Positions 1 through 64,000 of a DNA stretch of 64,000 nucleotides are shown here, one piece after another. The position numbers and the translations under genes are program-made. How positions within the stretch are numbered: the stretch's first letter is position 1; each line of letters begins with the position of its first letter. This DNA is from Polyangiales bacterium (lineage in GTDB: Bacteria > Myxococcota_A > Polyangia > Polyangiales > Ga0077539). The DNA lies in the NCBI GenBank assembly GCA_044229975.1, contig JBGARZ010000011.1, forward strand, positions 160,001 through 224,000, in the 5' to 3' direction. Under the pieces are notes generated by a model. That model searched no databases. It saw only the letters and a program-made list of their open reading frames with translations, and was not told where the DNA came from.

Positions 1-215
1 ACGAGCCCGCACGGCAGCGCCCACAGGAAGAACAGCAGCCCCGCCGTCGTGTCGGGGTTGATGCGCGCCCCGGCGACGGTCGCGCGGGGGTGGAGGCTGC
101 GCGCGACCGCCGACTGCGGGGGCGCCTGCTCCCACGGAGCGTCAGGCTCACTACACCCAGCGAGCGCGACGACGACCGCCAGTACCCATCCCCATTGAGC
201 GCGCGCGGCTGCCAT
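1..215 (-). CDS. Lipoprotein, 5' part only (runs off window)
   Basis: ATG at 215 gives MAAARAQWGWVLAVVVALAGCSEPDAPW..., with a signal peptide and LAGC lipobox; the frame stays open to the window edge. Confidence 0.7.
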   Translation of the reverse strand, partial: MAAARAQWGWVLAVVVALAGCSEPDAPWEQAPPQSAVARSLHPRATVAGARINPDTTAGLLFFLWALPCGL

Positions 216-465
216 GGCGTCGCGTGACTCTATACCAGCCACCGACGCGCCGCGGGCGACGTCGGCGTCGACAGCGGCCTTGCCGACCTCCCCGCCAGCA
301 ACGACCTCGCTTCGACGGAGGTAGCGATCGCCGCACCCGCGGTCGACGCACTGGTGGTCGCATCGCAGCACCGGCGGATGCATCGAGCACGCGGTGCACA
401 TGGCACCACCGACGGCGGGACGATCCCGGCGACGACGGCGTACGTGCTCTGCTGCGCGCCCTGAA

Positions 466-495
466 CGTCACCCCCGCGGGTCGACCGCATCGCGC
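466..495 (+). repeat. Direct repeat, left copy (att-like)
   Basis: Matches 2308-2337 with 1 mismatch. Confidence 0.9.
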
Positions 496-633
496 TCGAC
501 ATGGGGCGCGTGTTCAGTCAGTGAGGACAGAGCTGATCGTCATCGACCGACATGCGTGAGAGGAGACGCCGTCCGCCCGACACCGTTGCTATCGCGCAAT
601 CACCCCAACGCCGCCCCGTGGTAGCTTCGCCGC

Positions 634-1257
634 GTGCGTAGGCGATCGACACCTTCGAGTGCAAGCCCCACATCGACGAAGCAGGTTCAATACGAGCTCG
701 CTCGACTCTTCACGGATCAGGATCCTGACCTCGTGACCGACTGCATCGCTCCCCTGCTCGCATGGTTGCCGCAGGGCGGAGCGACGCCGCTCGTCGTTGC
801 GGTCGAGCACCGTACGGTCAACCGCTCTGAAGACGTCACCCTCACCACGAGCTGGAGCCTGCCGACGCTCCAAGGTCTCATCCCTGGCCTCTCCGACCAC
901 ACGCGACGTCTTCGGAAGGCGACCTCTCCGCAGCGCGAGCACGTGACAGAGCTCGCGTCCTACGCGCTGGCGTTCGTTGCCATCTCCGCGCTCATGCCGG
1001 GACGTCGTGTGGTGCGCTTTCACAAGGGATACGCGCCCGACCTGCTCTTTGACATCACCCCAACCGCGTTGAAGGGCGTCGAGGTCGCGGGCCGCACCTC
1101 CGGCGGTCGGGCGGCGTTGCGCGCCGTTCGCGATGGCTCAAAGAGCCAACCGGGCAAGGCCCCTCAGCTTCGCGCGGAGCCGACCATCGTCGAGGCACAT
1201 CTGTCCCTCTGGTGTGCGACGCCTTGCGTTGGTCTCTGGGAGCAGGTGAAGCCATGA
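634..1257 (+). CDS. Hypothetical protein, putative PD-(D/E)XK restriction-endonuclease-like fold
   Basis: 207 aa ORF; helix TELASYALA followed by GYAPDLLF...GVEVAG (E...PD...E pattern); stop overlaps the next ATG (ATGA). Confidence 0.6.
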   Translation: MRRRSTPSSASPTSTKQVQYELARLFTDQDPDLVTDCIAPLLAWLPQGGATPLVVAVEHRTVNRSEDVTLTTSWSLPTLQGLIPGLSDHTRRLRKATSPQREHVTELASYALAFVAISALMPGRRVVRFHKGYAPDLLFDITPTALKGVEVAGRTSGGRAALRAVRDGSKSQPGKAPQLRAEPTIVEAHLSLWCATPCVGLWEQVKP

Positions 1258-2270
1258 GTTCGACGACGGACCTGTACACACACCTCCTCGCCGGCGCCGG
1301 AAAGCTCGAGCTGCGTGCGACGGCGAAGCTGGCCGAGGGGTCGTCCGAGTCCATCTTTGAGGCGTGTGTGCTGCTCCACGAGGCGGCCCGCATCGAGCGC
1401 CGTGCGCTTCGTGCGTTGCCCGCCCCTCCCCCGGCCATCGTTCGGCTCGCCGCCGCGGTAGAGGAGTGCTTCTGCCTCGTGGAAGGGCTCGACCCGACCG
1501 GCGCCGCGAGCGCGTGGGAGGGCGTGGTTCGCGAGCGCGCCCTGGTCCCGCACGACACGACGCTGCTGACGCGTGTCGAACCGCGATACCAAAGAGCGAT
1601 TCAGGACTTCCAAGCGCTCCTGTCGCAGTGCAAGACGCTCATGGCCCACCTACAAGTCGGCCATGGGGTACCGCCCACGTCATCGGCGCGCGCGGCGGAA
1701 CTGCGAGATGTTCGCAGGGTATTGAGAAGGTTTCCCGGCGCCGCGATGTTCTGGTGGAGGGCGTATCGGCTCCAGGAGGCGGAGGAGTCTTTCGCGGACG
1801 CGTGGCTTTCGCTGTCCAAAGCGCGACGACTGGCGCCCGACAACCCGACCTATGTCGCGTTGAGCCTCGTGCTGGCGGTCAAGGCGTTGCCTCCGCGCGA
1901 GGCCGACGCGCAGCTCCAACAAGCGCATGCGACGCTCGACGACCTCGGTCCGGAAGCGTGCCTCATGTACGCACACGCGGAGCTGGAGCGTGCGGAGAAG
2001 ACGGGCGAGCGCGAGCGTTGGCTGCGCGCACGAGATGCCATCGAGCAAGGACTGGCAGCGTCCCCGGCGGGCAACCTCTACCAGAACCTCAAGGCCACTC
2101 GGCTCATCATTGAGTGCCTGCTTGATGGCCGCGCGCCATCGATCGACATCCTCTACCGAGTTGGCCTCGGCGAGGAGGTGGCCGCAGCGCCCCAGGGCGG
2201 CAACGTCATCGATCTCGTCGCTCGGCGCTCGAAGCAGCAGATCTCGGCGAGCCCGTTGGCCGCCGCGTAG
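1254..2270 (+). CDS. All-helical TPR-like partner protein
   Basis: ATG at 1254 overlaps the upstream TGA; Ala/Leu/Arg-rich helical segments such as AWLSLSKARRLAPDNP. Confidence 0.7.
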   Translation: MSSTTDLYTHLLAGAGKLELRATAKLAEGSSESIFEACVLLHEAARIERRALRALPAPPPAIVRLAAAVEECFCLVEGLDPTGAASAWEGVVRERALVPHDTTLLTRVEPRYQRAIQDFQALLSQCKTLMAHLQVGHGVPPTSSARAAELRDVRRVLRRFPGAAMFWWRAYRLQEAEESFADAWLSLSKARRLAPDNPTYVALSLVLAVKALPPREADAQLQQAHATLDDLGPEACLMYAHAELERAEKTGERERWLRARDAIEQGLAASPAGNLYQNLKATRLIIECLLDGRAPSIDILYRVGLGEEVAAAPQGGNVIDLVARRSKQQISASPLAAA

Positions 2271-2307
2271 CACTCCGACGAGCTTATTTGCCAGTCACCA
2301 CTCGCCG

Positions 2308-2337
2308 CGTCACCCCCGCGGGTCGACCGCGTCGCGC
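2308..2337 (+). repeat. Direct repeat, right copy (oppC 3' end)
   Basis: Matches 466-495. Confidence 0.9.
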
Positions 2338-3170
2338 AGCGCTTCACCCAGCAGGTTGAAGCCCACCACCGTCATCAAGATCGCCAGCCCCGGCACCAGC
2401 GTGAGCCGCGGCACCACGCGCGTCAGCGACTCCGACTGCTGGAGCATCGACCCCCACGACGCCGCGGGCGGCACCACCCCGACGCCCAGGTACGACAGCG
2501 CGCTCTCCGCGACGATCATCCCCGCCACCTGCGTCGTCGCGATGACGATCACCAGCGGAACCACGTTGGGCAGCAGGTGCTTCGTGATCACGCGGGCATG
2601 CGAGGCGCCGAGCGCGCGCGCGGCCATCACGTAGTCGAGCTCCTTGAGCTGGAGCGCCTTGCCCCGAATCTGCCGCGCCATGGAGGGCCACGAGAGAGCG
2701 CCGAGCACCACGAAGATCACCCAGAGGTCGGGCTTGTCGATGATCTTGTTGAGCGTCATCACCACGAGCAGAAATGGAAACGACAACAGCGCGTCGACGA
2801 GGCGCATGAGGATGGTGTCGGTCCATCCGCCGAAGTAGCCCGCGAGGAGGCCGACGAGGGTGCCCACCAGCACGACGAGGGCCGTCGCGGCGAAGGCCAC
2901 GGTGAGCGACACGCGCGCCCCGTAGAGCAGGCGAGAGAGCTCACAGCGACCGACGACGTCGGCCCCGAGCGGAAACTCCCACGTCGGCCCGATGGGGACG
3001 CCCTGCGTGGTGAGCGTTCGGCTCTTGAAGGGGAGGTTGGGGTCGTGCGGCGCGAGCAGCGGGGCGAACACCGCGGCCGCCAGCGCGAAGAACACCAGCA
3101 TCAGCCCGAAGCGGGCCCCGCGGTTGCGACGGAAGCGGGCGACCGCGCGCGGATCGAAGAGTGCTGCCAT
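2310..3170 (-). CDS. oppC: Oligopeptide/dipeptide ABC transporter permease (OppC/DppC)
   Basis: [26 protein letters not shown]-loop [35 protein letters not shown]. Confidence 0.92.
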
Positions 3171-3251
3171 GCGTGCGGCCGCGACGATACACGAGCCGCC
3201 CGCCCAACACTCTCTCAACACCACCGGCCTATGGTACGGAGCGTCCCCATC

Positions 3252-4796
3252 ATGGACCGCCCCCACGTCCTCATCCTCGACTTCGGCTCGCAGTACACGA
3301 TGCTCATCGCCCGGCGCATCCGGGAGCAGTCGGTCTACTGCGAGATCCACCCCTGCACGATGCCGCTCGCCGAGGTTCGCCGACGCGCCCCCGTCGCGAT
3401 CATCCTGTCGGGTGGTCCTTCGAGCGTCTTCGAGGAGGGCGCGCCCTCCGTCGACCCGGCGATCTTCGAGCTCGGGATTCCGCTCCTCGGCATCTGCTAC
3501 GGCGAGCAGCTCACGGCGCACCTCGGCGGCGGCAAGGTCGAGCCCTCGGACAGCCGCGAGTACGGCCCCGCCAAGGTCACCGTCCATCGCAACCAGGGCA
3601 TCCTCGCGCGCTTCATCGCGGGTGAAGTCCTCGACGTGTGGATGTCCCACGGTGATCGTGTCGTCGCGATGCCGCCGGGCTTCGAGGTGCTCGCGACCTC
3701 ACCGCACTCCCCCTTCGCGGCGGTGGGCCACGCGGCGCGGCGCATCTACGGCGTCCAGTTTCACCCCGAGGTGGTGCACACGGCGCGCGGAACGGACGTG
3801 CTCCGGGGCTTCCTCTTCGACGTCGCGGGCTGCCTCCCCGACTGGAGCGCGGGGGCGTTTGCCGACGAGGCCATCGCGAAGGTGAAGGCCACGGTGGGCG
3901 ACGGCCACGCGCTCTGCGCGCTGTCGGGCGGCGTCGACAGCTCGGTGGCGGCGATCCTGTGTCAGCGGGCGCTGGGCGATCGGCTGACGTGCATCTTCGT
4001 CGACAACGGCGTGCTGCGCGCGGGCGAGCGCGACCAGGTCGACCGGGTGTTTCGCGGCAACTTCGGGCTCGACCTGCGGGTCATCGACGCGCGCAAGCGC
4101 TTCCTCGACGCGCTCGACGGCGTGAGCGACCCGGAGCAGAAGCGGAAGATCATCGGGCGGGTGTTCATCGAGGTGTTCGAGGAGGAGTCCGCGAAGATCG
4201 AAGGCGTGACGCACCTCGTGCAAGGGACGCTGTATCCGGACGTGATCGAGAGCGTGTCGTTCAAGGGGCCGAGCGCGGTCATCAAGAGCCACCACAACGT
4301 CGGCGGTCTGCCCGAGCGCATGAAGCTCGCCCTGGTCGAGCCGCTGCGCGAACTCTTCAAGGACGAAGTGCGGGCCGTGGGCGACGCGCTGGGGATTCCG
4401 CGCACCATCCTGTGGCGGCAGCCGTTTCCGGGGCCGGGGCTCGCCATCCGCGTGCTGGGCGCGGTGAGCGAGACTTCATTGGACATCCTGCGCGCGGCCG
4501 ACGCCATCGTGGACCACGAGATCCGCGAGGCCGGGATGTACGAGTCGGTGTGGCAGGCGTTTGCGGTGCTGTTGCCGATTCGCACCGTCGGCGTGATGGG
4601 CGACGGCCGAACCTACGACCAGGTCTGCGCGATTCGCGCGGTGCAGAGCCAGGACGGCATGACCGCCGACTGGGCGCGGCTGCCGCACGAGCTGCTGGCG
4701 AAGATCTCGTCGCGGATCATCAACGAGGTCCGCGGCATCAACCGGGTGGTCTACGACATCTCGTCGAAGCCCCCGGCGACCATCGAGTGGGAGTGA
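3252..4796 (+). CDS. guaA: GMP synthase (glutamine-hydrolysing)
   Basis: [37 protein letters not shown]-terminal [11 protein letters not shown]. Confidence 0.98.
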
Positions 4797-5134
4797 TGCC
4801 GGGGCGGGTGGACGAGGCGAGCAGCCCGTTGGGCGTCTCAACCGTTGGCGTGATGCTCGCGCTGGCGCTCGCGGGCTGCGCCACGACGGTCCCGCGGGCG
4901 CAGCGGGCGGCCGGGTCACTGGTGTTCACGTGCGACCCCATCGACGCGCGGCTGTCCATCGATGAGACCGACCTCGGGCCGTGCGCGCTCTGGTCGTCGC
5001 GCGCGGTCGCGCTGGGCCCCGGCGCGCATCGTGTGGTGGTGTCGCGCGAGGGCTACCTGCCCGCGGAGTCGGAGGTGGTCCCGACGGGGAGGCGAGTCAC
5101 GGTGGCGGTGACGCTGCGTCGGGTGCCGGAGTAG
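4796..5134 (+). CDS. Small PEGA-like domain lipoprotein
   Basis: TGATG coupling to guaA; LAGC lipobox; LGPGAHRVVVSREGY PEGA-type motif. Confidence 0.75.
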   Translation: MPGRVDEASSPLGVSTVGVMLALALAGCATTVPRAQRAAGSLVFTCDPIDARLSIDETDLGPCALWSSRAVALGPGAHRVVVSREGYLPAESEVVPTGRRVTVAVTLRRVPE

Positions 5135-5852
5135 CGTCGACCTCCTCCATCGCCTTCGCGAGCGCGCGCTTCGCGAGGCGCCCGATGAGCGTCAGCAGGC
5201 CCGCCGTCACGCAGAGCAACAACACCCCGAGCACGATGTTGCGCGGCGTCAGCGCCTTCGAGCGGTCGTTGTCCATGAGCTCGAACACCGAGCGCACCAG
5301 CGAGCCCAGGTATGCGTGCACCGCCGTCGCCGGGAGCATCCCGATCATCATCGACAGCACGAGGTGCCGCAGCGGCAGCGCCGTCGCGCCGAGGAGCAGC
5401 GACAGCAGCGGCTGCGGCATCATCGGCGCCATGCGCAGGAGGATGGCGATGCGCAGCCCGTCGACGCGCACCACCGCGTCGAGCTGACGAAAGCGCGGGG
5501 TCTCGGTGATGCTGCGCCCATAGCGGGTCTTGGCGAGCACGCGCCCGAGGACGAAGGAGCAGCACGCCCCGAGCGTCGCCGCGGGCAGCGCCACGCACAG
5601 GCCCTTGAGCGGTCCGTAGGCGTAGCCCGCGAGGCCCGAGAGCAGGGCCTTGGGCAGCAGCAGCATCGCGCCGACGCAGTACCCGATGACGTACTGCATC
5701 AACGCGACACCGTCGCCGCGGTGCATCCGCGCGGTCAGGTCGACGATGGCGTGGCGGACAAAAGGTGCTTGCAGCACGGCCCACTGTGCGAGCAGCATCA
5801 CGGCAACGGGCCACGCGCGGGCGAGGGTGCGCAGACGATCGCGCGCCGTCAT
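5097..5852 (-). CDS. TVP38/TMEM64 (VTT/DedA-like) membrane protein
   Basis: LAGYAYG...ATLGACCSFVLGR, LLRMAPMMP, IGMLPAT motifs. Confidence 0.85.
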   Translation of the reverse strand: MTARDRLRTLARAWPVAVMLLAQWAVLQAPFVRHAIVDLTARMHRGDGVALMQYVIGYCVGAMLLLPKALLSGLAGYAYGPLKGLCVALPAATLGACCSFVLGRVLAKTRYGRSITETPRFRQLDAVVRVDGLRIAILLRMAPMMPQPLLSLLLGATALPLRHLVLSMMIGMLPATAVHAYLGSLVRSVFELMDNDRSKALTPRNIVLGVLLLCVTAGLLTLIGRLAKRALAKAMEEVDATPAPDAASPPP

Positions 5853-5909
5853 GACACCCGCGGCGGGCGGCGCCCCACACGACAACGATCACGGAGGACA
5901 GGGCTGCTC

Positions 5910-7472
5910 ATGCGTAACGGAAGCGGACGGAAGGTGCGGTTCATCGGTGTCGTGGCTTTGGCAGGGATGGCCTTGCCGGCGCTCGGCTTCGGCTACGGCG
6001 TCGAGGTGCCGGAGAATGGCACGGTGGCCCATGGCCGCGGCGGCGCATTCGTCGCCCGCGCCAGCGACACCTCCGCGGTGGGGCTCAACATGGCCGGTGT
6101 GCTGGGCCTGCGGGGCTTCCAGCTCGGGCTCTCGGTCAACGTGGGCGCCTCGTCCAACTGCTTTGCGCGCCTGGGTAACTACGACTCGGGCCCCGACGCG
6201 ACCATCAACACCGACGGCTCGCGCTTCGCCAACCGCAGCGGCGGCGACGCGGCCTACCTCGGTCGGCCGTACCCGCGCGTGTGCAGCGACCAGGCCCTCG
6301 CCCTCGCGGCCAACCTCTTCGCCACGTACCGCCTCAACCGCCGGCTCGCCTTCGGCCTCGGCATCACCACGCCCAGCACGCCAGGCTCGGGCCAGGTCTT
6401 CGGCGACCAGGTGCGCTTCGCCGACGGCGCCTACGCCCCGACGCCCGCGCGCAGCATGCTCTTTGAGAAGAACCTCCTGGTGCTCTACCCCACCGTCGGC
6501 GTCGCCTTCGCACCGCACCCGCGCGTGCGCCTCGGTCTCACGGCGGGGCCCGGCATCGCCAGCTTCAAGTTTGGCGTGATGGCCAACGTGGACTTCAACG
6601 CGCCCCAGTCCCCCGCGACCGACCTGTTCATCCAGCTCAACGCCAGCGGCATCTTCTTCCACACGTCGCTGTCGACGCAGATTCTCTTCAACCGCTACCT
6701 CTCCTTCGGCGCCAACGTCCGCTACAACGCCCCCATCTCGGCCTCGGGCACCGCCGACACCACCGCGAACTACTACACCAACAGCCCCGTGCGCGGGTCG
6801 TTCAACATCGACGAGATGGCCGTCCAGCTCCCGTGGAACCTCCGGGCAGGCGTCCGCTTCGCCCTGCCCCGCGCCGGTCGCCCGACGCAGGACGACGAGA
6901 GCGGCAACTACGACCCGATGACCGATGACGTCTTCGACGTCGAGGCCAACTTCTCCTTCGAGCACACCAGCGACCTCGGGGTCACCAGCCTGCGCAACAG
7001 CGGCATCATCCGCGCCGACGCGGCCTTCGAGCGCCCCGCCCCGGCCACCCTCGCCATCCGCAGCAACCTCAGCGACGTGTACGGCTTCCGCATCGGCGGT
7101 GACTACAACATCATCCCCGGCACCCTCGCGGTCCGCCTCGGCGTCTCTTATGAGACCCAGGGTCTCTCCAACACCACCGCTGTCGTCCACCTCCCCGCCT
7201 ACGCCGGCACCAGCGTCCACGCGGGGCTCTCCTTCCGCCGCGGGCCCATCACCATCAACCTCGGCTTCGGACACTTCTTCATGCAAGAGCTCGACGCCAG
7301 CTCCTCGCGCGGCATCATCATCACGGCGGGCAACCCCACCATCGCCGGCAGCCCCCAGATCGACCCCACCGGCTGCACCACCATGCAGGGCCAGGGAGCC
7401 TGCACCACCAGCCGCGGAACCTTCCAGGGCTACCTCACCAACGGCTCCATCGGCGCCACCTACCGCTTCTGA
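5910..7472 (+). CDS. FadL/OmpP1-like outer-membrane beta-barrel
   Basis: Signal peptide, GRGGAFVARASDTSAVGLN hatch motif, C-terminal GATYRF. Confidence 0.8.
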   Translation: MRNGSGRKVRFIGVVALAGMALPALGFGYGVEVPENGTVAHGRGGAFVARASDTSAVGLNMAGVLGLRGFQLGLSVNVGASSNCFARLGNYDSGPDATINTDGSRFANRSGGDAAYLGRPYPRVCSDQALALAANLFATYRLNRRLAFGLGITTPSTPGSGQVFGDQVRFADGAYAPTPARSMLFEKNLLVLYPTVGVAFAPHPRVRLGLTAGPGIASFKFGVMANVDFNAPQSPATDLFIQLNASGIFFHTSLSTQILFNRYLSFGANVRYNAPISASGTADTTANYYTNSPVRGSFNIDEMAVQLPWNLRAGVRFALPRAGRPTQDDESGNYDPMTDDVFDVEANFSFEHTSDLGVTSLRNSGIIRADAAFERPAPATLAIRSNLSDVYGFRIGGDYNIIPGTLAVRLGVSYETQGLSNTTAVVHLPAYAGTSVHAGLSFRRGPITINLGFGHFFMQELDASSSRGIIITAGNPTIAGSPQIDPTGCTTMQGQGACTTSRGTFQGYLTNGSIGATYRF

Positions 7473-7473
7473 T

Positions 7474-7495
7474 CGTTTACCGCTCCCGGTAAACG
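7474..7495. terminator. Hairpin between convergent genes (possible bidirectional terminator)
   Basis: cgtttaccg-ctcc-cggtaaacg, perfect 9-bp stem; no clear U-tract. Confidence 0.5.
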
Positions 7496-7499
7496 TCCC

Positions 7500-8879
7500 T
7501 CACCCCTCGACCCTCGCGGCCAGCAGCCTCCGGAGCCGGTCGGGCTCCGGTCGCAGCGCCAGCACCCGCTCGCGATCGACCACCACCTTGCCCGCGGCGA
7601 AGCCCTTCGGCTTGCGCACGTAGCGCCGCTCCGCCCAGGTCACCTCGGCGAAGTCCGCGCCCTTCGCGTCGCTGTGGTGCACCGCCAGCGTCGCCGCGTC
7701 CAGCAGCAGCTCCGACGGGCACTCCGTCCCCTTCACCAGCGGCACCACCACGTGCGCGCCCGCGACGCCCCGCGCGTGCATCCACACGTCGTGCATGCGC
7801 GCCACCTTCGTCGTCAGCCGGTCGTTGTCGGCCGCCCCGCGACCGACCAGGATCTTCATCCCCCGCCAGCCCTCGTACGCGATGTACGGCTGCCGCGGCG
7901 CCGCCTTCGCCCGGCCGCGCGCCACCACCGTCTGGGCCCGCGACACCCCGAGCGCCTGCGCCCGATCGGTCCACGCGCGCAGCACCGACGGAACCACCTC
8001 GCCCTCGCCGTCGACCTCGGCGAGCAGCGCCCGCACCGCGTCGAGCATCCGCGTCGTCGCGTCGAGGCGCTCCCACATCACCTCGGCCCCGCGCTGCATC
8101 CGACGCGCCTTCTGGAAGTACCCCGCGGCCTGCTGCTTGGCGCCCACCGCGGGGTCGAGCGTGACCTCGATGGTCCCGCCCTCCTCCCAGTCCTCCAGCG
8201 TCGCGCGCTTCGCCCCGCGCGGAACCTTCGCCCCCTGTGCGAGCAGTAACCGCCCGATGCGCTGCAGGCGCTCCACGTCGTCGAGCCGCGCGAGGTCGCC
8301 CTCCACCGCCGTCGCCCGCTTCACCAGGCGCTTCGCCTGCGCCCCGAGCGCGTGGGAGAGCGCCGCCCGCCGCAGCTCGCCCGCCAGCGCGTCGCTCATC
8401 GCGCGCAGCCCCTCGCCCGCCGCGTCCCAGTCCGCGTGCGTCGTGTTGGCGTCGTAGACCCGCGCCACGCTCGTCGCGTCGCCGCGCCACGTGAGCACCG
8501 CCTCGCCCGCCTCGTCGAGCACCCGCGCCTCGCCGTGCGCCCCCGCGAACAACCGCACGCGCGCCGTGATGCGCTCGGCGCCGAGGGCGATCCACACCGC
8601 GTCGTCGTCGTCGCGATGGGCGCCGCGCACCAGGCGCCCCACCGCGTGCGCCTTCAGCGCCGCCACCAGCGGGTGCGTCGACGCTGCCCGATGCGCGGGT
8701 TCGCGCTGCGCCCAGCCGACGCCGACGACCCGCGGGCCGACGCCGACCACCAACCGCCGCGCGCCGCCGGGGCACCACACCGTCAGCCCGACGAGCCCCG
8801 TCTCGGGCGTCACGAACGCCCCGTCCACGCGACCGCCGATGAGGAGCGCGAGCGCATCGTCCATCGGGATCTCTGTCAC
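7500..8879 (-). CDS. rqcH: NFACT family protein (RqcH/FbpA) with NFACT-R domain
   Basis: AAGYFQKARR coiled coil; ILVGRGAADNDRLT...DVWMHARGVAGAHVV; RYVRKPKG; start uncertain (8879 or 8864). Confidence 0.85.
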   Translation of the reverse strand: MTEIPMDDALALLIGGRVDGAFVTPETGLVGLTVWCPGGARRLVVGVGPRVVGVGWAQREPAHRAASTHPLVAALKAHAVGRLVRGAHRDDDDAVWIALGAERITARVRLFAGAHGEARVLDEAGEAVLTWRGDATSVARVYDANTTHADWDAAGEGLRAMSDALAGELRRAALSHALGAQAKRLVKRATAVEGDLARLDDVERLQRIGRLLLAQGAKVPRGAKRATLEDWEEGGTIEVTLDPAVGAKQQAAGYFQKARRMQRGAEVMWERLDATTRMLDAVRALLAEVDGEGEVVPSVLRAWTDRAQALGVSRAQTVVARGRAKAAPRQPYIAYEGWRGMKILVGRGAADNDRLTTKVARMHDVWMHARGVAGAHVVVPLVKGTECPSELLLDAATLAVHHSDAKGADFAEVTWAERRYVRKPKGFAAGKVVVDRERVLALRPEPDRLRRLLAARVEG

Positions 8880-9006
8880 GCTCGCTTCCGCAGTTGGGTG
8901 CTTTCGCAAAGAGACGCGAGCCCTGCAAGGCGCGACGACCGACGCGTGGTCAATCCACGCGAGGGAGGAGCAACGCCGCAGGGCGACGCGGATCTGCCGC
9001 GAAAGC

Positions 9007-9576
9007 TTAGGAGACCTTCCGCCGCAACGCGACCGCCGCGTCGCGCGTGGCGCTCTCCTCGGCGTGCTCTTCGATGCGCTTCAGGCGCTGCACCAGCACC
9101 GGCTTGCGCTTCGGAACCTGCCCCATCAGCAGGTGCTCCAGCTTGCCGATGGCGTCGCGCACGCGGTCTTCGTTGCGGTGCTCGAGCATCTGGAGAAACA
9201 CCTCCTGGTCGTCGGGCAGCGTGTGCCCGGCGTTGAGGAAGCCGTCGATGGAGTCGGAGATGGACTTGGTGCTCTGCGCCGCGAGGATCTTCCGGAGCTG
9301 GTCTTGCCGGCGGTTGGGCCCGGGCTCGCCGACCGCCGTCGCGGTCTCGACCACCTTGGGCATCCTGATCGCGGGAGCCAGCTTCTCCATCGCCTCGACC
9401 GCGTCGGGCTTCTTCTGGAAGAGCGCCTCGAGCGCCGCCTTGTACTCACGGTTGGCCGTGGTCGCCGCGCCCTTCTGCTCGTGACGCGCGAGCGTCTCGG
9501 TCGCATGGAAGCTCGACGAACGCGCGCGATCGATGTCACGCCAGCTCTTCTTCGCGGTGCCTGGTTCACGCGGCAT
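9007..9576 (-). CDS. Hypothetical helical protein
   Basis: 189 aa ORF with host-like codon usage (KKSWRDID...YKAALEALF). Confidence 0.8.
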   Translation of the reverse strand: MPREPGTAKKSWRDIDRARSSSFHATETLARHEQKGAATTANREYKAALEALFQKKPDAVEAMEKLAPAIRMPKVVETATAVGEPGPNRRQDQLRKILAAQSTKSISDSIDGFLNAGHTLPDDQEVFLQMLEHRNEDRVRDAIGKLEHLLMGQVPKRKPVLVQRLKRIEEHAEESATRDAAVALRRKVS

Positions 9577-9763
9577 GCGGCATGGTCCTCGGTTGCATGG
9601 ATGGGGGAGTGTTTTGGGGGAAGGAGATGAGATTCAGTGACTGGGTGAGTGGCGCTGCGATGGCGGGGGTGTCGATGCCCGCTCTCTCGGTTGAGCCCTC
9701 TCCGGTGGGAGCCCGACGATGCCGCGTCCTCGGTGGTTCTGCAAGGGTACCCGCGCCGACCGA

Positions 9764-11047
9764 TCAACCTTCTCGCTGCATCAGCTCGGTGTACCGCTCG
9801 ATGGCCGAGATCACCGCGTCCGACGCGTCGGTGAACTCCAGCCCGAACGCGGCACGTCCACGGAGTGTTCCCGCCCGGTGACGCGCCCAGCGTACGAGCG
9901 CCGAGCACTGCACCACCTCGCCGGTCGTAGGGAGCGCGAACCGCACCACCACCCGATCACCCTGCGGCAGCTCTCCGCTCGCGATGACCAGCAGTCCGCC
10001 CGCGGAGATGTCCTCGCTGCGCCCGTCGACCACCGCACCCGTCGACGACATCACCCGCAGCGGCGTCTGATAGAACGACCGCACGTACCGTCGCCGTGGC
10101 CCCTCGTCGGCCGTCCCGCCCGTCATCCCACCGCCGCCCGTCGCGCGCCGCACCTCGTCGGGCGCCGGGGGCGTGTCGTCGAGGAAGCGCGTGGGCGTCT
10201 TGCACAGCCCCGACGTGTCGAGCGCGTCGAGCAGCGAGCGCGCCGAAGGAAACCGAAACGCCGCCACCGGGTGCAACAACCGATCGACGATGGCCGCCAG
10301 CGCCGGCGGAACATCGGGACACACCGACGCGATGGGCGTCACGCCCGGCAGCGACGCGCGCAGGTGCGCCGTGTCGAGACCGCCCGGCATCGGAACCTCC
10401 CCCTGGAGACACTCGAAGAGCGTCACGCCCAGTGAGTAGAGGTCACTGCGCGCGTCGAGCGAGAGGCCGCGAATCTGCTCGGGGGACATGTACTCGGGCG
10501 TTCCGACCAACGGCTCCGGGTCGCTGCTCGCGTCCTCGTCGTCATCGCGCGGGAGCGACGCCACGCCGAAGTCGAGGAGCTTGCTCAGCTCGCCCTGCAC
10601 CCCGCGGATGATCATCACGTTGGACGGCTTGATGTCCCGGTGCAGCACCCCCATCGCGTGCGTCGCCGCGAGCGCGATGGTCACGTGCCGCGCGATGCGG
10701 GCCACCTCCTGCCAGCGCAGCGCGCCACGCGCCGCCAGCAGACCATCGAGCGAGCGCCCCTCCAGCAGCTCGGTCACCACGTACACCCGCTTGCCGTCGA
10801 AGCCCGCGTCGTGGACCTCCAGCACATACGGGTGCCGCACCACGCCCAGCGCGCGCGCCTCGTCGAGGAGCTGCCGACGCGCCACCGGGTGCGACGCGTA
10901 CGACCCGTTGAGCACCTTCAGCGCCAGCCGCCGCGACGTGTAGCGGTGCACCACCTCGTAGACCGTGCTCATCCCGCCGCGCCCGAGCTGCCGCCGCACC
11001 TCGTAGCGATCGTCGATGATCAGCCCCGCTTCCAGGTCTTCCGCCAA
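9764..11047 (-). CDS. Ser/Thr protein kinase with C-terminal PilZ domain
   Basis: LGRGGMSTVY, HRDIKPSN, DFG, GTPEYMSPE; C-terminal RRRYVR and DISAGG; TTG start inferred from an upstream GGAG. Confidence 0.9.
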   Translation of the reverse strand: MAEDLEAGLIIDDRYEVRRQLGRGGMSTVYEVVHRYTSRRLALKVLNGSYASHPVARRQLLDEARALGVVRHPYVLEVHDAGFDGKRVYVVTELLEGRSLDGLLAARGALRWQEVARIARHVTIALAATHAMGVLHRDIKPSNVMIIRGVQGELSKLLDFGVASLPRDDDEDASSDPEPLVGTPEYMSPEQIRGLSLDARSDLYSLGVTLFECLQGEVPMPGGLDTAHLRASLPGVTPIASVCPDVPPALAAIVDRLLHPVAAFRFPSARSLLDALDTSGLCKTPTRFLDDTPPAPDEVRRATGGGGMTGGTADEGPRRRYVRSFYQTPLRVMSSTGAVVDGRSEDISAGGLLVIASGELPQGDRVVVRFALPTTGEVVQCSALVRWARHRAGTLRGRAAFGLEFTDASDAVISAIERYTELMQREG

Positions 11048-11250
11048 TGCCAATGCTCCAACGCCCTCGTGACGGACCGCGTCTCGTCGGTGTCGTGTGC
11101 CCGCGACGCGCCCGCAGGATAAGCCCCTCCGCCCCCCTCCCCGCAACAGGAACCTCTCTCCCGCCGCGCGACCCTTGTCGGCCGACTGTGGGTGCCTGTC
11201 AGCCCCGTCTGGAATGACGACTTCCCGTGTCGTTGGGATAACATCGGTCG

Positions 11251-14200
11251 ATGCGACGCAGCCCCCTCGCTTTACTCCTCTGTGTATTGGCGATGGTCGC
11301 CGCGTGCGCCGACCCGCAGCGCGCCAACCCCCCGGCCGACGTCGGCTACGTCAAGGACATGGACGCCGGGATCTATCCCGACATCCAGGCGGTGGAGGTT
11401 CCCAACCGGGACGAGCGCCCCGTCGGACCGATGACCGGGCAGCGCTGCCCCGACGACCGCTTCTGCCCCGCGGGCACCCGCTGCATCGGCGGTCGCTGTG
11501 CCGAAGACCCGTGCTCCACCACGCAGAACTCCTGTGGCGAGACCGCCACCTGCTACGCCCAGTGCGTCGCCGTGCGTGACCCCTGCGCGGGCGTCACCTG
11601 CGCGGCGCGCGAGACCTGCGTCGAGGGTCGCTGCGTCGCGGGCTGTTTCCCGACGCCCTGCACCGGCGTGGTGTGCGCCGACGGGCAGTACTGCGACCCC
11701 GGCACCGGCGACTGCGTGGCCGTGCGCCCCTGCACCGCGCCCTGTCCCGACGGCCAGGCGTGTCACCTCCAGTGTTATCCCCGCACGGCCTGTGATGGCG
11801 TCACCTGCGCCACCGGCCAGTACTGCGTCGAGGGCCGCTGCGTCGACAACCCCTGCGCCAGCGTGACCTGCGCCGAGGGCTCGGTGTGCGTCAACGGCCG
11901 CTGCCTCGACTCGTGCCAGTGCGACCCGGCGTGCAACCGCGGCCGCAACGACCGCTGCGTCTTCGGGATGTGCGTGTGCACCCCGGACTGCTCGCCCGAC
12001 GCGCCCTGCGGCGCCGAGGACGGCTGCGGCGGGCGCTGCCCCGGCTCGTGCTCCCGCGCGGGCGAGACGTGCAACCCGACGACGCGCATGTGCGAGTGCG
12101 TTCCGTCGTGCCCGGCGGGCGCGGCGTGCGGGTCGGACAACGGCTGCGGCGGGCGATGCGACGGCGGCTGCGGCACCAACGAGCGCTGCGACCCGGCCGC
12201 CCGCGCCTGCGTCTGCGACCCGCGCTGCCCCGACACCAACCCCTCCACCGTCGCGTGCGGCGAGGCCATCGCCAACGTCTGCCCCGGTCAGCCCGCGTGC
12301 GGCACCGGAACCCGCTGCGCCGACGGCCAGGCCTGCGTGGCCGGGCGCTGTCAGTGCACCGTCTCCTGCCCCGCGGCGAGCGCCGTCGACTGCGGTCAGC
12401 CCATCCGCACCGGCTGCACCGGCTCGCTCTGCGCGGGCACCGGAACCCGCTGCGCCGCCGGGACGGTCTGCACCGCGGGCGTGTGTCGTTGCGCGCCGAG
12501 CTGCCCCAGCGTGAGCCCGCTCTCGGTGACGTGCGGCGCGCCCATCGCCAACGCGTGCCCCGGTGAGCCCGCGTGCGGGTCGGGCCTCATGTGCCCGCCG
12601 GGTCAGCGCTGCAACGCCATGGGCACCTGCGAGTGCGTCTCGTCGTGCCCGGCACCCAGCACCGTCGCGTGCGGCGCGCCCGTCGTCGGCTCGTGCCCCG
12701 GCGTCCCCTGCCCCAGCGCCGGAACCATGTGCCCCGTCGGCCAGGTGTGCACCGACGGCCGCTGCGCGTGTGATCCGCTGTGCCCCGGCGCCGCGTCGGT
12801 CGCGTGCGGCATGCCCATCACCAACCGCTGCCCCGGCAACGCCTGCACCGGCACCGGGACGCAGTGCCCCGCGGGCCAGCGCTGCAACGCATCGAACGTG
12901 TGCGAGTGCGTCCCGGCGTGCCCGGCGGCGAGCTCCGTCGCGTGCGGGACGGCCATCCCCAACGTGTGCCCCGGCAACACCTGCCCCGGCACCGGAACGC
13001 AATGCCCGTCGGGCATGACCTGCTCGGGCGGCACCTGCGTGTGCGCCTCGTCGTGCCCGGCGGCCAACACCGTCACGTGCGGCGCGGCCATCACCAACCG
13101 CTGCGCGGGCCTCACGTGCACCGGCACCGGGACGCTCTGCCCATCGGGGCAGACGTGCACGGGCGGCACCTGCGTGTGCACCAACCGCTGCCCCACCACG
13201 AGCCCTTCGACGGTCGCGTGCGGGACCACCATCGCCAACGTCTGCCCGGGCGGCCCGTCGTGCGGGACGGGGACGATGTGCCCGTCGGGACAGACGTGCT
13301 CCGGGGGCGTGTGCGTGTGCAACCCGATGTGCCCGGCGGTGAGCACCGTCGCGTGCGGGCAGTCGCCGCCGAGCCGCTGCGCCGGCGTCACCTGCCCCGG
13401 CACCGGGACGCTGTGCCCATCGGGTCAGGCATGCACGGGCGGGGTGTGCACGTGCGTTCCGCGGTGCCCTGATGCGAGCACCGTCGACTGCGGATCCGAG
13501 GTGGCCAACGTCTGCCCGGGTCAGCCCGTGTGCAGCTTCGGCACGCGCTGCGACTCCGGGTCGCTCTGCATCTCCAACCGCTGCCAGTGCACCTCCATGT
13601 GCCCGACCACGAGTCCGGCGGCGGTTCCGTGCGGGGTGAGCATCCCCAACCTGTGCAGCGGCGCGCCCGCGTGCGGGACCGGGACGCAGTGCCCGGCCGG
13701 GCAGTTCTGCAACAGCTCGACGCGCGCGTGTCAGTGCGCGCCCATGTGCCCCGCCGTCGACAGCTCGCTCTACGACTGCGGCGCGGCCATCCCCAACACC
13801 TGCGCGGGCGGACCTTCGTGCGGCACGGGCACCCGCTGCCCCTCGGGCCAGGCGTGCACGGGCGGGGTATGCCAGTGCGTTCCTGCGTGCCCGACCACCG
13901 ACCCGGCCACCGTCACCTGCGGCGCAACCATCGCCAACGTCTGCTCGGGCGGCCCCTCGTGTGGTCGCGGAACGCTCTGCCCCACCGGCCAGGTGTGCAG
14001 CTCGTCGGGGACGTGCGTGTGCACCCCGCGCTGCGCCCCCGACGCCGAGTGCGGCGCGAGCGACGGCTGCGGCGGTCAGTGCGTCGGTCGCTGCGCCGAA
14101 GGGCGCGTGTGCACGCGGGACACGGTGGACACCACGCGGCTGTTCTGCGCGCCCGCGTCGTGCCCGACGGGTTGCGCCTGCGGGCAGGTGTGCAGCTTCG

Positions 14201-14310
14201 GGACGTGCGTCTCGCTCTGCGCGCCGGGCACCCGCATCTGCGGCTGCAACAACTGCTGCGCCGGGTCGCAGGTGTGCACCGGCGGCGTGTGCGTCGGACC
14301 GCCGCCGTAG
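11251..14310 (+). CDS. Giant Cys-rich repeat lipoprotein (1019 aa)
   Basis: Signal peptide with VAAC lipobox; about 13 tandem ~46-aa 8-Cys units (CxxxCP..VxCGxxIxNxCPG..CGTGTxCPxGQxCxxGxC). Confidence 0.9.
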   Translation: MRRSPLALLLCVLAMVAACADPQRANPPADVGYVKDMDAGIYPDIQAVEVPNRDERPVGPMTGQRCPDDRFCPAGTRCIGGRCAEDPCSTTQNSCGETATCYAQCVAVRDPCAGVTCAARETCVEGRCVAGCFPTPCTGVVCADGQYCDPGTGDCVAVRPCTAPCPDGQACHLQCYPRTACDGVTCATGQYCVEGRCVDNPCASVTCAEGSVCVNGRCLDSCQCDPACNRGRNDRCVFGMCVCTPDCSPDAPCGAEDGCGGRCPGSCSRAGETCNPTTRMCECVPSCPAGAACGSDNGCGGRCDGGCGTNERCDPAARACVCDPRCPDTNPSTVACGEAIANVCPGQPACGTGTRCADGQACVAGRCQCTVSCPAASAVDCGQPIRTGCTGSLCAGTGTRCAAGTVCTAGVCRCAPSCPSVSPLSVTCGAPIANACPGEPACGSGLMCPPGQRCNAMGTCECVSSCPAPSTVACGAPVVGSCPGVPCPSAGTMCPVGQVCTDGRCACDPLCPGAASVACGMPITNRCPGNACTGTGTQCPAGQRCNASNVCECVPACPAASSVACGTAIPNVCPGNTCPGTGTQCPSGMTCSGGTCVCASSCPAANTVTCGAAITNRCAGLTCTGTGTLCPSGQTCTGGTCVCTNRCPTTSPSTVACGTTIANVCPGGPSCGTGTMCPSGQTCSGGVCVCNPMCPAVSTVACGQSPPSRCAGVTCPGTGTLCPSGQACTGGVCTCVPRCPDASTVDCGSEVANVCPGQPVCSFGTRCDSGSLCISNRCQCTSMCPTTSPAAVPCGVSIPNLCSGAPACGTGTQCPAGQFCNSSTRACQCAPMCPAVDSSLYDCGAAIPNTCAGGPSCGTGTRCPSGQACTGGVCQCVPACPTTDPATVTCGATIANVCSGGPSCGRGTLCPTGQVCSSSGTCVCTPRCAPDAECGASDGCGGQCVGRCAEGRVCTRDTVDTTRLFCAPASCPTGCACGQVCSFGTCVSLCAPGTRICGCNNCCAGSQVCTGGVCVGPPP

Positions 14311-14379
14311 CGGTCGCGAGAGCCCAGCACCAGAAGCCCGGATGGGTCGGAGAGCATTCGCTCAGGTCGACCCAAGGCC

Positions 14380-14404
14380 CCTCACCGTCGCGAAGCGACG
14401 GGGC
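14380..14404 (+). repeat. REP-like short hairpin (cctcaccgtcgcgaagcgacggggc)
   Basis: Identical 25-mer at 55003-55027; variant on the minus strand at 24157-24183. Confidence 0.75.
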
Positions 14405-14479
14405 TCCCGCCCACGCCATCGATCGTCGAGGGCGCCCGTCCCGTGCTCGTGGACGCGCGAACGGGTCGCCGTGCCCGCG

Positions 14480-14834
14480 GTGAGCGGGACCCACGCCGCG
14501 GCGTCAGCGCGGCGCGCGACGGTCAGGCCCACAGTCCCCGCGGGCCCACGCCGCGGCGTCAGCGCGGCGCGCGTTGGTCGGGCCCACAGTCCCCGGGGCC
14601 TACGCCGCGGCGTCAGCGCGGCGCGCGATGGTGGGGGTGTCGGTCATTCGCGGGGGTAGCGATGAGGTCGTTCGTGGACGCGCGCGTGAGGGTCGCCGAC
14701 ACGTGTTCGTTGGACACGCGAGAAGGATCGCCGGCTCCGCGTTCGCGAACGCCCCGCACGCGGGGCTGCTCACGCTGAACCCGGGACCTGGTACTGACCG
14801 CCTCGCCTGCGCGAGGCTATCTGCACGAGCGTCG
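14480..14834 (+). repeat. Left arm of long inverted repeat (tandem 54-55 bp hairpin units plus ~107-bp core)
   Basis: Units start at 14490, 14545 and 14599; core 14728-14834 matches the reverse complement of 15819-15926 with about 5 substitutions and 1 indel. Confidence 0.88.
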
Positions 14835-14989
14835 GTCGCTGGAGCGACCGCCGAGAAGGTGTAGTGGGCCACTCGAAGACCGTGCCGTGCTCGCGTCAGC
14901 ACCCGGTGGCCACGAGGTGAAGTCGATGCGGGTGACGCGTACGCCTCAACGGTGCACGGCAGCGATCGCAGGGAAGACTCGGCCTGCGG

Positions 14990-15739
14990 CTACTTGTCGA
15001 GCGGGGCGCCCATCGCGGTCAGGATGCCGTCGCGCGTGGTCTCGCCGAGGATGGAGTCGATGAGGGTCTCCTCCTCGGTGAAGTCCGTTCGCGGCGTCTC
15101 GAACATCCCAATCTTGGTGCCGCTCTCCTTCACAATGACCACGAAGCTCTCCTCGCGATCCAATGTGTGGAAGACCCGGGTGCTGAGCTCCGCGGACACG
15201 GCCGTGGGGAACGACCCCAGCGTCCTGTTCTCGAGCCAGCCGAGTACGTGCGCGCCCTTCGGCTCCAAGCGCAGCGTCTGCCTCTCGCGTTTCACCCCTT
15301 CCCCGATCGCGTCCTCTACTGCCTCGATCGTCGCGTTCTCGACGAACATGAAGCTTCGGGTCCCCGGAGGTTTTGGGGGGAACATCCCGCCGAGCTCCAA
15401 CTCGATGACGAACAGCTCAGGGTCAGGGGCTTTGTCGTACTGCAGGTCCTTCGCGACCTTGCCGCGCCGGCACGTCGTGACCCGTTCGTCGTTCTCTCGG
15501 AAGGAGACCACGTACACCGGCCCCTCGCAGTTGGCGGACAGCTCCCGCGCGACCTCGATCTCCCGCTCGTCGTGCGGATCGCCCGGTTCGTAGTCGACGA
15601 GCGCGAGGTAGGTCCCCTCACCGCGAACCAGCTTGCAGCCCTTGAAGAGCCCGCTCTTCCGGCGGGTCAGGGCCTGGAGCACCTTCGCGGGTACGGCAGC
15701 GATCAACGCGCTCGTGGGGTCAGTCGTCGGGGTCGGCAT
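14990..15739 (-). CDS. Orphan hypothetical protein (possibly immunity-like), cargo between inverted repeats
   Basis: 249 aa, acidic, no signal peptide, apparent two-fold internal similarity (ARELSANCEGPVYVV / SAELSTRVFH); visibly less GC-rich than flanks. Confidence 0.75.
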   Translation of the reverse strand: MPTPTTDPTSALIAAVPAKVLQALTRRKSGLFKGCKLVRGEGTYLALVDYEPGDPHDEREIEVARELSANCEGPVYVVSFRENDERVTTCRRGKVAKDLQYDKAPDPELFVIELELGGMFPPKPPGTRSFMFVENATIEAVEDAIGEGVKRERQTLRLEPKGAHVLGWLENRTLGSFPTAVSAELSTRVFHTLDREESFVVIVKESGTKIGMFETPRTDFTEEETLIDSILGETTRDGILTAMGAPLDK

Positions 15740-15818
15740 CGCGCCGAACCATAGCCTTCGATGGCTCGCTCCCTCCACTTGCCGGACACCTACGCCCGCT
15801 CGTCGAGTGCGGAGCGCT

Positions 15819-16061
15819 CGACGCTCGTGCCGATAGCCTCGCGCAGGCGAGGCGGTCAGTTCCATGTCCCGGGTTCAGCGTGAGCAGCCCCGCGCCGCGG
15901 GGCGTCCGCGAACGCGGAGCCGGCGACCTCATCGCGCCCCCCGCGACACGACGACCGACATCGCGACGATCGCGCCGCGCTGACGCTGCGGCGTGGGCCC
16001 CGGGGACTGCGGGCCTGACCATTGCGCGCCGCGCTGACGCCGCGGCGTGGGCCCCACTCAC
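15819..16061 (-). repeat. Right arm of long inverted repeat
   Basis: Reverse complement of the left arm; about 2 tandem units, lacking the ~58-bp segment at 14671-14727. Confidence 0.88.
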
Positions 16062-16223
16062 TGCGTGCCGACACCCCCGCGCCAACACCCCATCCGTCAC
16101 GCCTCCACTGCCCCGAAGCACCCCGTCCCTCTCCCCATAAGTCCCCTACTTTCGCAGTCCCTGCGCGACGTCAGCCCCGCTTCGTTGGCAACCCGTCACG
16201 CTCCGTCTAGCTTCCGCGCCGCC

Positions 16224-19200
16224 ATGAACCGCGCCGCCTCCTTCTTCCTTCTCCTCGCCGCCCTCGCCGCAGCCTGCGGGCCCGCCCCGGTCAACAACAC
16301 CATCACCCCGACCGGCGACGGCGCCGTGACCTTCGACGCCCCCACCGACGACACCGCGGCCCCCGCCGACGGCACCGTCACGCCCGACGGCAACACCACC
16401 CGCGTGAGCTGTACCGACGACACGCCCTGCACCCCGTTGGGCCAGCGTTGCTATCGCCCGCTCGGGTACTGCGTGCAGTGCACCGCCGACGTCGAGTGCT
16501 CCGGCGGCGCGCAGGTGTGCACCCAGGGCCGCTGCGTCGATCGGGTGAGCTGTTCGACCTCGCGGCAGTGCCCCGGCCAGGTGTGCGACCTCGCCCGCAA
16601 CGCCTGCGCCGATTGCGTCGTCGACCCCGACTGCACCGGCGGCGCCGTGTGCCGACTCAACAACTGCGTCGCCCCGCCGACGGCGTGTACCTCCGACCGG
16701 ATGTGCGCCGCGCTCGATCAGGTCTGCAACGTCGCGCAGGGCCTCTGCGTCGACTGCAACGGCGACCCCGACTGCTCCAACGGGTACTGCACCCCGGCCA
16801 ACACCTGCCTGCCCCGCATGTGCACCCCGAGCGCCACCGAGTGCCTCGGCGTCGACCGCGTCCGCACCTGCGACGCCCGCGGAACCCGCTGGAGCGAGTC
16901 CGCCTGCACCGGCGCTACCGTCTGCTCCGAGGGCCGCTGCGTCGCCCGCGTGTGCGCGCCCGACGCCCGCTCCTGCGCCGACTCCGACAACCGCCGCGTC
17001 TGCAACGCCGACGGCCTCGGGTACACCGCCACTGCCTGCGCCGCGGGTGAGTCCTGCGACCGCGGCGACTGCCTCCCGCGCTCGTGCACCCCCGGCGCCT
17101 CCGTCTGCTCCGACGGAACCACCCGCCGCGTCTGCAACGCCGACGGCCTCGGCTTCGCCGTCTCGCCCTGCCCGAGCGGTCAGGGCTGCGTCACCGGGGC
17201 GTGTGTTCCGTTCGTGTGCACCCCCGGCGCGTCGACCTGCTCGGACGGCACCACGCGACGGCTCTGCGCCGCCGATGGGCAGAGCTTCACCAGCGCCCCC
17301 TGCGCGGCCATGCAGTCGTGCACCGGCGGCGTATGCGTCGCCTGGCGCTGCACACCGGGCGCCTCGATGTGCGTGAGCGGCGGCCGTAGCACCTGCAACG
17401 CCGACGGCCTCGCCTCGACCACCACGCCCTGCACGTCGACCGAGACCTGCCTCGTCGACCGCTGCGTCGCGCGCACCTGCTCGCCCTCCACCAACTTCTG
17501 CGACGCCATGGGCAACCGCCAGCTCTGCTCGGCCGACGGAACCTCCTCCACCCCGGCCCCCTGCACCGCGAGCCAGACGTGCTCGGCGGGCATGTGCGCG
17601 CTCCGCGGCGAGTCGTGCCCCGGCATCGACCTCGTGCCCGACGGACCCACGGCGACGGTGATCCCGACGGGCTTCTCGACCACCGCCGACGTGGGCACCG
17701 CCTGCGGTTCGAGCTCGTCGCGCACCGGGTGGACCGACGTGGTCTTCCGCCTCCCGCTCACCACCGCGCGCGACGTCACGCTCGTCGTCAACACGGGGCT
17801 CTCCAACACCCGCGTGCAGCTCCAGTCCACCTGCGCGACGGGACAGACCGCCATCGGCGCCTGCCTCTCCGGCGGTAACCCCACGCGCCGCTACCGCAAC
17901 CTCGCCGCCGGAACCTACTTCGTCGTCGTCGAGATCTACGGCACCACCGGCCCCATCCAGATCGGCGTCACCACCGCCCCGCCCAACACCCGCCTGCCGG
18001 GCGACGCGTGCCCCGGCGTGGACGTCCCCGTCGACGCCGCTGCGACCACCATCAGCACGGCGATGTTCGACACCGTCTCCGACGTCGGAACCTCCTGCGG
18101 CTCCGACGCGAGCGGCACCTCGCACGACGGCTACACCGACTGGATCGCCCACTTCACCCTCGCCACCACCCGCGACGTGAACATCACCGCCGCGCCCTCC
18201 AACGGCTACACCAGCCGCTTCGAGCTGCGCTCCGGCTGCGGCGCCGCGGGCGCCCCCATCGGCGGCTGCTACGCCCTCACCTCCCTCAACCGCCGCTACC
18301 GCGCGCTGCCTCCCGGCGACTACTACCTCGTCGGCGAGGTGGGCGGTGGCGCCGCGCCCGGCAACGTTCCGGTCACCATCACCACCAGCTCGCCCGACAT
18401 GCGCGCGACCGGCGACTCCTGCGCGTCGGCGGTGCCCGTCACCCCCGATGGCGCGGTTGCAAGCATCCCCCTCGCCACCTTCGACAACGTCTCCGACGTC
18501 GGGACCCCCTGCGGCTCCACCCGCCCCCGCGTCGACGGCTGGTACGACGTGATGTGGCGCTTCTCGCTCACGGCCCCGCGCGACGTGCGCTTCAACTTCG
18601 TCAACCTCCCGAGCACCGCGCGCTGGCAGGTCTACCAGGGCTGCGGCGCCTCCCCGATGGGCACCTGCAGCAGCACCTCCGGGAGCGCCGCCGCGGGCTG
18701 GGTGCGCGGCCTCGCGGCGGGTGACTACTACGTCGTCGTCGAGTCGCAGTACACGTTCTCCTTCCCCACCTCGCTCCAGCTCACGACGGTGGCGCCCGGC
18801 ACCCGTCTGCGCGGCGACGCCTGCTCGACCGCCGCCGAGGTCACCATGGACGGCAGCACACCCGTCGTCGGCGTCACGGGCTTCGACCTCGGCGCCGACG
18901 TCGGAACCGCCTGCTCCACTACCGGCTCGCACGCCGCGTTCAGCGATGCTGTCTGGCACTTCCGCCTCACCGCTCCGCGCGACGTGACCCTCGCCTTCTC
19001 GGGCGCGCCGTCGAGCTTCTCGTGGCAGCTCCAGCGCACCTGCGACACCGCGGGCGGCGTCGTCGCCGGGTGCCTGCTGAGCTCGTACTCGGGCACACGC
19101 CGCTACCGCGACCTCCCCGCGGGCGACTACTACGTCGTCGCCGAGTGGTCGGGATCGGTCACCAACTCGTTCTCCATCACGGCCACCAGCACGACGCCCA

Positions 19201-20174
19201 CGACCCGCGTGGCGGGCGACGTCTGCGCCACGGCGATCACGGTCACCCCCGACGGGTCGGCCGCCTCGGTCGCCGTCGATGGCCTCAGCCTCGGCGGGGA
19301 GTACAGCACCCGCTGCGGGTCGGGCCCTTCGGCGCCGACTTCGTATCGCGATGCGGTGTTCAGCTACACGCTCACGGCGACGCGCGATGTCACGGTTTCG
19401 GTCAACTACGCGAGCACGGCGTCCTTCGAGGTGTGGAGCGCCTGCGGCGACAGCACGTCGGCCCTGCTGAGCTGCGCGCTCACCAGCGGCGGCGTCGGCC
19501 GCATCACCATCCCCCGCCAGGCCGCGGGGACGTACTACATCGTCGCGCAGACCACGGCTTCGGCGGGGCCGCTCGCCGCCTCGGTGAGCACCACGGCCCC
19601 CGGCACCACGAGCGGCTACACCCTCTCCACGTCACCGTCGGGCGTCACCTACGTCAACGTGTGCGGAACCACCGGCGCCAGCTCGGTGCTCCCCAACACG
19701 GACGACGACGCCGTCACCGCGCGACTGCCCTTCGACTTCCGCTTCTGGGGAACGCTCATCCCCACCAACAGCAACGTCGGCATCTCCAGCAACGGGTTCA
19801 TCACCATGGACGGTGTCGCCTACGCGGAACTCTCCGGGGCGATCCCCGACGTCACCGCCCCCAACAGCGTCATCGCCGCCAACTGGATCGACCTCGTCAC
19901 CGGCACCACCGGCGTCTGCTACGCCACGCAGGGCACCGCGCCCAACCGCCGCTGGGTCGTGCAGTGGGCCAACGCTCGCCGCTACTCGGGCTCCGGCCCC
20001 ATCAACATGGAGATCATCCTCAACGAGTCGACCAACACCATCGACCTCGTCTACGACATCGCCATGACCAGCGGCGGCGCGGTCGGTGTCGAGAACGCCA
20101 CCGGGGCCGCCGGCGTCGCGTATCCCATCACCTCCAGCCTCGTCGGCGCGCGGCTGCGCTTCACCCCCAACTGA
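16224..20174 (+). CDS. Large surface lipoprotein: Cys-rich repeats, 5 PPC-like beta modules and a C-terminal NIDO-like domain
   Basis: LAAAC lipobox; RRVCNADG repeats; five G(D/E)xC...LxAGxYxVVxE modules; DDD...LPFDFRFWG...SSNGFIT...IAANWIDL. Confidence 0.88.
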
Positions 20175-20185
20175 TCCTCCACCCA

Positions 20186-21223
20186 GTGACCGCGCGCAGG
20201 AGCCTCACCACGTCGACGGTCGCGCTCGTGCTGCTGGCGGCGTGCGACGTTCCCGACCTCGTCGAGCGCCCGGTGGACGCGGGCGCGCTCGCCGACGTCG
20301 TCACCGCCGTCGACGTCGCGGACGTCCTCGCGGCAGCGACCACACCGAGCTGCCCCGACGCGCAGGAGCGCGGCTGCGAGCGGGTGCGCGTGGCCGGCGG
20401 AGCCTTCACGCTGGGAACCGAGTCCCTGGCAGACTCACGACCCCCCGTGCCCAACGTGCGCGTGTCGGACTTCACGCTCGACGCGACGGAGGTGACGGTC
20501 GCTCGCTTCCGGCGCTTCCACGACGACCTCGCGCGGTGGCGCGCGGCGCTGCCCGACCCGTCGGTCATCGTGGTGCGCTACCCCAACGGAACCGAACTGC
20601 GCGTGCCCACCACGGACGTCGACCCCGACCACCTCCAGAGCCCCCTCGAAGGCATCGGGGTCAACCGCTTCAGCGATCCGCGCGCGGGTGTCGCGTCTCA
20701 TCCCGCCAACGGGGTCGGGTGGGCGGTGGCGATGGCCTTCTGCGCGTGGGACGGCGGACGCCTCCCGACGGAGGCCGAGTGGGAGTACGCCGCGCGCTGG
20801 TGGCAGAGCGGCGCGCCCGACGGACGAACCTACCCATGGGGCGAGCTCACGCCCGTGCAGCGGTGTGATCTCGCCCACTGGATGATCGGGGTGTTCACGC
20901 CCAACGGGCGCTGCGTGGGCGCCGACAAGCGCGCGTCGCGGCGCGTGGCGAGCCTCCCATTGGGTCAGTCGCACGGCCTCCACGACCTCGCGGGCAACGC
21001 CATCGAGTGGCTCGCCGACAGCTTCGTCTCGTACGGCACCGCGTGCACCGGGCGCACGCCCGTCGACCCGATCTGCGACGCCGCCGGGGTGAACGATCGC
21101 GTGATGCGCGGGGGCTCTGCGGCGACGCCCGCGACGGAGGCCCAGCAGCTCCTCACGGCGTGGCGCATGGGCCAGGACCCTTCCCGCCAGAACGCCGCCC
21201 ACGGGTTTCGCTGCGCGCGGTGA
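20186..21223 (+). CDS. FGE-sulfatase (SUMF1/C-type-lectin-fold) lipoprotein
   Basis: LAAC lipobox; [44 protein letters not shown]. Confidence 0.9.
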
Positions 21224-22548
21224 TAGGCTGGGCGGGCACCGTGGCTACGCCCGACGCCGACGACCTCCTCGGACGCACCCTCGCCGGTCGCTACCGCCTC
21301 GCGCGGCTGCTGGGCCGCGGCGGTCACGGCGTGGTCTTCGAGGCGCGCGACACGCTGCTCGACCGCGACGTGGCGGTGAAGGTGCTCGCGCTACGGCCTG
21401 AGCGCGGAGACGACGAGGCGAGGTTTCTGCGCGAGGCGCGCGCGGCGGCTAGGGTGGAGCACCCGGGCGTGGTGAGGGTGCTCGACCTGGGGCGCGACGA
21501 GGCGGCGGGGTGCGTGTTCCTGGCGCAGGAGCTGGTGCGCGGCGCGACGCTGCGCGACTGGATGGAGGAGCAGCTCGTGGCCACGCCCGCGCAGGCCATG
21601 GCGCTGCTCGGACCCGTGATGGAGGGGCTCGCGGCGGCGCACGCGCGGGGGGTCGTTCATCGCGACGTGAAGCCCGAGAACGTGCTGCTGGCCGAAGGGC
21701 CCGACGGTGCGATCACACCAAAGGTGATCGACTTCGGGGTGGCCTCGCTGACGGGACGAGACGAGCCCGCGACGCCCGGCGGACGCATCGCTGGGACGCC
21801 CGCGTACATGGCCCCGGAGCTCGCTCGCGGAGAGCGCGAACCCGACGCGCGCGCCGACGTATGGGCCGTCGGGGTGATGCTGTACGAGCTGCTATTGGGG
21901 CGTCGTCCGTACGACGCGGACGGCACTCGCGCGCTGGTGGCGGCGCTCGCCCACGCCGAGCCGGTGCGCTTCTCGCGGCGTGCACCCGAGGCGTCGGCTG
22001 CCCTCTGCGAGGTGGTCGAGCGCGCCCTCGCCCCGGCGCCCGACGACCGCTACGCGACGCTCGACGCGATGCGCGCCGCGCTCGCTGCGTGCGACGAGGT
22101 GCGCTCGCCCGACGCCCCGTGGACGCCGCACACGATGGCCGCGAGCACGCGCACGTCGCGGGAGGTGGCTCCGTTGGCGCTGGCCTCGCGCCCGCCGCCG
22201 CCGCGGGTCGCGCGCTGGTTCGCGGGGGCGCTGCTCGCCGCGGCGGTGGCGGTGGTCGTGGTGGCTGTCGGGCTGCGCGCGCGACCGGCGCCGCGAGCGA
22301 CGGCGGTGCGGGTGGCGACGGTGGTGGCGGCAGCGCCGACGACGGTGGCGGTCGCGGCGCCAGCGGTGGTGGTGGTGACGCCGACGGTGGGGACGGACGC
22401 GGCGGTGGGGACGGACGCGGCGGTGGGGACGGTCGCGCGGCGGGTCGAGGCGGAGGTGCGACCGAGGCCGACGCGGCGGGAGCCGGTGAGGGCAGCGGTG
22501 GTGGGGGTCAACCAGGCGCCGATTCTGGCGCCACCTGGGTTGGAGTAG
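21220..22548 (+). CDS. Membrane Ser/Thr protein kinase
   Basis: GTGA overlap with the upstream gene; [27 protein letters not shown]; one TM helix and a low-complexity tail. Confidence 0.92.
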
Positions 22549-22912
22549 CGGGCGTCGCGCGTCCCGTCGGCACGTTCGCCCAAGGCGGACTTACCCGGAG
22601 GGACGCACCCACCCACGCCCGCAGCCCCCCCTTCCCTGAGTCGCCCGCGTCCTCGCCCGGAGTCGCGCGCATCCCACCCGTCTCCACCGCGCATCCCGCC
22701 CGTCTCCACTTCGCCTCCTCCCCATGAGCCGCCTGCCTCCCTCCCATGAGGGTCGCGACCCCGTGCCAACGGTCGCCCTCCTCCCCGTTCGCACAATTCG
22801 TCATCCGCCACGAAACCCCCGCAACCCCCGCCCTCGACAACCCCCCGCGAACAGTTGGTGCGCCTCGCATGTCGCGAGCCGTCGCAGCCAACCGCCCTCG
22901 CAGGTGCACACC

Positions 22913-23500
22913 ATGAACAAGTCCACGAAGTCCTCCCCCGTCGTTGCCTCTGTCTCCCATCCCCCCTGCGCCTCGGTCGACGACACCGCGGCGTACCTCC
23001 GCGCCGCCCCCGTGCTGACGGCGGTGCTCTCCGTCCTCCCCCCCGCCAATCTTCCACGGCGCGACGCCACCTTCGCCCAACAGGAGCTTCGCAAGCTCGA
23101 CGCCGACCTGCGCGCCGAAGCCGACCGCGCGCTCCAGCAGATCGCCCACGTCGATGCCGCCACCCGCGCAGCCGACCTCGGCCCCGCCACGACGAGGCTC
23201 CACGGCCTCGACGCGCTCGTCCGAGGCCGCGCCGACAACGCCGCCGTCCTCACGCGCCTGCGGTACCTCCTCGACTACGCCGAGGTGCAGCAGCGCGTCT
23301 TCGACCACGACGCCGTGCTCGTCATCGAGGCGGTCGGCGAGGCCATCGCGTTCATGGGGCAGTACGACGACTCGCTGCGCGGTCGGTACCGCGCCACCCT
23401 CGACATGCTCGCCGCTCGCCAGAGCAAGGTCACCCAGGGCCGCGCCCGAGCCCGCGCCGCCACGCCCGAACCCGAGCCCGAGCCCACGCCGGTCGAGTGA
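22913..23500 (+). CDS. Hypothetical helical protein
   Basis: 195 aa ORF with coherent codon usage. Confidence 0.75.
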   Translation: MNKSTKSSPVVASVSHPPCASVDDTAAYLRAAPVLTAVLSVLPPANLPRRDATFAQQELRKLDADLRAEADRALQQIAHVDAATRAADLGPATTRLHGLDALVRGRADNAAVLTRLRYLLDYAEVQQRVFDHDAVLVIEAVGEAIAFMGQYDDSLRGRYRATLDMLAARQSKVTQGRARARAATPEPEPEPTPVE

Positions 23501-23608
23501 CCTCTGGCTTCCGCCGCCGCCCGTTCCTGCCGTCTCACCTCCGCCCCCATCACTTCCATTCCCGTCAGGTTGACGCCGGACCGACCGCCGCGATACCGCA
23601 GTGGTCCG

Positions 23609-24133
23609 ATGGGCAAGACCGCGAAGATCATCCTGGGTGTGTTGGGGTTCTTCGTGCTCGCCTGCATCGTCGCGGGCGTCGTCAGCGTGACCTTCGTCAA
23701 GAAGAAGATCGGCAACGTCGCCGAGGAGATGCAGCGGCAGCAGACCGAGGCCCGCACCTGGGCTCGCGGCCACGCGCAGGCCGAGTGCCTCGACCAGGGC
23801 ATGGTGCGCGCCCGCACCTGCGCCGGCTTCACGTGTCAGATGGGGGTGCAGACCTTCACGTCCAACTGCCTGTCCCTGGCCACCCCCACGCCGGGGCTCT
23901 GCGAGGGCGTCCCCCACCCGCAGGACTTCCAGTCGGGCTCGATCTGGCGCAACGGACGGTGTCCCATCACGGGTACGCAGTCGGCTCCCGACGCGACGTC
24001 TACGGCTTGTCTCCAGGTGATGTCGATCCTCCAGGCCCACTGCGCGGCGCGCGCGGCCCGGGCCGACGCCGCGGTGGCGCCGATGCCGACGGCAGAGCCG
24101 ACCCCGGCACCGACGGCAGCGCCGACGCCATAG
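23609..24133 (+). CDS. Membrane-anchored Cys-containing hypothetical protein
   Basis: N-terminal TM helix (IILGVLGFFVLACIVAGVV) and multiple Cys. Confidence 0.8.
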   Translation: MGKTAKIILGVLGFFVLACIVAGVVSVTFVKKKIGNVAEEMQRQQTEARTWARGHAQAECLDQGMVRARTCAGFTCQMGVQTFTSNCLSLATPTPGLCEGVPHPQDFQSGSIWRNGRCPITGTQSAPDATSTACLQVMSILQAHCAARAARADAAVAPMPTAEPTPAPTAAPTP

Positions 24134-24229
24134 CGTTGGGAGAGGTGGGCGAGCGCGCCCCTCCGCTTCGCTACGGGTGAGGGCGGGGACTGTTGGCGTG
24201 AGTGGTGGGGCGGAGGGGGAAGGCGACGG

Positions 24230-24445
24230 TCAGCGGCCGAGGGCGCGCTGGTGGGCCGTGTACGCCGGGATGGCGTGGGCGATGACGCCGCTCAGCGACA
24301 GCGGCCCCGCGAGCAGGAAGAACGCCGTGTAGAACACCGACGCCACCACGAACCAGAAGAGCGCCCGGAAGAAGTCGCCGTTGTAGAGTTGCCCCGCGCC
24401 CGGGATGAAGAACGAGAGCATCGCAGCGGTACCGGCCTTGGACAT
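24230..24445 (-). CDS. Small membrane protein (TM2-like, PGAGQLY motif)
   Basis: AAMLSFFIPGAGQLYNG motif. Confidence 0.8.
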   Translation of the reverse strand: MSKAGTAAMLSFFIPGAGQLYNGDFFRALFWFVVASVFYTAFFLLAGPLSLSGVIAHAIPAYTAHQRALGR

Positions 24446-24502
24446 GGTTGCCTCGCAATCGTCGACCGTGGGTTGGTCGCGGCCGAGAGTTGTAGCCACG
24501 GG

Positions 24503-25603
24503 GTGACGAGGGCGCTCGTGGCGGGACCAAAGAAATCATCAGCGCCCACCGAGACCGCTCGGGTGGAGGCGGCGAGGGTGGCGCTGCTGCGCTGGTACGG
24601 CGAGAGTGCGCGGTCGCTGCCGTGGCGCGCAGCAGGAACGACCGCGTGGGCGACCTGGGTGAGCGAGGTGATGCTCCAGCAGACGCGGGTGGAGACGGTG
24701 GTTCCGTACTTCGCGCGCTTCATGGCGCGCTTCCCGACGCCGAAGGAGATGGCCGAGGCGACGGAACCCGAAGTGCTCGGGCAGTGGGCAGGGCTCGGTT
24801 ACTACCGTCGCGCGAGGTTTCTGCACGCCGGGGCGAAGGCGGTGTGCGAGCGGTTTGGGGGAGAGGTTCCGCGGGGGGCGGAGGCGCTGCGGAGTTTGCC
24901 GGGTGTCGGGGAGTACACCGCGGGGGCGATCGCGAGCATCGCGCATGGCGAGCGCGCACCGCTGGTGGACGGCAACGTCGAGCGGGTGCTCACGCGGCTC
25001 TTCGCCATCGCGGGTGACCCTCGCAGCGGGCCCATCAAGAAGCGCTTGTGGGCGCTGGCGACGGCCTTCGCCGACGACCCCGACCCCGGCGCCGTCAACC
25101 AGTCTCTCATGGAGCTCGGCGCCACCGTCTGCGCCCCCACCTCGCCGCGCTGCCTCACGTGTCCGGTGCGCGCGTGGTGTGCGGCGGCGCAGGAGGGAGA
25201 GCCCGAGCGCTACCCCGAGAAGGCCGCGAAGAAGGCGCCGCGCGACGAAGAGTGGACGGCGCTGGTGGGTCTGCACGGCGACCGCGCGGTGCTGGTCGCG
25301 AGCGCGATGGGGCGATGGGAGGGGATGCTGGTTCCGTGGATGGAGGAGGGTGAGGTCGACCCGAAGGCGATGGCGCGCGGCGTCGGCGGGGGCGGGGTGC
25401 GGGAGCACGGCGAGGTGCTGCACGTGCTGACGCACGCGAGGATGCGGGTGCGGGTGTTCTCGGCGGTGATGCCGACGGTGCCGACGGGCGGGACGCTGGT
25501 GGCGAAGGGAGCCTACGCGGGGCTCGCGGTGCCGAAGGTCACGCAGCGGGTGTTGTCGGCGGTGTGGTCCAGCGGAGACGAGAAGCCCAGGCGAGGGCGG
25601 TGA
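24503..25603 (+). CDS. mutY: A/G-specific adenine glycosylase
   Basis: WVSEVMLQQTRV, WAGLGYYRRA, LPGVGEYTAGA, VDGNVERV, 4Fe-4S CAPTSPRCLTCPVRAWC. Confidence 0.96.
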   Translation: MTRALVAGPKKSSAPTETARVEAARVALLRWYGESARSLPWRAAGTTAWATWVSEVMLQQTRVETVVPYFARFMARFPTPKEMAEATEPEVLGQWAGLGYYRRARFLHAGAKAVCERFGGEVPRGAEALRSLPGVGEYTAGAIASIAHGERAPLVDGNVERVLTRLFAIAGDPRSGPIKKRLWALATAFADDPDPGAVNQSLMELGATVCAPTSPRCLTCPVRAWCAAAQEGEPERYPEKAAKKAPRDEEWTALVGLHGDRAVLVASAMGRWEGMLVPWMEEGEVDPKAMARGVGGGGVREHGEVLHVLTHARMRVRVFSAVMPTVPTGGTLVAKGAYAGLAVPKVTQRVLSAVWSSGDEKPRRGR

Positions 25604-25970
25604 GCTGGAGGGAGGCCCCGACGAGGCGGGCCGCGAGGATGGCCGCGCTGCCGCCGCGGGCGTCATGGAGGACGACGCCGCGCCAGGCGGTGGCGGCGGT
25701 GAGCGCGTGGGCAGCGAGCGCGAGCAGGGCGCCGAGGCTGGCGATGGCCAGCAGCGGGCGGTGGGCGCGGCCGTCGGTGGGCGCGAGCGCGAGGGTGACG
25801 AGGCCGGTGACGAAGGCGTGCAGGGCGAGGCGCGCGGTGGCGATGGGGTAGCCACCGAGGTGCCACGGCGACGACGGTGGCTGGAGGGCGAGAAACTCCC
25901 AGACGGACGCGAGGGCGCCGACGGCGAGGCAAAGGAGCCCGAGGCGGACGAAGGCGCGCGCGGGGGTCAC
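25539..25970 (-). CDS. Four-TM membrane hypothetical protein
   Basis: Hydrophobic segments in a 143 aa ORF. Confidence 0.7.
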   Translation of the reverse strand: MTPARAFVRLGLLCLAVGALASVWEFLALQPPSSPWHLGGYPIATARLALHAFVTGLVTLALAPTDGRAHRPLLAIASLGALLALAAHALTAATAWRGVVLHDARGGSAAILAARLVGASLQLTALAWASRLRWTTPPTTPAA

Positions 25971-26020
25971 AGGGCGAGGCTCTCCGCTCCGCGGTTCGAG
26001 CGCGAGGCCAGCGGTGCGCC

Positions 26021-26185
26021 GAGCCAGACCCCGACCGTGAGGGAGGGGACGTGGTGGTGAGGCTGCCAGTCGACCCGCTCCGGCCTGGAAGACGTCGAGC
26101 CTGACGAAGCGAAAATCCGAGTGATTGGGACGGTGACTGGCAGCCTCACCGTCGCGTCCCCTCCCTCACGGTCGGGGTCTGGCTC
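26021..26185. repeat. REPIN-like long palindrome (51-bp arms)
   Basis: 26021-26071 versus 26135-26185: 48/51 complementary, all three mismatches G-T compatible. Confidence 0.88.
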
Positions 26186-26201
26186 CACGCGCCGAGACCC
26201 A

Positions 26202-28775
26202 TCACAGCGTCTCGCCCATCGCAGCGAGGGCACTGCGGGCGCCGCGGTGGGTGGGGTCGCGGTCGAGCACCATGCGCAGCGCACGAACCGCCTCCGCACG
26301 CTGCCCCATCGCGTTGCGGGCCTTGCCGATGAGCACGCGCGCGTCGAGGGCCCGGGCGCCGCCCTGCGCGACAGCCTCGTTGGCGCGGGCGATGGTTTCC
26401 GGGTAGCGCCCCGCCGCAAAGGACTGCTGCGCGAGGGCGTACGCGCTCGGAGCGTGGCGCGCGACAGACGGCGGCGGCGCACCAGCATCCACCACCGCAA
26501 CCACGACCGCAGCACCGGCGTCCACGACCGCGGGCGGCGGAGCAGCCACGACCACGGGCGCTGGTGGTGTTGGTGGCGCTGGTGGTGGCGACGCAGCGAC
26601 GACCGCGGGCCTCGGCGCCGGGCGAGCGGGCCGTCGCGTGGGCTTGTGGAAGATCCCGAGCACGACCACCGTGACGAGCGCGACGGCCGCGAGACCAGCG
26701 ACGGCCTTGACCCAGCCGCGCGACGGGGGCGCGGCGGCGGCGGGCGCATCGGTGACCGTGGCGAAGGCGTGCACCGGGAGGGTGACGGTGACGGGCGGGG
26801 CCTCTTCGATGACGGCGCCCGGGTCGAGCGCGCGGCCGAGGACGTCGGCGAGGATGACCGCGCTGTCGAAGCGATGTGAGGGCTCCTTGGCGAGGCAGCG
26901 GAGGATGACCGCTTCGAGCGCCACGGGGATGTTGGCGTCGGGCGCGCGGCCGCGCGGAGGGTCGGGCTCCTGGCCCATGTGGCGCGCGAGGAGCTCGATC
27001 ATCGTGGCGTCTTCGAAGAGCTGCGTCCCCGTCGCGCACTCGTAGAGCACGGCGCCGACGGCGTAGAGGTCGGTGCGCGCGTCGACGTCGCGGCCGCGGG
27101 CCTGCTCCGGGGCCATGTACGCGGGCGACCCGAAGAGCTCTCCGGCGCGGGTGACGTTGCCGTCGGTTCCGCCGAGGATCGCGCTGTTGTTGGTCTTGGC
27201 GACGCCGAAATCGAGCACCTTCACGCCGCCGTCTTCGGTGAGGAAGACGTTCTCGGGCTTGATGTCGCGGTGCACGACGCCGACGGCGTGGGCGGCCGCG
27301 AGGGCGCGCGCGATGGCCACCCCGATGCGAACGCACTCCGCCGGTGGCAGGCGCCCACGGTCGGCGCTCTTCGCGCGCTCCAGGCGGCCGCGGAGGGACT
27401 CGCCGCGGAGGCGTTCCATGGCGAAGAAGAGCCGGCCGTCGAGGGTGGTGCCGAGGTCGTAGACCTGGACGAGGTTGGGGTGCGACAGCGCCGCGATGGC
27501 CCGCGCTTCGAGCCGAAACCGCTGCACCAGCATCGGGTCGGATGAGAGCGTCGGGGACAACACCTTGAGCGCCACGGGGCGACCGAGGTCGGTGTGCTCG
27601 GCGGCGAACACCTCCCCCATGGCCCCGGCGCCGATCTGCGCCCCGAGGCGGTACGGCGTCCCCGGGAGCATCTGCGCGTCGCGCGGACCTTGCGGCTGCG
27701 TGCTCACCTGCTGGCGCAGCCGCGGCGGGTCGGCGGTCGAACCACGGTGCGCGCGGGCCTCGGCGATCCAGCGGCGGTTGCGCTCGGACTCCGTCGCTTG
27801 AGCGCCTGGGAGGAGCTCGGCGAGCCCCTCGGCGATGACCTCTCGGTCGATGCGGACCCGTAGCGTCTGGGCGATGTCGAGCAGGGCGCGGCGGGCGGTG
27901 GTGGCGTCGGGGAAGCGGTGCGCCGGGTCGAAGGCCGTGAGCCGGGCGATCCAGTCGTCGAGGAGCGGTGAGACGTCGGAGCGCAGGGTGGAGGCGGCGG
28001 CGGGGCGGTGGGTTCCGCGGGCGAGGGCGTCGAGGTGCGGGACGAGCTCGAGGGTCATCCAATCGAGCTGGGTGAGGAGCTCCCACGCGACGACGCCGAT
28101 GGCGTAGAGGTCGGTGCGCGGGTCGAGGGGCTCGCGGCGCGCCTGCTCGGGGGCCATGTAGCCGGGCTTGCCGAAGATGGCGCCGTGGATGGTATGCGCC
28201 GTGCGGCCCACGGCGAGGGCGGTGCCGAAGTCGAGCACCTTCACGTCACCGTCCCACGACGCGCGCATGTTCTCGGGCGAAAGGTCGCGATGAACGAGAT
28301 GAAACGGCACCCCGTCGAGCCCGCACGCGCGGTGCGCGTAGGCCATGCCGTCGAGGACGCCCGCGAGGCACGACAGCACCAGCGCGATGCTCGGGTACCG
28401 CCGCGATCCGCGGCAGGCGTCGATGATCTCGGCGAGGTCGGTTCCGCCGACGTACTCCATCGCGAGGAAGGGGACGCCCTGCTCGACGCCGACCTCCATC
28501 ACCTGCCCGATGTTGGGGTGCTGTAGCGCGCAGAGCACCCGGCCCTCGTCGAGGAAGCGCGCCACGAGGTCGTCGGCGTGCGTGGCCTCGGCGCGGATGG
28601 TCTTCACCACGCAGAGCTTCTGGGCGTGGGCGATGGAGCCCGCGAGCGCGAGGTGGATCTCGCCCATGCCACCGCGGGCGATGGTTCCGAGGAGGAGGTA
28701 GCGGCCGAAGTCGCGACTGGCCGCCGCCCCGGAGAGCCTCGGCTGCGCGGGGTCGGTGTCGGGGCTGTCACTCAT
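26202..28775 (-). CDS. Tandem dual Ser/Thr kinase-domain membrane protein with C-terminal TPR
   Basis: Two kinase cores (HRDLSPEN/DFG/GKPGYMAPE and HRDIKPEN/DFG/GSPAYMAPE), a TM helix and a TPR-like end. Confidence 0.92.
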   Translation of the reverse strand: MSDSPDTDPAQPRLSGAAASRDFGRYLLLGTIARGGMGEIHLALAGSIAHAQKLCVVKTIRAEATHADDLVARFLDEGRVLCALQHPNIGQVMEVGVEQGVPFLAMEYVGGTDLAEIIDACRGSRRYPSIALVLSCLAGVLDGMAYAHRACGLDGVPFHLVHRDLSPENMRASWDGDVKVLDFGTALAVGRTAHTIHGAIFGKPGYMAPEQARREPLDPRTDLYAIGVVAWELLTQLDWMTLELVPHLDALARGTHRPAAASTLRSDVSPLLDDWIARLTAFDPAHRFPDATTARRALLDIAQTLRVRIDREVIAEGLAELLPGAQATESERNRRWIAEARAHRGSTADPPRLRQQVSTQPQGPRDAQMLPGTPYRLGAQIGAGAMGEVFAAEHTDLGRPVALKVLSPTLSSDPMLVQRFRLEARAIAALSHPNLVQVYDLGTTLDGRLFFAMERLRGESLRGRLERAKSADRGRLPPAECVRIGVAIARALAAAHAVGVVHRDIKPENVFLTEDGGVKVLDFGVAKTNNSAILGGTDGNVTRAGELFGSPAYMAPEQARGRDVDARTDLYAVGAVLYECATGTQLFEDATMIELLARHMGQEPDPPRGRAPDANIPVALEAVILRCLAKEPSHRFDSAVILADVLGRALDPGAVIEEAPPVTVTLPVHAFATVTDAPAAAAPPSRGWVKAVAGLAAVALVTVVVLGIFHKPTRRPARPAPRPAVVAASPPPAPPTPPAPVVVAAPPPAVVDAGAAVVVAVVDAGAPPPSVARHAPSAYALAQQSFAAGRYPETIARANEAVAQGGARALDARVLIGKARNAMGQRAEAVRALRMVLDRDPTHRGARSALAAMGETL

Positions 28776-28811
28776 GAACTGATGGGCGACGCGAGGCTGC
28801 GGGGGGCCTTC

Positions 28812-29522
28812 TCACCCGCGCGGGCGGATGGCGACCGAGCGCTGGAGCAGCGACCGCAGCGAGGCGGCCGGGCCCTGCGTGGGGAGCAGGCTGACGTGGG
28901 CCGAGATGGCGCCGGGCGGGAGCGACGGCGAGAAGCGCTCGGCGGTGCGCTCGACGGGCTCTTCGCGGGCGAGCACCGGGGTGGACACGGGCAGCGGCGG
29001 AATGGACACCGGCGACGGCTTGGGCAGCGGCTTGTCCATGCGAAACGCGAGCGTCTCGACGTGGTCGGCGTCGTCCTCGTCGAAGCCCGGCGAGACCTTC
29101 GCGCCGGCCGCGAACGAGGCCGCGATGTCGGCGACCGCGGGCTTGACCGGCGCGGCGGGCGTGGCGCGCGGGGCGCTGGGCGCGCGCGGAGCGTCGAGGG
29201 TGAGCGGCGCCGCGGGCTTGACCGGCGTGGGCTCGGGGCGCGCGGGCTCCGGGGTCTGCGCGGCTTCGGGAATGACGATCGCCGGGGGCCGTGCCTCGGG
29301 GGGAACGATCATCTGGACTTCGACGGTGGCGGCCTCGGGCTTCGGGGTCTCCGGGCGACGGAGCTCGGCGCGCGGCGCTTCGGGCTCGATGGCCTTGGGA
29401 GCGGGTGCCGCGACGATCGTCGGTGCGGGTGCGGCGACCGGGGCGGAAACGCGGGGCTCGGCGCTGCGGGCGACGACGCGGGCGAGGAGTGTTTCGAGTC
29501 GGGCGATGACGTCGGCGCTCAT
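28812..29522 (-). CDS. Pro/Ala-rich hypothetical protein
   Basis: ATG overlaps the upstream stop (ATGA); helical termini around a low-complexity linker. Confidence 0.75.
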   Translation of the reverse strand: MSADVIARLETLLARVVARSAEPRVSAPVAAPAPTIVAAPAPKAIEPEAPRAELRRPETPKPEAATVEVQMIVPPEARPPAIVIPEAAQTPEPARPEPTPVKPAAPLTLDAPRAPSAPRATPAAPVKPAVADIAASFAAGAKVSPGFDEDDADHVETLAFRMDKPLPKPSPVSIPPLPVSTPVLAREEPVERTAERFSPSLPPGAISAHVSLLPTQGPAASLRSLLQRSVAIRPRG

Positions 29523-30082
29523 GCGGAGGCTCCTCCCAACAGGGCGGCCAGGATCTGCGGACCGGGTTCGCCGCGGGCAGCGCGCTCGCGGACGAAGGTG
29601 CAAGCGGCCTCGGCGCCGAGGAAGAGCGTGAGCGCGTCGTCCTCGGTGGAGAGGATCGTGGCGCTGGTCTCGACGCCCGCGACGTCGCTGACCACGTCGG
29701 CGATGAGCCTCGTGGCGAAACGGTGGAAGGCGGCGTCGGTGGCGGGGGGGGAGTTCCAGTGGAGGGTGAGGGCCTCGCCGTAGCGCTCGAAGGAGCAGGT
29801 GCCGAGGCCGCGCTGACCGAGCGCGAGGGCGATGGCGTAGGCGACCTCCTCGGGGGTCGGGTCGGGCGTGGCGTCGAGGATGGTGACCGCGTCCTTGGCG
29901 ACGGCCTCGGCGAGGGACTTCGTCAGCGGGTCGACGTTGTCACCGAGGGCCGTGATGGCGCGCGCGAGCCACGTCGCAGGGACGGCGACGGCGCGGGCGA
30001 CGGAGGGGGTCTTGAGTTCGAGTCGACCGCGCGACAGGTCAACCGTCAGGGCGCTCGCGAGGGGGTGCAGTCGGGTTGCCAC
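29519..30082 (-). CDS. Hypothetical protein, possibly V4R-like
   Basis: LGQRGLGTCSFERYGEAL pattern; GTG start estimated. Confidence 0.65.
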   Translation of the reverse strand: MATRLHPLASALTVDLSRGRLELKTPSVARAVAVPATWLARAITALGDNVDPLTKSLAEAVAKDAVTILDATPDPTPEEVAYAIALALGQRGLGTCSFERYGEALTLHWNSPPATDAAFHRFATRLIADVVSDVAGVETSATILSTEDDALTLFLGAEAACTFVRERAARGEPGPQILAALLGGASA

Positions 30083-30161
30083 GGCCCGCGACGATCGCAC
30101 ACCGCCCGCGGCGCCCGCAAATACCTTGGAACCTCCCCCCTCTTTGGCACACTCACCGTCG

Positions 30162-31556
30162 ATGCCCCCTCGTTGGACCGCGCTGGCGCTCGCCCTGGCC
30201 CTCTGCTCCAGCGCGGCGCAGGCGCAGTCCCCGCGCTGGCCCGAGCGGGCGTACGGGCAGGCGATTCCGATGGACGGGGTACGACCCACGGGCGAAGCGG
30301 GTGTGCTGCGCTCGTGGCGGGCGCCCGTCGACGTGCACGTGATGCCGGGCGTCGACGCGGCGACGGCGCAGGCGGTGCTCGCGGACGCCGAGGCGGTGAT
30401 GGACGGGTTGGAGCGCGTAGGGGTCGCGCTGCCGCTGCCTGACGGCAACCGCGGGGGGACGCCGTCGTTCGACCTGTACCTCGACCCGTACATGATCGCC
30501 TCGGGTCACGGTCCGATCGAAGTAGCCGAGACGTCCGGGGAGCTGCGGACGGAGGTCGACGCGTTGTCCTACGGCGGGATGTGGGACCGGGCGACTGCGT
30601 TCGCGGTGATACCCGTCGCGGCTGACCGGGCGGTGCAGCGCCGCGCGGTGGCGCAGGCGATCGCGGAGGCGTGCGTCTACGGCGCGAAGGCTGACCACCC
30701 CATCGGGTTCGTGCGGGCGATGGGCGCGAGCCTCGCGCGGCGGGCGACGGGTCTGCCGCTCGACCCCGACGACGTGCGCGAGTTCCAGCGTGAGCCGACG
30801 CGTGCGTGGTGGTCGGACGACACGCGCTCGCCCTCGGCGCAGCGTGGCGCGGCGGTGGTGCTCGACGCGATGGCGGCGCGCTGGGACAACGATCGCGCGA
30901 GCTTCCTGCGCGGCTTGATGGAGGCGCCCGTACAGCGCACGCCCCCCGGCTGGGCCCGCCTCTGGAACGAACCCGACGTGATGGAGGTCCTCCGCCGGGT
31001 GACGCGCGACGAGCCGCGTGGCTTCTGGGGGGGATTGCTGACGGCCGCGAGCGCCCGCTCCCTGGTGGGCACGCCCGGTGACGTCGGTGACGTCGGTGGT
31101 GGCGGGCTCGATGCGTCGCTGGCTGCGCTCCCGGCGCGGGTGGTGCGCTGGGGCGAGCTGCCGGCGTGGACGCTGGTGACGGGCATCGCGCCCACGGGGA
31201 GCGCGTCGATGGAGGTGACGCTCGGTGATGCGCCGGTGCAGACGGCCGTCGCGGTGTGGGTGCACGCGTCGCCGTACCACCGGTGGATGGCCTCGGTGCT
31301 GCGCGTCGCCAACGACGGCCACGTCATCGGGAGCATCGACTCGGAGCTCATCACCGACGGCGAGTGGTCGGCGCGGGTGGATGCGTTGGAGGATGTTCGG
31401 CGGCTGGTGGTGGTGGTGGTGAGCGCGGGCGACGGGGAGCTCGACCCCGATGGAGCGCCCGTGCGCGACGGCTGGGTGGCGATGAACGTCGGGGTGTCGT
31501 CAGCCGGCGGAGCCGGTGGTCAGCCGACGCGCGAGGGCCACCAGGCGGTCCACTGA
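30162..31556 (+). CDS. Secreted protein resembling a degenerate metallopeptidase
   Basis: Signal peptide; LPDGNRGGTPSFDLYL motif, but AQAIAEA where HExxH would be expected. Confidence 0.7.
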   Translation: MPPRWTALALALALCSSAAQAQSPRWPERAYGQAIPMDGVRPTGEAGVLRSWRAPVDVHVMPGVDAATAQAVLADAEAVMDGLERVGVALPLPDGNRGGTPSFDLYLDPYMIASGHGPIEVAETSGELRTEVDALSYGGMWDRATAFAVIPVAADRAVQRRAVAQAIAEACVYGAKADHPIGFVRAMGASLARRATGLPLDPDDVREFQREPTRAWWSDDTRSPSAQRGAAVVLDAMAARWDNDRASFLRGLMEAPVQRTPPGWARLWNEPDVMEVLRRVTRDEPRGFWGGLLTAASARSLVGTPGDVGDVGGGGLDASLAALPARVVRWGELPAWTLVTGIAPTGSASMEVTLGDAPVQTAVAVWVHASPYHRWMASVLRVANDGHVIGSIDSELITDGEWSARVDALEDVRRLVVVVVSAGDGELDPDGAPVRDGWVAMNVGVSSAGGAGGQPTREGHQAVH

Positions 31557-32156
31557 GGGGTCGGGGGACGTGCCGCAGGGGGTGTTCCAGGTGACGGCGC
31601 GGGCGCCGACGGTGACGCGCTCGGCGTGCGTCGGTAGCGCCATGCAGTTGACCATCGGCGGAGGCGCGTTGCGCACGCGGGTGCGGGCGATGGCGCTGCG
31701 GAGCGACGTCATCTGCGCCGGGCGGAGGCGCCCCGGGCGCCCACCAGCGACCCAGGTGCCGTTGTTGAAGATGACGAGCTCGCGGGACCATCGCTGGATC
31801 TGGCGACGCCCGATGCCGATGGGGCCACGCGAGAGCTCGAAGAGCACCGGGCCCGTCGGGACGGGTGTCTCCTGGGGCATCTGCTGCTCGAAGGGACCGA
31901 CGTGCGGCGGAGCGCCGTAGCCCGCGGCGGGGGCGTGCTCCATCCCGATGCGGGGGTGGTCGGCCGGGTTGATCTGCGCCTCGGCCCGTTGGGTCGCCGC
32001 GAGGGCGAGCGCGGCGGCGATGACCGCGGTGTGCAACGCGCCGGGTCGGGCGCTGGGCATCGTCGCTCCAACCGAAGCGCCGCAGAACGGGCACGCGGAC
32101 TCCGACGAGCGGTGATGTCGATGGCAACCTGCGCAGACGATGAGGGCTTCGGTCAT
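31500..32156 (-). CDS. Hypothetical protein with N-terminal Zn-ribbon and TM/signal helix
   Basis: CAGCHRH...CPFCG followed by a hydrophobic helix. Confidence 0.8.
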   Translation of the reverse strand: MTEALIVCAGCHRHHRSSESACPFCGASVGATMPSARPGALHTAVIAAALALAATQRAEAQINPADHPRIGMEHAPAAGYGAPPHVGPFEQQMPQETPVPTGPVLFELSRGPIGIGRRQIQRWSRELVIFNNGTWVAGGRPGRLRPAQMTSLRSAIARTRVRNAPPPMVNCMALPTHAERVTVGARAVTWNTPCGTSPDPSVDRLVALARRLTTGSAG

Positions 32157-32257
32157 GGCGGCACTCCTGATTACCCCATCGACGGCCGACGGAGGCGTTT
32201 GTTCAGAGCAGCGAGCGCGAGGGCATCGAGCGGTTCAAACCGAGAGAGAAAAGAGAG

Positions 32258-32420
32258 GCCGCCAGGGCGCAAGGGTCGCAAGGAAGAAGGATCCTCACAG
32301 CAAGCAGCGCCCTGAACTTGTGAGGCCGCAGAAGCGGCGAGGTCCCCGACGGAGCCTGAACCATCCGCGCGTCTGGCCACTCATCCTGCCTTTCCCTTGC
32401 GACCCTTGCGCCCTGGCGGC
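32258..32420. repeat. REPIN-like element, CGCAAGG family copy 1
   Basis: Perfect 26-bp IR gccgccagggcgcaagggtcgcaagg at 32258-32283 and 32395-32420. Confidence 0.88.
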
Positions 32421-32443
32421 TTCGCTCTCGAATTGATCCCCCG

Positions 32444-33796
32444 TCACCCCGCGATCGCCTCCTGCAACGCGTCGCGCGTGATCCACGCCAGCCGCTCCGC
32501 CGTCGGCGTCAGCGTTCCACGGCGCAGCGCCTTGCCGTCCACCTGCCACGACACGGTCACGCCCACCCTCCCCGGTGATCGCGTGACCTTCGCCGCCCGC
32601 GGCGACTTCCCGTCGAGCAGCACCTGCCAGCCCGCGTGGCCCGCCAGCGCGCCCTCCGCCAACGATCGCCACAGCGTCACGTGCGCCGTCCGCGGCGCCT
32701 TCCCGCAGAGCACAGCCAACGCATCACCGTCCCCCGTGTACGCCGCGCTCGCGCCGAGCACGGCGTTGGCGTCGAGGGCCAGCGGGTCCTTCGTCGGCGT
32801 GAGACCCGATCCCAGGTCGATGGTCTGCACCGCGCCGCGCCACTTGCCGCCGACCGACTGCCGGCCCGCCAGCACCGCATGCTCCCGGTCGGGATGAACG
32901 TCCACCGTCGCCGCCCCACCGAGCCAGCCCGGGTCGGTCACCTCTTCGTGCGGCGGACGCGAGTCGAACAACACCGCCCCCCGCGACACATCGGCGAGCG
33001 CGACGTCGCCGCGATCCTTCACCGTGCGCGCCCCCGACACCGATTGCAGCAGCAGCCGCGACGGGTCGGTGAAGACCAGCGCGTCGACGTCGCGACCCAC
33101 CGCGCACACCTTGCGGGGAGTGCCGTCGGGCCACGGCTGCAACCACAGCGTCCCGGCGTTGGCGCGCGCGGTCCCGTCGGGCGATGGGCTGCTCAACCAC
33201 ACCGCGATGTCCTCGCCGTCGGGCGAGAGCGTCGCCGCCGCGGCGCGTACATGCGGCAGGCGCGGCAACGCCGTCCACAGGTCGGGCTTGATGTTCGCGA
33301 CCACCTCCAGCTCTGGCAGCGACAGAAGGAAACCCGTTCGCTGCCGAACGTTCTCCCGCAATCCCCCCGTCCACGCCGCGGGCGTAAGCATCACGCGCTC
33401 GGCGCACAGATCGGGGTGACGCGTCGCGCTCATCGACACCCGCACGCGCACCCGCGGCATCCCCCGCAACATCGTCGTCCCCAGCACGCCGCCATCGGGC
33501 ACGGCGTGCAGCACCGCCCTCGCCCCCACCAGCTCCTGCGATCGAACGATCAACAGATGCTCGCTCGACGGCCACGCCAGCGAGAGCACCTCGTGCCCGC
33601 GGATGGTCAGCGCCTCGCGGCCGTCCTCGTGGTCGTACACGCGCACCGCCGAGAAGCCTTCGATGTCCACCGGGTCGGAGGTCGCCAGCCAGCGCCCGTC
33701 CGGGCTCCACGACCAGTGCGTCACCTCGCGCTGCAACACCCGAAGCCCCGGCACCGGGCCGTCTACGATCGCAAGCTCGCTCATCGCGCGCAGCAT
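32444..33796 (-). CDS. WD40/beta-propeller-like hypothetical protein
   Basis: WSWSPDGRWLA, LSPDGEDIAV and DVHPDREH blade motifs. Confidence 0.75.
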   Translation of the reverse strand: MLRAMSELAIVDGPVPGLRVLQREVTHWSWSPDGRWLATSDPVDIEGFSAVRVYDHEDGREALTIRGHEVLSLAWPSSEHLLIVRSQELVGARAVLHAVPDGGVLGTTMLRGMPRVRVRVSMSATRHPDLCAERVMLTPAAWTGGLRENVRQRTGFLLSLPELEVVANIKPDLWTALPRLPHVRAAAATLSPDGEDIAVWLSSPSPDGTARANAGTLWLQPWPDGTPRKVCAVGRDVDALVFTDPSRLLLQSVSGARTVKDRGDVALADVSRGAVLFDSRPPHEEVTDPGWLGGAATVDVHPDREHAVLAGRQSVGGKWRGAVQTIDLGSGLTPTKDPLALDANAVLGASAAYTGDGDALAVLCGKAPRTAHVTLWRSLAEGALAGHAGWQVLLDGKSPRAAKVTRSPGRVGVTVSWQVDGKALRRGTLTPTAERLAWITRDALQEAIAG

Positions 33797-33889
33797 ACGG
33801 CGCCCCGCGGCCTCGACGACACCGGGACATATCCTGTCCACCAACGAATGGACCTCACCGCGCGCGCGAACTAGAACCGCCAACGTCAT

Positions 33890-36223
33890 ATGGGTCTCAA
33901 CCAACCCGAGCTGTTCGCCCCCGCGCCGCAGTCTGTTCCGGCGATGTTCGTCGAGGTGGCCGTCCCGCTGCCGCTGCGCAACGGGCTGACCTACGCGGTT
34001 CCGCCAGGGCTGGAGCACCACATCGCGCCGGGCGTGCGGGTGGTGGTGCCGGTCAGCGGCCAGCGCGTGGTGGGCTATGTGCTCGCGGTGTCGAAGACGG
34101 CACCCGCGGACATCGACCCGGTGAAGCTGCGGCCGATCTTCCACCTGCTCGAAGCCGAGCCGGTGTTTCCCGAAGACCTGTTGAAGTTTCTGCGCGAGGC
34201 GGCCGACTACTACCTGCACCCCATCGGCGAGGTGCTGCGCACGGCGGCGCCCGCGGTCGAGCGGCGGCGCGGTGATGGTGAAGACCCGCGCGGGACGGGC
34301 CCCTTGAAGGCGTCGCTGAAGGCGCGCTGGGCGAAGGTTCGCGAGGAGACCTTCGTGGCGCTCACGCCCGAGATCGTGGCCGCGAAGCCGAAGCTGCGGG
34401 GCGATCGGCAGGCGCAGGTGGTGGCCATCCTCGAAGCGCGCGGCGAGGTCTCGATGGCCGAGCTCCGCCAGCAGGTGAAGGGCGCGCGCGCGGCGGTGGA
34501 GTCGCTCAAGACGAAGGGCGCGGTGGCGCTCACGCTGCGGGAGATTCCAGACGATCCGTTCTTCGGGGCGCCAGTGCCGAGGGATGTTCCGCCGACGCTG
34601 AGCGCGGCGCAGGCCGACGCGGTGACGGCCATCGTGGGGGCGGTGACGCGGCACGAGCGGGCGACGTTCATGCTGCATGGCGTGACGGGCTCGGGGAAGA
34701 CCGAGGTGTACCTGCACGCCATCGAGTCGGCGCAGAAGGCCGGGCGCGGGGCGTTGTTGTTGTTGCCCGAGATCGCGCTCACGCCGCAGCTCGTGGCCCG
34801 CTACCGCGCGCGCTTCGGCGACAACCTCGCGGTCATGCACTCGGGCCTCAAGGATCAAGACCGCCACGCCATGTGGCGCAAGCTGCACCAGGGCGAGTGC
34901 TCGGTGGTGATCGGGGCGCGCAGCGCGGTGTTTGCGCCCATCCACGACCTCGGGCTCATCGTGGTGGATGAAGAGCACGACGGGTCGTTCAAGCAGGACG
35001 ATCACTTCCGCTATCACGGGCGCGACCTGGCGCTCTTGCGGGCTCATCGGCTGGGCGTGCCGTGCGTGCTGGGCAGTGCGACGCCGTCGGTGGAGAGCTA
35101 CCAGGCGGCGATGGAGGGTCGCTACCAGCTATTGCACCTGCCCGATCGGCCCACGGTGGCGCTGCTGCCGTCGGTGGAGATCGTCGACCTGAAGCGCGTG
35201 GGTCCGCGCGGCCCGACGGGGCACGAGCTCTTGTCGCTGCCGATGGTGCGCGCCATCGACGCGACGCTGAAGCGCAAGGAGCAGGTGATTCTCTTCCTCA
35301 ACCGTCGCGGCTTTGCGCCGACGGTTCGGTGCGTGCGGTGCGACGCGGCGATGGAGTGCCCGTCGTGCAGCGTGGCGCTGGTGCTACACCGCCGCGAGGG
35401 GTCGCTGCGCTGCCACTATTGCGACTTCAAGGTTCCGTTCACGGGGGCGTGCATCAAGTGCGCGTGCACCGAGATCAACCTGTTGGGTGTCGGAACGGAG
35501 AAGCTGGAGCGGGCGATCATCGACTCGTTTCCATCGGCGCGCATCGGTCGATTGGACCGTGACGTGGCGAGCGGCATGGGCACCGAGGCGGTGCTGGAGA
35601 AGCTGCGCACGGGCGAGCTCGACGTGCTGGTCGGGACGCAGATGGTCACCAAGGGGCACGACATGCCGAGAGTGACGCTGGTGGGTGTCATCACGGCCGA
35701 CGCGGCGCTGGCGTTTCCGGACTTCCGCTCGGCGGAGCGGACGTTTCAGTTGCTGGCGCAGGTGGCCGGTCGCGCGGGGCGGAGGGACCTCAAGGGCCAT
35801 GTGGTGATCCAGTCGTATCAGCCCGACCACCCGGTGTTGCAGCACGCGAGGGCGCACGACTACGAGGGCTTCTTCCACGAGGAGATCGCGGCGCGGCGCG
35901 AGCTGGGTTACCCGCCGTTCGGAAGGCTCGCGGCGGTGAAGATGGACGGGCCCGACGAGGAGAAGCTGCAGGAGATGGCGCGGCGGCTGGACGGGTTCCT
36001 GCGGTCGACGCCGGAGGTGCTGTCGGGGAAGGTGAAGGTGCTGGGCCCGGCGCCGTCGCCCATCGAGCGGCTGCGCGGGCGGTGGCGGATGCAGTCGCTG
36101 CTGCGCTGCCCCGAGCGGCCGGCGCTGCGGCGTGTGCTGCTGCACCTGATCGACGGGATGGAGACGTTTACGAGGGATGGTATCCGCGTAGCCGTCGACG
36201 TCGACCCGGTGCAGATGCTGTAG
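33890..36223 (+). CDS. priA: Primosomal protein N' helicase
   Basis: GVTGSGKTEVY, PEIALTPQ, VDEEHD, GSATPS, four CxxC, QVAGRAGR, DVDP. Confidence 0.98.
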   Translation: MGLNQPELFAPAPQSVPAMFVEVAVPLPLRNGLTYAVPPGLEHHIAPGVRVVVPVSGQRVVGYVLAVSKTAPADIDPVKLRPIFHLLEAEPVFPEDLLKFLREAADYYLHPIGEVLRTAAPAVERRRGDGEDPRGTGPLKASLKARWAKVREETFVALTPEIVAAKPKLRGDRQAQVVAILEARGEVSMAELRQQVKGARAAVESLKTKGAVALTLREIPDDPFFGAPVPRDVPPTLSAAQADAVTAIVGAVTRHERATFMLHGVTGSGKTEVYLHAIESAQKAGRGALLLLPEIALTPQLVARYRARFGDNLAVMHSGLKDQDRHAMWRKLHQGECSVVIGARSAVFAPIHDLGLIVVDEEHDGSFKQDDHFRYHGRDLALLRAHRLGVPCVLGSATPSVESYQAAMEGRYQLLHLPDRPTVALLPSVEIVDLKRVGPRGPTGHELLSLPMVRAIDATLKRKEQVILFLNRRGFAPTVRCVRCDAAMECPSCSVALVLHRREGSLRCHYCDFKVPFTGACIKCACTEINLLGVGTEKLERAIIDSFPSARIGRLDRDVASGMGTEAVLEKLRTGELDVLVGTQMVTKGHDMPRVTLVGVITADAALAFPDFRSAERTFQLLAQVAGRAGRRDLKGHVVIQSYQPDHPVLQHARAHDYEGFFHEEIAARRELGYPPFGRLAAVKMDGPDEEKLQEMARRLDGFLRSTPEVLSGKVKVLGPAPSPIERLRGRWRMQSLLRCPERPALRRVLLHLIDGMETFTRDGIRVAVDVDPVQML

Positions 36224-36267
36224 GCACCGGGCTGGTCACCCACTGTCCACGGCGTTACACGGAGGCC

Positions 36268-37416
36268 TTGCACCCCACGTCGCCTCCTGAAGACCGCGCC
36301 TCCATTCCACCGCGCCCGGTCGAGCATCGTGTGCTCGCGCTCGCGGCCTTCGCGCTCTTCGCCGGCGTCGTGCTCGCGACCGTGGGGCGCATCCTGCTGC
36401 CCTACTTCGCGCCCATCCTCCTCGCGGGGATGATCGTCTCCGTCACCCACAAGCGCTACGAGCAGCTCACCGCACGCCTCAAGGGCCGCCGCGAACTCGC
36501 CGCCGCCCTCATGCTCACCGGCATCGTCCTGCTGGTCATCGTTCCGCTGGTGTTGATGTCGCTGCTGCTCATCCAGCAGGCGTCGTCGCTCGTCGAGGCC
36601 ATGCGCGACGTCGACGTCCGCGGCATCAACGACGACCCGCGCGTCGTGCGCCTCCTGGGCATGGTCCAGCGCTATGTCCCGGGCGTCACACCAGGCTCCA
36701 TCAACCCGCAGGCGATGCTCGTCGGCGCGGTGCGCGCGCTGCCCGGGCTCGTCGCCACGTCGGGTGGGCGCCTTCTCGGCGGCGTCGCCAGCCTCGCCTT
36801 CGGCTTCCTCGCGATGCTGCTGTTGACCTTCTATTTCTACACCGAGGGCGACCGCCTCGCCGACGAGGTCGCCTCGCTCTCGCCGCTGCCTGCGTCGTCC
36901 AATCGCGAGATCGCCGCCACCTTCCGTGATGTCGTCGACAGCACCTTCCGCGGACAGCTCGTCACCTCGCTCTCGCAGGGCTTCGCCACCGCCGTCGGCC
37001 TCTGGATCACCGGCGTCCCCAGCGCGGCCTTCTGGGGCGCCGTCGCGTCGCTCTTCGCGCTCATCCCCCTCGTCGGACCGGCCATCGTCTGGGGCCCCGC
37101 GACGGCGTACCTCTTCTTCCGCACCAACCACGGCGGACCGCTCTGGAAGCCCATCGTGATGCTCGTCTGGGGCCTCGTCGTCGTGTCGCTCATCGACAAC
37201 GTCGTGCGCCCGCTGGTCATGAGCGGCGGAACCAAGCTCTCCGCCATCGTCCTCTTCTTCGCCATCATCGGCGGTCTCCAGGCCTTCGGGTTCATCGGAC
37301 TGCTGCTCGGTCCGCTGGTGTTCGCGCTGCTCGTGACGGTGGTGCATCTCTACAAGCGCCTCGTGCTGGGCCGCTCCACGGCGCGATCGTCGCTCGCCGA
37401 GACGAAGCCCGAGTAG
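36268..37416 (+). CDS. AI-2E family transporter
   Basis: FALIPLVG, IDNVVRP, GGLQAFGFIGLLLGP; start uncertain. Confidence 0.9.
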   Translation: MHPTSPPEDRASIPPRPVEHRVLALAAFALFAGVVLATVGRILLPYFAPILLAGMIVSVTHKRYEQLTARLKGRRELAAALMLTGIVLLVIVPLVLMSLLLIQQASSLVEAMRDVDVRGINDDPRVVRLLGMVQRYVPGVTPGSINPQAMLVGAVRALPGLVATSGGRLLGGVASLAFGFLAMLLLTFYFYTEGDRLADEVASLSPLPASSNREIAATFRDVVDSTFRGQLVTSLSQGFATAVGLWITGVPSAAFWGAVASLFALIPLVGPAIVWGPATAYLFFRTNHGGPLWKPIVMLVWGLVVVSLIDNVVRPLVMSGGTKLSAIVLFFAIIGGLQAFGFIGLLLGPLVFALLVTVVHLYKRLVLGRSTARSSLAETKPE

Positions 37417-37462
37417 CGCGGTCTCTTCGTGCTGCGCGGGGCGTTGGGCTATACGTCGGGCC

Positions 37463-38764
37463 GTGCGGTCGGCGCGGCGTTGGATGTGTGCGGTGGTGCT
37501 GCTCGGCGCGTCCCTCGGGTGCGCGGGCGCGGCGTCCCCCATCCGCGCGGCGGCCCGTCAGGGAGACATCCCGACGGCGCTGCGGCTCTACCAGGAGTAC
37601 ACGGAGACCCGCGGGCTCGGCGACGCCGACCTGCTCGCCGAGGTCGCGCAGCAGGTGCTCCGCAACGCCGCCGCGAGCGCGGACGCCCCCACACGATCGG
37701 CGGGCTTCTCGGCCATCGCGGGCCTCGGTAGCCGCGGCCGCGACCTCCTCGAAGACCTCGCCGAGCAGCCCAACGTCGTCGGTGACCGCGCCGCCGCCGC
37801 GCTCTACGAGCTCAACGGGCGCTCCGGAAACCCGCCGCCCCGCCTCGCCGCCGCCCTGCGCAGCCGCGACCGCGAGCGCCGCGTCGCTGCGATGGTGACG
37901 CTGCGCGGACCGACCGGCGCACGACGACTGATGCGCTGGTTGCGCCGCGGCGAGCCGCTGCTGCGGGCGGCGTCGGCGCGCGCGCTCTCGCGGTGGCGCG
38001 ACGACGCGGCCGTGACCGAGGCGCTGGTGACCGCCCTCCATGATGACGCCGAGGGGAGCGTTCGCGCGGCGGCCGCGATGGCCCTCGGAGGCCGCGGTGA
38101 GGACGTCGCCGAGGTGCTGCTCGCGGCGCTCGAAGACCGCGATCCGCTGGTGCGGATGAGCGTTCCGTCGGCGGTGATGGCGGCGTCGCCGACGCGGGGG
38201 CGCGAGGCGCTCGCCGAGCTGCTGACGGAGACCCCGACGCCGCTGTCGGTGGAGGCCGCGCGCGTGCTGGTGTCGCGCGCCGATGCGCGGGGCGACGCGT
38301 ACCTGCTGCGGGTGCTCACCTCGGGCGCGCGGCGCGAGCTGCGGGCGCAGGCGGCGGTGGGCGCGGTCGGCATGGCGACGCGTCAGTCCGAGGCGCTGCA
38401 ACGGCTCTTGCGCGACGACGACCACGAGGTGGCGCTGCGGGTGGCGTCGGCGCTCGCGCGGCAGGAGTCGACCCGCCAGGAGGCCCTCGCGGCGCTGCGG
38501 CCGATGGCGCGATTGCCCGACGGGTTCGTGGCCATCCGGGCACTCGCGGCGCTGGCGCAGTACGGCGACGCGACGGCGGCCGACCCCATCCGCGAGGCCC
38601 TCGACGCGCCCGACGCGACGGTGCGGAGACTCGCCGTGCTGGCCTGGAGCGACGCCACGGGAGCGAGCGGCGACTGCGACCCGCTGGGCCCGCGGCTGCG
38701 GGACGACGACCGCTCCGTGGCGCTCCTTGCAGCAGTGGAGATCATCCTCGTCGCAGCGCGTTGA
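37463..38764 (+). CDS. HEAT-repeat lipoprotein
   Basis: SLGC lipobox; LHDDAEGSVRAAAAMALG-type repeats. Confidence 0.85.
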   Translation: MRSARRWMCAVVLLGASLGCAGAASPIRAAARQGDIPTALRLYQEYTETRGLGDADLLAEVAQQVLRNAAASADAPTRSAGFSAIAGLGSRGRDLLEDLAEQPNVVGDRAAAALYELNGRSGNPPPRLAAALRSRDRERRVAAMVTLRGPTGARRLMRWLRRGEPLLRAASARALSRWRDDAAVTEALVTALHDDAEGSVRAAAAMALGGRGEDVAEVLLAALEDRDPLVRMSVPSAVMAASPTRGREALAELLTETPTPLSVEAARVLVSRADARGDAYLLRVLTSGARRELRAQAAVGAVGMATRQSEALQRLLRDDDHEVALRVASALARQESTRQEALAALRPMARLPDGFVAIRALAALAQYGDATAADPIREALDAPDATVRRLAVLAWSDATGASGDCDPLGPRLRDDDRSVALLAAVEIILVAAR

Positions 38765-38930
38765 TGGCGTCACGGCGCGTCATCATTTCGACGCGATTTC
38801 TTCGCTTGGCAGCTATTGACGTCCCTCTACTCGGGTGACATATGGCTCCAGTATACTGAAACCGCGAGGGTTGATGCGTCGGCTATGGGTGGCCGGTGTG
38901 ACCTCGTGATCGGTGACGGAGTCGACGTCC

Positions 38931-39569
38931 ATGAGCCTCACGCTTGGCAGCATCGCACCGGATTTCGAGCAGCAGTCCACGGCCGGCACCATCAAGTTTC
39001 ACGAGTGGGCTGGGAAGTCGTGGGTGATTCTCTTCTCGCACCCGAAGGACTTCACGCCGGTGTGCACCACCGAGCTGGGTTACGTCGCGCGCATCAAGCC
39101 CGACCTCGACAAGCGCAACGTGAAGGCCATCGCGCTCAGCGTGGACGACGTCGACTCGCACCACCGTTGGGCCGGTGACATCGAGGAGACGCAGGGCACG
39201 GCGCTCAACTTCCCGGTGCTGGCCGACGCCGACCGGAAGGTCGCGACGCTCTACGGGATGATCCACCCGCAGGCGAGCGACACGCTCACGGTGCGCTCGG
39301 TGTTCGTCATCGACCCCAACAAGAAGATCCGCGCGACGCTCACCTACCCGGCGAGCACGGGGCGCAACTTCGACGAGATCCTGCGGCTGGTCGACTCGCT
39401 CCAGCTCACCGACAGCCACTCCGTCGCGACGCCCGCCAACTGGAAGGACGGCGAGGACGTGGTGATCGTCCCGTCGATCCAGGACCCGGCGGTGATCGCG
39501 GAGAAGTTCCCCAAGGGCTTCAAGGCCGTGAAGCCGTACCTCCGGCTCACCCCGCAGCCCAACCGCTGA
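38931..39569 (+). CDS. 1-Cys peroxiredoxin (Prx6 family)
   Basis: SHPKDFTPVCTTELG, TGRNFDEILR, VATPANW. Confidence 0.96.
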   Translation: MSLTLGSIAPDFEQQSTAGTIKFHEWAGKSWVILFSHPKDFTPVCTTELGYVARIKPDLDKRNVKAIALSVDDVDSHHRWAGDIEETQGTALNFPVLADADRKVATLYGMIHPQASDTLTVRSVFVIDPNKKIRATLTYPASTGRNFDEILRLVDSLQLTDSHSVATPANWKDGEDVVIVPSIQDPAVIAEKFPKGFKAVKPYLRLTPQPNR

Positions 39570-39687
39570 TCGCACGACGCCGCGGCCGCCGCGGCCGGGA
39601 CGACGACTACACCCGCTTGCGCGCGCCCCACTGCGAGGCGCCGAGCCGTGGTCGCCGTCCCGACCGCCGCGACGCGGACCCACCGCT

Positions 39688-41265
39688 TCAGTCGACGCGC
39701 CTGCGCTGACCGTTGCCCGCGCCGGCCAGACGAAACTCATCCTGGCTCCAGATGGGCACCGGTTCGTACGACACCCGCACGCCCGTTGGCGCCACGCTCG
39801 CAGGACGCTCGACGACCGCGACCGGAGGCGGAGCCGCGACCTCCGTGAACACGGGCGTGCTGGCGATGCGCTGCAACCGAGCGAAGCCGCCGTGCTGCTG
39901 CGACGCGAGGCGGGCGAGCGTGTTGCGCTCGGCGCGTGAGGCGGGCATCCCCGCCTGTTCGAGGGTGAGGAGCGTTCCGCGGACGACAGCCAGCGCCGAC
40001 TCGTCGAGCTCCTTCTCGGCGGCGCGGTGGGCCATCGCCAGGATGAAGTCCGCGCGAAACGCCGCGCCCGTCGTGCGATCGCGCAGCAGCCCCAGCACCA
40101 CCTCGCTCGCGGAGACGCCGCCCGCCGCGTCGAGATCGTCCTCCAGCGACGCTTCGGCGCCGCGCTCGGAGAGGTCGTCGACCTCCATTTCGCTCCGCAG
40201 CCGCTGCACCAGCGCCTCCACGCTACGGGACTCCCGCGAGCGCTCCTCCTGACGCTTCGCCTCGACGCGCACCGCCTGCGCGATCACCCGTTCGACCCGC
40301 TCGCGCGCGAGCCACGGGTGCGACGACACCGCGCTCCCCACCCAGCGCGGCCACGCCGACGTGGCGCTCGACCACCCGCGATCGAGCTTGCGCGACAGGT
40401 GCCACGCCATCCACTCGGCGACGCGCGCGAGCAGCCCCGTCACGGCGACACCCGCCACCGACGCCACGAGCACCGGCGCCAGCCACAACACCAGGTAGAT
40501 CAGCTGCCAGATCGCGGCGCCGAAGCCACCGCCGATGCCCGACGCGACGATGAGCCCGGCCGCGCCGACGAGTGTCCCGGCGCCCGCGACCTTGCGCGCC
40601 AAGGCCGCCGTGACCGCGCCGCGCGACTCGACGAGGCGCGGGCGCGGGCGTTCTTCCCGGCGCTCGTAGCGTCGGCTGGCGAGGGCGTCGCCGATCCACC
40701 AGGACAGGAGCCACGCGACCGCGAGCGAGGCCACGCCGGCCGAGAGCAGGTGCGACACCGCGCGGCCGGCGAGAAAGCCGTCCGCCAGCCAACCATGGAA
40801 GGGCTCCGGGAGCGCGCTGTACCCGTAGGCCCAGAGCGACGCCGCGAAGACCATCGCTGCGGCCAGACCGACGTTGACCGCGGCCATGACCGCGGGCGCA
40901 CAGAGCGGCGACGCAGTGACGCGGCGGATCACCTCGGCGCCCTGACTGACCCGACGGCGCGGCAGTGACTCGCGGGGACAGACGACCTCCAGCGCGAGCG
41001 CGAGCTCACCCGCCGCGTGGGTGAGAGCGGGGCGTTGGAGCGACGCGACGCGCAGCGTGTGGAGGCTCTCACGGAGAGGGAGGCTCCCGGCCAGCCAGCG
41101 GAGTTCGCGCAGCGATGATGCGGCGAGCAGCTCGCGCTGAAGAACGGCGAGCGCGTCCTCCACCACGCCGATGTGCCCGGCGTCCAGGAGCACCCGATGG
41201 GAGACGATCACCTCCGCGGCAGCCTGCATCCGGCGGTGTTCGCGCCGTACGTGCCCTCTGCTCAT
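39688..41265 (-). CDS. Membrane hypothetical protein
   Basis: About 4 TM helices plus a helical cytoplasmic C-terminus. Confidence 0.7.
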   Translation of the reverse strand: MSRGHVRREHRRMQAAAEVIVSHRVLLDAGHIGVVEDALAVLQRELLAASSLRELRWLAGSLPLRESLHTLRVASLQRPALTHAAGELALALEVVCPRESLPRRRVSQGAEVIRRVTASPLCAPAVMAAVNVGLAAAMVFAASLWAYGYSALPEPFHGWLADGFLAGRAVSHLLSAGVASLAVAWLLSWWIGDALASRRYERREERPRPRLVESRGAVTAALARKVAGAGTLVGAAGLIVASGIGGGFGAAIWQLIYLVLWLAPVLVASVAGVAVTGLLARVAEWMAWHLSRKLDRGWSSATSAWPRWVGSAVSSHPWLARERVERVIAQAVRVEAKRQEERSRESRSVEALVQRLRSEMEVDDLSERGAEASLEDDLDAAGGVSASEVVLGLLRDRTTGAAFRADFILAMAHRAAEKELDESALAVVRGTLLTLEQAGMPASRAERNTLARLASQQHGGFARLQRIASTPVFTEVAAPPPVAVVERPASVAPTGVRVSYEPVPIWSQDEFRLAGAGNGQRRRVD

Positions 41266-41400
41266 GCGTCGACTCTCTTCCTGCCGTCCCCCACGGGGCG
41301 GCCCACGGATGCAAGCTCATCCGCGGCGCCGCGCAAGGAACGACCGGAGAGCCTACGCCGCCCGTCGCCAGGTCCTCTTCACGGGAGAGTGGAAGGGCTG

Positions 41401-41538
41401 CGGCAGATCCAGCCGCAAGGGCGCCAGGGTCGCAAGGATCAGAGGAGAGGAGAGGATGAGCAAGGAGACGAGAGGAAGGTCTGTGGCCCAACACCTCTGA
41501 CCCTTGCGACCCTTGCGTCCTGGCGGCCAGATCCGCCG
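41401..41538. repeat. REPIN-like element, CGCAAGG family copy 2
   Basis: Imperfect ~45-bp IR at 41401-41445 and 41494-41538 with the same cgcaagggtcgcaagg core. Confidence 0.85.
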
Positions 41539-41566
41539 TAGCCCCTTTCCCCCCAGTGGCGAGGTG

Positions 41567-43006
41567 CTACTCCGCCAGCGCCGAGCGCACCACCGCCGCC
41601 GCCGCCGCGCGCGGCAACCGCTCGGCCACCAGCACACGCCGCCCGACGCGCGCCACCAGCGACACCCGCCCGTCGCCCACGTCCCTCGCCGCCTGCGCGC
41701 CCGCCACCGTCGCCGCCGGTCGCGCCCCGTGCCGCCGACCGAGCACCGCCGCGGCCGCCTCGGCGAACTCCACCGCCTCGCGATCGGCCGCCACACCCCG
41801 CGCGCCCGCGACCGGGTCCATCACCACCGTCCAGAGCATCACGTCGCGCGCGAAGGTGTCGGCCGCCAGCGTCACGCCCGCGTCGCCCGTCGGCGTCATC
41901 GCGCCGCGCGGAACCAACAGCACCGCCCGGTCGCCGCCCCACCCCGCAGCCGCCGCGTGCGCCCGCTCGTCGGTGACGCCGTTGTAGAAATACAGCCGCG
42001 ACCCGAGCTCCCCCATCACGTCGTGATACCCGACCTCGTATTCGCCCGCGAGCGCCGGCGGAACCCTCACCGCCACCGCCACCGGCGCCTCGCGCGCGCT
42101 CAGCTTCTCGGCGTGCAGCACCTGCTCCGTCGAGTCCGGCGGGTGCGCCAGCAGCGCGTCGACCCGGCTGTACCCCTCGCCCGCCTGCAGCGCGCGCACG
42201 CACATCCCGAGGCCCGACAGGTACGGGAAGAGCAACGTCTCCCGCAGCGACCGCGGCGCCTCGCGCAGCCGCTGCTGATCAGCGCCTTGTAGCTGGCTCG
42301 CGACCATGGTCACCACGTCGGGCATGTCTCGCGCGCGACGACCCGCGGGTTGCAGCGCGTAGTCGAGCATCGCCGCCGTCGCGTCGCCCTCGATCACCGC
42401 CATGGCCGCCATCTGCGCGTCGCCGCGTCCGCGGACGTGGTGCGTGTACTGCCCGATGTGGAAGTGCTGGTCTTGCAGCGCGTGGGTGATCTCGTGCGCC
42501 ATGGTGACGGGCTGCGCCGCCAGCGGCAGCCACTCGGCGATGTAGAGCGTCTGCTCGTCGGGGTCGTAGAAGCCCGCGACCTGCTCCTCCAGCAGCTCGA
42601 ACATCGTGCGCTCGTAGTCCATCCCCTCGGGCAGCAACCCGAGGCGCTTGTTGAGCTGACCCTCCAGCGCGATCTCCCCGGGCGGATACTCCCGCGCGGT
42701 CTTCTCACGCATCCGCGCCACGATGGCGTCGCGGCTCATCACCCCGCGCCGCACCTCGCGCTCCACGCTCAGGCCCCGCAGGCGCGCCATGGTCTGGGCC
42801 GTCTCGGTCGCGAGCTCCATCAACCGCGTGGCCTGCGCCGACGGCGCGTCTCCCGTCGCCACGTCCGCGACCTGTGCGGTAGCGCCCGCGTCGACGTGGA
42901 CGTCCTCGACGGGCGCGGTGACGGTGGGCGGCGACGGGTGCTGCCGACAGCTCATCAGCCCGAGCGCCAGCAGCGCGATCACCCCGCGAAACGTTGGTCT
43001 TGCCAT
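41567..43006 (-). CDS. Zinc metallopeptidase lipoprotein (HExxH)
   Basis: LMSC lipobox; VAGFYDP, AHEITHALQDQ, EGDAT, FPYLSG, PPDSTEQVLH, GWGGDR. Confidence 0.88.
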   Translation of the reverse strand: MARPTFRGVIALLALGLMSCRQHPSPPTVTAPVEDVHVDAGATAQVADVATGDAPSAQATRLMELATETAQTMARLRGLSVEREVRRGVMSRDAIVARMREKTAREYPPGEIALEGQLNKRLGLLPEGMDYERTMFELLEEQVAGFYDPDEQTLYIAEWLPLAAQPVTMAHEITHALQDQHFHIGQYTHHVRGRGDAQMAAMAVIEGDATAAMLDYALQPAGRRARDMPDVVTMVASQLQGADQQRLREAPRSLRETLLFPYLSGLGMCVRALQAGEGYSRVDALLAHPPDSTEQVLHAEKLSAREAPVAVAVRVPPALAGEYEVGYHDVMGELGSRLYFYNGVTDERAHAAAAGWGGDRAVLLVPRGAMTPTGDAGVTLAADTFARDVMLWTVVMDPVAGARGVAADREAVEFAEAAAAVLGRRHGARPAATVAGAQAARDVGDGRVSLVARVGRRVLVAERLPRAAAAAVVRSALAE

Positions 43007-43093
43007 GGAGCGCCGCACACTACGTAGCTCCCTCCCCGCTCGCCACTTCTCCCGACGGGCGAAACAACCTCTGGTAGCGTTCGCGGCAATCCC

Positions 43094-44494
43094 ATGAGCG
43101 ACGCCATCGACCGCAAGCGCCGACGCCCCCGCGCGCCCACCACGGCCCTCGACCTCAGCCTCGACGCCCTCGCGCGCAACGACCCCGACCAGTGCCTCCG
43201 CATCGCCATCCCGGTGCTCGACGACTACGGCGCCGGGGCGCCCGCCATCGACGTCATCGGCCGCGCCGCCGTGGCCATCGGCTCCATGGGCCTCGCGCGA
43301 CTCGCCTTCGAGACGGCAGCCCGCGCCCTCGCCGTGCAGGGCCTCGCCGCCCACGCCGTCGCCGCCGCCATCGCCGTGAAGCGCCTCACCTCGCGGGGCG
43401 ATCTGCTCACCGAGCTCGCGGGGGTGTTTGGTGCTCATGCCGTGCGCAACCGCGACGTGTCGGTGCTGCCGCCTCCGCTCGCGAGCGAGCGCGTCGTCGA
43501 GCTCGGCGACCTGCCGCGCGCGGAGCTCATCGCCCTCGCACAGAAGAAGATCGAGGCGCTCAAGGCAGGTCTGCCCGAGAAGCTCCCGGCGCGCGCGCGG
43601 CTGCCGCTGTGGGGGTCGCTCCCGCGTGGTGCCTTCGAGCGGCTGGCGCAGGCGATGGAGGTGCGGGTGTTCGCCACGGCGCACGAGGCCATCCGCGAGG
43701 GCGACCGCGGCGGCAGCCTCTTCGTGGTGGCGCGCGGCGAGGTGCGCATCGCCCGCCACGACGCGACACCGCGCGAGGACGACGTGGAGGTCGACGAGCC
43801 GACGCCGCGGGAGTCGATGCCCGCGGAGCTGCCCGACGACCTGGAAGAGCTGGCGGTGCTGGGGGCCGAGGCGGTGTTCGGCGAGATGGCGCTGCTGACG
43901 GAGGCGCCGCGCGCGGCGAGCGTTCATACGACGCGGGCGTCCATCGTGCTGGAGGCGCCGCCCGCGGCGCTGGCGCAGGCGGTGAAGGAGGTTCCGGCGC
44001 TGGGGCAGGAGCTGCTGGCGTTCAGCCGACAGCGGCTGGTGCAGAACCTCCTGCGGACGGCGCCGTTGCTGCGGGAGATTCCGCCGAGCGAGCGGGCCGC
44101 GCTGGCGGGTGCTTTCGAGACGCGGGAGTTCGTGGCGGGGGACGTTCTCTTCGCGCAGGGGAGCGAGTCGACGGGCTTGTTTCTCGTGGCGTCGGGGCGG
44201 GTCGAGGTGCGCGCGACGCAGGACGACGGGAGCGACCTGGTGATGGGCGCCATCGATCCGGGCGGCTGCGTGGGGGAGATCTCGCTGGTGCTGCGGCGGC
44301 CGACCACGGCGACGGTGGTGGCGACCGAGCCGACGACGGCGCTGGTGCTCGCGCCCGCGAACTTCATGGGCATCGTGCGGCAGCACCCCGCGCTGCTGGC
44401 GTCGCTCTACGAGCTGGCGGTGTCGCGCGAGGAGGAGCTGCTACAGGTGACCGCGCAGGCGGCCGAAAACGCGGACGACCTCGTCATGGTGTGA
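43094..44494 (+). CDS. Tandem cyclic-nucleotide-binding domain protein
   Basis: Two cNMP cores: FGEMALL...PRAASV and VGEISLV...PTTATV. Confidence 0.9.
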   Translation: MSDAIDRKRRRPRAPTTALDLSLDALARNDPDQCLRIAIPVLDDYGAGAPAIDVIGRAAVAIGSMGLARLAFETAARALAVQGLAAHAVAAAIAVKRLTSRGDLLTELAGVFGAHAVRNRDVSVLPPPLASERVVELGDLPRAELIALAQKKIEALKAGLPEKLPARARLPLWGSLPRGAFERLAQAMEVRVFATAHEAIREGDRGGSLFVVARGEVRIARHDATPREDDVEVDEPTPRESMPAELPDDLEELAVLGAEAVFGEMALLTEAPRAASVHTTRASIVLEAPPAALAQAVKEVPALGQELLAFSRQRLVQNLLRTAPLLREIPPSERAALAGAFETREFVAGDVLFAQGSESTGLFLVASGRVEVRATQDDGSDLVMGAIDPGGCVGEISLVLRRPTTATVVATEPTTALVLAPANFMGIVRQHPALLASLYELAVSREEELLQVTAQAAENADDLVMV

Positions 44495-44506
44495 GCGGAG
44501 ACGGCC

Positions 44507-45892
44507 ATGTACCTACGACGGCTGCGCGTCCAGCGCATGAAGCTCCTCCGCGACGTGGAGCTCGACTTTACGGACACCGATGGGACGTCGATCCGAAATT
44601 GGACCGTCATCATCGGAAAGAACGGCACGGGCAAGAGCTCGCTGCTCCAGGCCATTGCCCTCGCATCTGCGGGGAGCCTCCAGGTGAACACGCTCGCGGG
44701 ACGCACGGTCGGGCACCTCCGCGATCGGCGCTCGGAAGATCCGTTGAAGATCGAGGCGGACTTCGAGTTCAACGACGGAGAGTGTGCTTCAGCACTTCAC
44801 CCTACTCTCACGGGAACCATTCGGCAGCCGCTAAGAATCCACTCTTCTGCGACGCTTGGTGTTGGCGAGACCACCATTCGCGCGAGCTCCGCGTATCAAC
44901 CATCAGAGGTCTCCTCGCCCGAGCTCGATCCTCTCGACACCGCACGCTCACGCAATACGCCGCACTGGTTCGTCGCAGGGTACGGAGTGGCGCGTTTCCT
45001 CCCTGACATCGGCCGCGCCGTTCCACTCGATCGCCCCTCCATCGAGCGACTGCAACCGCTCTTCGATCCCACCACGGCGCTCACTAGCACCAACTTCTCC
45101 AGCTACTTCGGTGAGGATGAGCAGAAGGCGAGGATGTTTCACCTCGTCCTCAAGCACGCCATGCTCAACGTCGATTCGCTCCTCCCAGACATCTCTGACC
45201 TCGAACTGCGAGGATCAGGTGGCGTGAAGAAGCCAGGTGACCTGCTGGAGCGAGACCGGTTCTGGCAGAAGGTAGGCAGCACAGAACTCAAGATACCCGG
45301 CCTCGCACTTGCACATGGATACCAGTCCTCCATCGCGTGGCTGGCCGATCTAGTTGGACACGTCTTGCTAGAAGCCGACGGTCAGGTCGAGCCAGACCGC
45401 ATGGAAGGCCTGGTACTCGTTGACGAGATCGACCTCTATCTCCACCCGGTCTGGCAGGCGACGCTCATTCCCGCGCTGCGCAAGACCTTCCCTCAGATGC
45501 AGTTCGTCGTCACGACCCACTCTCCCGTGGTGCTTTCTGGGGTGGCGCCACACGAGATCATCCGCCTTGCATCCTATGGGGACGATGGAGACGTCGTCGA
45601 GGTCGTGCATCACCCCGAGACCGGTGACGTGGTGCCCGCCGCCGAGATGCATGGGAATGGCATTCGCCCAGATGCGCGGATGATGACCGGAAGCGAGATC
45701 TTCCGCGAACACTTCGAACTGCCGGACCCGATGCCCAACCCGATGGGCGACGAGCTCCGGCGATACGCCATGTTCGCTGCTGATCCGTTTCGCACCGATG
45801 CGGAGCATCAGACGATGTTGTCCCTCCGGGATGAGCTCAAGAAGAAGGAGATCACTGAACTCCCAGTCCCCAGGCGACGGAAGAAGTCGTGA
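44507..45892 (+). CDS. ABC-type (AAA_21/PtuA-like) ATPase
   Basis: Walker A GKNGTGKS, signature LAHGYQS, Walker B LVDEIDLYLHP, TTHSP; codon usage atypical for the window. Confidence 0.9.
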   Translation: MYLRRLRVQRMKLLRDVELDFTDTDGTSIRNWTVIIGKNGTGKSSLLQAIALASAGSLQVNTLAGRTVGHLRDRRSEDPLKIEADFEFNDGECASALHPTLTGTIRQPLRIHSSATLGVGETTIRASSAYQPSEVSSPELDPLDTARSRNTPHWFVAGYGVARFLPDIGRAVPLDRPSIERLQPLFDPTTALTSTNFSSYFGEDEQKARMFHLVLKHAMLNVDSLLPDISDLELRGSGGVKKPGDLLERDRFWQKVGSTELKIPGLALAHGYQSSIAWLADLVGHVLLEADGQVEPDRMEGLVLVDEIDLYLHPVWQATLIPALRKTFPQMQFVVTTHSPVVLSGVAPHEIIRLASYGDDGDVVEVVHHPETGDVVPAAEMHGNGIRPDARMMTGSEIFREHFELPDPMPNPMGDELRRYAMFAADPFRTDAEHQTMLSLRDELKKKEITELPVPRRRKKS

Positions 45893-46755
45893 TCCGCGTC
45901 GTCCGTCCCGCTTCGGTTCCGAAGAAGCTACAGACGCAGCGAGCGGCTGGGCTGAAGCGCGCGTTCAAGGCACTCAACGCTCACGGCGAGGTCTCCAAAG
46001 AACTGAAAGAGCAGCTCAAGCCATACGATGGCGGCAAGGAGACCCTGTTCCTGATGCAGCACCGCAAGTGCGCCTATTGCGACCGCCGTGCTGGGCTCGA
46101 AGGCAATCACGTCGAGCACTTCCGCCCGAAGCGCGAAGCCTGTCGTCACCTGCCGGGCGACAAGCCCCCCATCGTCGACGCCGTGGGCTACTGGTGGCTG
46201 ACCTGGACGTGGTCGAACCACCTGTTCGTCTGCGCTTCCTGCAACACAGGCTTCAAGCAGAACCACTTCCCGCTCGCTGCCGGTTCGCCGTCCCTCTCCG
46301 GCCCGAAGTCGCCGTATCCGCACACGGACCTCCAGCCGCAACACGAGAACGTCGCCATCGAGTCTGCACTCCTCGTCGACCCCGCCACCGAGGACCCACT
46401 CGATCACATCGAGTGGCGCCTCGTGAACCCGACCGAGCCGCGGACTCTCTGGAAATGGAACCCCGCCGGGCTCACGCCGCGTGGCGAAGCGACCATCAGG
46501 GTGCTTGGTCTCGTCAGTCTCGCCTACGACGTCGGCGCCCATGTTCGTGACCATCTGATAGCTCGCACGACCGAGATCTGCGACCTCATCGACGGCGGTC
46601 AGCACACCACTGCGCACCAACGCTGGCTCGCGCTCGGCAAGGACGTCGCGAGCTCCCACTGCGCCCTCGCGGGCCCCACCTGGAACGCCCTCCACGTCCT
46701 CGTCGACGCGCCCCGTCGTGCGGCAGCCTCACTGCCCGACCTGCCCCGCCCCTGA
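45889..46755 (+). CDS. HNH endonuclease (PtuB/TIGR02646-like)
   Basis: GTGA overlap; KCAYCD, VEHFRPK, YWWLTWTWSN...CASCN, LLVDPATEDP. Confidence 0.88.
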   Translation: MIRVVRPASVPKKLQTQRAAGLKRAFKALNAHGEVSKELKEQLKPYDGGKETLFLMQHRKCAYCDRRAGLEGNHVEHFRPKREACRHLPGDKPPIVDAVGYWWLTWTWSNHLFVCASCNTGFKQNHFPLAAGSPSLSGPKSPYPHTDLQPQHENVAIESALLVDPATEDPLDHIEWRLVNPTEPRTLWKWNPAGLTPRGEATIRVLGLVSLAYDVGAHVRDHLIARTTEICDLIDGGQHTTAHQRWLALGKDVASSHCALAGPTWNALHVLVDAPRRAAASLPDLPRP

Positions 46756-46760
46756 AACCC

Positions 46761-46800
46761 GCCTACCGCTTCGCCTACCGCTTCGCCCGCCGCTTCGCCC
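46761..46800 (+). repeat. 12-bp tandem repeat (about 3.3 copies) spanning the vWA-like gene stop
   Basis: gcctaccgcttc gcctaccgcttc gcccgccgcttc gccc. Confidence 0.8.
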
Positions 46801-48211
46801 GTCGCGTCAGCATCGTCAGCAGCCGATCGGCCAGCCCCCTCAGCGCCGGCGCGCCCGCCGCCACCTCGATGTGCTCGTCGCCCAGCGTCCACTGCTCCCC
46901 GTCGACGCGCACCCACGCCGCGCGCTCGACGGCGTCGTCCTCCGCGAGCGGCGAGCACACCACCCGACCCGCCGTCGGAACCTCCTCCCACGTCCGCGCC
47001 ACCTGCAACACCACCCGCCGGTGCGCCACCTCCGCGGCCAGCGGCAGCGAGAGCAGCGCCCGCTCCTCCTCGGCGACCTCCGCGTCACTCGGGCGCTCCA
47101 CCAGCCACACCACGGCGCACCGCGACCCCGTCGGACCAAACACCCGCAGCAGGTCACCCTGCAACGCCAGCGCGAGCGCCTCGGTGAGCACCAGCGTCTG
47201 CGCCGGCAGCGTCGGGTGCTTGTGCCGCTGCTCCGACGGGCGGTGCAACACCACCGTGAGGTCGCGCCGCGCGTCGAGCAGGGGCGACTCGTCGCGGGTG
47301 TAGAAGAGCAGCTCGTTTTCCGCGAAGCGGACGTCGAACAGGTCGACCCCGCCGCGCTCGGTGCTCCCCTCGCCCACGTAGGCCACCTCGCTGCGAACGA
47401 GGTTCTCGAACGCACCGCGCGTGCTGATCGCGTCGAAGCCGCCCGCCGGGTACTGGTCGCTCTCCTCCGCCTCGATGGGCACCTCCCTCGCCTTGTGCCG
47501 CAGCGACAGCGCGACGGAGGGAGACACCGCACCGATGCGCGACGTGAGCCCGAGGATGGTCCGCAGCGCCAGGCGCGCGCTCTCGCTCGGAAGCTCCGGG
47601 AGGTGCGCGATCTCCCAGAGGTCTTCGGGGCGGAAGAGCCTCCCCGGCGGCAGCGCCTTCACGCACGCCGCGTGCTGCGCGTCGGCCCACTCGCGCCACT
47701 CGTCGCTTACCCGCTCGTGTAACGTCTCCGGGTCGTCGAGCAGGGCGGGGCTGAGCTCGTTGCTCCACGCGCGCAGGTGCGCCGGGTTGCCGCGGGCGAC
47801 GTCCTCGGCGGCGAGCAGCGGCCCAGAGAGCGCGAGCCCGACGGCGTGGGCGACGGCGGCGTCGCGGCGCAGGGCGGGCATGCCCGCGATGGCCACGTGG
47901 GCGTCGAGCACCGTCGGGTCGATGGCCCAGCGGCCGAGCACGCGGTCTTCGTAGGCGAGCCGCGCGGCGCGGGTGGCGTCCGACCAGCGACCCAGCGAGC
48001 GCGTCGAGGCGAAGCGAAACTCCCGACCGCGCAAGAGCAGCAACCCCAGGTCGTGGACGAGGTGCAGCGGCAGGTGGTCATCGCCCGCGCCCCAGCGCAC
48101 GAGCAGCCAGCGCACCGAAGCAGGGAGCGTCTCGGCGAGGGGGTCGGCGCAGCCCACGCGGTCGATCCACGCGAGCAATGCGGAGGGGAGCTGCGAGCGC
48201 TGGAGGTGCAT
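46775..48211 (-). CDS. Ternary conflict-system vWA-like component (FtsH/MoxR-vWA ternary type)
   Basis: YPAGGFDAISTRGAFENLVRSE...DLFDVRFAENELLFYTRDE resembles the conserved block preceding the vWA domain in these systems (recognised from memory). Confidence 0.6.
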   Translation of the reverse strand: MHLQRSQLPSALLAWIDRVGCADPLAETLPASVRWLLVRWGAGDDHLPLHLVHDLGLLLLRGREFRFASTRSLGRWSDATRAARLAYEDRVLGRWAIDPTVLDAHVAIAGMPALRRDAAVAHAVGLALSGPLLAAEDVARGNPAHLRAWSNELSPALLDDPETLHERVSDEWREWADAQHAACVKALPPGRLFRPEDLWEIAHLPELPSESARLALRTILGLTSRIGAVSPSVALSLRHKAREVPIEAEESDQYPAGGFDAISTRGAFENLVRSEVAYVGEGSTERGGVDLFDVRFAENELLFYTRDESPLLDARRDLTVVLHRPSEQRHKHPTLPAQTLVLTEALALALQGDLLRVFGPTGSRCAVVWLVERPSDAEVAEEERALLSLPLAAEVAHRRVVLQVARTWEEVPTAGRVVCSPLAEDDAVERAAWVRVDGEQWTLGDEHIEVAAGAPALRGLADRLLTMLTRRAKRRAKR

Positions 48212-48245
48212 CGCGCGAGGCGGGTCGTACGGTGCGGTCAGCGGG

Positions 48246-48665
48246 TCAGAAGCTCACGCGCGACGCGCCATCGCCGTTGGCGGGGGCGTCGGCGGTGCGG
48301 GCATCGGCGTCGCGGCTGTTGGTGGACCACTGGTAGTACGCGATGGCGCCCTCCCCGAGGGCCTTGAGCGCCGCGCCCGTCAGGATGGCGCTCGCCACGG
48401 TGCCCGCCCACGGGACGAGCCGCGCGGCCCGCGAGGCCGAGCCCAGCGCGAACTCCCCGGCGCCCAGCACGGCAGCGGCGGCTGCCTGCTCGACCGGCGA
48501 GGTGTCGGCCCCGTAGGCCTCCTGCACGTCCTTGATGACCTTCATCCCCAGCGCCGCCACCGCGGGGGCGGCGAAGCGAAACGGCAGCAGCCCGAGGCCG
48601 GCGCCGATCATCGCGGACTGGTTCACCTTCTTGCGGCTGTCTTCACGTCGTCCCACGGGCGTCAT
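48246..48665 (-). CDS. Small DUF697-like protein
   Basis: AGLGLLPF...LVPWAGTVASA...KALGEGAIAYY pattern. Confidence 0.65.
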   Translation of the reverse strand: MTPVGRREDSRKKVNQSAMIGAGLGLLPFRFAAPAVAALGMKVIKDVQEAYGADTSPVEQAAAAAVLGAGEFALGSASRAARLVPWAGTVASAILTGAALKALGEGAIAYYQWSTNSRDADARTADAPANGDGASRVSF

Positions 48666-48689
48666 CGAACACCACCGACCCGGTGACGG

Positions 48690-49169
48690 TCAACCCGCGA
48701 CGGCGGCGCGCGCGATGTTGTCGAGGCAGGTCTGCATCGCCTTCTGGAAGTTGCGCGACACCAGGCCCACCAACAGACGACCGCCGAGGCCGTGCTCATG
48801 GATGGTGTACTCCCACGTGACGCGCGCGCCGTCGCCGTCCTCGGCGAAGCGCCACTCGCTCACCATGTTGGAGCAGATGATGCGCTGGAGGAGGTTCATC
48901 TTCGCCATGTCGTAGCGGTGCAGGCGCGGGGCGTCGAAGGCGAGGACGCGCTCCTGGATGGAGGTTCCGTCGGAGAGGGCGACGTCGCGGAGGGTGCCGG
49001 CGAGGGGTGGGTCTTCGCGGCCCACGAGCACCGCCGACCGGATGCCCGGGATGAGCGGCTTGTGACCCGAGAAGAAGCGCGCGAGGTTGCTGGTGCGCCC
49101 GGCGGCGAGCGCAAACACGGCTTCGACGGGGCGGGGGATGCGCACCTCGGCGCGGACGGTGGTGGTCAT
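48690..49169 (-). CDS. SRPBCC (START/polyketide cyclase) family protein
   Basis: VRIPRPVEAVF, GTLRDVALSDG, ERVLAFDAP, GARVTWEY. Confidence 0.88.
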   Translation of the reverse strand: MTTTVRAEVRIPRPVEAVFALAAGRTSNLARFFSGHKPLIPGIRSAVLVGREDPPLAGTLRDVALSDGTSIQERVLAFDAPRLHRYDMAKMNLLQRIICSNMVSEWRFAEDGDGARVTWEYTIHEHGLGGRLLVGLVSRNFQKAMQTCLDNIARAAVAG

Positions 49170-49213
49170 TGGAGGGTTGGCGCCGGAGTGTAGACGAAGT
49201 CCGGCGCGGCGGG

Positions 49214-52200
49214 TCAGCGACGGCGACGACGGCGGAGCAGCGCGACGGCACCGAAGAGCAGGCCGGGCACGCCGCGCAGGCCGAGCGGGCCGTGGGTTCC
49301 GACGCCGCCCTGCACGGAGCAGAGGCCGCCATCGTCCGCGGGCGGAGGAGTGCCTGCGTCGGCAGGAGTGGTGCCTGCGTCGGACGGGGTGGTGAAGGCG
49401 TCGACCGGGGTGGTGACAGCGTCGACCGGGGTGGTGACGGCGTCGACCAGTGTGGTGACAGCGTCGACCGGGGTGGTGAAGGCGTCGACCGGAGTGGTGA
49501 CAGCGTCGACCGGGGTGGTGAAGGCGTCGACCGGAGTGGTGAAGGCGTCGACCAGGGTGGTGACGGCGTCAGCGACGCCCGCGTCTGTCACCGTCGGTAC
49601 ATCCACAGCCACGACCGGCATATCGACGGGCACTGCCGGAACGTCGACCCCGGCGTCCGTCGGCCCGACCACCACGCCGTCGTCGCGCACGAACAGCCCG
49701 AGCACTACGGTCGTGCCCAGGTCGCGCACGTAGAGGTCGTAGGTCACGAGCGTCGAGCCGTGCGTGTCCGACGCGGTGGAGAAGTTCACCCGCGTGCGCG
49801 GTTGCGCCTCGGTCAGCAGCATCGGGGTCGCGTCGAGGGCGGCGCCCGCCGGGGACACCCGCACCGCGCGCAGCCTGCGGTCGTCGGCGTTGGACCACAC
49901 CGCGACGAAGTTGCTCCCGTTGAACGAGAGCGCGACGTCCGTGGCCGTCGCACCCGTCGATCCGAGCACCAGCGGCGTCGCTGCGACCGGCGCGCCGTCG
50001 AGGCCGAGGCGCGTCGCGCGCACCTGTCGCGAGGCGTCGATCCAGGTCATCAGGTGGGTGCCGCCGCCGAACGACAGCCGCAGCCCGGCGTACACGGCAC
50101 CCAGGGTGCTCAGGCTGCGCGGCGACAGCTCGGTGAAGTCGCCCGAGGCGTCGAGGCGGCGGACGTAGATCCCGGTCGGGCCCGCGGAATACGCCATCAG
50201 GTAACGCGTTCCGTCGAAGTCGCCGCCCAACGTGTACGCGGTCGGCAGCGGGATGCTCGCCGCGTCGAGGCGCGCGCCCGCCGCGTCGAAGCGGAAGATC
50301 GCCGTGGTGGTCGGGACGCTCCCAGACTCGCCCTGGAAGAACAGGATCCGCTGCCCGCTGCCGCGCACCGCCGTCGCCCGCCCGGGGGAGGTCGAGAGCC
50401 TGGTCACCGGGCCCGTGGTGCGCGCGTTCATGTCGAGCGCGAGCTGCGAGATGCCGCTGTTGCCGATGTTGCCGAACACCTGAAGCGTCGACCCTTCGAG
50501 GAGCAACGCGGCGGCGTTGTTGAGCCCGTAGTTGTCCACCGTGCTGGCCACCGCGGGCGCGTCGCGCACCACCCCGGCGGCCGAGATGCGGACGAATCGC
50601 GGGTTGTTGGGGATGACGGGCGGCGGGGTCCACGACGTGGCGAACTCCGTCCCGTCGCAGTCCGTCACCGGCGCGGTCTGCGACTGGTACGCGGACGTCA
50701 GCGCGGCCGGGGACCCCGAGAGGGCGCCGTTGCTCGCGACGCGCTGGGCGTAGCGCCACAGCCGCGTGCTGGGGATGGTCCCCGCCGGGGGAACAGCGTA
50801 ACGCATCACGAAGAAGCCCCCGACGTCGGCGCTCAGCAGCGTGTTGGCCTCGACCGACCCCGCGCTCACCGACGGGATGACGATCGGCGCCGTGTCGAGG
50901 CGGGCGCCGTCGGCGGAGAAGCGCACCAGCGACGCGAGGTCGACCACCACCCACTGCGACCCGTCCCAGAGAGGGAGCGCAGTGGTGGTCGACATCTCGC
51001 TTTCGAGGATTCCGGCCGCCGACGCAATCGGGGCGAGCTCGCGATCGAGCGCGAGGCCGTAGAGGCCCGCGAGCCGCGGCCCCGACGCCTGGGCGCGGAA
51101 CGTCAGGAACAGCCTGCTCCCGTTGGAGGCGAGCGACGGCACGGTCCGCCGGGCGCCGACGGTGGTCACCGGCCGCCCTCCCGGGTCTTGCACCACGCCG
51201 TCCAGCCCGATGCGGGCGACCCGGATGTCCGCGGTCTCCCCCACGGGGATCTCACTCCAGGCCACCACGAAGCGGTCGTCGAGTGCGGTGATCGAGCGAG
51301 CGCCGAACTCGTATCCCGCCGGAGGCGTCGCGACGACCACCGGCGACGCGTCGAGCACGGTGCCCTCCGGCGTGAAGCGAGTGACCACCACCTGGGTGCC
51401 GCGGCGGCTCAACAGCATGCAGCGCGACGCGTTGCAGGCGAGGTCGACCAGGGTGCTGTCGGTCTGCAACGCCATCACGGCGACAGTCGTGTTGCCGCTC
51501 GCGTCGAGGCGGGCGCCCACGACGCGCGTCCCCTCCTGCCAGACCACCCACGCTCCGTTGCCGCTCGCAGCCGTCCAGAAGCTCCCGGTTCGCGCGTCGC
51601 TGCCAGGCACCTCGCGGAACGAGCCCGGCACCTTCGCGTGAGCCGAGTCGAGCCGCTGCACCATCACCGGTCGCGCGATGACGGTGCCGTCGACGTTGGC
51701 CGTGAGCGAGGTGAAGACCAGCGAGCCCGCGGTGGTGCGAACCAGCCGGGTGTCGTTGGGCGCGTTGTACACCTCGCCCGACGCCTCCATCGCAAACGCA
51801 GGCGTGATCATCGGGTCGAGCACTGCCGGGAACGTCGACGCCGCCACCACCGACGCCGGCACGTTCATCGCGACGCGCGCCCCGTCCCACCGCGCGGGCA
51901 CCGCCGTGCGCCGCCCCTCGGCGTCGACCCACGTCGCGTGGCCGTAGCGCAGCAGCTCGCCGGTCGCAGTCCGCAGCCACAGCCCGTCGTCGGCGACGTG
52001 GTCGAGCGATGCGCCCGTGAGCGACACCGTCACCGCGACGCGATCACCCGCAGGCCGCGCGGAGTAGCGCCACGACTGCTCGACCCCCAGCGATGCGCTC
52101 GCCCAGCGCTCCTGCACGCCGTCACCGTGGGTGAGCGTCACGTCACCCGACGCCTCGCGATGGACCTCCGTCACCGGCCCGAGCCCGCCCGTCTCCGCGG

Positions 52201-52408
52201 TCACCGCGAGCGATCGCGTGCCCTCCCAGCGCACCGTCACCCCGGCGCCCGCGGGCATCACCTGCGGCGTCACGGCCCGTGCGAGGCCATCGAGCTCGAA
52301 GGCCTCCGTGCGGACCATCGGCCCGACCGCGTGCGGCGGCGTCTCCCCGGCCGGAACCGCACATCCGACCGCCAAGACGCTCCACCCCCAGACTCTTCGG
52401 GCCTTCAT
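49214..52408 (-). CDS. Large beta-rich surface protein with MYXO-CTERM sorting signal
   Basis: N-terminal signal (AVGC), GVEQSW...LRYG...WVDAEG...FPAVLDP domain, VxATRxxxDG repeats, C-terminal GGLCSV-TM-RRRRR. Confidence 0.88.
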   Translation of the reverse strand: MKARRVWGWSVLAVGCAVPAGETPPHAVGPMVRTEAFELDGLARAVTPQVMPAGAGVTVRWEGTRSLAVTAETGGLGPVTEVHREASGDVTLTHGDGVQERWASASLGVEQSWRYSARPAGDRVAVTVSLTGASLDHVADDGLWLRTATGELLRYGHATWVDAEGRRTAVPARWDGARVAMNVPASVVAASTFPAVLDPMITPAFAMEASGEVYNAPNDTRLVRTTAGSLVFTSLTANVDGTVIARPVMVQRLDSAHAKVPGSFREVPGSDARTGSFWTAASGNGAWVVWQEGTRVVGARLDASGNTTVAVMALQTDSTLVDLACNASRCMLLSRRGTQVVVTRFTPEGTVLDASPVVVATPPAGYEFGARSITALDDRFVVAWSEIPVGETADIRVARIGLDGVVQDPGGRPVTTVGARRTVPSLASNGSRLFLTFRAQASGPRLAGLYGLALDRELAPIASAAGILESEMSTTTALPLWDGSQWVVVDLASLVRFSADGARLDTAPIVIPSVSAGSVEANTLLSADVGGFFVMRYAVPPAGTIPSTRLWRYAQRVASNGALSGSPAALTSAYQSQTAPVTDCDGTEFATSWTPPPVIPNNPRFVRISAAGVVRDAPAVASTVDNYGLNNAAALLLEGSTLQVFGNIGNSGISQLALDMNARTTGPVTRLSTSPGRATAVRGSGQRILFFQGESGSVPTTTAIFRFDAAGARLDAASIPLPTAYTLGGDFDGTRYLMAYSAGPTGIYVRRLDASGDFTELSPRSLSTLGAVYAGLRLSFGGGTHLMTWIDASRQVRATRLGLDGAPVAATPLVLGSTGATATDVALSFNGSNFVAVWSNADDRRLRAVRVSPAGAALDATPMLLTEAQPRTRVNFSTASDTHGSTLVTYDLYVRDLGTTVVLGLFVRDDGVVVGPTDAGVDVPAVPVDMPVVAVDVPTVTDAGVADAVTTLVDAFTTPVDAFTTPVDAVTTPVDAFTTPVDAVTTLVDAVTTPVDAVTTPVDAFTTPSDAGTTPADAGTPPPADDGGLCSVQGGVGTHGPLGLRGVPGLLFGAVALLRRRRRR
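49342..49572 (-). repeat. 21-bp coding tandem repeat (about 11 x VDA(F/V)TTP)
   Basis: Near-identical 21-nt units in the stalk before the MYXO-CTERM. Confidence 0.9.
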
Positions 52409-52560
52409 GAGACTCCTCCAGTTCGCTTCGCGGTCCGCGTCGCGACGGCCTCGTTGCTCCCCTTCTCCTTGATGTTCATCCGGCTCGACCTTCTTCGCAT
52501 TTCGCGATGCGTGCATCGGTCGTCGCGACGGATCGCACCCGCCCCGGCCACTGCTGCGGC

Positions 52561-54015
52561 ATGAGCCCTTCAACCCGTGGTCTTCCCCTCCTCCTTGCTC
52601 TTGCCAGCGCCTGCGCCCAGGAGCCCGACGCGCTCGACGACCGCGCCGTCGACGCCTCAACCCCGGCCGATGTCTCACCGTCGGTCGAAGCCGATGCTGA
52701 CGTCGTCGGTCGTTGCCGACCGGGCCCCGCGCGGCCGACCACCGCGCCCGTCGCGCTGCCGTCGCCGGTGACGCAGACGCTCCCCTCACCGCAGCGCATC
52801 GGTGAGCGACCCGACCTCATCTCGGGCAACGTGATCCGCGTCGACGGAGCGCTCTGGATCTCCTTCGGCTACCGCAACACCGAGTCCGAAGCGATCACGC
52901 TGCGGGGGCATCTGCTCGACGAGGACAACGAAGTCATCGAGCTCCTCCCGACCGACCTCGCGTCCATCCCGCGCTCGCCCGAATACGGTCCGGGCGCCGT
53001 GCAGCTCCTGCTCCCGGCGACGACGCAGCGCGCGCGGACGCAGCACGTCGAGCTGCGCATCGAAGACCGCCGCGGGGTGGGCAGCGCCGTGCTGCGCATG
53101 GACATCAACGAGGCCCAGACGCAGCCCGACGGAGCACCGTGCACGCGCAACGGCATCTTCAACATCTGCCGCGAGGCGAGCGCGTGTTCGCCTTCGGGCC
53201 GCTGCACGCCGCTGACGGCGCCGACGCTCACCAGCGCCGTCGCCTTCGTCGCTTCGTCGCCATCGGGCAGCGCCCTCACCCTCCGCTGGGAAGACCCCAA
53301 CCAGGACGTCGCCGCCATCGAGGTGACGGCCCGCGGACGCCGCGAGGCGCTGGTGATCCCGGTGGCCGACCCGACGCGCGACGGACCGTGGACGCAGCGC
53401 TGGGACAGCGACGTCTTCGAGGGCGCCACGTGGCTCAACGTGCGGGTGCGCGACCAGAGCGGACGCTTCAGCAACACCCTCAACGTTGCTGTCAGCGCGC
53501 CCGCGCCCGTCGCCGCGAACGACCTGTGCGACCCCAACGGGACCGTCTCCCGCTGCGTCGCCGGGACGGTCTGCACCCGCGACAACGGGCTCTCGTGCGC
53601 GGAGACCCGCTGCACCGCCGACGTGGCCGCGTGCCCGAGCGAGGTGAGCACCACGACGCTCGACACCGCGGCGTCGACGGACGGCCCGTGGGTGACGACG
53701 GGGTCCATGACGGGGGTGAGCGAGGTGCGCGCGAGCGCGTGTGATCGGTACGTGGGGCGGGCGCTGATCCACCGCTTCCGCGCTCCGGCGGCGGGCGCGT
53801 ATCACTTCGGGCTCGCGGCGGGCAACGACACCTGGACGACGAGGCTCATCGCGCGCACGCGCTGCGGGATGAGCGACGTGGCCGCGCAGGAGGCGTCGAC
53901 CTCACGGGGCTCGCGCAGCGTCGCCCTCACCACGACGCTGACGGCGGGACAGGAGCTGTTTCTCTTCGTGACGACGGAAGACCGCTTCACGCTCACTGCG
54001 ACCCGCGTGCGCTGA
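52561..54015 (+). CDS. Lipoprotein with Cys-rich and beta-sandwich modules
   Basis: ASAC lipobox; FRAPAAGAYHF PPC-like C-terminus. Confidence 0.8.
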   Translation: MSPSTRGLPLLLALASACAQEPDALDDRAVDASTPADVSPSVEADADVVGRCRPGPARPTTAPVALPSPVTQTLPSPQRIGERPDLISGNVIRVDGALWISFGYRNTESEAITLRGHLLDEDNEVIELLPTDLASIPRSPEYGPGAVQLLLPATTQRARTQHVELRIEDRRGVGSAVLRMDINEAQTQPDGAPCTRNGIFNICREASACSPSGRCTPLTAPTLTSAVAFVASSPSGSALTLRWEDPNQDVAAIEVTARGRREALVIPVADPTRDGPWTQRWDSDVFEGATWLNVRVRDQSGRFSNTLNVAVSAPAPVAANDLCDPNGTVSRCVAGTVCTRDNGLSCAETRCTADVAACPSEVSTTTLDTAASTDGPWVTTGSMTGVSEVRASACDRYVGRALIHRFRAPAAGAYHFGLAAGNDTWTTRLIARTRCGMSDVAAQEASTSRGSRSVALTTTLTAGQELFLFVTTEDRFTLTATRVR

Positions 54016-54064
54016 CGACTCTCCCTTCCCGCGGCCGTCGATGGGCGGGTATCACTCGTCGCTG

Positions 54065-54943
54065 ATGAGCGCGATCACCCTCGACGACTGGCAGCGCACC
54101 GGGGCCCACTTTGCGTGGCGGGGACATCGGATCTTCACGCGCACGCAGCCGCGAGAGGGAGCCCCTGCGCTGCTGCTCATCCACGGGTTTCCGACCGCCT
54201 CGTGGGACTGGGAGGCGGTGTGGTCGGCGCTCTCCGCGCGGTATCACCTGCTCACGCTCGACATGCTGGGCTTCGGCTTCTCGGCGAAGCCCCGCGGGCA
54301 CCGCTACTCCATCCTCGAACAGGCCGACCTCTACGAGGACTTCCTCCGCGCGCAGAACGTCGGTGCGTACCACCTGCTCGCCCACGACTACGGCGACACC
54401 GTCGCGCAGGAGCTGCTCGCCCGACAGCGCGACGCGGGCGATCGACCCTCGCTGAAGAGCCTGTGCTTCCTCAACGGCGGACTCTTCCCCGAGGCGCATC
54501 GCCCGCTGCTGGTGCAACGACTTCTCCTGTCACCGCTCGGTCCGCTCGTCGCGCGTCTCAACGGACCGAAGCGCTTCGGTCGCAGCATGAAGGCGATCTT
54601 CGGCGCGCGGACGCCGCCCGACGCGGAGACGCTCGCGGGGTTCTGGCGCTTGCTCACCGAGGGCGACGGCATCGCGGCGCTGCCGGGGCTCATCCGGTAC
54701 ATCCCCGAGCGGAGAGAGCACCGCGAGCGCTGGGTGGGGGCGATGGTGGGGGCGGGCGTTCCGTTGAAGCTCATCGACGGCGGGGCCGACCCGATTTCCG
54801 GCGCGCACATGGCCGATCGCTATCGGGAGCTGATTCCGTCCGCGGACGTGACGCTGCTGCCAACCGTGGGGCACTACCCGCAGGTGGAGTCGCCTCGCGA
54901 GGTGGTCGCGGCGTACCTGGGGTTTCGCGACGGTCGCACGTAG
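54065..54943 (+). CDS. Alpha/beta hydrolase (epoxide hydrolase/MEST-like)
   Basis: HGFPTASWDW, DMLGFGFS, AHDYGD nucleophile elbow, GHYPQVE. Confidence 0.92.
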   Translation: MSAITLDDWQRTGAHFAWRGHRIFTRTQPREGAPALLLIHGFPTASWDWEAVWSALSARYHLLTLDMLGFGFSAKPRGHRYSILEQADLYEDFLRAQNVGAYHLLAHDYGDTVAQELLARQRDAGDRPSLKSLCFLNGGLFPEAHRPLLVQRLLLSPLGPLVARLNGPKRFGRSMKAIFGARTPPDAETLAGFWRLLTEGDGIAALPGLIRYIPERREHRERWVGAMVGAGVPLKLIDGGADPISGAHMADRYRELIPSADVTLLPTVGHYPQVESPREVVAAYLGFRDGRT

Positions 54944-55032
54944 TACCGCAGAGAACCTGGCCAATTGGAGCGCCACCGCTCACGTCAGCGCAACGCAACG
55001 CGCCTCACCGTCGCGAAGCGACGGGGCGGTGG

Positions 55033-55171
55033 GTGGTCGGAGAAGAGCCGCAAGGGCGCGGGGGTCGCAAGGATCGAACAAGATCGATGGCTCAGGCAGG
55101 CGGGAGGTCCGAGCCCTTCACCGCGTCCGATCCTTGCGACCCCCGCGCCCTTGCGGCTCTTCTCCGACCAC
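55033..55171. repeat. REPIN-like element, CGCAAGG family copy 3
   Basis: Perfect 44-bp IR at 55033-55076 and 55128-55171, directly after the 25-bp REP at 55003-55027. Confidence 0.9.
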
Positions 55172-55234
55172 GCGCTCCAACCCTGCAAGTCCCCCTTGAA
55201 AAGGTGGCAGGTGTTGAGTTCGTTCGAGCTGGGG

Positions 55235-56851
55235 ATGGTGTCTGATAGGGTTCGGCGCGTGCGATGGACGATGGCGATGGCGTGGACGCTCGCGACCCTC
55301 GCGATGGGGTGTGAGCAGGCGCGCACGGAGATCGTGGTGCGCGTCGAGTCCGAGCTCCCCTGGGGCGTCGGCGCGACGGTGCAGTCGCTGGTCGTGAGCG
55401 TGCGACGAAACGGCGGCGATGGCGCGCTGCGCGATCGACGCACCATCGTCCTGGGGTCGGCCGCGGGTCAGCGATCGCTGCCGCTGCGGGTGGGCGTGGT
55501 CGCGGGCGACGACGTCGGGACGCCCATGTGGATCGAAGCGCTCGGCTGCGCCGGACCAGACGGCTGCACGGCGACGCAGGCGGTGGTGTCGCAGCGGGCG
55601 GTGGTGCGCTTCGAGGCGCGCCGCACGCTCGAACTACCCCTGCGGCTGACGGCAGAGTGCGCCGGGGCGACGTGCGCGGGCGACGAGCGTTGTGCGATGG
55701 GCCGACGGTGCGAGCCGGCGACGCGGGCCCAGTCCGACCTGCACCCCTTCGACGGAATCACGGACCCCACGGACCTCGACGCCGGGTCCGCGAGAGACGC
55801 GCCCGATGTGGTGACCCTCGACACGCCCGACGTGAGAGACGCGCCCGATGTGGTGACCCTCGACACGCCCGACGTGATGGACGTGGGAGCGGATGCCAGA
55901 ACAGACGTCGTCGTGGCGATGGACGTCCGCCCCGTGACGGACGTGGGCACCGACACCGGGCGTGACGTGGGCACCGACGTCGGACGCGACGTGGGGTTTC
56001 CGCCCACGGACGACGGGATGGTCTGCCCGAGCGGTCGGGTGCTTTGCGGGAGCACGTGCCGCAACGTGCAGGTCGACCCGAGCCATTGCGGCGGATGCGA
56101 CCGCGCGTGCGCGTCGGGCCAGACCTGCGTGGCGGGTGTCTGTACGACGCCGCCGCCGTGCCCCGTCGGCATGCGGCTCATCTCGATGGGGACCTTCCAC
56201 ATGGGCTCGACGACGATGGCGGACGAGCAGCCCGTCCACAGCGTGAGTCTGAGCGCGTTCTGTCTGGATGAGACCGAGGTCACGGTGGCGGCCTTCGGCG
56301 CCTGCGTGACGGCCGGGATGTGCGAGGCGCCCGGCACGAGCCCCACGTGCAACTGGGCGGTCGCGGGGCGCGAAGAGCACCCCATCAACTGCGTCGCGTG
56401 GGAAGAGGCGCGCGCCTACTGCGCGTGGCGCGACGCGACCCTCCCGACGGAGGCGCAGTGGGAGTACGCGGCGCGGGTCACGAGCACTCGGACGTACCCG
56501 TGGGGCACCGACGCGCCGGGCTCACAGCTCTGCTGGTCCGGCGGCGGAACCACCCGGTCGAACACCTGCCCCGTACGCTCGTTTCCGCTGGGCAACTCGC
56601 CCTTCGGCATCTTCGACATGGCGGGCAACGTCTGGGAGTGGGTCGCCGACTGGTCCGGGCCGTACACCGGGTCGACGGCGATGACCGTCCCCGACCCGAC
56701 GGGCCCCGCGAGCGGGACCGCGCGCGTCATCCGCGGCGGCACCTGGGACAACACGTTCGCCGGTGATGTGCGCGCGGCCAACCGCTTTCTCCTCGCGCCC
56801 CTCCTTCGCGACGTCCACGTGGGCGTGCGCTGCGCCCGCGCGCCGAGGTGA
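55235..56851 (+). CDS. FGE-sulfatase domain lipoprotein with Cys-rich module
   Basis: AMGC lipobox; 42-bp duplication at 55792-55875; DPSHCGGC module; LPTEAQWEYAAR, DMAGNVWEW, RVIRGG, GVRCAR. Confidence 0.9.
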   Translation: MVSDRVRRVRWTMAMAWTLATLAMGCEQARTEIVVRVESELPWGVGATVQSLVVSVRRNGGDGALRDRRTIVLGSAAGQRSLPLRVGVVAGDDVGTPMWIEALGCAGPDGCTATQAVVSQRAVVRFEARRTLELPLRLTAECAGATCAGDERCAMGRRCEPATRAQSDLHPFDGITDPTDLDAGSARDAPDVVTLDTPDVRDAPDVVTLDTPDVMDVGADARTDVVVAMDVRPVTDVGTDTGRDVGTDVGRDVGFPPTDDGMVCPSGRVLCGSTCRNVQVDPSHCGGCDRACASGQTCVAGVCTTPPPCPVGMRLISMGTFHMGSTTMADEQPVHSVSLSAFCLDETEVTVAAFGACVTAGMCEAPGTSPTCNWAVAGREEHPINCVAWEEARAYCAWRDATLPTEAQWEYAARVTSTRTYPWGTDAPGSQLCWSGGGTTRSNTCPVRSFPLGNSPFGIFDMAGNVWEWVADWSGPYTGSTAMTVPDPTGPASGTARVIRGGTWDNTFAGDVRAANRFLLAPLLRDVHVGVRCARAPR

Positions 56852-56904
56852 CGAGCCGCCCAGGCCCTTGACGTGGCCGCCCGTTGGGTTTCCATCGGGC
56901 ACCG

Positions 56905-57231
56905 ATGCTGACCATCCGTGACGCGCAGCTCTACGTGTTCCAGGAGGCGATCAACCGGCGCGCGGTGCTGCCCCTCATGCAAGAGCGTCTCGCGTCGATG
57001 GGGCTACTCCGCGCCGACGACCCCGCGGCCGGCGCGCGGGTGCTCGCCGACATGAACGAGGCGCAGGCCCTCGGCCTCCGCGGCGAGCCCGAGCTCGCGC
57101 AGTACGCCTCGTACGGGCTCACCTTCCCGGGGTGGCAGTCCCGCCCCGAGCTCGCGGCGATCCTGGCGCGTCCCGGCCTCGACCCCGAGCGGCGCCTGGC
57201 GCTCATCCACGAAGCGCTCTCCGCCCTGTAA
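56905..57231 (+). CDS. Small helical protein resembling the C-terminal part of DUF4123-type effector adaptors
   Basis: MLTIRDAQLYVF start, AQALGL...ELAQY, ILARPGLDPERRL pattern. Confidence 0.65.
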   Translation: MLTIRDAQLYVFQEAINRRAVLPLMQERLASMGLLRADDPAAGARVLADMNEAQALGLRGEPELAQYASYGLTFPGWQSRPELAAILARPGLDPERRLALIHEALSAL

Positions 57232-57257
57232 AGCCCACAACGAGGAGTTCTCTCCCC

Positions 57258-59469
57258 ATGCCTGCTTGCCATCAATGCGGCGGCCAGACCAACGCTCCCC
57301 GCAACGGAGCGTGCAGCATCTGCCGGGCTGCCGGACAGGACTTCTGCGCCACCTGCGCGCTCTGGGAGCTGGGCCCGCTGTCGGCCCCGGCCGGGCTGCC
57401 GAGGGGGATGCGCCCAGACCCGGACCAGCTCACCCCCGTGCGGAACTGTCCGCTCAGGCGTGAGCTCCGCGACAAGAACCTCAGGCGCCTCGCCAACGAG
57501 TGCGAGCTGCTCACCTGGCAGCGCACCGAGAACCCCAACCTCTACCCCGGCAAGACCTTCAACGAAGCGCTCAACGACGCCCTCGCCGTCTACGACGAGG
57601 TGTACGGCACGTCGGGCCTCGACCGCCGCATGATGCGCGCCCTCATCACGGTGCACCTCTCGGCGCAGGAGGTCGCCGTGCGCCACCGCGTCCAGCAGGA
57701 CGACCGGATGGAAGCCCTCGAATCGGACATCGAGCGACTGGAGCGTGAACGCAAGGTTGCGACCGACAGCATTCCTCCCCTGGAGATGGCGCTCGCGAAG
57801 GCCATGGAGAGGTCCAACTCGCGCTGGAAGCGGAGGCGCGCGTCCGGGATGCTCGCCGCGCAGCAGTGCGTGGTGGACATCAACCAGGCGAAGCTCGACG
57901 TCGAGCGCCTCACGCAGGACATCGCCAACCGGCGCAACGAGCCGCACATCATCCGGCACGTCCACCGGCACGACGCGCCGCTCGTCGCCGCCAAGCACCT
58001 CGGCGTCTGCTTCTACGACGAGGTCGCCCCGGCCCGGAGGAAGATCGCGCGGAAGGCCCTCACCTCGGAGGTCGTCGAGATGGTGCTGCGGAAGAAGATG
58101 CCCCTCGGCATCGCCCGCATGGCGCTGCGCGAGGAGGGCGGCAGCGCCGCCAACGCGAAGAAGATGCTGGAGATCGGCATCGCGCTCTACCACGCACGCA
58201 CGGCGCACCGACCGTCCGACGGGTTTCAGCAGGGCGGCTTCGACCCGCGCCGCGCGCCCGGGTACATGAACGACGAGCACCGGACCTTCCTCTTCGGCGC
58301 AAACCCCGGAGAGATCCCCCTCCTCACCGACGAGGCGAAGACGCTGCTGGGAACGCTCTACGCCTCCCTCGACGTCGCGGTCGGCAACGGCCCGCGCTTC
58401 GCCGACCCCGAGGTCGCGACGGAGCTGCAAAACGGCCGCATCACCGCCGCGCAGGCGGCCTACCTCCAGTTTCTGCCGCGCATGGACGAGGCCGTCCCTG
58501 GCAACCGCACCGGCTGCGAGACGGAGGTGCGCTCGAAGGTGCTCGACCGCCTGGAGCTGCTGCTCCCCGCCTCACGACACGACGCGACGGTGTGGCTCGA
58601 CGGGGTCATCGCCGACCTGCGGGCCAACTACTACCTGGCGACGTCGAGCCACAACGGGATGATCGCGTCGTACGCCGCGGCCCCGACGACGGCGGCGGTG
58701 GAGTCGGCCGCGGTGCGCGCGAGCGGCGACGTCAACTGGGCCGACGTGCTGCCGTGCAGCGGCATCGGGGGCTCGTTTCGCGGCACCCGCTACGACCTCA
58801 ACTGGCACCGGGCGCAGTCCGACGGCCGCCAGGCGTGCTGGCACTACTTCGACTGGCGCAACGACAAGGACCGCGCGCTCTACGACTTCTTCCCGATGAG
58901 CATCCCCGAGCGACCGATCTTCGTGTCGCTCTCCATGGCCGAAGACCTCCCCGAGGTCGACACCCGCTACGGCATCCACACCGTCGTCTGGAACAACTCC
59001 CTCTTCCGCCGCGCGGCCTTCACCCTCGGCGACAAGGGCAACCCCCGGCGCAGCATGCTGCTCATCCTGCGCGACCTGCTGTACCCGATCCCCCTCAAGG
59101 ACGGCAGCGCCGCCCACACCACCGCCGACCGCGCGCTCACCTTTGGCAACATCCACGAGCGCTGGGAGCGGCGCGCTGCCCGTCAGGTCTTCGGCCAGGC
59201 GGCCTTCACCAACCTGCTCCTCGATCGCAAGACCCGGATGAGCGTCACCGCCAACGTCGAGGCGCACGTCTTCGGCCCGGTCAACATCCACAACCACGCG
59301 CGGTCTCATCCTCCAGGACGGCGACACGCGCGACGCCGTGCTCCGCGCGGTGCCGCTGCCCACCTGGACGCCAGTGCACTACACCGTGATTCCCGCCGAT
59401 CGCGTGACCCGCGACCCGCGGCTGCTCACCGACAACGCCCAGACCCAGACCATCATCAAGGACCTGTGA
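57258..59469 (+). pseudogene. Putative effector (Zn-finger, coiled coil, DUF3626-like C-terminus) with frameshift near 59301
   Basis: AGGAG RBS; CHQC/CSIC/CATC; ERPIFVSL...RYG...RAAFTLGD...VEAHVFG; the natural-looking continuation GLILQDGD...IIKDL* lies in another frame ending at 59469. Confidence 0.6.
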
Positions 59470-59473
59470 CGCC

Positions 59474-60286
59474 CTACGCCGTGCCGACGATCACCCGCGG
59501 GTGAACCACGGCGCCCGCCGTCCCCACCAGCCGCACGCCCGGCATCACGCACGCCACCACGAGCCCCTCGTCCGCCGGCTCGGCGCGCTCGCCTGCCTTG
59601 TCCATCGTCGCCGCGTTGAAGCGCTGCCCCACCTCGGGCACCACCAGGTCGCAGCCCGCCGCCGCCGCGGCCTTCGCCAGCGCCACCCCCTCGTCTGCCG
59701 TCAGCGCGCTCCGCACCGCGCTGCGCCCGCGCTCGCGCACGGCGCCCGTCAGCACCGCGTCCATGCGCTTCGTCTTCACCTGCCCGTAGCAACCCGGCGT
59801 CGCCTCCAGCGCGGCGCCGAGCGTCACCTGCGCCGCGTCGAAGAGGGCGCTCGCCTCGACGCCCAGCAGCGCGTCCACGAAGGCCCGCTCCGCCACGAAC
59901 TGCGCGTCCAACGACTGCACCTGCGCCGCCAGCGAGCGCGCCTCGTCCTCGCGGTCGGCGAGCTCGGCCTGCACCCGCGCGAGCTCCGTCGCCTGCGTCC
60001 GCATCGCGTCTTGTAGCTGGCGCGCTTCGAGGGTGTAGCGCTCGCGCTCGCCCAGCAGCCGCGCGAGCTCGGCGGCCTGCTGTGACTGCACCGCCCGCGA
60101 CGCGGCGAGCGTCTGCTCCAGCTCGGTGATGCGCGCGTCGTAGCCCGCGAGGTCGCGCGCCGACTGCGCGGTCGTGTACGCGACGTGCTGCCGGAGCTGC
60201 GCCTCGAACTGCGCCACCACGGCGTCGAGCTGCGCGCGGAGCGCCGCGGTCCAGGCCTTCGCGATGGGGTCGTCGTTGGCGGGCAT
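59474..60286 (-). CDS. Coiled-coil protein with GrpE-like C-terminal domain
   Basis: Long heptad region, then PEVGQRFNAATM...VVACVMPGVRL...VHPRVIV; TGATG coupling to the upstream gene. Confidence 0.75.
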   Translation of the reverse strand: MPANDDPIAKAWTAALRAQLDAVVAQFEAQLRQHVAYTTAQSARDLAGYDARITELEQTLAASRAVQSQQAAELARLLGERERYTLEARQLQDAMRTQATELARVQAELADREDEARSLAAQVQSLDAQFVAERAFVDALLGVEASALFDAAQVTLGAALEATPGCYGQVKTKRMDAVLTGAVRERGRSAVRSALTADEGVALAKAAAAAGCDLVVPEVGQRFNAATMDKAGERAEPADEGLVVACVMPGVRLVGTAGAVVHPRVIVGTA

Positions 60287-63018
60287 CACGCGAAGTAGGG
60301 TGCGAGGTTGAGGGGAGCGCGCACGGCCGTGCCGTCGGCGAGGACGAGGTGCACCATCACCGAGGTGGGCGACGACGGGCACAGGTACAGGCGACCCGTC
60401 GCGTCGAGGGGGATCTCCGGGCGCACCGAGATGATCCGCGGATCGTTGGCCCCCATCCGACCGGGCTCGTACTCCTTGGCGATGCGGAGGGGCTTCTGGC
60501 CGTTCCAGGGGCCGAAGTCGAGGTAGTGATCGCCGAAGGGCTCGGGGCTACGCGGCAGCGTACCCATCGGGAGGAGCGCCGTGAACTTCGGCGGAAAGCC
60601 GCGCAGGTCGCCCACGAAGAAGCTGAAGCCCTGCGCCGCGCGCACGAGGTGGACGTCGCGGTTGGCGATGCGAAGTGCGCCGAGGGCCACGGCGGTCTTC
60701 GGCGTCACCCCGATGATCTCGGCGCCGCGCTCGACCCGCGACGGCGTCTCGTAGCGAACTACCCCCTGCGGCGCGAAGTCATCCGTCGGGGTCCACACCT
60801 TGAGGTCGGGCGCGTCGAGCGCCTGCGCGAGGGCCCGCTCGACGTAGTCCGAGCGCGAGCTGTTGCCCGCCAGCAGGATCACCACGCCGCGATCACGCCA
60901 CCCGCTCGCGGGCTGCACCGAGCCGGCGGCGCCGGGCTCCCACGGGGTCGACGCGATCATGCTCGCAAGCTGCCGCGCCCCATCACGAACGCGCTCTTCG
61001 AGGTGCGTTCCCAGGCGCTTCTGGACGCCCGCGAGGTCGGTCTTGAGCGACTCCAGCGAGACCTCGGACTCGTCGAGCTTGCGAGCGACCAGCGAGTCGA
61101 CGCGGGCCATCTCGTTGGCGCGCTTGAACTTCACCTGCTCAAGCGCGAGGGCGTCTTGAAAGCGCACCTTGTTCTGTCGCGCCGCGAGCGAGCGCTTATA
61201 GAGCTGCGGCGAGCGCGCGAGCTTGTTTTCGGGGATGGTCACCGGCCGCTGCATGGGCACTTCGCGTGACTCCATCTCGGGCAGGTGCTCGGGGTGCTGA
61301 TGAACGAGCCACACGAGCTCGTGGGTGAGGTAGTCGCCGCCGAGGTGATCGTCGCCCGCGACCTGCAAGGTCTCGATGACGGAGGTGCAGCCCGAGGCGG
61401 CTTCTTCGTCGGGCGTCGCGGGGCGGTAGCGACCGCAGGCGATGTCGAGGGTTCCGCCGCCGAAGTCGAAGACGGCGAAGCGCAGCTCACCGAACTTCTC
61501 GACGAGCGGCGCAAACGCGGGGTGCGCCGCGAGCTCGGGGCACACCTCGGCGGCGTAGGCCTCGGGCTCGGTGGCCTGCATCTGGACGGTGACCTCTTCG
61601 GACGCGATGCCCTCGGGGACCGACAGCAGGATGCCCGCGCGCAGCTCCTCGACGAGCAGGGAGCGAGCGCGCTCGTCGAACTCGGCGGGATAGGTCAGCC
61701 AGTAGCGGAGGAAGACCTCTTGACCGGGCCGGTTGATGGCGCGGCCGAGGAGGTAGCCGTAGGCGCGAACCACCATGCGGACGCGGGGTTCGTCGAGGAG
61801 GAAGTCGGCGCGCTTCTCGCGGTCACGGAGCTGCGGCGCCTGGTCGAGCGCGAATACGCGCTCGGGTAACGATTTGATCTCGGTGACGACGGCGTTGGGA
61901 AACTCGCTGAGCTTCTCGCGCGCGGCGTGCGACGCCTGGACGACGCGGAGGAGGTCGGGGAAGCGCTCGCCGCGGGAGAGCTCGGCCCAGAGGCGCTCGT
62001 GGTCTTCGATGAGGAGGACGGTGGGGTTTTCGGCGGGGTTGGTGCGCGCGTCGGGCGGCGAGCCGAGGCGCATGAGCGCGCGATAGCCCTGGTGGGTGAA
62101 GGCCGCGACGGTGGCGGTGGTGCCGAAGTCGATGCCGACGCCGGAGAGGCGGCGGAAGGCGGCGAGCGAGGTGCGCGGGTCGCGCAGACGAAGGGCGACG
62201 GTGCGGGTCCAGGAGAGGAAGAGCGCGGGCACGTCGAGGCCGTCGAGGGGAGCGACGGCGAGGGGGTGGATGACGACGAGGCGCAGCGGGAGGTCGGCGC
62301 CCTCGGGCGGGACGGCGTCGCGGAGCGAGGGGTGCGAGGTGTCGAGGTAGAGCTCGGAGTAGGTTCGTCGGCCGCCGGCGCGGCGGGTGGCGTCTTCGCG
62401 AACGGCGTCGCCGGAGAAGGTCGGGTGCACGACGCGGAGGACGAGCTCGGAGGGCTTGGCGTCGAGGGTGAAGGGGTCACCGTCGGGCGGGCGCTTCCAG
62501 TCGGCGAGGAGGCGGAGGCGCCAGCGGCCGGTGCCGAGCCAGAAGCCCTCCTCGGGGTTTTGCAGGTCGGCGAGGGTGCGCTCGGGGCCGTTGACGAGGA
62601 GTGAGTCGGTGGCCTCGCGCAGCTCGAAGGAGTCGGGCGAGAGCGCGAGATTGGTGGGGACGAGTTGCAGACGCGCGAGCTGGAGCGAGCGGCCGTTGAC
62701 GACGAGGTCGACGCGGCGTGGATCGCCCGCGAGCGAGGAGAGCTCGGCGAAGGGGACGGAGAGCTCGACGTCGAAGGAGAGGTCGTCGCGAACGGTGGCC
62801 GCGACGGTGGCGGAGCGGGTGACGCGGTCGATGGCGAGGGCGGCGTCGAAGGGCTGCTCGCAGACGCCGGAGACGCGCACGACGAGGCGGGCGCCGGGCC
62901 AGGAGGGCGGCAGCGGGAGGCGCGCGGTGTGGAGCGCGTCGAGGAGGTCGGTGTGCACCACGAGGTCGGCGCCGTGGAGCTCGTAGGTGAAGGAGTCAAC
63001 GCGCACGGCATCGGTCAT
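60286..63018 (-). CDS. Divergent Hsp70/actin-fold ATPase with ~300 aa N-terminal extension
   Basis: GIDFGTT, TEPEAYA, VFDFGGGTLDI, GDDHLGGD, LAGNSSR, PKTAVALGA. Confidence 0.85.
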   Translation of the reverse strand: MTDAVRVDSFTYELHGADLVVHTDLLDALHTARLPLPPSWPGARLVVRVSGVCEQPFDAALAIDRVTRSATVAATVRDDLSFDVELSVPFAELSSLAGDPRRVDLVVNGRSLQLARLQLVPTNLALSPDSFELREATDSLLVNGPERTLADLQNPEEGFWLGTGRWRLRLLADWKRPPDGDPFTLDAKPSELVLRVVHPTFSGDAVREDATRRAGGRRTYSELYLDTSHPSLRDAVPPEGADLPLRLVVIHPLAVAPLDGLDVPALFLSWTRTVALRLRDPRTSLAAFRRLSGVGIDFGTTATVAAFTHQGYRALMRLGSPPDARTNPAENPTVLLIEDHERLWAELSRGERFPDLLRVVQASHAAREKLSEFPNAVVTEIKSLPERVFALDQAPQLRDREKRADFLLDEPRVRMVVRAYGYLLGRAINRPGQEVFLRYWLTYPAEFDERARSLLVEELRAGILLSVPEGIASEEVTVQMQATEPEAYAAEVCPELAAHPAFAPLVEKFGELRFAVFDFGGGTLDIACGRYRPATPDEEAASGCTSVIETLQVAGDDHLGGDYLTHELVWLVHQHPEHLPEMESREVPMQRPVTIPENKLARSPQLYKRSLAARQNKVRFQDALALEQVKFKRANEMARVDSLVARKLDESEVSLESLKTDLAGVQKRLGTHLEERVRDGARQLASMIASTPWEPGAAGSVQPASGWRDRGVVILLAGNSSRSDYVERALAQALDAPDLKVWTPTDDFAPQGVVRYETPSRVERGAEIIGVTPKTAVALGALRIANRDVHLVRAAQGFSFFVGDLRGFPPKFTALLPMGTLPRSPEPFGDHYLDFGPWNGQKPLRIAKEYEPGRMGANDPRIISVRPEIPLDATGRLYLCPSSPTSVMVHLVLADGTAVRAPLNLAPYFA

Positions 63019-63065
63019 GGCAGTGGGCGGGGGTTGTATCACGGTGGGGGGTGGCGGCTGGGGAT

Positions 63066-63120
63066 GGGGACGGACTCAGCTTTTCACCTTGCCGAAAGGT
63101 GAAAAGCTGAGTCCGTCCCC
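63066..63120. repeat. Perfect 25-bp-stem palindrome (REP-like)
   Basis: ggggacggactcagcttttcacctt-gccga-aaggtgaaaagctgagtccgtcccc. Confidence 0.9.
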
Positions 63121-63127
63121 GCCCCGT

Positions 63128-64000
63128 TCACTCCGCCCCCGCGTCCCCCGCCGTCCCCACCGTCGCTGCCGCCGTCGCTGCGCCCGCGGTCGCCCACTCG
63201 CGCAGCGCGGCCGTCGCCCAGCGCGTCTCCGCGCTCGCGCTCTCGCCCGGGTCCAGCGCCCCCTGCATCCAGTCCGACGCCCCGCGCGCATCGCCCGCCG
63301 CCCGCGCCCGCAGCCCCAGGTAGTACCCGGTCTGCCACTGCTGCTCTTCGCTGTCCGCCTGCGCGCGCACCGCCTCCATCGGCGACAGCTCCATCAGGTG
63401 CCGCGCCAGCACGTGCGCCCACGTCCCGCTCTCGCTCGCCCGCAGGTGATCCATCAGCTCCGCCCGATGAGGGTCTTCCCCTGCCCGTCGCAGCGACGCC
63501 GCCGCGCGCAGCAGCCACACCCGGTCGCCGCTCGCACCGCCCGCCGGGGTCTCCACCACGCTCCACAGCAGCTCGTCGAGCCGACGCTCGAAGGCCACCT
63601 CCGCGAAGTCCCCGCGCTGCCCCACCGCGACCTGCCCCTGCAACCACTCCGCGGCCGCCAGCTCACCCTCGCCCGAGATTCGCAGCCGATAGCGGTCGGC
63701 CAGCAGCGCCAGCGCCGTCGCGCCTTCGCCCTCCAGGTGCGCGTGGATCTCCGCCCCCACCGCACCGTGCCCCGGTCGGATCATCGCCCCCAGCAGCGAC
63801 GACCGCCGCATCACGTCGATGCTCCCGCCGAGCGCCTCGATCGCCCGCTGCCCCTCGCTCGCCGAGCGCCCCGCAAACACCGCGTCGAAGCTCCCGCCGA
63901 CGCTCTCCTCCCACGCCCGGTCGCTCATCGTCGCCACCCGCGACGACAGCGCCTCCGACGCGCCCGCCAGGTCGTTGCGCCGCCACCGCACCTCCGCCAG
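63128..64000 (-). CDS. TPR-like helical protein, 3' part only
   Basis: Frame open to the window edge; WQTGYYLGLRARAAGD...A..W NlpI-like TPR end. Confidence 0.7.
   Translation of the reverse strand: MAEVRWRRNDLAGASEALSSRVATMSDRAWEESVGGSFDAVFAGRSASEGQRAIEALGGSIDVMRRSSLLGAMIRPGHGAVGAEIHAHLEGEGATALALLADRYRLRISGEGELAAAEWLQGQVAVGQRGDFAEVAFERRLDELLWSVVETPAGGASGDRVWLLRAAASLRRAGEDPHRAELMDHLRASESGTWAHVLARHLMELSPMEAVRAQADSEEQQWQTGYYLGLRARAAGDARGASDWMQGALDPGESASAETRWATAALREWATAGAATAAATVGTAGDAGAE

Follow-up and report, generated by a model that had tools for sequence, protein, structure and literature searches.

Behind the stop codon of oppC, near one end of the 64,000-nt stretch of Polyangiales DNA analysed here (the window), lies a two-gene islet bracketed by two copies of the oppC tail (Table 1). 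The copies form a direct repeat with 29 of 30 positions identical at a spacing of 1,842 nt, holding the final 28 coding nucleotides of oppC, stop codon included, plus 2 nt, and their sole mismatch is synonymous; no third copy with up to four mismatches occurs in the 10.0-Mb genome, the next best having five. The two genes between them overlap in an ATGA and are low in GC3 (0.75 for gene 1, or 0.79 counted from the ATG at 733, and 0.81 for gene 2, as compared to 0.93 for oppC and 0.92 on average over 305 genes from a gene caller that favours typical genes). The original prediction had described this arrangement, a 29/30 repeat around about 1.8 kb with two coupled, low-GC3 genes, and we confirm it and find the repeat to be genome-unique. 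Its description of the islet as integrase-free also stood: none of the genome's 12 tyrosine (PF00589) and 3 serine (PF00239) recombinase matches lies on the islet's contig. The right junction is spanned, with one difference, by a 334-nt contig of run X1, which is possibly not independent of the source; at the low and therefore uninformative depth of the 4 runs searched, no contig bridged the whole islet. On sequence grounds a leaderless, self-contained islet transcript is plausible. A -10-like box at a spacing of 6-7 nt is present at 12 of the 46 intact homologous loci and at 191 of the 6,084 genes of this genome, a comparison that is not like for like, several candidate starts having been permitted per homologous locus; a sigma-70 two-hexamer scan and a terminator scan yielded nothing and did not pick up this box.

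Table 1. Features of the oppC islet (window positions) and further tail-duplication islets of the same genome (G000; contig:positions)
Feature	Position	Strand	Remark
5' part of a 433-aa gene that lies behind the distal repeat and opens a ~49-kb accessory tract running past the window	1..215	-	
Distal (orphan) oppC-tail copy	466..495	-	Likely displaced resident gene end; unique in genome, one synonymous difference
Extended -10-like box (TG-n-TAnnnT)	619..627	+	6 nt before the gene 1 GTG; possible leaderless promoter
Gene 1, 207 aa, predicted PD-(D/E)XK-fold nuclease, likely toxin/effector	634..1257	+	AF2, structural search, invariant residues
Gene 2, 338 aa, all-helical, TPR-like, likely antitoxin/sensor	1254..2270	+	AF2, predicted complex
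Proximal repeat copy, the present oppC 3' end and stop	2308..2337	-	
oppC, intact target gene, 286 aa	2310..3170	-	Pfam BPD_transp_1 and OppC_N
Other tail-duplication islets	C2:72344/75737; C4:135610/137040; C11:517308/518496		
Other tail-duplication islets	C23:13818/14556; C23:275367/277802; C34:139253 (6.8 kb)		
Other tail-duplication islets	C34:348770/350382; C34:388663/392027; C39:148378/150538		

Orthologues of oppC that are 86-91% identical occur in seven of eight same-genus genomes. It had been suggested that related genomes be compared for an empty site with one repeat copy. All seven loci hold the tail once, but in none is oppC joined to the gene that lies at window 215-1 here. The relatives lack the whole 49-kb tract, so the exact empty site was not found. 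In four of them the gene facing oppC is one that sits 49.3 kb away here, and the islet is thus, judging from gene order, an oppC-proximal addition to a large variable tract. Among the called genes near oppC in the seven genomes there is no integrase. In run X3, record 18, a 6.4-kb contig that is 97% identical to the 3' part of oppC diverges exactly after the stop codon.

The accessory tract itself (G000:C2:112964-162309, loci L111-L113) extends leftward of the window and parts oppC from a lipoprotein-like gene, which faces oppC at distances of 4, 1, 137 and 1,573 nt in G002, G003, G004 and G008. It contains two Septu-like PtuAB pairs and, by eye, PIN-type toxin-antitoxin-like genes. A tandem att array was ruled out, there being no further oppC-tail copies within the tract. 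The opp operon is split in this genus: oppA- and oppB-like genes, which directly follow oppC in other genera, lie about 147 kb off here (G000:C2:309223-311828).

The model of gene 1 (AF2 pLDDT 95.9) has a helix and mixed-sheet core with an E...PD...E arrangement, and the proposal that gene 1 is a nuclease-like protein of the PD-(D/E)XK fold is moderately supported by a structural search and by conservation. A DNA exonuclease was the top match among the 50 rows of that search, and about 35 rows are, judging by their titles, presumably PD-(D/E)XK-fold proteins. Residues E102, P135, D136, D140, E150, K175 and E187 are invariant in all 45 intact homologues, and with them the acids of motifs I to III (E102, P135-D136, E150). 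The E...PD...EVAG pattern first proposed can be refined: motif III reads E-V-A-G-R and lacks the canonical lysine, having alanine (43 homologues), glycine (one) or serine (one) two residues past the motif III acid. K175 (45/45) and R154 (44/45) are located elsewhere than the canonical lysine site, and K175 could supply the missing lysine from another element. As compared to the PD-(D/E)XK superfamily (LHK-Exo, Hjc, HamA), gene 1 thus shares the core and the E...PD...E, but E-x-A-G-R replaces E-x-K and there is an extra N-terminal alpha/beta part of about 95 residues. No family match to gene 1 was obtained in Pfam, PADLOC, NCBIfam, PHROGs or, by sequence, the PDB; a search of viral contigs gave 46 candidate relatives, none confirmed, and phage and plasmid searches also gave none.

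Gene 2 is modelled as all-helical (AF2 pLDDT 93.9), and the suggestion that it is TPR-like is tentatively supported by Foldseek (best E 1.3e-3 at a TM of ~0.3) and by an Atlas value of 0.94 with low recognition. The PDB sequence search gave weak TPR/HAT matches, Pfam a TPR match only at E 0.2, and PADLOC, NCBIfam and PHROGs no useful match; no DNA-binding domain was detected in the short-form protein. Modelling of the two proteins together predicted a complex at 0.90 in three of three runs, as against 0.00 for the best of three controls; the mark used for this score is met by 116 of 157 solved pairs and by 2 of 215 mismatched pairs. The runs have at least 99% of contacts in common, with a partner pLDDT of at least 89. 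The predicted interface takes in gene-1 residues 99-110 and 127-134, adjoining PD135-136, and on the other side the N-terminal ~110 aa of gene 2, its predicted gene-1-binding part.

A sister clade of seven loci (L013, L014, L015, L073, L079, L081, L144; support 99/97) has a gene 2 of about 480 aa instead, in which the N-terminal ~190 aa are retained and the C-terminus is swapped for a DUF7226-like domain (a weak, sub-cutoff match in 6/6 scanned). Directly after this long partner a convergent N6/N4 methyltransferase is found in 7/7 loci; short-form loci, this islet included, have no linked methyltransferase. Since the predicted nuclease-binding part of the partner is constant and the remainder variable, we suggest that its C-terminus may act as a sensor.

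We examined 97 loci, reduced to 80 by removal of 17 near-duplicates. Both genes are intact in 46 of these, and pairwise identities among the gene-1 proteins track those among the gene-2 proteins (Spearman 0.83, 45 pairs); the pairing is conserved. Gene 1 is broken or absent beside an intact gene 2 in nine loci, both genes are broken in eight, and 16 are incompletely covered; the one reverse case flagged by script (L060) has a gene 2 matched to profile position 335 that lacks only its stop at a contig end. The resulting 9 : 0 split has a chance of ~2e-4 given that gene 1 makes up ~38% of the pair length, by a hand calculation that ignores assembly errors and relatedness, and most loci were found via gene 1, a bias expected to favour an intact gene 1. 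Such a pattern of loss would be expected if the free gene-1 product were toxic. One locus (L121) has a gene-1 remnant and an intact gene 2 beside repressor-like genes in a stretch that is, by eye, prophage-like.

More distant relatives of gene 1 were reached via an intermediate profile (39 and 22 bits) on plasmids of Anabaena (WP_015217606/607) and Hymenobacter (WP_133271089/090). Each of these also overlaps a downstream gene in an ATGA, and the N-terminus encoded there looks helical, but homology of those short partners to gene 2 is undetectable (hhalign probability 0.3%, under the shuffled scores). A 4-nt overlap into the downstream gene is seen at each of L195 (another family of the phylum), L196:2330-3252 and L197:2279-3714 (the Anabaena and Hymenobacter plasmids).

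Homologous pairs keep company with known defence systems. For instance, one lies inside DISARM (L001), others lie between pglX and pglY or pglZ of BREX (L004 and L012, with L188 having gene 2 alone), one adjoins IetAS (L011) and another is near DrmD (L016). Of 43 clusters that have 5 kb or more of flank, 16 have defence genes within 5 kb, versus 1.1% of this genome's bases, a count made with 16 context queries drawn from these loci and this genome, in which six of the positives are one methyltransferase-linked clade and the oppC islet itself is negative. PADLOC-DB 2.0.0 gave no family for either protein at E<=1, and likewise none for ten homologues and three long partners (E<=1e-15); no description of this gene pair was found in the open-access literature. 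The toxin-antitoxin or anti-phage character first proposed is thus supported by the asymmetry of loss and by the DISARM, BREX and IetAS neighbourhoods, and we think it likely that the pair has such a function, toxicity and its neutralisation being what we infer. The cargo is a new gene family, probably TA-like and defensive, with an atypical active site.

Type II toxin-antitoxin systems consist of two coupled genes whose products bind each other, the toxicity of one being neutralised by its partner. Our pair resembles these in its coupled genes, its predicted direct binding and the loss of the putative toxin before the partner, and differs in having the putative toxin gene in front and a large (338 aa), TPR-like partner, and in lacking a family match. 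The helical protein would, in the predicted complex, bind beside the active site and keep the nuclease off until triggered, and infection might release the nuclease through the swappable C-terminal module of the partner. A sub-variant of this reading, rather improbable in our view, is that gene 1 is an RNase (e.g., a tRNase) or a catalytically altered fold and not a DNase: tRNA splicing endonucleases account for nine of the 50 structural matches and give the longest alignments (up to 129 residues), the matches also include a CdiA toxin domain, and the lysine is missing from its canonical position; yet a DNA exonuclease tops a list otherwise dominated by presumed PD-(D/E)XK folds, the acidic triad is invariant and the equally invariant K175 could replace the lysine. 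Alternatively, the proteins might form a heterodimeric restriction-type nuclease with gene 2 as an activating or specificity subunit and not an inhibitor. The DUF7226 match and the methyltransferase behind the long partner would suit this, and the predicted complex is equally compatible with activation and inhibition, but an enzyme needing both subunits should lose either one first, whereas the observed split is 9 to 0, and the short form is without a linked methyltransferase; we consider a heterodimer unlikely.

The pair is also repeat-flanked at other loci. At a score of at least 20 this holds for 9 of 35 clusters, the oppC islet included, with 23 short-flank loci left out of the count (L082 among them is also repeat-flanked), and for one of eight later loci; among controls it holds for 5 of 1,237 gene pairs of this genome, 1 of 31 low-GC3 pairs and 2 of 45 displaced windows (one locus twice). 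The targets, about ten and unrelated, with repeats of 20-678 bp, include RNA genes (tmRNA, 24 bp; tRNA-Gly, 49), gene tails (20, ~84, 134, 678), a gene head (~350), an intergenic site (23) and an imperfect repeat (L120), and the repeat-flanked loci are scattered over the gene-1 tree. In the long clade, L014 and L079 have nuclease, partner and methyltransferase together within repeats of 678 bp and ~84 bp. At L005, L050 and L017 the pair has the 3' end of an acyl-CoA carboxyltransferase gene as its neighbour, and in this genome such a tail carries a repeat-flanked HEPN islet (G000:C10:63459/67508, L162).

A downstream copy of the gene tail was found for 17 of the 6,084 genes of this genome; setting aside five apparent tandem paralogues, one mirror view and one marginal 20-mer leaves ten, oppC among them, and mirror controls gave 5, 8 and 3 matches, many of them long and paralogue-like. 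The ends of all ten repeats (30-241 bp) fall between -10 and +5 nt relative to the stop (log10 P -7.6 if placed at random), and two of the repeats have copies that close in different in-frame stop codons. Across 13 repeats (the ten and three pair loci) the copies show 21 synonymous and 22 non-synonymous differences, versus 0.27 expected (p 0.0016, transition bias ignored). The cargo varies (Septu-like PtuAB, DUF4258 with an MqsA-type antitoxin, a Schlafen-ATPase, XisI, PIN), one of the nine further islets sits at the tail of a second oppC paralogue, and the genome has one ComEC match. The two copies of a repeat are best read, from their sequences, as a donor allele and a resident allele brought together by homology-anchored recombination.

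Applied to this locus, DNA from a relative carrying an oppC end plus cargo would have recombined inside oppC, being joined by one crossover if the piece had been trimmed and re-circularised, or else through an illegitimate second joint; the donor tail would now complete oppC and the resident tail would have been displaced 1.8 kb downstream. We infer such a homology-anchored route to be the probable one. The original prediction had instead taken oppC for an att site of site-specific integration, a claim left unsupported by the variety of targets and repeat lengths around the pair, by the ten tail duplications with differing cargo, by the lack of an adjacent recombinase and by the lack, among the relatives compared, of a one-copy site joined to the same next gene. 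A related possibility is that the islet is a worn-down integrase-bearing element, with the addictive pair left between attL and attR. The 30-bp repeat does restore the gene, homologous pairs sit at tmRNA and tRNA-Gly 3' ends and near integrases or a recombinase (L116, L118, L117), and the recombinases encoded in this genome could act in trans; however, the ten duplications have different protein-gene targets without, by eye, a common att core or Xer-like boundary motif, none has a tyrosine or serine recombinase match within 100 kb, repeats of up to 678 bp and a gene-head duplication surround the pair elsewhere, and in the seven same-genus genomes the tail is single and the called genes near oppC include no integrase. 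Furthermore, att-core loss is listed as a hallmark of provirus decay in PMC13626063, and both copies are kept here. We therefore hold a decayed element to be improbable. More improbable still is that the gene 1 nuclease itself mobilises the islet, its staggered cuts making the target duplication. Repeat flanking of the pair is enriched (9/35 vs 5/1,237), and PMC2853133 suggests that double-strand breakage by restriction-modification (RM) systems is involved in such insertions, but the same structure is found in this genome around unrelated cargo, repeat ends lie at stop codons, the copies resemble two alleles rather than a fresh copy, and the low-GC3 control (1/31) is small. Taken together, the reading we lean towards is a TA-like, likely anti-phage caged-nuclease module that was likely delivered by recombination anchored in oppC homology.

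The mode of insertion is of a known kind, and the novelty lies in the gene family. Furuta, Abe and Kobayashi (2010; PMC2853133) defined insertion with long target duplication of RM genes, and as in our islet, defence-type genes there lie between long variable direct repeats without a mobility gene; that class requires both an R and an M gene, with a repeat of >30 bp, whereas our islet has no methyltransferase and a 30-bp repeat, and the repeats here end at stop codons. Gene-end duplications have been produced experimentally from trimmed, re-circularised DNA by a single crossover, and homology-facilitated illegitimate recombination (HFIR) is also covered, in PMC3240628: in E. coli the PCR product that signals a duplicated lacZ end was obtained from 56 of 60 clones, and 14 sequenced clones had duplications of 109-950 bp. 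Homology-facilitated C-terminal displacement has been proposed at T6SS/Rhs loci (PMC5361080). In both reports, as here, one-sided homology sets foreign DNA behind a gene end, but HFIR proper mostly yields deletions, and the targets here are ordinary housekeeping or accessory genes with repeats down to 20-30 bp.

For the cargo, one parallel is given by the auxiliary or backup PD-(D/E)XK effectors inside BREX loci (PMC12839542), where, as with homologues of gene 1, a REase-fold gene lies between core BREX genes. Our pair differs in that it also occurs alone, and the main text of that paper is without 'TPR' or 'myxo', although members may appear in its supplementary neighbourhood tables. The DefensePredictor study (PMC13092281) shows PD-(D/E)XK domains to be frequent among new defence systems, but of 24 low-score units picked by homology, 6 of them with a PD-(D/E)XK domain, just one gave protection; TPR is named there in figure legends only, and the comparison with our pair was by text.

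The islet thus offers a compact, directly testable TA/defence candidate that current libraries miss, along with specific residues, an interface from the predicted complex and a natural swap of the putative sensor. It also indicates that in this lineage a repeat restoring a gene 3' end is no proof of an att site, one genome having ten such grafts, several with TA/defence cargo. A bolder and doubtful extension leads us to speculate on a 'caged nuclease' immune family, reaching Cyanobacteria and Bacteroidota, in which an N-terminal helical lock would sit on a lysine-less REase-fold nuclease and a swappable C-terminal sensor (TPR-like here, DUF7226-like with its own methyltransferase in the sister clade) would release it, with tail grafting without an integrase as a main delivery path for TA/defence islets in Myxococcota. 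Elsewhere in this genome, CRISPR-like arrays with a ~29-nt repeat at ~61-nt spacing occur in two blocks about 4 kb apart (G000:C11:433800-440900).

Follow-up and report, generated by a model that had tools for sequence, protein, structure and literature searches.

The question raised by this locus is how a single gene with phage-related neighbours elsewhere came to lie between two long inverted repeats in a bacterial chromosome. The window, by which we mean the whole stretch of 64,000 nucleotides analyzed here (G000:C2:160001-224000), belongs to a genome of about 10 Mb with a GC content of 71% (71.3% in the composition test) and a completeness of 93%. Reading of the open reading frames placed a minus-strand ORF of 249 amino acids between two plus-strand cysteine-rich genes, one at 11251-14310 and the other from about 16224 onward. 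The products of these flanking genes (11251-14310 and 16224-20174) are very large repeat proteins rich in cysteine, for which Pfam gave no hits, and the two genes lie 27 letters apart in X1, a related strain.

Anatomy of the arms and the enclosed gene

The features of the DNA between the two flanking genes are listed below in window coordinates.

14311..16184, no strand: whole intergenic stretch, with 27 letters in its place in a related strain (empty site in X1)
14341..14404, plus: hairpin repeat family outside the paired arms, within the accreted stretch (BLAST; folding z -2.2)
14487..14632, plus: three REP-like units of 54-55 bp, of a family that also flanks the Y1 gene G000:C26:70986-71477
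14633..14670, plus: linker from the REP units to the inner arm, with an inverted counterpart at about 15924-15970
14671..14727, plus: about 60 bp unique to the left arm (arm comparison)
14726..14880, plus: inner arm, A-type half of a TIR/REPIN-like hairpin dimer of about 305 bp, and the start of its spacer
14905..14964, minus: decayed phage remnant, comprising intergenic DNA and the first codons (VRVTRIDF) of a DUF2213 gene
14990..15739, minus: cargo ORF P0001 of 249 aa, without a Pfam family and with two alpha/beta domains predicted
15779..15928, minus: inner arm, B-type half of the same dimer, and the end of its spacer
15971..16069, minus: two REP-like units of 54 bp, inverted relative to the left array

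The inward-facing inverted arms around one gene that the initial annotation had described are borne out by an outer block of 84 nt (14542-14625 vs 15971-16054, 93% identity) and an inner block of 82 nt (14759-14840 vs 15813-15894, 94%), as are its tandem units of 54-55 bp, of which there are three in the left arm and two in the right, and its core of about 107 bp with about six differences, measured here as 107/108 nt with exactly 6 (14728-14834 vs 15819-15926). Both arms extend further inward, to about 14880 on the left and 15779 on the right, and their inner ends are unlike each other, with an A-type hairpin on one side and a B-type hairpin on the other. About 60 bp of the left arm are without a counterpart in the right arm. 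Two repeat families are nested in each arm, the outer being the REP-like family of 54 bp and the inner a dimer half of about 140 bp. The same annotation saw no obvious target duplication, and indeed only matches of 4-6 nt occur near four candidate end pairs, none of them convincing. No match to a sigma-70 promoter or an intrinsic terminator was found at the locus. The hairpin repeat at 14341-14404 gives 22 BLAST hits in the genome, with five short inward dimers, and repeats of the same family mark the variable DNA that G002, G003, and G004 have at this site.

The enclosed DNA of about 0.9 kb, located in the dimer spacer, consists of the 249-aa gene and a decayed DUF2213 start. The composition of the gene, which had been called atypical, is only mildly so, with a GC content of 65.7% vs 71.3% for the genome and a GC3 of 0.90; 3.6% of the 750-bp tiles of the genome are at or below 65.2% GC. 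A close search returned six relatives of the cargo protein at 43-68% identity and a profile search 81 cluster representatives of its family, and Pfam gave nothing useful for the cargo or for 63 aligned family members. The fold model (pLDDT 85, pTM 0.55) predicts two alpha/beta domains. The structural check proposed in the annotation was run and is uninformative, with no Foldseek matches at E<=0.001, and the best VIA match, a DUF1281 protein (Z 7.5, rmsd 4.1, 94 residues aligned), is within background, so that from the model we neither claim nor exclude a fold. Matches were found in 4 of 120 genomes of the order scanned; among 400 other genomes of the phylum, with six candidates scored per genome, there was no match outside G000, and a scan of viral and metagenome contigs for cargo homologues confirmed no locus. 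G053 has a distant member of the family, an isolated gene with neither inverted repeats nor an upstream toxin-like gene. Elsewhere in the genome, the first 120 residues encoded by a 329-aa gene at C33:213054-214043 (L081) are distantly related to the first domain of the cargo (E 1e-17).

The arm families and their Y1 transposases

The inner arm of about 140 bp is the A or the B half of a hairpin dimer of about 305 bp, which occurs in the genome as 12 empty dimers of 301-339 bp, with more in relatives. The initial annotation had found no transposase or recombinase; there is none at the locus itself, but one copy of the dimer elsewhere in the genome (C23:67402-68128), with arms 69% like those of the window, encloses a gene for a Y1 protein of the IS200/RAYT-like type (PF01797, E 5.9e-24), the sequence of which contains the HVH and YxxxQxxHH (YIRDQPRHH) motifs. 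Related Y1 genes (54-84% identity) are positioned between such arms in five genomes (G000, G001, G003, G004, and G008), and a Y1 gene of this type occurs as one copy per genome where seen. All 12 empty dimers of the genome are A-B pairs, as is the window element, and the Y1-bearing copy is B-B. The spacer ends of the window element are also on the correct sides, the left arm running into the spacer start and the right arm being preceded by the spacer end. The two window arms are 94% alike, and the halves of empty dimers 82-95% alike. Comparison of the window arms with every other arm in the genome resulted in identities of only 66-74%, and alignment to empty dimers of G004 and G008 in 82-84% and 79-81%, respectively. 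Being closer to an empty dimer of another species, the filled piece is probably old or derived from another lineage. No Y1 gene flanked by the window's own arm subtype was found in the genome. In an X2 contig, 14856 is joined to 15787 via 35 letters, which represents an empty dimer of the window arm type with modest support (a side of 28 letters, depth 3.4).

The arms had been described as hairpin-rich, and this stood in one respect and not in another. A single arm folds no better than shuffled sequence (z -0.48 and -0.59). Across 22 copies of the family, however, five helices covary, with 92.8% of cells paired and 0/500 shuffles as high, a count that overstates significance because the sequences are related; 15/35 pairs are changed on both sides, and slid controls are 33-43% paired, a contrast inflated by the structure having been drawn from the same sequences. 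Judged by this covariation, the secondary structure of the arms is conserved via compensatory changes.

Four distinct Y1 genes are present in the genome (C23:54495, C23:67598, C26:70986, and C34:47422). Inverted arms of a separate kind flank each of them, and each is matched by a dispersed family of dimers or arrays; the two families other than those of the window arms form 31 and 51 short inward pairs. The outer arm unit of 54-55 bp represents another of these families, with 162 units in 92 runs, and inward arrays of 10 and 15 units flank the Y1 gene at C26:70986-71477. A GTAG/GTGG motif is found in most 54-bp units, on one strand, in a family whose arrays flank a Y1 gene, which makes these units candidates for GTAG-family REPs. 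The window dimer lies between inward REP arrays, as does the empty dimer at C19:491352-492190. The latter (L079) is an empty twin of the window nest, an arm dimer within REP arrays, and its spacer is unusual and longer. At several dimers of the genome the outer flanks continue as variable inverted repeats 30-200 bp long, which gives the impression of a dimer placed within the tip of another hairpin.

The repeats and their enzymes resemble several described systems. In TIRtrons/TIRYTs a Y1 gene is flanked by long inverted repeats and the same repeats are dispersed as dimers (Di Nocera 2013, PMC3733652), and the genome shares with them long inverted repeats other than GTAG REPs, dispersed dimers, and several repeat-specific Y1 loci, four in this case. 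Unlike TIRtrons, the family described here has arms of about 140 bp with nested covarying helices, a fixed A/B asymmetry, and a foreign gene in one dimer; the word "cargo" occurs 0 times in the main text of that paper. Inverted doublets forming long hairpins, a single-copy partner transposase, and tandem arrays are features shared with REPINs/BIMEs and their RAYT (TnpA-REP) (PMC3337134, PMC3116915, PMC5581495, PMC8266576), and as in REPIN/RAYT systems the outer 54-bp repeats surround a Y1 gene of their own. In published REPINs the REPs are 18-112 bp apart with non-coding spacers (SBW25 table), whereas the present unit measures about 305 bp, and in one copy the spacer contains 0.9 kb of phage-related DNA. 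The arm-flanked Y1 protein matches TnpA-Y1 subclass 1.2 (Quentin 2018, PMC6006769) in its HVH and YxxxQxxHH motifs and its single copy, an assignment made by motif; members of that subclass are described as generally without IS200-type end structures, in contrast to the Y1 genes here, which are tied to long structured arms in five genomes. By its arms, then, the window element is a non-autonomous, cargo-filled TIR/REPIN dimer of a Y1-associated repeat family. It works like a REPIN and yet is not classed as a canonical REPIN (RAYT groups 2/3), which has two short REPs and a short non-coding spacer, the arms here being about 140 bp and the spacer 0.9 kb and coding.

Phage context and predicted immunity role of the cargo

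The neighborhoods of the close cargo relatives were examined at three distinct loci in three genomes (L005, L006, and L010; L007 and L009 are identical in DNA to L005 and L006, respectively, and each pair was counted once). At all three loci the cargo homologue (43-63% identity) is located between MuF-derived sequence and DUF2213 in a prophage head module, and the arms are absent around it. In L005 and L006 it directly follows a MuF protein (PF04233) with a long C-terminal extension, its start codon overlaps the upstream stop, and DUF2213 comes next; in L005 a portal gene precedes the MuF gene. L010 retains just the final 130 residues of the MuF extension. The check proposed in the annotation, that homologues of the cargo might lie downstream of polymorphic toxins, gave a result that fits it, in that all three directly follow MuF-derived sequence, the extension of which is a predicted toxin. 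Positions 14905-14964 of the window match the intergenic DNA together with the initial DUF2213 codons of the three loci, with 0/300 shuffles as high for each of them. The DUF2213 remnant breaks off in a frameshift after its first eight residues and the cargo ORF is intact, indicating that the fragment was cut from a phage and that the neighboring gene has since decayed.

Position is also what points to a function. The slot after a MuF gene with a C-terminal extension is that of the immunity genes of MuF toxins, and most ORFs after MuF toxins are shorter than 150 aa (PMC5576092). As in the MuF toxin-immunity modules of temperate phages (Jamet 2017, PMC5576092), L005 and L006 combine a portal gene, an extended MuF gene, and a directly downstream ORF. 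They differ from these modules in an extension that has no recognized toxin domain and a downstream ORF of about 250 aa, and the window ORF differs further in being toxin-less and inside a repeat element. With 249 aa and two predicted domains the cargo exceeds the size of most MuF immunity ORFs, a size that is typical rather than strict. The cargo is likely to be the immunity protein of a MuF-type toxin, as its position suggests; the description of the cargo as an orphan immunity-type protein fits that position, which is what the immunity assignment is derived from. The MuF extension would be the toxin, and the cargo would neutralize it. In L006 the MuF protein (2379-4373) is 664 aa long and its C-terminal extension is a candidate new toxin domain. 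Pfam gave no hits on the MuF extension, and a search for its homologues among longer proteins returned none but itself. The model of the toxin region (pLDDT 49) is too poor to search, its best match having Z 5.2, rmsd 4.0, and 87 residues aligned. The extension contains a D...EVK pattern, which may point to a nuclease of the restriction-endonuclease type. Searches of the window's genome, at its completeness of 93%, turned up neither a MuF gene nor a homologue of the extension.

A prophage relic might already have been at the site, with two independent repeats straddling it by chance. A comparable decayed prophage piece, made up of a toxin-region fragment, the homologue, and the DUF2213 start, does occur in G018, and with about 110 repeat loci detected by BLAST of the window flanks the genome is rich in repeats. 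Both arms, however, are of a subtype seen nowhere else in the genome, with A and B in the right order and the spacer ends attached, which makes such straddling unlikely; the outer linker is also common to both arms, and neither the surroundings nor the rest of the genome yielded another prophage head gene. We regard this origin as highly improbable.

Origin of the filled element

An X1 contig of 1992 nt (depth 49.7), about 89% identical to the window, passes from 14310 to 16185 with 27 letters in between, so that the related strain is without the entire 1.87-kb stretch, as the search for empty sites in relatives had been intended to reveal. The 27 letters resemble window 16158-16184 by eye, which places the added DNA at about 14311-16157, including DNA outside the arms at 14311-14480 and 16070-16157. 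An X1 contig also spans the arm-cargo junction (14802-15109, 17 differences), indicating that this junction is not peculiar to the G000 assembly. G002 carries 4.5 kb of different genes between the same two flanking genes, and in G001, G003, G004, and G008 other neighbors follow the left flanking gene. With different genes at the site in five other species, the site is, on gene content, a general insertion hotspot. The arm family, the dimers, and the empty site together uphold the view of a non-autonomous, REP/MITE-bounded structure with acquired cargo.

We put at about one in two the probability that a phage fragment was joined at the hairpin tip of a Y1-family dimer by the Y1 enzyme and kept for its predicted immunity product. 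The partner Y1 would nick and strand-transfer at the hairpin tip, about 0.9 kb of prophage-related DNA would be joined into the spacer of the REP-nested dimer, and the fragment would be retained for a product that confers immunity to a toxin. Such joining is proposed on the basis of the chemistry of TnpA-REP, since the purified Escherichia coli enzyme cleaves and rejoins REP DNA (PMC8266576). The arm family, the A-B pairing, the arm-flanked Y1 genes in five genomes, the phage context, the DUF2213 remnant, and the empty site are observed, and to these the proposal adds that Y1 would have acted on these arms and would have caused the capture. Against it, no junction signature ties the insertion to Y1.

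Passive insertion explains the anatomy nearly as well. The dimer would then be a landing pad, at which illegitimate recombination or break repair at a long palindrome placed a one-off, immobile insertion with no part played by Y1. REPs are known targets of insertion sequences (PMC3184786), and an IS66-like element with a short target duplication sits in a dimer spacer of the C34 Y1 family (C23:501287-503076, L100). This pair of arms is the only long pair of that family without a transposase of its own, an identical IS66-like copy is found at C37, and the family name comes from reading the protein rather than from a profile; from its sequence, this element is a passive insertion. Foreign cargo occupies only 1 of the 14 paired-arm elements of the genome, namely the window element, the other filled copy being that with Y1, and short look-alike stretches at the left junction of the window element fit both spacer and phage DNA. 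What speaks against a purely passive origin is the outer family. Among its runs that are 250-3500 bp from a neighbor, 7/9 face inward (p=0.001 against 1 in 4), and 4/6 do so (p=0.04) when the window, the Y1 locus, and the nested dimer are removed, so that these repeats bracket single genes beyond chance. At C32:823429-824000 (L076:1930-2501) a DUF1801 gene lies between two inward-facing REP units of 54 bp, one on each side, and the REPs and the gene are absent together in 5/8 relatives, in which the flanks are 24-78 bp apart; of the other three, one has different DNA at the site and two are broken there. We consider passive insertion possible, at somewhat better than half the weight that we give to capture by Y1.

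Other bracketed genes bear on how general such units are. A second bracketed cargo (C19:474322) has no match in eight relatives, whose sites hold other genes, and a third is a member of a gene family with several copies at unrelated sites. A lipoprotein-like family (C19:221259, C19:531626, C4:315881, and C2:215298) has eight BLAST hits in the genome and many in relatives; a repeat lies 120-310 bp upstream in 4/8 copies, and two are bracketed by inward REPs. As to the proposed tabulation of genes between paired arm copies, the window element is the only filled dimer of the inner-arm family in the genome other than the Y1 copy. In the relatives, a hand count over 150 of the 176 rows gave at least 29 short inner-arm pairs and at least 3 long ones, all 3 with Y1, many further arms ending at contig breaks where they cannot be judged.

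An active cassette, in which Y1 acting in trans would excise and reinsert arm-gene-arm units as a gene-capture shuttle, is a doubtful reading of these data. The window has the layout of the Y1-bearing element with cargo replacing the transposase, the arm structure is kept by compensatory changes, the REP-DUF1801-REP unit is missing from empty sites in the five relatives named above, and the upstream repeat in 4/8 copies of the lipoprotein-like family points the same way. Each filled unit, however, is single-copy, the long pairs of relatives counted above hold Y1 and no other cargo, and the limits of the empty site do not coincide with those of the arms. The annotation had expected the element to capture, invert, or swap its cargo. 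BLAST found no second copy of the filled unit in the genome, so its movement gained no support, and swapping of cargo between inner arms fared no better, no other filled dimer being found, in the genome or among the pairs counted in relatives, except those with Y1. The filled element is probably static now. Inversion would make the locus a phase-variation switch, in which the gene is flipped by recombination between its arms, and inverted arms that are 94% identical over more than 100 bp could recombine. The A-B asymmetry is nevertheless intact, no recombinase was recognized nearby by ORF reading, and among the joints listed none is an inversion between the inner arms, a weak test that draws on low-depth contigs of other strains. 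An opposite-strand joint in X1 (14404/16012) was considered as an inversion and rejected, as it links two repeat families. Of all the explanations weighed here we find the switch the hardest to credit.

The element also resembles the integron mobilization unit and other MITE-bracketed elements (PMC3184786), in which non-autonomous repeats bracket a passenger and a transposase would act in trans. Those of the integron mobilization unit type have two whole MITEs and 5-bp target duplications, whereas in the present element a passenger interrupts a single dimer and an HUH Y1 would be the likely enzyme; no convincing target duplication is seen. Among open-literature papers screened by title and the start of the abstract, a set with few subscription papers, none describes gene capture into a REPIN or TIR spacer. 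A gene class "arwAF" between REP doublets was dropped, with 0 occurrences in the text searched. The repeats and the enzyme are of a known kind, and the new part would be the phage gene that fills the spacer of such a dimer, for which this limited literature test is weak evidence of novelty.

At this locus phage-related DNA sits at a hairpin tip, and its donor context, an empty dimer, an empty site, and a candidate enzyme have all been identified, which makes it a concrete case; hairpin repeats may trap foreign genes in this way. It also points to a family of about 80 candidate immunity proteins without a name, together with the unassigned MuF extension. If the insertion was passive, the locus would still illustrate clearly how accessory genes can enter at repeats, but would be of modest interest. 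A bolder and rather unlikely proposal is that the domesticated Y1 and its hairpin dimers form a gene-acquisition system, in which phage DNA is joined at the tip, useful genes, for instance those for immunity to phage-borne toxins, are kept by selection, and the unit may be moved again. If that were true, it would supply the host benefit that the persistence of single-copy RAYT-like genes is thought to need.

Follow-up and report, generated by a model that had tools for sequence, protein, structure and literature searches.

The window, by which we mean the whole 64,000-nucleotide stretch of Polyangiales DNA analysed here, holds two overlapping genes, P0001 and P0002, with a hairpin upstream of them, and their features are as follows:

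60286..63018, minus strand: P0001, gene of a lid-less Hsp70-like ATPase, 910 aa
62164..63018, minus strand: N-terminal all-beta region of P0001, aa 1-285 (model, hhalign)
60649..62151, minus strand: Hsp70-type nucleotide-binding domain of P0001, aa 290-790 (model, alignment)
60289..60630, minus strand: C-terminal beta domain of P0001, aa 797-910, no helical lid (model)
59474..60286, minus strand: P0002, coiled-coil gene with a putative GrpE-like tail, 270 aa
59477..59704, minus strand: putative GrpE-like helix and beta tail of P0002, aa 195-270 (transitive profile matches)
63060..63125, no strand assigned: strong hairpin between an upstream gene (961-aa product) and P0001

Both open reading frames were taken to be real genes because of their high GC3 (0.92 for P0001, which resembles that of dnaK, and 0.97 for P0002) and their full-length homologues (54-94% and 41-89% identity, respectively). 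The P0002 start overlaps the P0001 stop as TGATG, as the initial annotation had described. The hairpin (27-bp inner stem, -58 kcal/mol) delimits the module on its upstream side; related copies were found at five further genomic positions. The upstream gene, which had been proposed as a TPR gene and a possible module part, did not live up to either description: its 961-aa product has no Pfam match at E<=0.01, it stands beside a P0001-type gene in only 3 of 25 loci (all from its own genus), and the hairpin lies in between, so it was rejected as a component.

An Hsp70-like ATPase and its coiled-coil neighbour

The Hsp70 motifs read from the sequence were all recovered in P0001 (GIDFGTT at 295-301, TEPEA at 483-487, DFGGGT at 518-523, GDDHLGG at 555-561, and AGNSSR at 717-722), and the model of its nucleotide-binding domain (pLDDT 94, pTM 0.90) had only Hsp70/Hsp110 structures as its best Foldseek matches (E 2e-18). 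Alignment to BiP gave Z 28.4 (rmsd 2.9, 362 residues aligned), with Z 27-29 for the ATPase domain against BiP/DnaK, and the value for MreB (Z 24.4) was below that for BiP. Structural identity to canonical Hsp70s was 14-20%, and the ATPase domain is ~500 aa long with large insertions. Residues D297, K382, P444, E484, D518, GGGT520-523, and D525 were invariant in 87 of 87 aligned family members, a result that covers the equivalents of DnaK D8, K70, P143, E171, D194, T199, and D201 when positions are assigned from their motif offsets in the DnaK of this genome. The position of DnaK R151 was R or K in 83 of the 87 members, and that of R167 was E or M in 68, with the arginine lost in P0001. In DnaK, D8, K70, P143, R151, E171, D194, T199, and D201 are catalytic and allosteric (proline-switch) residues, and R167 is the J-domain docking arginine.

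The ATPase domain is preceded by ~290 aa, all-beta in the model, and followed by ~120 aa; after residue 790 the model contains strands only, so that the absence of a helical lid noted earlier holds, and the distance from the last ATPase motif to the end was 125-153 aa in 84 family members. Residues 1-285 probably form two beta-sandwich domains, judging from the model. This is the most variable part of the protein (mean identity 35% and 53%, vs 70% for the ATPase domain); Foldseek returned weak Ig-like matches only (E ~1e-3 to 1e-2), and its second half shows a relationship to the N-terminal domain found in another clade of the family (hhalign P 45%, E 2e-4). The modelled C-terminal beta domain may be what is left of the substrate-binding beta sandwich of Hsp70: the structure alignments extend into SBD-beta of ATP-state DnaK/BiP (rmsd 7-9), and its score against a DnaK SBD profile (14.7) was under the shuffled maximum of 16.8 and thus not significant.

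P0001 has no Pfam HSP70 match, and its NCBIfam scores are far under the cut-offs (HscA 25.5 bits vs 620; DnaK 19.5 vs 648). The sole Pfam GrpE (PF01025) match in the genome is a gene on contig C19, where the housekeeping grpE-dnaK pair resides, and on these two grounds P0001/P0002 were excluded as the housekeeping DnaK/GrpE, which bears out the proposal of a dedicated module distinct from DnaK/HscA. No J-domain gene lies nearby, as had also been noted: none of the 13 matches in the genome is on the P0001 contig (C2), and on contig C4 the nearest match lies 32 kb away from the dynamin gene described below. P0001 shares with DnaK-GrpE(-DnaJ) and HscA/HscC the fold of the Hsp70 nucleotide-binding domain, the residues for catalysis and the proline switch, a beta domain downstream, and a coiled-coil neighbour with a putative GrpE-like tail, but differs in its 290-aa all-beta N-terminal region, ~500-aa ATPase domain, missing lid and R167, lack of a J gene, sub-cut-off scores, separate long-stemmed clade, and co-inheritance with a dynamin.

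For P0002, the coiled coil and a tail of the form G-x-x-F...V..V.PG...V.V stood as first described, while a GrpE fold as a three-dimensional structure was not confirmed, residues 224-270 being modelled at pLDDT<50. In the model a single helix at 7-141 (135 residues) is followed by four short helices (pLDDT 72-98). Foldseek with this model found nothing at E<=0.001, which is uninformative because the tail is of low confidence. Profile comparisons suggest a transitive relationship of the P0002 tail to GrpE via distant family members, since the P0002 family matched the tails of distant partners (E 2e-5) and these tails matched GrpE (E 1e-6), whereas the direct comparison was not significant (E 0.01-0.02; score 17-19 vs shuffled maxima of 15-16). 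Pfam PF01025 did not match P0002, the distant-partner profile gave coiled-coil matches only among the PDB matches listed, and ESM features placed P0002 near the GrpE cluster (0.81, a lead only). The GrpE-like gene was present in 27 of 46 Polyangiales carriers of a P0001-type gene (not found in the other 19) and in 1 of 96 non-carriers, and we regard it as accessory because only 27/46 carriers have it. P0002 is likely an optional, predicted GrpE-type nucleotide-exchange factor.

A co-inherited dynamin-like GTPase

The most constant partner of P0001 is a dynamin-like GTPase rather than the GrpE-like protein. This gene, the tightest partner, was overlooked in the initial annotation; here it lies on another contig than P0001 (G000 C4:105804-108344). 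Across 142 related genomes, 45 had both the P0001-type ATPase and the dynamin, 94 had neither, and 3 had one only, all three being incomplete (57-77% complete). In 61 genomes each gene was found in 27 and both in 26. In 81 genomes of a family with patchy occurrence of the gene, which 18 of its 80 genera carry, the ATPase was found in 19, the dynamin in 20, and both in 19. Every reasonably complete ATPase carrier keeps the dynamin, also when the two are unlinked. The order Hsp70-like, GrpE-like, dynamin occurs in 10 of 25 loci, with the Hsp70-like gene followed by the dynamin in 3 more. Related genomes are not independent cases of co-inheritance, and the pattern could reflect one old operon. 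No fusion was seen among proteins of 2019-5000 aa, a range above the ~1750 aa that an ATPase-dynamin fusion would have, so that this result does not bear on such fusions.

The GTPase matches Dynamin_N above the cut-off (42.7 bits), carries G1 (GxxxxGKS), G3 (DxPG), and G4 (TKxD) motifs, and has Nostoc BDLP as its closest PDB relative (E 0.002), with one match per genome, split copies aside. It has no transmembrane segment (the best 19-residue hydropathy, 1.7, is a beta strand), so that its membrane binding is presumed from the family. Eleos (LeoA/LeoBC), B. subtilis DynA, and Nostoc BDLP are alike in being bacterial dynamin-like GTPases with G1, G3, and G4 motifs, but the dynamin here is lone, with no second dynamin and no transmembrane segment, and is tied to an Hsp70-like ATPase.

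Relatives of the ATPase

The ATPase family comprises 458 clusters at 50% identity (E<=1e-10), for which no Pfam, NCBIfam, or PADLOC model was found, and its members occur patchily in Bacillota, Campylobacterota, Pseudomonadota, Spirochaetota, and Bacteroidota; a metagenome scan had family loci in 3 of 80. The family combines exchangeable N-terminal domains (in some members a lectin-like Lcl_C) with several partner NTPases (dynamin, HerA-like, AAA+, EssC-like). The HerA-like partner was seen in 8 of 40 loci and dynamins in 4 of 39 distant loci, the latter 25-27% identical to the Polyangiales dynamin (E 1e-13 to 1e-23); one complete distant locus is that of Pseudomonas saxonica. The Polyangiales clade has short internal branches and a long stem separate from DnaK-type Hsp70s; the tree was computed with the quick search mode of IQ-TREE, and a long-branch warning applies to this clade, and we therefore make no claim about branching order or donor.

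HP0060 of Helicobacter pylori is a family member (profile 434 bits; published primer match), and HP0058 is a 348-aa coiled-coil gene (Ccrp58; published primer match) whose tail resembles GrpE weakly (15.9 bits); two of four primer tests were negative, both on locus L088. The HP0058-HP0059 (Ccrp59)-HP0060 locus differs from ours in that its partner NTPase is EssC/FtsK-like with a nuclease-immunity pair, not a dynamin, and in that it belongs to a different family clade. HP0060 is listed only as a 'DnaK homolog' in a WXG100 cluster (PMC4978471). We found no description of the ATPase family or the Polyangiales triad in open-access texts; the supplements of PMC7159879, PMC11090510, PMC4978471, and PMC2776988 may list the family.

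Several described systems pair Hsp70-like proteins with GTPases. A cyanobacterial 'chaperone' clade of dynamin-like proteins has a DnaK-domain/SrfB gene downstream, a pair that resembles the P0001 pair by description (PMC5827413). In SrfB-SrfC (srfABC), too, the gene of a large P-loop GTPase neighbours that of an N-terminally extended, large protein of Hsp70/actin fold, and P0001 scored 0.90 to an SrfB cluster in ESM features. Membership was rejected, as P0001 has no Pfam SrfB (PF07520) match, the family profile gave ~2 bits on three SrfB proteins vs 20-48 bits on DnaK-type proteins, and in a small sample of three SrfB loci the dynamin profile matched no P-loop gene at E<=1, which speaks against homology to SrfC. 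The GAP1-N2 DO-GTPase conflict systems place an HSP70 without its peptide-binding part and a GrpE beside a TRAFAC GTPase; they occur in actinobacteria and firmicutes, and their defining components are DO-GTPase, GAP1, and FNIII/DnaJ proteins (PMC7159879). None of these components was seen in the Polyangiales loci, where the GTPase is Dynamin_N, and a DO-GTPase2 gene occurs in one distant locus only (L082). CoCoNuT CnuD/CnuCD (PMC11090510) is alike in that an Hsp70-like unit works together with coiled coils and a GTPase, but in CnuD the ATPase motifs are degenerate, HEAT repeats are present, and McrB/McrC are the partners, whereas the P0001 motifs are invariant, its model lacks helical repeats, and its GTPase is dynamin-like.

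Possible roles of the module

Our tentative preference, held at somewhat under even confidence, is that P0001 is a dedicated ATP-driven switch of the co-inherited dynamin, with P0002 as an optional GrpE-type exchange factor. As its near-invariable co-inheritance with the dynamin suggests, P0001 probably powers a so far undescribed machine for membrane remodelling and not general folding. Mechanistically, the N-terminal beta-sandwich region may dock on the dynamin or sense a trigger, and ATP binding and hydrolysis would be stimulated by the client, not a J protein; the ATP cycle would then control dynamin assembly on, or stripping from, the inner membrane, and a GrpE-like dimer would reset P0001 by ADP release. 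Both interactions (P0001-dynamin and P0001-P0002) are proposed from co-inheritance and gene order. In the Polyangiales, the role may be a stably inherited one in membrane repair or remodelling, domesticated from a mobile family that pairs the same ATPase with other P-loop machines. Against this reading count the kinship of the genomes compared, the marginal direct GrpE score and low-confidence tail of P0002, and the dynamin's lack of a transmembrane segment, all given above, and also that dynamin is a minority partner in the wider family (4 of 39 loci, with HerA-like in 8 of 40), that distant members lie among defence genes, and that HP0060 disruption left growth and shape unaffected (PMC2776988).

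The main rival is an anti-phage or conflict system: recognition of an invader protein by the variable N-terminal domain would activate the ATPase, with the partner NTPase as the effector that seals the cell or destroys it. Bacterial dynamins do act in defence (Eleos/LeoABC, DynA), the N-terminal domain is exchanged between lineages, and the spread over five phyla comes with tandem duplications. An Acinetobacter plasmid locus combines a WYL gene, an ATP-binding protein, a GrpE-like gene, two ATPase copies, a HEPN gene, a dynamin fragment, an integrase, and HipBA; other loci have type I RM or a PD-T7-1-like gene at their flanks, and a weak match to LeoBC (26 bits) was obtained for one distant dynamin. 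The Polyangiales genes look different: within their own family P0001-type genes are near-universal, with one copy in 26 of 30 genomes, and they are host-like in GC3, with short internal branches and a dynamin retained after unlinking. No defence or mobility genes were found among the scanned window neighbours of P0001, PADLOC matched none of seven family ATPases, and neither PADLOC nor NCBIfam matched the Polyangiales dynamins, so that PADLOC systems including Eleos/LeoABC, with paired rather than single dynamins, were rejected. The conflict module suggested initially is thus plausible for distant members, while the Polyangiales clade instead resembles a stably inherited single-copy gene, and overall we consider a defence role less likely here than the dynamin switch.

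A cytoskeletal or cell-shape module, in which the coiled-coil partner forms filaments like Ccrp58/Ccrp59 that the actin-fold ATPase and dynamin organise, would fit the H. pylori neighbourhood, the 135-residue helix of P0002, and the behaviour of Ccrp59, which forms filaments and determines helical shape (PMC2776988), but the unchanged shape on HP0060 disruption, the closer relation of P0001 to Hsp70 than to MreB/ParM, and the 19 carriers in which the coiled-coil gene was not found make it improbable. That P0001 is an HscA/HscC-like chaperone specialised in folding another client, its dynamin link being historical, is equally improbable despite the full catalytic and allosteric residue set and the SBD-beta overlap, given the missing lid, J gene, and R167 and the dynamin kept even when unlinked.

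For most bacterial dynamins, in vivo roles and regulators are open, and a dynamin kept or lost with one Hsp70-type ATPase provides a specific candidate for such a regulator and a system that could be reconstituted from three proteins. More speculatively, and more probably wrong than right, the family may be a widespread unnamed machine class: an Hsp70 that needs neither lid nor J protein would control an exchangeable P-loop motor (dynamin, HerA-like, AAA+, or EssC-like), using an exchangeable sensor domain and a GrpE-like factor of its own. The Polyangiales module would then be a bacterial equivalent of the way Hsc70 controls the assembly of polymers that remodel membranes, and the 'cytoskeletal' Ccrp58 would be the GrpE-like cofactor of HP0060. 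The family shows reuse of the Hsp70 engine without lid or J protein, and the family link gives HP0060 and Ccrp58 a testable biochemical role.

The divergent Hsp70-like ATPase and its family

The features under study are:

57258–59504, plus strand: 748-aa ORF
60286–59474, minus strand: P0002, a 270-aa ORF (coiled coil with GrpE-like tail)
63018–60286, minus strand: P0001, a 910-aa ORF (lid-less Hsp70-like ATPase)
63060–63125: strong palindrome (27-bp hairpin)
63128–64000 and L001:1128–4013, minus strand in L001: upstream 961-aa gene

The stop of P0001 and the start of P0002 are joined as TGATG, and neither protein has a Pfam match above cut-off. Every Hsp70 motif listed in the initial annotation was found in P0001, and an AlphaFold model built on an 87-sequence alignment (pLDDT 94, pTM 0.90) bore out the claimed large N-terminal part and missing canonical lid, with strands only at aa 5–280, an Hsp70 ATPase domain at ~290–790, and a small lid-less beta domain at 797–904. 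Membership of DnaK/HscA was rejected on this missing lid and on curated-family scores far under cut-off (HscA, 25.5 bits against 620; DnaK, 19.5 bits); with the housekeeping grpE-dnaK pair lying elsewhere (contig C19), the module is distinct from both, as proposed. None of the genome's 13 J-domain matches lies on the contig of P0001; the initial annotation likewise saw no J-domain gene. Foldseek ranked Hsp70/Hsp110 structures first (E 2e-18), and VIA aligned P0001 with BiP (Z 28.4, rmsd 2.9, 362 residues) and MreB (Z 24.4). Some alignments to ATP-state DnaK/BiP reach the substrate-binding beta sandwich (rmsd 7–9), from which the tail may derive; the tail's sequence profile scored no higher than shuffles against that sandwich.

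Residues D297, K382, P444, E484, D518, T523, and D525 are invariant in 87/87 family sequences, 83 of which have R/K at position 452; by motif-offset mapping these correspond to DnaK D8, K70, P143, E171, D194, T199, D201, and R151, respectively. DnaK R167 is used by J domains, and the matching position is E or M in 68/87. Because the catalytic and allosteric positions are conserved and the R167 position is replaced, P0001 is likely, judging from sequence, an active, allosteric, J-independent ATPase.

Close homologues are full length (54–94% identity), the named ones being from Polyangiales, Polyangium, or Chondromyces, and mean identity among 17 close relatives was 35% at aa 5–127, 53% at 128–285, 70% in the ATPase, and 56% in the tail. 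A search of 1.8 billion representatives returned 458 proteins at E≤1e-10, and the family occurs in Helicobacter, Pseudomonas, Acidithiobacillus, Paenibacillus, Lachnospiraceae, Selenomonadaceae, Treponema, and Bacteroidales. In the 87 aligned members, 239–558 aa precede the first motif and 590–688 aa follow it. The N-terminal parts vary, with a lectin-like Lcl_C domain in some (3/46 scanned, under cut-off) and, in a second clade, a beta domain related to P0001 aa 128–283 (P 45%, E 2e-4). A quick tree, which carries a long-branch warning and does not include two distant candidates or the split copy from L088, set family ATPases apart from DnaK-type proteins in three clades, the Polyangiales clade on a long stem.

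Tandem duplicates with differing N-terminal regions were seen at L066, L072, L086, L093, L094, L110, and L304, one copy in L110 bearing a biotin-lipoyl-like domain. Other 870–970-aa Hsp70-like frames (L006 in G141, L030 in G146, and G230:C11:493431), the first two reaching only 43–66 bits on the family profile, are probably further atypical Hsp70 families.

The upstream gene, which the initial annotation called TPR and thought a possible module member, was set aside: its alanine-rich, helical product, with an N-terminal hydrophobic stretch, has no Pfam, NCBIfam, or PADLOC match, and the gene adjoins the ATPase in 3/25 loci, all of its own genus, with the hairpin between. The palindrome has related copies on contigs C3, C19, C23, C24, and C36, was not seen in relatives' loci, and belongs to a small REP-like family. 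The 748-aa ORF has no Pfam/NCBIfam match, no second genomic copy, and none in 25 related loci; since its final 65 codons appear off-frame and an alternative frame (about 59305 to the stop at 59470) has a GC3 of 0.94, a frameshift in the gene or a misassembly near 59300 is possible.

Partner genes

The most constant partner of P0001, missed by the initial annotation, is a dynamin-like GTPase. In Chondromyces and others it is the next gene after the ATPase (Dynamin_N, 42.7 bits), and in the window's genome it lies at C4:105804–108344 (70% identity). The order ATPase, GrpE-like, dynamin was found in 10/25 extended loci (three with 2–4 kb inserts), and ATPase then dynamin in 3/25; dynamin is retained in genomes where it has moved away. 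Among 61 relatives, 27 carried the ATPase and 27 dynamin (26 in common), and among 81 genomes of a neighbouring family, where ATPase carriers represent 18/80 genera, the counts were 19 and 20 (19 in common). Together, 45 genomes have both, 94 neither, and three (57–77% complete) only one; no p-value is given because these genomes are kin and not independent. In G364, G373, G302:C62, and G323:C61, copies of the ATPase, partner, or dynamin gene are interrupted by internal stops or by frameshifts; in G364 ATPase and partner are broken and dynamin is intact.

Related dynamins (25–27% identity to that of Polyangiales) adjoin 4/39 distant members, three of the four having been in the dynamin profile's training. 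A HerA-like ATPase is the neighbour in 8/40 loci, and at other distant loci its place is taken by a double AAA+ accompanied by a radical-SAM gene, or by an EssC-like FtsK. A conserved 1000-aa HerA/TraG-like ATPase and 220–260-aa partner genes, seen beside distant members in several phyla (L071, L072, L076, L077, L094, L096, L097, L110, L304), match no named system above cut-off. In another cassette, common to Clostridia and Sulfurovum (L069, L070, L100), the family ATPase and a coiled-coil gene stand together with a radical-SAM (Fer4_12) gene, an AAA+ ATPase, and two unknown genes.

The proposed GrpE-like nature of P0002 held in part: its tail is probably related to GrpE through distant partner tails, but the direct match scored only 17–19 against 15–16 for shuffles. 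The P0002 family matched distant tails (P 76%, E 2e-5, score 32, shuffled maximum 13.4) and these matched GrpE (P 91%, E 1e-6, score 39, shuffled maximum 15.6), so GrpE ancestry is likely by transitive sequence matching. The P0002 model has a single helix at 7–141 followed by four short ones, and ends in a low-confidence tail (pLDDT<50). Coiled-coil genes with a tail similar in sequence to that of P0002 occur in 21/39 distant loci, 16 of them in the profile's training; the other five score 73, 45, 22, 16, and 11 bits. In two independent loci with enough flank the gene lies directly upstream of the ATPase (62 and 51 bits); two short family contigs had none, and the profile matched none of 77 non-family loci. 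P0002 was found in 19/27 and 8/19 ATPase carriers of the two samples (directly downstream in 8/8 of the second) and in 1/96 genomes lacking the ATPase (77% complete). An ESM feature search with aa 150–270 gave hypothetical Campylobacterota clusters (0.91–0.93) and, more weakly, pointed to eukaryotic MIEAP (0.82) and GrpE (0.81).

Helicobacter pylori and known systems

Primer 0057-L1 (PMC4379086, Table 1) has a matching site in L088 (2 mismatches) that lies 515 bases ahead of the gene for a 348-aa coiled-coil protein, and 0060-R3 matches within the L090 family ATPase (3 mismatches); 200 shuffled primers gave no match, and two primer tests on L088 were negative. Because of these matches, HP0060 is assigned to the family, with HP0058/Ccrp58 (tail score weak: 15.9 bits, E 0.0035) its likely partner. 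PMC2776988 reports that Ccrp59 makes filaments and that HP0060 disruption left growth and shape unchanged. L088 and L080 carry the HP0060-type gene in split form, and L088 also has a split Ccrp59-type gene; further along, the locus (L088, L090, L080) holds genes for a WHH nuclease and a SUKH immunity protein as well as an EssC-like FtsK.

The engine resembles DnaK-GrpE. SrfB-SrfC and a cyanobacterial 'chaperone' dynamin clade (PMC5827413) likewise join a large GTPase with a protein of Hsp70 fold; SrfB membership was rejected, as three SrfB proteins scored about 2 bits and SrfC gave no match. GAP1-N2 systems (PMC7159879) and CoCoNuT CnuD (PMC11090510) share the theme and appear to differ in their defining partners. 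A 'DnaK homolog, WxG100 family' cluster is tabulated in PMC4978471 without further analysis there. We found no description of the P0001 family in literature outside subscription papers; these, or supplements to the papers found, may hold one.

A putative ATP switch for dynamin

That ATPase and dynamin, two NTPases, act in one pathway is very probable, and much more likely than any single named role. The best-supported reading, put at somewhat under even chances, is that P0001 is a dedicated ATP switch for dynamin that would be reset by an optional GrpE-type factor and would control dynamin assembly at the membrane; control of VIPP1 oligomers by a chloroplast Hsc70 is a functional analogy. The main rival, a defence system, is somewhat less likely: a plasmid family locus holding WYL, HEPN, integrase, and HipBA genes, RM and PD-T7-1-like neighbours at other loci, and the exchangeable N-terminus speak for it, against which stand the lack of a PADLOC match and stable inheritance in the Polyangiales clade. 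Cytoskeletal and client-chaperone readings are each improbable. Under the dynamin-switch proposal, the Polyangiales clade would have a stable single-copy function; the P0001 gene is single copy in 26/30 genomes of its own family, and GC3 is 0.92–0.97 for module genes and 0.96 for dnaK. P0001 is a genuine, conserved variant of the Hsp70 machine that is not described in the literature searched, and its most constant partner is dynamin.
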